DNA of 63,544 bases, filler included, from Intoshia linei (taxonomy: Eukaryota > Animalia > Orthonectida): the NCBI GenBank assembly GCA_001642005.1. It is 9 parts of 9 records of this genome, joined end to end, with 100 filler letters (N's around TTAATTAATTAA, not from the genome) between each part and the next. Parts side by side here need not be neighbours in the genome. Positions count along the whole stretch, not along the records: positions 55,581 to 57,548 come from LWCA01002447.1; 8 more parts are not named here. One strand, written 5' to 3'. Below are positions 1-63,544 of this stretch, piece after piece. Every line of letters begins with the position of its first letter. Within the stretch, counting starts at the first letter, position 1. Made by a program: the position numbers and the translations under genes. The notes under the pieces are model-generated. The model made no database searches and was not told the DNA's origin. It saw only the letters and a program-made list of their open reading frames with translations.

Positions 1-28602: not shown

Positions 28603-29999
28603 GAAACTCCAGTATTATAAGTATGTAGATTCTGAATTTATAATTTTAAATTTAGCATAAAAAATGAAACTATATAAGTGACAGAACATAATCTCATTAT
28701 AAATGGAGTAATCCTCACACTACACTGTATTAATCCAGTAGAGAATTAAATTTTGTTTAGTAGATTCAATTATTTTCTATTTTGAAACAATTTCACATGT
28801 AAACAATTTTTCATTAAAATTTGATATTTATTGAATATAATTAAAATATTTTGATACGTTTTATAAATATAAGGTTTAAAAATCTTGTTATCTTTAAATA
28901 TTTGAAATTAATAATATTGACACTTTATTCAAATTTATAAGTTACGTCAAAAATTAACTGTACGCATGATAGATTATTAAACAATTAATTGACGTGCAAA
29001 ATTAAAAATTATTAAATTGAGTTAACAATTACCTACGCGTCGTTGTCAATTTCTTTAATTAAATTATCACCGAGTAAAACAAACATTATTAATTTGTAAT
29101 ATAAATTTTCATGCCATTTGTGATTCTCTAATCAATCGTTAACATTTCATTGTGTTTTTTAGCTCAATTTTTGCATTTTAATATTAGTTAATTATATGGC
29201 CGTACTATTGAGATTTTCAATATTTTTTAGTTTTATTTTTCATTGTTTACCAATTATTCATTCAATTAAACACAATAAATTAATTTTAGGCACCATTATT
29301 TTAAAATTAATTGTTTTCAATTGATTTTTTTGTTTTAATATTGTTTTAATTGTTTTTGTTGAAATATCTTTTATTGTGTATTTAAATTTACTCAATTTTT
29401 TGGTATTCATGATTATTATAGATTTGGATTTTGATCAATTTTATTGTACAATTTAATATATTGATATTATGTTACTTGAAACATTTAAAGTTGGTAATAA
29501 TAAATATTACTTTTCAATTAAAATTAATTGTAATTTTTTTACATAAAAATAAGTTATTTAACTTTTTACACTTTTTTAAAATTACATTAAATCAATTCTA
29601 TTATAAGGCTATTAATTAAATATTATTGATTTTAGTCTGTTTGGTTTTTTATTATAATGTGATAATAAAATATAAATAATGTATTTTATAATAGTGTAAA
29701 TTATATTCCTAAAGTTGCTCTTAAGGTCCACATTAAGGACTCCTTAAACGGTTGAGATTATGCAGCAAAGTATATACTATGAAATATAATAAATAATAAT
29801 TTTAAATTTTAAAATTAATATAATTAGGGGATTTACCCAGAAAATTTTTTGACAGTTAAGTTTGAATTTTACTTTTTATAATAATAATATTTTGATTTGA
29901 CTTTGCCGAAGTAACTTTGCGCATCGAACTTTTTTCCTTAAATATTTTTTTATAATTTGATACAAATACAAATAACGATTACATGAATTGTGTAATCCT

Positions 30000-30750
30000 T
30001 TACTTGTATAAAATTGAATTTCTGTGTGTTTCTGTTACTGTTTATTTAAAAAATTGACAGTTGTAGAATTAAAAAACCCAATTTCTAATACAGTTTTTCC
30101 CGGGACGTGTTTTTATCTTTTTTCATTTGCAGAATTTTAATTTGTCGGGGTCAAACACCAAATTTTTTCTTTTTTGTTTAAAAAAATCAACACAAAAATT
30201 TAATAAAACTTACATTTTAGGACGCGTTTTAAAATCATTACCATTGTAGTAAACCTCAGCCTCAGAAACAGACACCTTCATGGTTAAAACCACAAATTAG
30301 TCTATATTTAAAAAATGAAAATGAACTAAAATTTTATAAAACATAAATTCTGGGATACTTTTTAAAATCATAAGCATTATAATAAATAAAACTCTCAAAA
30401 AAGTGCATTTTCACGATCAAAACCATAGATTACCAATTTTTAAAAAATTAAATTAGTCATAGAATTTTAAACAAAATTACAACTGATACAGTTTTATATT
30501 TAGTGAATACACAAAAAAATTCAATCTGACAAAGTGACGCCTTCACGGTCAAAAAATCACTTTAATATCCATTTTTTTTTATTTCGAAACTATTTTATTA
30601 AAAATAAATTTGAAATAATCAACGGTCCTAAAATTCAAAAAAAAGATTATTGTGATTCAGCTTATTCCAGTTGATATAAATACAAAATTTCAACCCCAGT
30701 AATCTACGCATCTCCAGTTAAAAATAATTTTTAATATACAACCAATGTGT
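30000..30750 (+). repeat. Dispersed repeat family copy with ~130-bp internal subrepeats
   Basis: GGTCAAAACC(A)CAAATT-like units at ~30149, 30281, 30415, 30547; shares the 3' block CTTATTCCAGTTGATATAAATACAAAATTTCAACCCC with ~38590. Confidence 0.75.
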
Positions 30751-31086
30751 TATCAACCAATTTTTTTAATAAATTGGTAACACACATAGAAATTCAATTT
30801 TATATACAGTAAGTAAAATATAAATGTAATGCCTACGAAACTACATGTATTAAAATTATAAAATATACGCCTGATCTAGAGATTTAAACCGAACGCATAT
30901 TAATTTTACTATTAATGTTCAATTAATTACAGTATAATTTTGTGTAGCACATTGGCTCTCAAACTTGTGAACATGCATACTAGATTTGCGTTTGAACATT
31001 TTTGGTTGAATTTCAAATTCTTACCAACTTCTACACTAATATAAATGTTTTTTTATGTTCAAGTTTTTTATAATGAAATGTTCCCA

Positions 31087-31358
31087 TAGTGTCGAACATA
31101 CCGTACCGAGACTCCTCTTCGGTGGGGAGAGGGCTCGATGAAATTTTTGTAAAATGGTGGCCTCATTTTTCCAAATTGACCATTAAAAAATTATATTCTT
31201 GAATATCATAACTATTCTGTGTGTTAAATTTAAAATATCAATTCAAGAGCATTAGAGAGGTGGTTATGGCTATATAACTCAATGCATAATTTGTGAATAA
31301 AATTTTAGGACATATTTTTCATTTTCGGATGGCCTCGAGCTTGGTATGTTCGCCCCTA
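31087..31358. mobile_element. MITE family copy (related sequence at ~6600-6700, 25575-25780, 38812-38920, 41204-41465)
   Basis: TIR-like TAGTGTCGAACATACC / GGTATGTTCGCCCCTA; shared core CCGAGACCC...GTAAAATGG...TTCTTGAATATCATA. Confidence 0.6.
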
Positions 31359-31449
31359 ATTTCCAGTCTTATGTATTTATATATTGAGCAATGGCATTAA
31401 TTTGTCTACAAAAAATAGAGAATCATACAAATTAAAGGTTATTAACGAG

Positions 31450-33235
31450 TCGGATGTTACCAAGTGTTTCATTTTGGGAACATTAAAGGTCTCTCGTTAG
31501 TTCAAGTAAAGTTAAGTCGAATTATTAATAAATATAGATTGAAGTCAAAGTAAATAATTCTCTTGTTTTTTTAGAGAATTGATAATTATCAATGAATTAT
31601 AATTCATTGGAGTTTTTGAATGTTTTATATGATAAATTGCATCATATCTTATTAATCAAGTAAAAATTTCCAACAGGTTGGTATATACTTTCTTCCAGCT
31701 TAATTTCTTTTTAGCTAGTACAAGGATACATTTATTTGATGATAATGATGTTCCAACAACATCGTTATAATTCTACGTCACTACAAAGACGTTTCGAATA
31801 CAAACAGTAATCATATGGACTCTTTTTTGTCTGGTCAGATTACTTTTTGATATAAGGTATTTTGGAGGATTACCTTTTATTATCAGCTTTTATTTTGATA
31901 TTTTTCATCTATGTCGTTTATAAGAATAAAAATTGCTCAGAAATACGAATATAAAATGTGCAAATCATGTAAAAATATATTCTTTGGTATTCAATTAAAT
32001 TACTCATAATTGTAAGAACCTACTGGGAAACCTCCATTTTGGGAACATTGGTTTTTATTTTATTAATACAGTAACCCCATTATAGTAATTTATATTATTT
32101 TACAATTACAAGTGTATAGTATACAGCAGCAGTTCTCAATATTTTTCAGGCCATGGTCCAAAAAAGTTTTGCCTAAAATTCCATGGCCCACCTTAAAAAA
32201 ACCTTAAAAAATCTATTTTTATTTACAGTAAAATGCTTTATTTATTTAAATTTTTAAGTATCAAAAAAGTGTTAAAAAATAATAATCAACAAGTAAATTT
32301 AGATTTATACTAGTTAGTGACTGCATTGAATTGTAGTTTGTTGCACAATGAATCAATTTATATTAGTTTATTCAATCCTAATCGTATTATTCCTCGGTTG
32401 TTCACATCCAATTTTGACCTCTTCTTACTAAAAATATCGACCACTGCTGAAAATCCATCTTCTACAAGCCATGTTGTAGGAAAAGCAATAATGCTTGGTT
32501 GAACATAATTAAACACAATTGGATTTGATTCTTGAATTCTTATAAATCCAAATACACCTTCATTTTCTATTCGTCTTACTAATTTCAAATCTGCTTTAAC
32601 TCCAAGAGTTTTTCAGTTAGTTCAGGTCTGGTTTCATCATTTGGTTCAAAGTTTTGAAGATCTTTAAACCATAATTCCAGATGTATATTTCAAATGCATT
32701 GTTTTATAGTTTTTGCTTTAGTTTTATGCAGTGCAATTTTATGGCTTAATATTCCAAATTTTTTTTAATGTTGAAAATTTTCTGTGGCCCACAAGTGGGC
32801 CACATGACCCACGTTGAGAACCCCTTGTATACAGTGTATAGTATACACTGTAAACAGTATTATAAATTTGATGGAAAATAATTTATGTCGAACAAATTTT
32901 CTAGTCATAAAACAAAAGCTTTAAATTTTAAATTCAAATTTCAAATGGAAAAAAAAATCAGTCAATATTTATGATTCTCTGACACATCAATCAATGGATA
33001 TAAAATATTAATTTTTTGCAGGGATGCATAATAATATAGATGTAGATTTTTAATTGATCTGATCAAATATGTAGTAAACAATACCTGAAAAACATGTTCC
33101 ATTTTGAGAACATTGGCGGGAAATTACAAAATTAAACCTTAAACCTCTAAAATTACAGAAAATTAGAAACAACTGTATATTGTACCTGTGGTACCGGTCA
33201 CAGACGCGTCTGTGCCGTTTGACGTCTAGAGTTTA
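31450..33235. mobile_element. Highly decayed piggyBac (PGBD3-like) element, interrupted by a hAT insertion
   Basis: Three copies of imperfect palindrome (GT)T(C/T)CATTTTG(G/A)GAACA (~31464, ~32032, ~33095) and a palindromic terminal block near 33200-33235; only traces of coding sequence. Confidence 0.35.
32127..32826 (-). mobile_element. Internally deleted hAT (Buster-like) element
   Basis: TIRs CAGCAGTTCTCAA / TTGAGAACCCCTT; perfect TSD GTATACAG; minus ORF IIAFPTTWLVEDGFSAVVDIFSKKRSKLDVNNRG..RL is a hATC domain. Confidence 0.9.
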
Positions 33236-35280
33236 GACTCTAAATAATTCACAAACGCAAATTCATCTCACGGATGAAGAATAAATTTTATAAATACAAT
33301 AAAAAATTACTTGAAAAAGTCTCGATTAATCGGAATCAAAAGTAATGAACGTATTTGTATATAAAAGATTTGATGTTTGTTGAATTTTTCAATTGTAGAT
33401 ATTTAAATGAATGGAAATTTAATAATTGTAAATATAAAAATATATATTGTTACTTAGATCGCAGGCCACCGTAAAGTATAAATAACTAAAATTATACATT
33501 ACACAAAGATACAATTTTACTGTCAAGTTTGAATTAGACTTTTATAAACAATTTTATTATGTAATTTTTAGTAAATTTGGAATTCAAAGAAATTTAAATG
33601 TAATTACAATACAAGGCGGAGCAATTTACTTTTGATTTGAAATGTAAATCGTTCAACTAAAACTTTTATACAAGACTATATTAGATTAAAATATTATATA
33701 TCATGGAATATAAAGAAATGCTCAATGTTTTCTTCAATCTCCCAAATAAATTGATCAATGGTCGTATATCAATTATGTAAATTGTCAATTTTTATGATTA
33801 TTCTAGTTGGTTTCATTAATTTTTGAGACATTTTAAATTTATTAACCCAATAGAGGTTAATAAAACAATTTTTGTCATCTCTGCGATTAATAGTGTTACG
33901 TATTAATATTTTGACATAACTAATGCGGCATTCTTTTATTTTGAACATGTATTCTTATATTTATAATGAACCGTGATTCATTACTGAGTTTATAAACGTT
34001 GTAACATTCACAAGTACCATATTGATCATAACTTTTGTAATAGTTTTAAATTTTAATTGAACTGTGATATACTGTATTATGTTATTTACCTATACAACTG
34101 ATATGAGAATGCAATAAATACATTGTGATGAATTGTTGATTTTGAAATATTCAAATATCAGTATGATGGCTAAGCTCAATCAACTAAGGTCTAGTAATAA
34201 ATAATTATACTTTATAATGTATACTTAGTCTAAGCCAGCTATTAATAGTAGGGGTTATTTTACTATTTAAAAATTTAACCTTATACTAAATTACAGACTA
34301 AAATAATCAAATAACTTAATTAATTTTTGTTCATTTAAAACTCAAGTAAATTGCTCCCAATGAAAAAGAATACTTTTCAACTTGTAAAATTACAAATGCA
34401 TAATCATTAGACAAGTTAATCATCAACATTAATAAGATTGATGTAATGACAATATTATTATTTGGCTGTTTATAGAGTAACAATTTGTCAGATAAAAGTT
34501 ACAGCTGTAGTTTCCATCGTGTACCCTAAAATTATCATCTTTAAACAATTATTCATATCATTATTAACGCTAGATTTGAGAATGATGAATAGTCTATATT
34601 TAAAATTTTCTTATTGAAAATTTCATTCACTCATTTTTTTATTATTTATAACGTTAGATTTTTATGAATATTATAAATTTGTATTCATGTGACGATTAGC
34701 ATAGTTTAATGCGGTTTAATTTGTTTACAATTTTTTAGTAGCAACAATTTACATTTTGACACATTTATATGAACACGTGTGAAATATTTAAATTTATTCA
34801 AATTTTAAAAAAGTATTTTTTTATTCCCACATTTAACTACATATTTCAGTTGTACAATTTAGAATTATAATTACATTGTACAATGTACATTGTTTTATTG
34901 TTTATGTAAATTTGGAATTTTTTGTTTGTTTCATCAATGTGATCATGTAAATATTGATACATTGATGTATAATGCATTTTTTGTAAAGATTATACATTTT
35001 CAGACTATTTTTGGAAAATCTATGATTATTTGCTCTAGAGAATAGACGTCGTAAAAATTTAATTCAGCATTGCTGAATCAGCAATTAGTTTTCAAGTTAA
35101 CAACAAATTGGCTATTTTATAAATAAACTTAAACTTGAATAATAAAATAATAAAATATTTATTTAAATGGGTTGTTGCACTTCATTATTTAAGTCCTTAT
35201 CTGAAAAATTTAAAGTATTTTACATAATAATGACATAAATCATAATAATATTGATTAAAATATAATTTTTTATTATTTAG

Positions 35281-36748
35281 AAATCTGAAGAAAAAGAAGA
35301 TTTGATTGATCCTGTAAACGACTTAGAAAATGAGAATTTAGCCTGTTATAATGCTTGGTAATAATGCGAATTATAATTATATGATAATGATGAAATTAAT
35401 AAATAAAATTAAAAAACGTAAATATCGATATCTCTTGAACCTGGACGAAAATTTTCAAGAAGGGGTGTTTCATTTTTCAAAGTTGAGCCCTTTATATAAT
35501 TTTATTTTTGATCATAATCTTTACAGAGGTGTGACTTTACATTTTATTAAAAAATTAAATATATATATTCATTTTTAAGCAATAAAACCGAAATCCAAAA
35601 AAAGAATAAAATCGACGAATACCTTGAAGCGTAAATGAAATTATCCTTTTAAGATAAAATTTAATTAAGCAATTTACTAAACAATTATAAAAACCCAAAT
35701 TATGAAGATAAAGATAAATATGGCCAACATGAAAGAGCTATTCATTACGAGTAATATTTTTTTGATATTTCACAGTTCTTAGAAATTTTATGGAAACTAA
35801 TATGGTTAAAGATAAATTTCTCTCTTATCATAAAAATATGAAAGATGATTATGTTGCCGCCGAGGTTAAAAAGCATATTTTTGATGACTGCATTTCTGAG
35901 GTAATTTAATTTTTGATAATTTACATCAATGGTGATTAAACTTTTTTATTTAACGCACCCCTAATGGATTTAAAAATAAAACGAAATCAAGTTTTTGATT
36001 ACCCCATTCGAACATAATCCACCAAATTTTTAATTTAAAATTTTAATTTTGGTATCAAAGTTATGACTCTACTAATACAGCTAATATTGTCTCATAAGAC
36101 TAGAAATATAACATACTTTTCCACTTAAACTCAAATACTTTGTAAATATTTTTTATTGATTCATAGAATATCACTTTTCATATAATTTACTAATTTAATT
36201 CTTATCTTTTGGAATGTTACATCAATAAACAAACAATTCATAACTATTGGTTCTCTCGCAGAAATGATGTACAAATACATTGTATATTTTATTTTTCTTT
36301 CTCAGAAGAAGAGAAGTAAAAATTTCACTCTCCCTTCCAACTTTTTATTACGAGACAATGAATATTAAAATTTAGGTTACCTTTTTCACCTTACTTTTAT
36401 TTAAAACATTTTATATAAAAATGTCAACATTTCTAATGGATCCTAAGGTGAACATACCCCAGTTTGAGAACCACTTATTTACATTAAATAATCATGTTGC
36501 AAAATATGAAAAAATAAGCAAAGATTATTAATTATCTGGTATGTTTATTTTACTGATACGTTAATTACCATAATTAGTTGATGAATGATAATAATTGATA
36601 ATAAGGAAAATATCTAAAATTTGTAATATTAACTTTTTTATATTCACGTCAATAGATACTTATTTAGATGAATGATATATTATCAAAAATTGAAAAAAGC
36701 CAAAAAAGTCAAGACTTGAAAGATTCCGTTTTTATAAAAATGATTTAA
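35281..36748 (+). CDS. Hypothetical multi-exon protein, 5' exon(s) uncertain
   Basis: Five AG/GT-bounded open exons at ~35281, 35580, 35670, 35783 and 36669 (KSEEKEDLIDPVNDLENENLACYNA...; ...KNPNYEDKDKYGQHERAIHYE; NFMETNMVKDKFLSYHKNMKDDYVAAEVKKHIFDDCISE; MNDILSKIEK...FIKMI*). Confidence 0.55.
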
Positions 36749-36826
36749 TTTTACAAAATTAATCAAAATCATTTTATGCTTTACCCATATCAAATATAAT
36801 TCGTTTGTTTGAAAAAAATATTAAAT

Positions 36827-39800
36827 TTATAAGTGACGAGTGAGTTCTTTTCTTGTAATTATTCCACAAATATCATTTTCTTGGGTTACAATAAGGTGTC
36901 GTAGTCCCAATCCGCGGAATAAACGAAATACTCGAGGTAATGGTGTAGTCTAAAATGTATATATTCTATTTTTTTGTAAATGTAAATGTAAAAGTATACA
37001 ATTCATTGTACACATATCAATACAAATAAAATCAAAATATTTTAATCGAAAAAAATTTAATCTAATCAGAGGTGTGGAAAGTGCAGTCTTATTGACGATT
37101 TGATGAGGCCTTCTGAACAATTTCAATTATTTTTCATTTAAAATTATTTTATTTCCTTAAGGATAGGTAAAATTAGGGTTTTCGTTTGGAGTCAGATAGA
37201 CGGATTTTTTCTTTAAGGATTTGTAAAATTTTCGTTTTTTTCTCATAAGATTTTATTAAATTGAATAGAATATGCTAAAAATTTATCATTCACCCACAAT
37301 TATCAACAATTTTCGTATTCACGTCCTAATAAAATTATTCACCCCATGAGAATCAATGCTGTATTTGATTAAATTTTATTTAGAAAGGTGCGGCCTTCGA
37401 ACAGTAAATGCTTGCCCAGTGGGAGTCCCCACCTCTGATCTAAACTAACAATAATTTTTTATGCTCGGTTTAGAAAGAATTTTTCTTAAAATTAATTGAT
37501 AGAAAATATTTTAAAAAAATAAATTTAGATAAATTTTTATCAATTTTTTATTTATTTTAAATTAATTCTCTATAGAAAACCACTTAAATTCTTGCTAATA
37601 CAATGTATTATAAATACATGTACATTTATTTGGAAAAATGTTTCAAGTTTCAATTAATAGTGAAAATTACCAGAGGTACCGTAAAAGGTGTCGGATTTCC
37701 AAATTTTGTAAGTTCTACATATAAATTATCTTCATTGTCCACGTCGCGGCTGATTTTTTTAGTTTTAAATTTCCATTTATTAAAATCAGACAATCGAATC
37801 CTCTATATTTTTTAATATAAAGTGTACATTGTACAATATACATTAGGGTAGGGTTACTTTAAGTGGTAGTTTTAAATGATAAATGTGTAATTGTAAATTT
37901 GATTTTGCGTAGTGTTAATAAAATTGCCCTTAAAAATAATTTTATACTATGTTTGAAAATTTAGATTTAATCTTGATATTGAGACTTTAATCAATTATTG
38001 TGGTTATAATTGATTCATTCTTACTTATATAATACGCTTTGTTTGTCTGTGTGTGTATTATCATTTATTTCAATAACTACCAGTCTTAGAATTTTATAAA
38101 GTCCACATTTCAATTACAGTTTTTTCTGGGAGTGTTAGCAGAACAAATTTCAACCTCCCAAACTCACATATTACAGGTCCAAAAACTCAATTATCCTTTT
38201 TTTTGAAAATCAACCGAATTCAAGAATTTACAAAAATAAACACTCTGATACGGATTTTAAAATTATAAATATTATCATAAATTTAAATTTCAAAAAAATA
38301 TATGTTCATGACCAAAACCACAAATTAGCCTTTTTTTAATGAAAACAGACCTAGAAATTAAAAAAATGTACAGGTGGTACAGTTGTATCCTGTTAACACA
38401 CACAAAAAATTCAATCTGAATAAGTAACGCCTTCACGGTCAAGAAAGCATTTTAGTATGTATATATTTTTTTCCGAAATATTTTACTAAAATGTTATTAA
38501 AAGTTAATTAATTATGTTTTATTAAAATTTTACAAAAAATGTGAAATAATTAACAGTCTGAAAATTAAAAAAAAGATTATTCTGATACAGCTTATTCCAG
38601 TTGATATAAATACAAAATTTCAACCCCTGAAATCTACACATTCCCGGTGAAAAATAATTTTTAATATATTATCAACCAATAATTTTCAAATATTTCGATT
38701 AAAATAAAAATTGAAAATGTAAATATTGATCCTACAATTTCAAAAAAAATGTGAATTGAACGTCTACACACTGCAGGTAAAAATATCCTAAAATAACACC
38801 TGCATTAGGGTCAGAGCCGAACCTACCAATCTCGAGGGCACCGAAAATGAATAATAGTTATGATATTCAAGAACAAATTTTTTTTTAATACTCAATATCG
38901 TAAAATGGTGACCTCATCTTTCTTCCAGAAGAGTGGTGACGATACGGTAGATTCGACAATGATTAGGGTGTCTAGTAGACACTGTCTACAGTTGATGTAT
39001 TTTCTAAACTTACAAAAAACCATTTTGAATGTGAAAGCCTATTGTGATTTTATCAATTAAAATTTTTTTGCAATTATTGAAATTAATATAAAAATATAAA
39101 GCATAACTTTAATTTAATTATTATTAGGTTTGGGTGATTTATATGGTTATGGTATTTTCGATGGGTAAACAAGTTTTTTTTGTACATTTTGATTTTTTAA
39201 ATTCAGTTCTAACGTATTTATTTTGGATTTTAATGATGGTTGAATTTATCATAATTACACTTAAAACTATATATAGATCAACCTCAAAACAAATTTCGTA
39301 CAACCAGAATAAATGAGGTTATAAGGTAATATCCTTATTTAATATATATTAGATAATTTACCTTATGATATATCATATCATTTTGACTTTTACGCCTATA
39401 AATTCCTTTTTCTAAAATAACTTCAAGTTGATATCGTAGAATGATTCCCCTTAGTAAGCCGTATTTTGAAAAATTATTAAATTTCCTGTTGATTTCAATG
39501 CCAGTAGAATCAACATCATCATTCTCATTTGTTGATGAATTTAAAAGTTTAACTGAACGTGAATTTCTGTTATCCAAAAATGTGGATGGAGCTGTTTTTC
39601 TTCGTTTTAAATATTTTTTTAAATTTGTTCCAGTATATGAATTTAAATTTACAAAATTGTCCATATTATTGTTCAATTTTCTTTTTCGCACTATGGGAAA
39701 TGCTGAATGGCTGTATAATGTGAGTATTTCTTTTATATAGGAAACTGATTCCAGTTCATTAAATACTATCACTGGATTACTCATTACGCCTCTAAAATTG

Positions 39801-42800
39801 TATTTTTTCAATTTCAAAAATGTGTTTCTTCGTGTTTAAAATGAACACTGGACGTATTTTTTAACACAATTAAAAACTAGACTTTAAAATTAAATTTACA
39901 AACAATTAATAAGAAAAAAGTAATAAAAGAAATACATGTATTCCATGAGTAAACAAGGTTCACTTGCGTATCATTGAAATATGCAAGCTTTTTCAATTAA
40001 CATTTTCAAAAATGTGCTGAAAAATAGTACTCTTTTCTCTTATATGGGTAAGAAATTTATCTTTTTTTTCATTTGGGGTTAAGTAACAATTTTTTAAATT
40101 CAATATTTTAATGTTTTTAGACCTACAAACGTTTAATCAATGAAAATTTTTTCAGTTTACAATTTTTCGGTTACGAAAAATGAATATATGACCACTGGTC
40201 AATGACCACTTATCATTAGCGAACATTAATTTGAGCGATACAATACTATATTTTGTTAATTAATCATATTATTGATTTATTGACCAAATTTTTGTGGGTT
40301 TATTTAGGGAAAAATTTTTGACTCAATTTTTAAAGATTTTCAAGATAATTTTAGGATCAAAATATGGTATGTTTTTTAAGAGAATCTATTTTTCACCCAT
40401 CTTTAAAATTTTATGTAGATAATTTTTGGACTAACATTTTATAGAGTTTTTAAGGGAACTTTAAAATTTTCCCTAAAGAAACCCACAAAAATTACATGAA
40501 AAAATAACTAATATGATATATATAATATAAATTATTAAAATTGATGATTATGTCGCTCAAATAAATGTCAATTTAGAGCAGTAGTTCCCAATTGGTATCC
40601 GTATCCGTACACTATTTAAATCGGAAACAACTGCTCTAAAGAATTGATGTCTATAATTAATTGAAAATTATACATTTAATTTTAATTTAAATCTTACGCC
40701 GCTGTTAAATTGTACAAAAGATTTGGTGGACTCCAAGGTAAAAATGGTATTTTCATTAGTCGAATGTGTTCATCATAAAGTCCCTAAATTTAAATTAACA
40801 TAAATATTAAAAAAATTGCATTTTTAATTCTGTCGTTATATCACACAATAATTTGCAAATTAGTTCGTTAAATTAAAATTTTACAGAGTTATTGACTTAT
40901 GACTTATATATGCACTTTTGGAATTTTCAGATTATTTTTTTAATAAACCATAAAGGAAAGGATTTTTTAAGATTTTTTTTAGCAAATCTTTGAAGCGGAA
41001 TTTTCAGATTATATTTTTAACCAAACTTTAAAGACATGATTTTTGAAGTTTTTTTAACAAAAAACATTGAACAATAATTTTCAGGTTATTTTTTTAACCA
41101 AATCTTAAAAGAGAGGGTTTATTAAGGTTTTTATTAATCAATATGTTTTAGTTTTATATATCTGGTTACATTTTTTATAGCTCATTTCAACAATCCTTCT
41201 AACCAGAGCCAAATATACCGTAGTCCGAGACCCTTTTCGGGGCCTCGATTATTATTTTTGCAAAATGGGGGGATAATTTTTCCCAATTAAATGTATTTGC
41301 AAAAATGATATCATAATTATTTGTGTAATAAATTTAAAATTTCAAGTTAAGACTATTGAAGATGTCACTAGGGCTATATGACACTACACATCGTGTGCCA
41401 AAAAAATTTTTATACGCCCTAGTTTTCATTTTCTGGTGGCCTATAGATTTGTATATTGGGCTCTGTCGCTAACTTTGGATAAATATTGAATTTTAAATTT
41501 TAAATTGAGCAAATTTTAAAATGTAGCATGCTTATTTTCTTAATTAAATTTCAAATACTGATTTCTACTATAAAAATAATAATACAGACCACAGTCTGCT
41601 GTGCACAGGTTTAAATTTCTAAACAAGACTAACTGGTGGTTTTGACCGTGAAAGTGCCAATTCTTGAGGTTAAATTTGATCTTAATTTTGCTTTTGAAAT
41701 TTCTGGCAGTCAGTTTTCTACACTAGTCGCTACACCGTGCACAACTACAGACAGATACAGAGTTTTAAAAACAATTACTATATACAATAATATGTACAAT
41801 TTTTATAATTTGGGAAAGGTCATATGAGGCGTGACAAACCCATGGCGCATTGGCAATTTTGATAAATTGAAATTTAAATTGTAAGATACATTTTCTTTCA
41901 GTTTCGAACTTTTCGAATCTACTGGAAATCCGTTCACCTTATATTAGTTAATATTTAATTAACAAGATAATCCTAATCATTGATTTACCCGCACTTTAAT
42001 AATCTCTATTCACTTAATAATTAAGTCTTAATTAATTAATGATTTATTATATTTTCTGAAGAACATTATTACTCTCTCATTGACACATTTAAATCCAAAT
42101 ATTGGAAAACTGGCAAGATCAAAACAACCCTAAATGTCTCATTAAACTTTTAACGATTTTAATTAACACTTTAGTTAATTTTAATAACGACACTTTTAAT
42201 TAATGACGACTACATAGTATATCTTAATATTGCAAACAAATTAATATAATTTATATTTCTACACGTATAAATTCTATTAGTAGCTGGAGTTTCACAAAAA
42301 ATTCGGGCGCATCTGAGATCTAATGATAAAAATGTGGCGCATGGTATGTAAAAGGTTGACCAACCCTGGTTTATATTATTATAATCATAAATAATTCAAA
42401 ATGCAGTTTTTAATAATTTTGTTTTTATAAATTAAATTTACCAACGTGAAGCACTGTCCAACCATTTTAGCAACAATGAGAACAATGACAACAGGCAAAA
42501 CAAAAGTAATATCTCCTGTACATTCAAAAAGAATGACCGATAAACTGACCGTCATTCGTAAATTCCCACCAATTTGAGAAGCTGCGCCAATAAGCGCATA
42601 TCTCCCTACATTAACTTGCAACCAAGGTATAATAACATTTACGCCATGAGCAACGAGACGCCCCCAGCAAGCTCCAACAAGTAAACACGGAATAAATATT
42701 CCACAAGATACACTTAACCCATAAGTCCAGGTAGTCAATAATGTAAATGCAAGCAGTAGCCATATTAATTGAATAATTGTGATATAATTCATTGGTGCAT

Positions 42801-45123
42801 GTAATAATTGAATCAAAGACCCTTCAGGTGTTTGAAAAAGTATAGTTGATATGGAATTGTGTGAACCCAATGTACAGTTTGATCTAGTATGGTAATTTCC
42901 GTAATGTTCTTCGTCCGTTATGACACCGTTATCTACAACGCAATGAGTGATTTTTAAAAGCAAATAGGGTATAATTCCACTGACAATGGCTACAATAAGA
43001 CACTCAAACATTTTAAATACTTTGTATTGAATATATCTATATTATACTTTGTATATCATTGTATAGAAACCTACTTTACCTCATTCGTAGTTTAGTAATT
43101 TTCACATTCATATAATTAATGATGGATCCCAAAATTCCTCCTAATAGAGTAATTTTTATATTGATCAAATTATAAGTTATAAATCTACCTACCAATTATT
43201 CCCATTATGAGAAATATCGGAACTTCAATGACATGAAATTGATAGTGATAATCAAAAACTCCAAAGCTGATTAAACCTAAACTTTTAGGTATACATAATT
43301 AATACAATGTACAATGTAATTTTATCGAAAAAAAATAAATCTTACCGGGGTTGGATAAACTATTCAGATGGCCGTAAAATGCGCTAACTAATAAATTTAC
43401 TGTAAATGTAGCAGTAATGGAGGAAAATAACATTTTAGATGTTAATAAAGGATTGCAAAAACTAGTTCCTTCTTCTAAACTAAACATGACACCACCGATT
43501 GGTGCTCCAAAAGCGGCTGATACCTAAAAGTTTAATCAATTTAGTACTTTTTTATTTATTTCTAATTTTATAAATATAAATTTTAAATTAATGAATCATA
43601 CTCCGGCTGCGGTACCGCACGCCACAAAATCTCTTTTTTGTGCATCTGACTGTAATGATTTTAAGATCTAAAATTTATCTACAATAAATGGCTAATTATT
43701 TTAAACCTTTAGATCCATTCTGAAAAATTTAGATTTTGTTTGTGAAATTCCTCCAGCAATTATTGCACCAGTATGTATCATCGGTCCTATATTAAATTAT
43801 TATTTATGTAGGTTTTAATTATTTTATCAAAGATTTTATTATTCCGAAATTGAGTCCTTCAAGGTCAAAAAATAAATTCCCCCTTTTTTACGTACATTAC
43901 AGTCAACTTTGTTTTAAATAAAATGTACCTTCTTTACCACACATCAATCCTCCAATAACTGAGAAAACAATTCCAAAGGTTTTACAAATTAACGTTTGCA
44001 GTTTTAGAAGGCCTCTGATGCGGACTCCATTGAGATAAGATTTAATATTTGGTATTCCACTTCCAGCAGCTTGTGGCTAGGAATTAAAAAATTTAAAAAT
44101 AAGTCAAAATTGGCAACCCTAAACATGTGCGATTTTTTAAATAAAAAATTACCATCCAATATGTCACTATTAATGATCCAATTAACACAAAAACTATGTT
44201 TATAGAAATCCAAATGGTCAGGGCTTTAATTTCACAGTAAACGGAAGTACAATGGTTGAATTCTAAATTGATTAATGGTAAATTATATTCAATACACAAA
44301 GTAATACATGCAATAATTGATTTATCCACAAAATTGTTCATACACAAATGCAATTAAAAAATTAAAAAATTCTAATTTGGGTAAAATATTTAAATTTTCA
44401 TAATTTGAGAGTACCTATAACTCTACAAAAATCGTAACTTATATAATATGCTACGCGATTTTTGTTTGTGTGTGTTATGGTTTATTGAAATAACTACCAG
44501 TCTTAGAATTTTTTAAAGACCACATTTCAATTACAGTTTTTTCCGGGATGTATAAGATAAATTTTAACCTCCTAATTTCATATCTTACAGGTCAAAAACC
44601 CCAGTTGTCCATCTTTTTGAAAATCAAATGAGTTGGAGAATTTAAAAAAATATATAGGTTGATGCGGATTTTAAAATCATAAACATTATCATACATTTAA
44701 ATTTAAAAAAATTATATCTTCAGGGCCAAAACCCCAACCGATTTAGTATTAAAATTGCCTTCAGTGTTCACTGTTTATTATTCATTTATTATTATACAGT
44801 TATTATTTACAAACTTAAAAATCAGATGGTTGATGATTATATTTATTCCATTACAAATTGTAAATGAATGCAATTGTAAATGAAATGCATTAATTGCAAA
44901 ACAATGATAAAATACATTTATTACCTTTCGATATTAATTTATATTTTAATTTTGTTCCATATTCTATGGCTAGTTCTACTAACGTAGCCACAAAAGCAAC
45001 CACAACACCAATCAAAAATAAAATACACCATTCGGACATATTTTGTTTCAGTAATTCTGTTTTCGTTATATTTTTTCTATTTTGTATATACATTTCGTTC
45101 TCCATTGTATCATAATTATGTGA
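36827..45123 (-). CDS. CLCN7: CLC-7-like (CLC-6/7 branch) lysosomal H+/Cl- exchanger, ~13 exons, first exon missing or uncertain
   Basis: Spliced translation has AAGSGIP, GKEGPMIH (gating Glu), [28 protein letters not shown] (proton Glu), GIFIP, RMTVSL, GLYDEHI..P.LPW, CBS1 ([21 protein letters not shown]) and CBS2 ([33 protein letters not shown]). Stop at 36827-36829. Confidence 0.93.
37067..37437. mobile_element. hAT-like MITE in CLCN7 last intron
   Basis: TIRs CAGAGGTGTGGA / TCCCCACCTCTG; ATCTAA on both flanks. Confidence 0.65.
38022..38690 (+). repeat. Dispersed repeat family copy (Helitron-like 5' end)
   Basis: Begins ACTTATATAATACGC..GTTTGTCTGTGTGTG, same start as the 44437 copy; ~130-bp subrepeats. 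Confidence 0.75.
40222..40568. mobile_element. Foldback-like element with ~100-bp degenerate inverted arms
   Basis: ACATTAATTTGAGCGATA...TTTTTGTGGGTTTATTTAGGGAAAAATTT pairs with AAATTTTCCCTAAAGAAACCCACAAAAA...TGTCGCTCAAATAAATGT. Confidence 0.6.
40920..41140. repeat. Degenerate tandem repeat, ~77-bp unit x3
   Basis: AATTTTCAG(A/G)TTAT(T/A)TTTTTAA recurs at ~40922, ~40999 and ~41076. Confidence 0.65.
41204..41465. mobile_element. MITE (hAT-like), same family as 31087-31358
   Basis: TIRs CAGAGCCAAATATAC / GTATATTGGGCTCTG; 8-bp flanks CTTCTAAC / TCGCTAAC. Confidence 0.7.
44437..44740 (+). repeat. Truncated copy of the dispersed Helitron-like repeat in a CLCN7 intron
   Basis: Aligns by eye to 38022-38320. 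Confidence 0.75.
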
Positions 45124-45495
45124 CTAAAACGTTATACATATTATTTCATATAACTGAATTGATCATTGTAATTTCATCAATTTGTATAGGTTATGTAGGT
45201 TAGTTCCAGGCCACAGCCTGTCTGAACTAACATTTAGTTTAAAAAAATTACTCATCCAAAATTTCAACATTTTCTGATTTGGCACACTTTCAGGAGTATT
45301 TTTAAAAAAAATTAAAAAAATTCTTAGTAGCGTTTTTGAGTAAAAGTCAAAAATGTATATTTTTCTCTAAAAATTTCAATAAAATGTTCAATAATACTAA
45401 TTTTAGTCTTGATTGTGTAACTAATCTCCATTGATGAAAGTTTGTTTTGTTTCAAATTTCAAATTATATTCTACCTATTTTTTGTTGTTATTATC

Positions 45496-45802
45496 ATGCA
45501 TGAACAAAATAGGAAAAGGTTATTTTTATTGTGTTTTGGTAAAACAAAAGTTATGTGTTCGATCTCTACTCATGTATGTTCCCTGGTTGAGCTATATTTT
45601 GATCAAGGTATTGATAAAAATGATGATCGTTTACCTAATGTGATAAGCAGCAACCACCAGAAAATTGTCCATGAATATGGAAATGATATTTTCAGTAGGA
45701 AAATTTAAATTTTTGATCATTCTAAACTCACCATTAATTCTAAACGAAAGACTCGATCTTCACTCAACAAAACTTGTTCATGCACAATTTGCCTATCATA
45801 AT
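45496..45802 (+). pseudogene. Degenerate zinc-binding N-terminus of a Chapaev-like transposase
   Basis: HEQNRKRLFLLCFGK...D.NDDRLPNVI..., an in-frame stop, then TRS...CSCTIC. Resembles the Chapa-type H..CxxC..D..P..C pattern with several Cys lost. Confidence 0.3.
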
Positions 45803-47289
45803 TATCATTCAACTTCAATAGTAATAATGGTGTTCCTAAAATTAAAAAACGTAATTCTTCTGGACGTCCAAAAACAGGAGTTAGTGATTTTGAAGTGTCA
45901 AAAAATTTATTTATTCCGGAGAATTACGAAAATGTCATAAAAGTTTGGAGAAAATTAAACATAGAAACACAAAAAACTGAACTATTGATTACAGAATTCA
46001 ACTGTCTAAAAGTAGAATTTATAAAAGCTTTGAATGATTTCAAATTAGTTGTCCAATAGGGTGTCTACTTTTTTAAAGATCGAAAAGTATATTTGCATAT
46101 AATTGTGTTTTTATGCACTAATCACGAATATGTGAAAATTAATTCATTTAATTAAAATTAATCTCGCCTGAAATTAAAAACACTTGATATTTTTATTTTT
46201 AAAAATGTGAACTATACTTTATTACACTAATTTATTTATTAATCTTATAATTAATAATATAAAATTGAAATGAAGTATTCAAAAAAAGTATGAGGTGGAC
46301 GCGTCCTTATGGAGTAGTGGTTAGTGAACCGCTTAGTAATTTATCGAGATTACCTACTATAAAAAAAGTAATGGGAAAATATCATTTTTTAGATATGGAA
46401 AATAACTCAGAATGAAAATCTTATTACTGTGATAAAACTGCAATAGAACTATATTCTTTATGGATGAAGGGCACTCTGGGACCGATTCCATTGGGATTGG
46501 TAAAAGTCAAACTTAAAGATTTAATGAACAAGTATGCGCTCTATCTAAAAAATTCGAACTACCATCAAAAATTGAAACAAAATTGGGATAACATATTAAT
46601 GATAAAAGATAAAAAAATATAACTTGACGAAGATGAAAAAAATTTTGATTTCCGTTTTGAATCGAAAGTAGAGCCATATTCTGACAATTCTTCAGATGAA
46701 AATTATTATCCTTTCTATAAAGTTTCTACAAATAAATCAATAAAATGTGAGAAGTTAGCTAAAGCCTCATTATCTACAAATNNNNNNNNNNNNNNNNNNN
46801 NNNNNNNNNNNNNNNNNNNNNNNNNTTAATTAATTAANNNNNNNNNNNNNNNNNNNNNNNNNNNNNNNNNNNNNNNNNNNNACAGTATTTAATTAATCTT
46901 GTTACATTTTTTATTGTACGTTAAATAATTAAAACGAAAAATTTTAGCTAATAGACTAATAAAAAATACATAAATGATGAAATTTTATCCACTTTACTGT
47001 TCTAATTAAACTTAAATTAATTATTGTTTAAATACTATATTTAATTTGAATAGTTTTCATTTTATTTTGTTTACAATATTAAGTATAATATCTTGAGTAC
47101 AAAAACTTTACTATTTATAATTTAATTTTGCAAAAGTCAAACACAAAATTTTAATTTGCAAACTCAAATTCAATTTTGCAACTAAGATATCAACTTTTTA
47201 TTTATATAATGGAATAATCGCTTTACAGTAAAAAGTAATGTGATATGACGGTTCCATTTGAACAAGTTTGGGAACCACCACTTTAAAGG

Positions 47290-47435
47290 ATTGATAATAA
47301 TAAATAGTAGGATTTTTAAGTTAGAGTTTCAACGTTAATTTTACTTATTTATTTATTTATTTTTTTGGTATAATAAAAATGTATCTTTGGTAGAGCTAGG
47401 TGCTGTTTGTACTTAGTACATAACAGACAACCTAG
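47290..47435 (+). mobile_element. Helitron-type 3' terminal ~145 bp
   Basis: Shared upstream block plus CTGTTTGTAC-TTA-GTACATAACAG hairpin and CTAG|T. Confidence 0.72.
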
Positions 47436-48663
47436 TATTGTATATTTAATGATATTTCGGAAAAGTGAAAAAAAATGTTTGAAAAATGTAATTGGCTTAT
47501 TATTTAATATTTTAGTTTGTAATCATAAAGATTAAAATGTAATGTATAAATAGGGTATCGGTCAAGGTCTACGACGTAGATTTTACTTTAAGTCTTCATA
47601 ACAATATATTAATGGTTTATATTATCATATACAGTATCTAGTATTTATCATGTTTATTGTCACTCAGTCTAGAATGAGTACATAATGTTAATTCATTATC
47701 TGCATAAAATATATTAATTAGTATTTAAGTTTCTCGTACAGGGGTCTACAAGCTTTTAACCAATTCACCAGCAAAGCTACTTTACTTATTACTCATACGA
47801 TGCTACGGCTGCAAAAAATTTACTTAGACATTGAGAAAATGGCAAAAGTCACCAATGTAACTTTTTGATAAAAATATTTTAAATAACTCTTAAATACAAT
47901 CTGATTAAAACTTTTTCAATAAACGTAAAATTTTATATTTCATTGAATAATAATGCAGCTGCCAAATTTAAATTAAGCCATTTTGAAAAGAGATCTATTG
48001 TGCATAATTTTATAAAGATTATAAATATTTCGCGTCTTACAAATGGCAACATTTTAACATGTTTTAACTACACTCATAAATAATAAGGTAAATTTAGTAT
48101 CGTATGAAAAACTTGAATCGACCCAAATAGGTCAATTTTCCCATTATTGTGATCCATTGCTCAGTACACATTATTATTAATACTACCAACTTTAAAACTT
48201 TACTTTGAACCTTAAGTTTATGTCTAATATAAGTTTTTTTTTTAAATTTTAATATTAGCAAGTTTTAATTAACTAGAGAAACGGGGGCAAAATTAAAAAT
48301 GTAAATTTTGGATTAAAATATTTTAAATTTCGCTTGAATAAAATCTGATTTAAACTTTTCAGTTTGAAGTAAAATTGTATATTGCATTATGATCATATGG
48401 ATTGTTCACTGCAACAGGTGGTGCACACTGCTCTAGTAGTACATTATTGAAGTTAATGCTAGTACTTAATATCATTATTTTGTATACGAATGTATTTACT
48501 AATTACTATTATTATTACTAATACTACTGGATATTGCTAATACCCAAGATTACATTACACATATAATTATATAATGTTTCTTTAGTAGACATTATTTTGT
48601 GAATGTATATGTGTAATATAGCTAAATTTTATTTTACAGTTTGTAAACAAATTTTGACATATA

Positions 48664-49215
48664 CAGTCAGTTTCATAATTACGTCAACACCTAAAAAATA
48701 TTTATATATTTTATATTTTCATTAATTTATAAATATAACTAATTGCATTTTTTTATTTTATTTTGATGTTTATAATAGCTATTAATATATTTAAAATAAT
48801 AAATATAAAGTCATGTTTTTATTGATTTTTAAATTTATAACAATATAAACAAAATACAATTAATTTCAAATTTATCAAATGGACGATTCAAAAGTATGTC
48901 AACACTACCAGTTAATTTAGATTGATTAATTATTAAATTTATAGTTTTCATCTGGCTCCATTGGATCTAAGGAATTGAATTAATGTGAATTAAATGATGA
49001 AGGTAAATCATTACGTGAAATTGGCCGACTCGTTGGCGGACACTATTTTACTATATTGAAGGCTCTAACGAGACTTCGCGATAATGTAATTGATGAGAAA
49101 GTGACAAGAACGGGTCGAAAACGGTTATCGGACTGCCGATCGGATCGGATCGGACCAATTTTCAACAACGGTAATGATTTGGGGATGTATCTCAATGGAA
49201 AAAGGAAGTCGAGTA
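48664..49215 (+). mobile_element. 5' end of a Tc1-family element related to 20964-22412
   Basis: TA|CAGTCAGTTTCATAATTACGTCAAC outer repeat; inner repeat TTCAAAAGTATGTCAAC at ~48887; then EGKSLREIGRLVGGHY.TI.KAL.R...RTGRKRL (paired-like HTH + GRPR-like motif). Confidence 0.8.
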
Positions 49216-49574
49216 NNNNNNNNNNNNNNNNNNNNNNNNNNNNNNNNNNNNNNNNNNNNTTAATTAATTAANNNNNNNNNNNNNNNNNNNNNNNNNNNNN
49301 NNNNNNNNNNNNNNNGCAATTTAACCTTTAATTTTAAGGTGTTACCTACCGTTTCTATAGTTTTAAATTCTTTATCTCGCCAACTTTTTCTAAATCCCAA
49401 AAATGGCGAATTATAGAGAGAATACTGTATGTTTATTCGCATCATTTAACGTCAATTGACAATTTTTTAAAGTTTAAAATTGAAATTATTTACTTTAAAG
49501 GAATCGAAATTTGCATTAATTTATCTTTTTTACAAATTTTCAATAAAAAATTAAATTTAATTTCAAAGATCAGA

Positions 49575-49710
49575 TAATAGTTAATAGTAGGATTATTAAG
49601 TTAGATTTTCAACGTGAATTTATTTTTTTAGTATAATAAAAATGTGCCCTTCAGCGGATCGAAGTGCTGTTTGTACGTAGTACATAATCTGTCATAAATA
49701 ATCAAGCTAG
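49575..49710 (+). mobile_element. Helitron-type 3' terminal copy
   Basis: Same upstream block as 47290 and 54160; ends CAAGCTAG|T. Confidence 0.65.
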
Positions 49711-50159
49711 TGTTAGCTATATAATTCAAGTTTAATTGCATAAAAAAATGAGTTCATAAATATAAGTAAGCTAAACCTTCACGCATGTTTTGATTTTTTA
49801 AATATTGACCATAAATATAAAATCTTAATTACATGTATGTAATATGATGAAGTGGAAATATTAAATATAAATAAATACTATACAGTAAACTCTCGAAAAG
49901 TGACCACTTTTTTTGATAACTGGTCACTTTTTTAACTAAAATTAAAATTACTTATAAATTAATTAACATTGTAATATTACTATACTTACGGTATTATTTA
50001 CACTAATTACTTTATATTTAACAATATAAAATGGACGAGATATATAGCGATAAATTATCTACGAATATTATTTATTAGGCGATCCTGAAAATAAATTAGA
50101 AATAAGATCCTATTTAATATTAACTTTAAATTATAATAAATTAATATAATATTTCTGAC

Positions 50160-50710
50160 CAAATGGAAAGACAACGCAATTGTCACTGTTGTGTCAACAT
50201 TAAATGACTCCACACAATCTAAAAAAGTTCAACTATGGTGCAAAAAAGATAAAATTAGACAATGGCTTCCAAATCCAAATTGTGTATATTTTTATAACTA
50301 ACATATGGGACGTAGTGATAAAATGAGTCAAAACTTAACGCTTATAGAATAGGAATACGTGGTAGGAAGTGGTGGTGTATATTCACATGAATGCTGGATG
50401 TTGCTGTGAATAATGCATGGGTATGTGTAAAGAATGTGGAATCAATATTATTAATCTACATTTTAAACAGAGAATAGCTATGTACTATTATGAAAAATAT
50501 GGTCTACCCCTAAAAAATAAGCGGAAAAGGTATAATTACAATTTTTCTGAATTGAGATATGATGATACGTCTTATTTGGTTATAAATGTTCCACACAATA
50601 CAAGAAAATGTGTAATGCTAGGATGTAGTAGTGTTGGTCGCACTGAATGTTCAAATTGTGACGTAGGTTTATGTGTAGGATGTTTCATATCATCCATACC
50701 AAATATTTAA
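50160..50710 (+). pseudogene. piggyBac (PGBD3-like) transposase C-terminal remnant
   Basis: WKDNAIVTVVST...YN*HMG..D...YRIGIRGRKWW...LDVAVNNAW, then LRYD and the Cys-rich tail C..GC....RTECSNCDVGLCVGCF. Confidence 0.88.
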
Positions 50711-52532
50711 GGTAAATTATACTTTTAATTAATATATTTAATTTAGATATATCCAAAAATTCCATTCAAATAAATTGTTTTTTATAATTATAAATAAATA
50801 TATTTTTTAACCCTGTGAGGAATGCATTACATTAAATTATACATGTAAATTTAATTTCACGAAATTTATCCATTCCACCATTTTATAATGAGCTTTTTAC
50901 TTTCATTTTTTAATAATTAGAATGATTTAATTTTTACTTTTTAATATATTTTACCATATTGTATCAATTCCTCAAAGATGTAATGATAAAATAAGCAAAT
51001 TTCAAGTTTTACGTATACACGTATATACGACGTATACTATACTTAATAAGTATAGTATAATAGTATCATAATATAGGTATTACTTATATTATACGTATTC
51101 ATGAAATCAGTAAATTTCAGCCAATACGTATATAGGTGGATTAAAAATATAAGAAAATTTCAAACGATAGGTACATAAATGTATTCAAAATTTTTTCCAA
51201 TAATTTATATGAATAATGAGACCAAAATACGAAATGGGTTTTTTAATGAAGAATACGACCAAAATACGAAAAGGTTTATTTTTAAACAAACGATAATGGA
51301 TCAAAAATATTATGATAATTTCTTATTAAATCAGTGCAATAATTTTAAATCGTGAATCAATAAATTTTGCTCAGATGTAAAAATTACAAGGCGAAAATGA
51401 AAGACGTTCGAAATAGCGACGTTAATAACAACAACTATTGTTGTAATGTTAATAAATTTATTATTTACAAAATAAAATTATTGCAATGATTGCATTTTAT
51501 ATGCATTGTGTAATTTATCATTCTTATTACAAATGTTTAAATAATTATTTTATATTTTTAAGAATGTATCCAAAATTCCTCAAAGTTCACTTTTGTACAC
51601 ATATTCTCCCAACTGACTATATGGTCACATGTAATATCTATATAACTACTATTTGTAGGACAGTTAAATTAGTAAAATTCTAAAATTTTATTAAAATCGA
51701 AGGAAAAAAAATTCAAAAATTGGCTTGGGAGAAAATGGGTTCATACAATTAAAATTCAAATTAACATTATGGGTGAAAATCTATATAATTCATTTTTTCT
51801 GAATTTTTTTCATTAAAAAAGTAAACTTTAATAAATTGATTTAATAATAGTAAACAAGACTTTTATCCTAATGATGAATTTCTTCAGAAAAATGTATTAG
51901 ATTTTCTTAAAAAAATGGTACGTATCCCTTTATTAGTCTTTGTTATCAAGGATTTAAAGTTATACTTCCAAACAGTAAAAATTTTTACAGCTTAAAGAAA
52001 CTACATCATTTAAAAAATATTCATAGCAGTCACCAAAAAACCCAGGTTGGAAAAGACTTATTTAAACCATGGATATTAACATGTTTAATTGTCTCATAGC
52101 CAATTGAAACACTTATTGAATTGAATTGACCACCTATATTTAGTTAATGACGTTGAAAATTAAATAGGATGTTTTTCTTATGCGTAACACCACATATCAC
52201 CAAATCGATAAAGATATTTTTGTACATTCTTGGTTCATTTAATACTTATGCATAGCTGATTAATGATTTTTTTAATGAGCGTCATTATCAAATTGATAAC
52301 AAAGCCTATGCAATAGAAAGTGCTTGGGGAAGCGGTATGAATGAATACATTACTTTTACTGGATACTCATTTATAAAGATAAAACCTGAATATTAAATGT
52401 TATGTCAATATAAACAAGCGCAGATGTAAATACTCTATTTTATATTAGTTTTAACACTTATTAGTGGCAAAAAAATTTTGACTATTGGAAAAATTCATTA
52501 TTAATTAATACATAAAACATAAAGTAGGCTAA

Positions 52533-52901
52533 TTAATATATTCTCCATAAGGAATATAAAATTACCAATTTAGAAATGGGGTTTGTATTCACTGGGTCTT
52601 TTTGATAATCACTAAACACATCCTTTGAATTGTTGGGATAAGATTGGTCGCAGAATTCTTTCCTACATGAAGGTGGATATTGTTCAGGGCTATAATACAA
52701 ATGATTATTAGAAAACTGAGAATTTTTGCATTGATTATAATAATTGTAGTCTCGAGATTTTTGGTCACTTGAAGAAAAATTAGCTATATCTGAAATTTCA
52801 ATAGAATAATTGTAACTTTCTTGTGAGGGAACAAAACATGCTTCGCGTACCTCCTTGTTTTGTGCAGTAGATTCAAAAATATAGTTTTCAGTGTACATCA
52901 T
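52533..52901 (-). CDS. Hypothetical protein, probable first exon (S/Y/N/P-rich)
   Basis: 122-codon ATG ORF, unlikely by chance at this AT content; probable donor after ...ISKL; downstream exons not resolved. Confidence 0.45.
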   Translation of the reverse strand: MMYTENYIFESTAQNKEVREACFVPSQESYNYSIEISDIANFSSSDQKSRDYNYYNQCKNSQFSNNHLYYSPEQYPPSCRKEFCDQSYPNNSKDVFSDYQKDPVNTNPISKLVILYSLWRIY

Positions 52902-53446
52902 TTTAATTTAAATGAAATTCCAATTTTAACTTTAATTAATTCGGCTTATATAAATATTTCATTTTTAATATTTACACACGCTATACAAACTACTGAATCC
53001 TTACGATAGTTTAAAATTTGTGCATCGATATAAATACTAATATTCGCGGTAAATCGGCGATGCACTCCGAAATAATATTCTTGATAAATGATAGCTTAAC
53101 AGTCGTTATTGATTTGAATGAGTGACACCCCAAACAGAACTACATAGCAATGTACGTTATTACTAAAAGGGTAAGATATGTTTTTAGTCTAGATCGCGAT
53201 TGAACTAGCTTTAAATTGTCATTATTGACATATTTATTGGCGTGTCCTATTATGGCTGAAAATCAAGCATGTGTCGAAATTTACGTGGTAGTAGTAATTA
53301 TCGATTAAAAAATATTGAACTGAGAAAATGTTTTGAGACAAATGTAGTTTTAAATTTATTATTCAACAAATTAAATGTTCCGTTAGTCTATGCTTCTCCC
53401 GTCTAGCGGATAGATTTGGGCCAATTCACGTGCTGTTGTAATTGAA

Positions 53447-53699
53447 TTACAAAATAGTCTTAAAAGATAATCTTGGCAAAACATTCATTGAAATTAGTTC
53501 TTGAATAAGTAATTTTGATGCATATGGAATGTCTATAGTTGATACATCATTTGTACTATTGCAGGATTTGCACCTAAGTAAATTTTATTCGCATTTCGTA
53601 AATCATTACCATTTATTATGGGCTATTAATCCACACTTGTGGCATACTTGTAATTTGTATCGATCACTCGAGTGCATCAGCCTTTCTTGTAATAACAAA
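53447..53699 (-). CDS. POLR3B: RNA polymerase III second-largest subunit (RPC2), last two exons only
   Basis: LLLQERLMHSSDRYKLQVCHKCGLIAHNKW|CKSCNSTNDVSTIDIPYASKLLIQELISMNVLPRL; 36-nt intron; ERLM.SSD and the short Zn-ribbon loop fit RPC2 rather than RPB2. Confidence 0.88.
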
Positions 53700-54159
53700 C
53701 TAAAATCAATACATTACATTAATTATACACGGGCATAAGTTGTCACAATTTTATTTTAACATTTTAGCATTACCGAAATAATTTAATAATAGTTCACAAA
53801 GTGGTTTCCGCGGTGGGTAGGTTCTGTTGAGCGTGTTAAAATGCACCTGGAGACGATCTGGAATTTACAATTTTTTAATTTATCAGTCTAATTGAAATGA
53901 GCAGATATTATTAGTTATATCAAATATGAATCAAATAAATGTTTTCTTCATACAACATAATTTAAAGTATTATCGATATTTATCAGAATCATCCCTTGCA
54001 AGGCCCAAAAATTTACAATATCATACTGAAATAATTATAATCAATATTAAATAATGTACTTAAAAAGTTGTTCAATAAACATTGCTTTTAAAATATTTGG
54101 AAAATTAATAAAAATTGTTTTATTGGGGCTCTGAGTGGTTTCGAATCATTAAAAAAATC

Positions 54160-54253
54160 TAATTTTATATTGTCAACGTGAATTTATTTTTTTGGTAGAA
54201 TAAAAATGTGCCCTCGGCAGAGCTAGGTACTGTTTGTACAAAGTACATAACAG
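54160..54253 (+). mobile_element. Helitron-type 3' region copy, terminal CTAG lost
   Basis: TCAACGTGAATTTATTTTTTTGGTAGAATAAAAATGTGCCCTCGGCAGAGCTAGGTACTGTTTGTACAAAGTACATAACAG. Confidence 0.6.
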
Positions 54254-55939
54254 TGAACATAATAATTAATATAACTAACTTAACATGTTATGATTCACAA
54301 AAATGAAATCGTTACCGATAAAATACCTAGATTTTGAATCAGATATCTTATCCCCCGTGGTTATGATACTGTAAAACTATTTTGTTTTAAAGTTGAAATA
54401 TGTATTGCAATGTGAAAAATGTTGAATTTATGACTCATAAATAAATATGATTAGTCTTGTCAAATACAGTGCTAGTTAGAATAAATCACACGACCCTAAT
54501 TTTTAATAACTTATTATCGAAATTTTTCATTTGAGAATTATACTGTGCATTATCAAAGTAATTAACGTTAGAAAAAAGAAAAAGTATTGAATTCACCATA
54601 ACCATAATTTGTTCTCCTTAACTGACTCAAGTACCCAAAATAAGAGGATTGTTAATTTTCAAAGAAATATGAAATTCTAGTTCTAATGACTCGTTAAATC
54701 TCTTCGAAAAATTTTTACGTTATTTTTAGATAACTTTGTTAATTAAAATTAATTAGTTAAAACTAGTTAACTTAACCTTACAAATAAAACAAGTTATAAA
54801 AAATATTTTTTATATGTCGATCAAGTCTGATCTCAATACGGTATTGAGTCTTTCACTTTTATTAATTGTGCAAATGTAAGAACATTATATTAATTTAAAA
54901 AATAGTTTTGATCTGAAATGAGTGAAACTAAAAAAGTTATTCAGTTTCACATCTAATACGTTTTCGAAAATAAAGACAATGTTATATATTTATTGAACTT
55001 TTTAAACTCAAAAATATGGGAAGTTGAGAAAAAAAGAAAACTTTTAATTAAAACATAAATTTTTTAAGAACATAACTACATACCAAAAGACCTTTACTCC
55101 AAATTTATTATGGGTAAACCTTACAAAAAACAATTTATCTGCGAGACATAGATAGTCAACCATCAAAAATTCATGGTCAAATTTGTGCTACAAAATATTT
55201 CTTTATTTAGAAATATAATGGAGTCTTTTCATTATACATTTTCATTATTACCCAGCGTATAATAAAATTATGTAAAGTAAAAAAATGAAATAGATAACCA
55301 ATATTAACTTTGCGTCAAAATATATTCAAGAATTAAACAAACATCTACACATGTTAGATATTTTATTTTTCCAAAACAGTTTACATGAAATTGGACGATC
55401 GCCAGTTCATAAATACTTATAATAAAATTCAAAACTATGTCAACATTTCATATATTTTATTTCAAATTTAGTTATCATTCNNNNNNNNNNNNNNNNNNNN
55501 NNNNNNNNNNNNNNNNNNNNNNNNTTAATTAATTAANNNNNNNNNNNNNNNNNNNNNNNNNNNNNNNNNNNNNNNNNNNNATACACATTTGTCCATATTT
55601 CGTAAAAATAAAAAAATAACGCACTTACAATAAAAACGACATTACTTATGAAACGATTTAATAGTTTAAATATTTCCCTACATGTCTAATTTCGGAATCA
55701 ATTGAGATAACGTTATTAACATGTGTACATTGTGTACATCTTGCGGTAATATTTTTTCTTCAGAGGCAATTAATTTATGTGAACAATTTCTTATAATGTC
55801 TTTATGGTATGGAACTTTATTCATGAGAATATTAAAGAGCTTAGCAGAAATTTTTATACATGTAATGAGATATGGAGTCTAGTTTTGATTTCTGTAATTT
55901 AGTAATTTAGTAATTTCTGACATTATTATATCGATTAGT

Positions 55940-56600
55940 TTAGAAGCGATGCAAGGCAGAACCTGTTCTTAATGGCGGATTTTGGTTTATGGTCTCTATG
56001 TTAGTTGGTTAAAGATTAAATATTTTTGATCAAAGTATGATGTAAATTAGTGTTAGGATCTATGAACCAATGTATACGTTTAAGAAGCTTTAGACTTTTA
56101 CTTAAGAGATCATAATTTGAGGTACGTTCCCACTTCTTGAAGACGGATGTACTTCCTGAAGTAGATGATCCCAAGTATGGAATACAATCACCCAATAGTT
56201 TTGTTTTTATTCAATCTAGGACATGTTATTAAAGTCACATGTGATCTGTTATTATCTAAATGAGAACATTTATTAATTTGAGGCAATGGAGTGAACATTT
56301 CATAGGGATGTGAAACTGATTCCAAGGAGAGGTTTTTCTCATGATCTGGTTCTTAAGTCATCTGCAAATTTTGATGAACAATCCCACATGTTGTAAATTT
56401 TTTTTTGATTGTTTTGAGGTTTTTGATTATTAAAGCTTTAGCTTTGATTAATCTCAGATATACAATGGTAGAGAATTTTATTGAGAAAGTGAGTCTAATA
56501 GTTTTTGCATTTTGTATTGTACAATATATCGAATCAGTGTATCTATATAGTGTAGACCAAGAAACTAGATATAAACCTAGGGAAAAAGAGTTTTATCTTA
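55940..56600 (-). pseudogene. Endogenous viral element: fragment of a rhabdovirus-like (Mononegavirales) L polymerase, end of RdRp through PRNTase capping domain
   Basis: Minus-strand translation across frameshifts: LFFPRFISSF / IQNAKTIR / MWDCSSKFADDLRTRS*EKPLLGI / VSHPYEM / GDCIPYLGSSTSGSTSVFKKWER / IHWFIDPNTNL...NI*SLT / RTGSALHRF, collinear with vesiculovirus L motifs. Confidence 0.9.
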
Positions 56601-57161
56601 TATATTTATATTTATAGTTTCTATATTTTATTTATTTATTACGGAATTTATTTTGAAGTGATTTAAATTCATATTCGTCTAAACGTTACATTAATTTATG
56701 TTAATATAGTATGATACAAATTATGAATTTAATTAAATTATCGAATGTGGCTCTCTGGACTGCAGAATCTTGACTCGAAGTTCTGCTTTTCCAAACGCCT
56801 GTTGATATCGACACTTAGGCGTTGCTTTTCTAGTACGATCTTTAACACGTTTGCAAGAATTGTTTGATTGAAATCAAGATGTTCGGAAAGATTTGAATTT
56901 GTCACTACCTTTCCAGAGATTACAACTCGCCCGATGTTCGATCTCTTGTGTCTTTATTGTGTTGAATGTCATTGTTGTGGTGTGGTCGGCTGCGCTAATT
57001 GCTGATTTCAACCTAGAGAATTTTACTTATTCGACCACATAAGCGATTACATTTAAGGTCCCAGTGTGTGCATTACGGTGCGGATAAAGTACGAGAGTAC
57101 CGTTGTGTTGCGTGCAAAACGGAACGTACTGATTTGAATTTGACATTATAAATATATGTAA

Positions 57162-57290
57162 CTAGCTTGGGAGTTTTGTACTACGTACAAATAGCACTTA
57201 GGTCTGTCAAGGGTTTTTTTATTATACGGAAAAAATAAATTCACGTTGAAAATCTCACTTAAAAATGCTACTATTATCTATTATCAATGT
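57162..57290 (-). mobile_element. Helitron-type 3' terminal copy
   Basis: Reverse complement ends GTGCTATTTGTACGTAGTACAAAACTCCCAAGCTAG|T with the shared upstream block. Confidence 0.68.
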
Positions 57291-57399
57291 TTTGTTTTGT
57301 TAACATTTGCGTAAAGAATTTAAAAACAATTTTTATCCCATTTTTTTAATTTATTAGACAGAATGTATGTATAATATTAAAAATAAAGTAAAAATAGTC

Positions 57400-57548
57400 C
57401 AATCCTAAAAATTAAATTGCCATAAATAGCATAAATTTTAGAAAAAATAAAATTATAAAAAATATATTGTCATTTTTAATGTGATAACATCTATTATCAA
57501 TTTAATAAATACTTAAAAATACCAATTATGTATAAATAATTAATTGAA
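57400..57548 (-). repeat. Dispersed repeat shared with ~63-150 and 18993-19060
   Basis: Reverse complement matches AATTGGTATTTTTAAGTATTTATTAAATTGATA...AATGACAA and ...ATTTATGCTATTTAT...TTTTTAGGA. Confidence 0.65.
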
Positions 57549-57961
57549 NNNNNNNNNNNNNNNNNNNNNNNNNNNNNNNNNNNNNNNNNNNNTTAATTAA
57601 TTAANNNNNNNNNNNNNNNNNNNNNNNNNNNNNNNNNNNNNNNNNNNNTGTGAAGTTTTTTCTGGCTTACAAAAAGTATTTTAAATTTAATTTAATTTAA
57701 TTTAAATTTTAACGTAAGATAATCGGTTCTAGTATACATTAATGTATTTAATAAAATAAATTTCAGGACAATCTGAAAATTAAGTAGTAAAATAATTATA
57801 AAGAGCCAATTATAGTAAAAAGTATTTAAAACGGTATTTAAAGTTTTAAAAATATAAAAATAAATAATTTACATATTTACGCAAAGGGGTACAAAAATTA
57901 TTCTGTAAAATAAATACTTACAAAATATGATATAAAACATTAATGTACATTAATATTATAG

Positions 57962-60900
57962 GTTGATAACATCAATCTACTGTTTAATAAAAAGAGAAAT
58001 GATCCAGATATATACAGAAGTTTGCCGGTGACAGCAGGTTCGATTTACTGGGAAAAAGCGTTATTTCATCGGATAAAACACACTATAGTTCGGTTTTTGT
58101 CTGTTGAAAACATGTTGAATTCTGATATAGGCAAAATGGTTTTATTTGTTGATTAAATTATACATTTTAAAATTATTTAGACAAAAGCCCATTACCTGTG
58201 TGTTGCGAAAAAAATGAAAAAATATGAAGACGAATTATATTCATCATGGGCGAAACGTGTGGAAATTAGTTTACCTCAACTTATGCGAAAGCATTTATTA
58301 TCCACATATAGTAATCTAGAAAAAAGTGAAAAATCAGCATCTGTTTTACTAGGTTATTGATTATAACAATGCGTCATTAGTATATCTATTAGAATGGGTT
58401 TATTGTCCAGATAACGTTTTAAAATAGGGCGAAATAACCCCAGCCCCAGGAACAACAAAATATCCAATAACGAAGGATATTATTTGGTTTACTTAGAACT
58501 GATGTTGGACTTAAGTGATCAGGACTAGAGCCTTTTAATGAGTCGGGCAAACAAAATATTTTTTAAATATTGGATACGGGTAGGGCGAGAAGAGATAAAA
58601 ATTAAAACTTTTTTATTTCAATAAAGTTAATTGCAATAATTTACTTACATATAATTTTCCATGTCGGAATTTATTATAGAATGTATATTATGGGTGTGAA
58701 TTTTATTACTTATATATGGAAATTTATGGATCAGGAATGAATAAACTCGTGTGAAAAATTAACGTAATCGTGGGTATAACTCATAAAAATGAAGTTATAA
58801 ATGCATTTGACAACGAGATAATGATATTAAGTAATAGCAGTAATTTCAATAAGGTACTACTAGAAAATTATATACCAAACATATAATTTTATGTAGAAAA
58901 TGAATTAACATAATAAATTATATATTCATTCTAAACTGAGTGGTAATAAAGATAGTTACTCTAATGTTGCTCTATTGTTACTGTACAGTTTAATGGTTAA
59001 ACTGAAAAAAAATTATTTTGGAGAATTTTTAGGTGAGTCGCTTGCCGTTTTAAAAATTCCATTCAAAAATGTTCTACCAAAACTAAAATATAACTTTATT
59101 TAATAGATTTTATGATTAGAGAATGTAGTTATGTTTTGAGTAGTCTTGGTTGATCGCCATTTCCCTTATTTCTTTAAAACCACTAATCACGTGTTACGTT
59201 TAAACTGTAAAATTACATATATTTCATAATTAATAAATAATATACATGTATAATATACATTGTATATAATATGTATAATATCACATGTAAGATGAAAAAT
59301 TTTAAAAACCAAAAATTTAGTCGAAATAAATATGGAAAATTTACGGTATAGTGTAAATTTTAATAGCGATCTATATGAAATAATATCTGAATCAAAATAT
59401 TTGGAAAAAATAGGATTTAAAATTCCTGATATGACTAAAAATGTGTCTTTACAAGTAATATGCAATTTATATTTAAGTTATAAATTGTATAGGAGGAACA
59501 ATATATTCATTTTGTTACTAAACTAAATAAAATTTGTAAAAAATACGATGAAACTATCAATCTGCTTTCATTATCAGAAGTAATATATTTTCTATTTATT
59601 AAAAATTATCAATGATTTATTCTTTAGATTGACCTTTTGACCACACAAATTATTGCTTTACAAAGAGTTTTCAGTTCTGGTGTTAATAGACTAAATTGGA
59701 CTTCTCTCGGAATATCTGAATTTATTGAGAAATGTCAATCTGTAATATATATTATATATACAGTTGTGGTCATAAAAACGCGTCATATCTACCCCTTTTG
59801 ATGAAAAAATTGTGTAGTTATTCTATCTTTATGGTTAAGGTAATTATTTTTTTAGAAGATGAAATTGTTCCTTATTTCTATGTTAGCGCCGATATATTAC
59901 ATTTTTATTTAAAATTCAGAATGTGTGTATTTTTTAATGAATCCATTTCTTTCAATTATTTGCCGTTCATAGACTCCAGAATGTAAAAAAACCGAATGAA
60001 ACAGACCTATAAATATTAAATTATTCCCGAAAAATTTTACTTTTGAACACTTTCTGTATACGTAATATGCTCCAAGGCCATTATGGAACATATTAGTCCA
60101 ACATTTTAATTCGAGTAAATAAGCTTTCGTTGTAATTGAAAAACGTTATTCCTTTTTACCATCAACATTTTTATGGATTTTAATTTTTTATTTCATGAGA
60201 TGTAGCTTCATTTGTACTTTATGTATTACTGTGCTAAACTTTTTTTACTCTAAACTTTAAAAAATTTTTTGGCCACAATTGTATGAAATATAGATTTGAT
60301 ATAAATAGATATAAATAAATTAATTTTTGAATTTATAGGGTAATGGAAAATTTGAATCTCTTGTCAATCAAATACACAAGGTATATAATAAAATCAAATT
60401 ATATAAAATATAAAAATACACACAAGTGCACTACACTAAGTGCAGCCTAAGTGCATTCAATTCAAACTCAAATACATGGCGGTTTCATTATTTTGAAACG
60501 TTTTTAGGCAGACCGCATGACAAAATTTTTTTTAACATCACCTTTGGAACATTATAATATGAATCATTGTGTAATAATGTACAATGTGTATTTGTAAACG
60601 TCAAATCAGATATTAATGGACGTTATAGATTCAATATACAATAAAAGTACATAATTTTTTAAATAAATGTATGCTCTTGGGGCTATGAAAAGACTTTTTA
60701 GAAAGAATACTATTTTTTTTAATAATTAATTCGTACAGATCAAAAAAATCTTTTTTTAATGTTAGACAACGTGTTATGCATGATATCACATCATTTTTAT
60801 AAATTTAGCATTAATGGTGAGTTATCATTAATTAATAAAAATTATTTTTAATGGTATCATTGATATCAGTAAATGTAAACTTCGCGGAGTTTAGTTTTAG

Positions 60901-63152
60901 GTTTAGTTTATTGATAATGATGATAAAAAATTAATTTTGAAAGATTTAATAAAATAAAAATATCATATATATTAATGTATTATTGTTATTAATAATATAA
61001 TGTAGTATATATAAATATAAGATGTCGGGAGTGAAAAATTTGTAATGGACCGGAAGTGTGACACTTCCGGTGTAATATATACATATTTAAATATATATGT
61101 ATAAACAAACGACTATGATATTGTTAAATATTATTATATGTCAATCTAGAATTCTAATGACATTGATAAACGAATTAATCTAATAGAAAATGCTAAATTA
61201 TTCAATTATATTGGAAAAAATAAATCAACACCAGAATGCAAAGTAAGCTAAATTATTATTATCATTGTACATTAATATACAACTGTAATTTGCAACATTT
61301 TCATAATGGTTCAAAACATTTAATTTGATTTGAATTTCAAAAATTTCTGAATGAAATGTCAGTTTAATGTTCATGCATTTACATAAGGCGTTATAATAAT
61401 ATCATCAATAATATTATTAATTTATTTATTATATATTAATTATTATCAATATATATAATAATATTAATAACACGGTGCGCATTCTGAAAAACACCTAAAC
61501 TTGTGTTATATCATTAAATCGATAATTTCATGTTGATTCTAATAGTATAAATATTAAGGAGTGACGAGGTCATAATTATTTGCAATTATAGTTTTAAATT
61601 AATATTATTTTAAAACCGTCGCATAAGTAACTCGTTATTTTTCCATACAATAATATCAATTAGTTTATTGTATAAAGTGTAATTATATTTTTATTTTACA
61701 CATAAATTGTGATTGTAAATATCATTCGGATGCTGATAAATATTGCTACATTATTTGAAAGCAGGTACAAAAAAATATGATATAAGTATGCTATGTGATT
61801 ATCTATGTACTGTAAAATCATTATATCATTTAATTGTGTATATTATATTTTTTTAATTTATTAAATTACTCGTAATTATTTAATACGATCAGAATTTTAT
61901 AAGTAGAACATGGACTAATGACTATGCATATGTCGAGTATGTATATCACACGTCACGTGTTAGGTGTTTTTCTTTCTCTAAAAACGGTGGTTTTACCCTT
62001 ATAGACGGAAAAAAATGTATATATTAAAAAAATATTTTTTCACTTTAATTCAATATTGGTAAATACACAAGTTAATGTAATATAATATTAAAATATATAA
62101 ATTATGTGAATGTTAACGCCATAAATCACACATAAGTAATAATGTTCAAGCCTCATTTTTAATATCTTAGCGACCACCACCGAAGGTTATATATGGCTCT
62201 TTTTAACCGTGAAAGTGAGTTTTATTTGATGTAATATACCAATGTTAGGTGTTTTTTAAAATGCGCACCGTGTAATAATATAATCAATATTATGATAAAA
62301 TACTTATTGATTAATATTGTTTGTAGGAATATTTTAACAATATCAGATCAAATTTAAATGATACGTTAAAAGTTTTGGCACAAAAATATAAAGAAATTGC
62401 ACCGCTACTAATTAAAATTGAAACCCTGGTTGTCCTAACTAGCACAGGAAAAGAACCAAGATTAAAAAAATATTATGCTTATTGGGAAAAGAAGATATAT
62501 GAATCATTAATTAGTGTATATATTTATATTAGTTTAACAGTTAAAAAATTTGAAGATTTATTGATATTAATATTTTATTATACTATTATTATTATATTAA
62601 TATACTTTATGATTTAACGGAATTTTAGATGATAATAACTAATTTCAAACATTTTCGTGATGCTTTAAATTCTAATAGACCGTTATTTACAATTGAAGCA
62701 ATACTAATTCCACCTGATGCTGTTTTATCTCCATTGTCCAACGATATTTATAAAATTATATTACAGTCTATTCGTGATGCCATCGAAGAGTAATAATATT
62801 TATGCATTATAATTATAACTTATTATTATATTGTATTATTATAATATATTGTATTATATTATATTCTATTATCATTTATGTCTGCTAGTTACTTTGATAA
62901 TTAGCAATTAAAAAAAAATTTAGACAAAAAATATTTTATCGATGGATGAACGGAACTTGTATTGAAGTCCCTCCTCAAAAAATGGCCAATGGCGAATTAT
63001 GTGTTTTTTCGTATTTTTACGACATATCGTTAAATGCTGATATATTGGATATTGTCTATGAAATTCAAACAAATATTAAGAAAATGTTGTATAGTCTCAC
63101 TAAATCTATTTACAAATGGCGCAAGTTTAGAACCATGTGGAGACAAGACAAG
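57962..63152 (+). CDS. DNAH10: Axonemal dynein heavy chain 10-like, internal exons of the N-terminal tail; partial at both ends
   Basis: Ten in-phase exons: LPVTAGSIYWEKALFHRIKHTIVRF...MKKYED..Y..W...LPQLMRK; YSVNF...EIISESKYLE..GF.IP; RLNWTSLGI; GKFESLVNQIHK; YKEIAPLLIKIE.LV..TSTGK....YYAYWE; F.RWMNGTCIE.PPQ. Confidence 0.9.
61471..62272. mobile_element. Non-autonomous CAC-terminus element (Chapaev3/CMC-like) in DNAH10 intron
   Basis: ~28-bp TIRs CACGGTGCGCATTCTGAAAAACACCTAA / TTAGGTGTTTTTTAAAATGCGCACCGTG; TAA (TAATAA) on both flanks. Confidence 0.75.
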
Positions 63153-63544
63153 GTAATGTAATAAATAATACTATTATTCAAGATGTTTTAAATAATATTA
63201 TGAGCTATATCATAAGAAAACCCTTTAAATAATAAAAAATAAAGATTGTTATCACATTAACTAGCACATTATTTTACACATTTTTACCAAAATATTGAGA
63301 CTTTGATGAAGCATGACTTTTAAGATACCTTTATAACCTCACATAAATTATATATATTTGGAAAGCTCTAATTTAATTAACATTTATAGCATACTGTTAA
63401 AGTGATAAAATTAATATATGTTTTGATTATTAGCGTAATGTTAGATACATTTACAATTCTTTAATTTGTGCCCTGAAAATGCTATTTTAAAGATGGTACA
63501 TCTATTTCAGTTCCAATTGAAATTATTTTCTTGACTTTACGAAC

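Follow-up and report, generated by a model that had tools for sequence, protein, structure and literature searches.

On their minus strand, positions 55922–56605 hold the decayed remains of part of a rhabdovirus L gene, namely the end of the polymerase domain and the capping domain. The analyzed window is a 63,544-nucleotide stretch of DNA composed of nine separate records joined by N-linkers; the record containing the fossil comprises only positions 55581–57548 (1968 bases), and because the window consists of separate records, neighbours across the linkers are unlinked. We consider it likely that this broken L fragment, located between host repeats, was copied by reverse transcription in an old germline infection, decayed neutrally, and is now included in a host transcript that is spliced, non-coding and antisense to L. 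The initial annotation had proposed a fossil capping-domain region of a rhabdovirus-like L gene integrated in the genome. Its identification as a decayed and integrated fragment is borne out by family matches, collinearity, reading-frame breaks, a common host repeat, and linkage to host repeats on an additional contig. The features of the fragment are as follows.

55922–56605, minus strand: decayed rhabdovirus L fragment of approximately 680 bases, with the end of the RdRp domain and PRNTase motifs A–D; equivalent to approximately residues 1034–1264 of Joinjakaka virus L and 1022–1250 of Himastelon rhabdovirus 1 L.
56019–56210, minus strand: 64 codons without a break, the longest such stretch, in which PRNTase motifs B (YLGSST) and C (W) lie.
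55943–55969, minus strand: RTGSALHRF, catalytic motif D (HR), with a stop immediately after it.
Near 56557, 56396–56414, 56317–56338, 56193–56226 and 55973–56006, minus strand: frameshifts in the frameshift-aware alignment.
56339–41, 56016–18 and 55940–42, minus strand: in-frame stops; one more at 56001–03 is conditional on frameshift placement.

Translation of the minus strand locates all motifs named in the initial annotation where it had placed them: FPRF, QNAKTIR, WDCSSKFADDLRTRS*, SHPYEM, PYLGSST (56180–56160), IHWF (56075–56064) and RTGSALHRF (55969–55943). Two of the similarity checks that it had proposed, a search with an mRNA-capping profile and a frameshift-aware comparison with viral proteins, gave positive results. 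With stops read as X, one minus-strand frame matches the Pfam family PF14318 (Mononeg_mRNAcap; E=4.9e-10, 39.7 bits at a cut-off of 22.2), and the remaining two of the three frames of this strand have no Pfam match. The top PDB matches of the same frame are the L proteins of rabies virus (E=2.3e-10) and VSV (E=2.8e-10), followed by two weak rows (E=0.029 and 0.36); for a second frame VSV L is ranked first (E=0.011), rabies and VSV L again being the ranked pair. The frameshift-aware alignment, with an X at each break, is collinear over 222–230 codons (56605–55922) at 37–39% identity. Joinjakaka virus L scores 281 in this comparison, and the null maxima are 44 for 110 other tiles of the window and 46 for 200 shuffles.

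A full HMMER search with the 64-codon open stretch yielded 49 matches at E<=0.001 among 1.84 billion representatives, and the L-like region is present in 46 of them; the top match (P0122) and two others were set aside as multi-stretch matches without the L region. The homology to RNA viruses is thus significant and exceeds that to cellular and TE proteins, as in a non-retroviral EVE. In IMG/VR four loci were found, namely Joinjakaka virus (L001), a distant L (L002) and two weak matches (L003 and L004). No match was obtained for the 64-aa open stretch by word-index search of proteins up to 2000 aa (0 of 25 candidates). A metagenome scan was likewise negative (0 of 481 candidate stretches), and so was a scan of viral contigs that used Himastelon L as query (0 of 5). 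We rejected the idea that the viral homology continues beyond the fragment, as the flanks score level with shuffles (22.9 vs 23.2, 28.3 vs 28.9, and 24.3 vs 22.9). A tblastn search of the window with 12 L proteins and one glycoprotein detected no further viral pieces.

The fragment is broken, as had been described, and the exact counts have changed: about four frameshifts and five stops in the initial annotation are replaced by five frameshifts and three or four in-frame stops, whose exact positions vary with the guide protein. A contig of run X3, which comes from a different sample and study than run X1 considered below, aligns over 55939–56121 with one difference and no gaps. Since it carries the frameshift near 55973–56006 and the stops at 56016–18 and 55940–42, these are not assembly errors of the window; this independent confirmation covers one of the five frameshifts and two stops. 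Among 40 near-invariant columns of L, seven are altered in the fossil, and the mean in exogenous viruses is 0.7–1.4. A rough simulation of random decay fits best at 0.06–0.10 substitutions per site, with a plausible range of 0.04–0.15, which suggests nucleotide decay of approximately 4–15% after insertion. At usual invertebrate rates, such decay would correspond, as a rough and uncalibrated figure, to millions of years.

According to the motif definitions given in PMC4705655, PRNTase motifs A–D of the fossil are collinear; motifs B, C and D are intact, and both a stop and a frameshift interrupt motif A. Downstream of 55922 no signal for motif E rises above the null. The order and spacing of motifs A–D are the same as in the PRNTase domain of Mononegavirales L proteins (PF14318; VSV L, 5a22; rabies L, 6ueb). 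In contrast to a working PRNTase, the fossil has neither an intact motif A, nor a detectable motif E, nor the rest of L, and five frameshifts and three or four stops leave no open frame for a working enzyme. With the damage to motif A, the stop directly after HR and no recognizable motif E, the fossil cannot encode a working capping enzyme.

The setting of the fragment was analyzed using its own record and contigs of the same locus from other runs. The following features surround the fossil.

55581–55712, strand not assigned: high-copy host repeat at one end of the record; summed contig depth in X1 is 960–2146, compared to 15 over the fossil.
57161–57288, minus strand: host repeat whose 3' end is Helitron-like, with a hairpin at 57191–57177, then CTAG followed by T at 57165–57161; approximately 555 bases from the fossil.
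Beyond the Helitron-like repeat, onward to the record end at 57548: high-copy repeat sequence.
56741–57145, strand not assigned: GC- and CpG-rich island (41.5% GC, 22 CpG) located between fossil and Helitron-like end; X2 contains 179 nt of it unchanged.
56953–56741, minus strand: open frame of 71 codons inside the island, without a family match.

The initial annotation had argued for integration from a Helitron-like repeat family on the same contig. The window is not one contig, and the relevant unit is the record 55581–57548; the repeat does sit on that record, where its hairpin and terminal CTAG plus T were found at 57191–57161. A hairpin followed by CTRR and T is what we take to be a Helitron 3' end, and the label "Helitron-like" is based on this 3' end only. 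The hairpin end is present at eight loci on six of the nine records, one of which also bears the chloride-channel and Ig-domain genes of the host; the hairpin is followed by an exact CTAGT at five loci, by a one-mismatch variant at two, and by neither at one. On the fossil record this end faces the fossil from 555 bases away, and the fossil is therefore outside that copy.

In run X1, which possibly is the window's own sample, a single 1622-nt contig spans 55634–57250 in the order repeat, fossil, repeat, at a depth of 15.2; relative to the window it has 8 substituted letters and 7 gap letters. Run X2, which like X3 belongs to study P2, contains 179 nt of the fossil's flank with no difference. 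Pieces of the locus were found in samples S1, S2 and S3, three samples labelled organism A, and among the pieces listed none covers the entire fossil record. In run X4, from the same sample as X1, the fossil is uncovered, a gap that counts neither way. The viral fragment is thus DNA joined to host sequence, with repeats on both sides in the X1 contig and a repeat common to five other records. Neither a target-site duplication nor an RT element was identified at the site. Frames in the flanks have no Pfam match above the cut-off (0 of 12), and a search of the Atlas with the 71-codon frame returned nothing. Between 55802 and 56676, the six listed differences between the X1 contig and the window are all transitions, and X3 agrees at the one that it covers; this implies two or more haplotypes at the locus, or else errors in the window at those sites.

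The best named HMMER matches of the fossil are triaenorhabdovirus 2, Himastelon rhabdovirus 1 and Beihai dimarhabdovirus 1, all three assigned to Betaplatrhavirus in the ICTV list (PMC12451637). Among 206 scored proteins, eight of the top ten are Betaplatrhavirus or unnamed members of its clade, and two more clade members have ranks 23 and 25. The genus, which in the same source includes Himastelon rhabdovirus 1, psilorhabdovirus 1/2, sphaeridiorhabdovirus 2/3, triaenorhabdovirus 2 and Beihai dimarhabdovirus 1, gives the best frameshift-aware scores (303, 298, 297, 290, and 290). Its known members are exogenous viruses from cestodes and trematodes, and the fossil is only 34–40% identical to them on a long branch, compared to 49.5% within the clade. 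The unnamed Logan L proteins P0126, P0127/P0160 and P0188 fall within the betaplatrhavirus clade. The partial unnamed L protein P0143 has the fifth-best score against the fossil, yet groups elsewhere. P0104, an L-like protein of 1219 aa on a 369-kb moth contig, is probably another EVE.

The phylogeny of the repaired peptide, also suggested in the initial annotation, places the fossil within rhabdovirus L trees and outside Alpharhabdovirinae. This holds in four of four trees, one FastTree reconstruction of full L, which retained redundant lyssavirus rows, and three site-mixture-model trees of the region, based on a guide-neutral reading with 34 of 230 positions masked. One of the region trees used 52 of approximately 200 L-like proteins, another dropped 24 listed rows, and another had 24 rows. 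The branch parting the fossil from Alpharhabdovirinae has support of 98/94, 99/94 and 94/94 in the three mixture-model trees. The fossil is placed inside the Betaplatrhavirus clade in two trees (FastTree, and the tree with alphaplatrhaviruses omitted, with support of 99/94), and below it in the two region trees that include alphaplatrhaviruses, in both of which it is drawn to this long outgroup. A single clade with Betaplatrhavirus is not rejected (p-AU 0.25). Groupings with vesiculo- and spriviviruses (p-AU 0.005) and with hapaviruses (p-AU 0.009) were rejected. The comparison with vesiculovirus L made in the initial annotation thus holds for the family and fails for the lineage, as the vesiculo/sprivivirus grouping is rejected and the top scorers are Betaplatrhavirus. 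As judged from these scores and trees, the donor rather likely belonged to the platrhavirus side, where it would represent an unsampled lineage outside any named genus.

A donor among dimarhabdovirus-type alpharhabdoviruses, with the platrhavirus-side placement produced by long-branch or composition attraction, is a possible but less probable reading. The branch of the fossil is long (1.9–2.2) and AT-biased (FYMINK 0.38 vs approximately 0.29); the top identity (41%) is reached with a copepod virus and with an unnamed L that is partial; and the AU test does not reject a sister position to 18 dimarhabdo-type rows (p-AU 0.115). Mean identity is flat, 38.0% to 10 rows of the betaplatrhavirus clade and 37.4% to 38 rows of the alpharhabdovirus side. 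The well-supported separation from Alpharhabdovirinae in all three mixture-model trees and the rejection of both the hapavirus and the vesiculo/sprivivirus groupings count against such a donor. As the nearest viruses come from flatworms and the record is short (1968 bases), one could also suspect that it belongs to another organism sequenced along with the host, such as a co-parasitic flatworm or the animal that the parasite lives in, or that the contig is chimeric. We regard this as very improbable, since the repeat family is common to five other records including the gene-bearing one, flank GC agrees with that of the window, the locus is represented by pieces in all three of the samples labelled organism A that are named above, and the X1 contig ties the fossil to repeats on both sides.

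An observation absent from the initial annotation, and likely an addition to it, is a candidate spliced transcript antisense to L, defined by two features.

55864–56121, plus strand: span of the 221-nt X3 contig, a putative spliced RNA antisense to L.
55902–55938, plus strand: skipped stretch of 37 nt (GTAATT...TTAG), missing from the X3 contig; a likely intron.

The X3 contig consists of a block of 183 nt (55939–56121) and a block of 38 nt ending at 55901; because these sum to 221 nt, the length of the contig, there is nothing between them. The skip has GT..AG ends, the size of a host intron and no microhomology, as in a spliced transcript, and only 0.5–0.7% of random skips in the record would have GT..AG on that strand by chance. 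Since GT..AG is on the plus strand, the RNA would be antisense to L. The acceptor is within virus-derived sequence, and the donor is past the point up to which homology can be detected. On the spliced strand, no ATG frame is longer than 53 codons. These observations refer to one contig of depth 3.05 with a short side of 38 nt, aligned at 85% likeness; none of the runs listed for the locus is on record as RNA, which counts neither way; the kind of run X3 is recorded as "?", so that its RNA nature is deduced from the splice pattern, and, contigs being strandless, the strand follows from the splice signals. From these signals, we consider it probable that the 37-nt skip is an intron of host size, removed from an RNA that runs antisense to L. 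Such an RNA would most likely arise by read-through, either out of the adjacent repeat or from a locus further upstream.

The alternative that the fossil is silent, and that X3 is a DNA run in which the skip reflects faulty assembly or an allele with a genomic deletion, is unlikely. It would be in line with the "?" recorded for X3, the single contig at low depth, and the start of the skip inside a short 8-nt tandem; on the other hand, 37 is not a multiple of 8, the length fits host introns, GT..AG ends without microhomology are rare by chance, the two X3 blocks account for the complete contig, and the X1 contig crosses the stretch and retains 55902–55938. Slightly more doubtful still is an analogy to mosquitoes, by which the fossil would be retained as antiviral memory, with the spliced antisense RNA serving as a piRNA or siRNA precursor against related rhabdoviruses. 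Antisense orientation, splicing and the repeat-rich setting resemble the mosquito pattern as described in 10.1101/2022.08.22.504762, and the presence of the locus in two studies with few differences favours retention; decay of approximately 8% since insertion would weaken pairing with a living virus, however, and low-level read-through accounts for the X3 contig too. As with the antisense nrEVEs in core piRNA clusters of that source, a viral fragment is likely read antisense in a host transcript from repeat-rich DNA, but here it is one fragment on a 2-kb record.

The preferred reading, an insertion that decayed and is now read in antisense, can be outlined as a sequence of events. During an old infection, a host retroelement RT would have copied viral RNA in the germline, a route likely by analogy with established knowledge of nrEVEs, and the viral cDNA would have been inserted into repeat-rich host DNA. 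The inserted L fragment would then have decayed neutrally. Antisense RNA may enter it from the low-coordinate side, most simply by read-through, so that today the fossil would be read only within a spliced, non-coding host RNA antisense to L. A role of this RNA in small-RNA defence is conceivable by analogy.

Rhabdovirus EVEs are well known in arthropods (PMC2987831, PMC10675110 and PMC10974309), and transcribed EVEs are described in PMC10956553. Like the arthropod elements, the fossil is an intronless fragment of a single gene with frameshifts and stops amid host repeats. In contrast to them, it resides in an invertebrate with a compact genome and short introns, probably not an arthropod; its donor appears to belong to the platrhavirus side; and its splice acceptor was apparently formed from antisense viral sequence. 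A gene of a viral RdRP family in the predicted proteome of Intoshia linei, mentioned in PMC6396948, would be partial prior art if the host is an orthonectid. No report of a platrhavirus EVE was found in the literature searched, whose coverage leaves out most subscription journals. Decayed rhabdovirus L fragments themselves are common in arthropods; what would set this one apart is a deep, unsampled donor lineage, a probably unusual host, and the candidate spliced antisense RNA.

According to PMC9241645, platrhaviruses are known solely from metagenomes, either of flatworms themselves or of animals infested with worms; the study argues that these flatworm viruses are basal to vertebrate rhabdoviruses, including lyssaviruses, and detected none of its viruses in the genomes of flatworms. 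Unlike metagenomes, a germline fossil pins down which animal was truly infected and sets a lower limit on the age. Should the host prove not to be a flatworm, basal members of the family would have a wider host range, and an unsampled virus lineage would be predicted that could be looked for in host RNA. Furthermore, the likely spliced antisense RNA offers a single locus for probing EVE-derived small-RNA defence outside arthropods, and such transcripts can be mistaken for viruses in transcriptome mining. We speculate, as a long shot, that this is the first platrhavirus-side genomic fossil, in a parasitic spiralian other than a flatworm, for instance an orthonectid, that it would document a further phylum infected millions of years ago, and that a splice site built by the host from viral sequence lets the fossil be expressed as an antisense RNA for an antiviral small-RNA pathway outside arthropods.

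The host is an animal, as indicated by Ig domains of the I-set, V-set and C2-set types, and the GC content of the window is 26%. All eight introns of its chloride-channel gene have GT..AG ends, with lengths of 39, 43, 52, 69, 76, 78, 142 and 662 nt, six of them within 39–78 nt. Judging by 18S signatures and genome traits, it is rather likely an orthonectid, as a fast-evolving spiralian, and not an arthropod, a nematode or a neodermatan flatworm. In PMC6543705, orthonectid introns are mostly longer than 30 nt with a median of 57, and the median in Dicyema sp. is 27; the short introns in the window agree with these orthonectid sizes, short of proof.

The CLC chloride-channel gene (42430–45120, minus strand) has an open frame of 506 codons after removal of the eight introns, and its CBS-type end is probably near 39335–39835; an Atlas search with this chloride channel pointed to no host lineage. 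A multi-Ig-domain gene with I-set/V-set and C2-set domains and short introns is at 26057–28614 on the minus strand; we presume that it is nephrin/KIRREL-like. A partial rDNA unit (15374–18892, plus strand) includes the 3' part of 18S, 5.8S and the 5' part of 28S, with insertions that split the Rfam matches and very short spacers of approximately 115 and 125 nt; this unit can help to place the host. The eight linkers between the records are identical (44 N, a 12-base all-frame stop, and 44 N) and occupy 5781–5880, 15274–15373, 18893–18992, 24979–25078, 46782–46881, 49216–49315, 55481–55580 and 57549–57648. A frame with a DNA-binding HTH of the Tc5/pogo type at 22712–23164 on the plus strand (PF03221, E=9e-5) is a transposase relic. 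A second dispersed repeat family, with copies of 300–600 bases that are 73–81% alike, was found at 11958–12477, 30333–30746, 38023–38680 and 44437–44737, and a 77-base tandem at 40921–41133.
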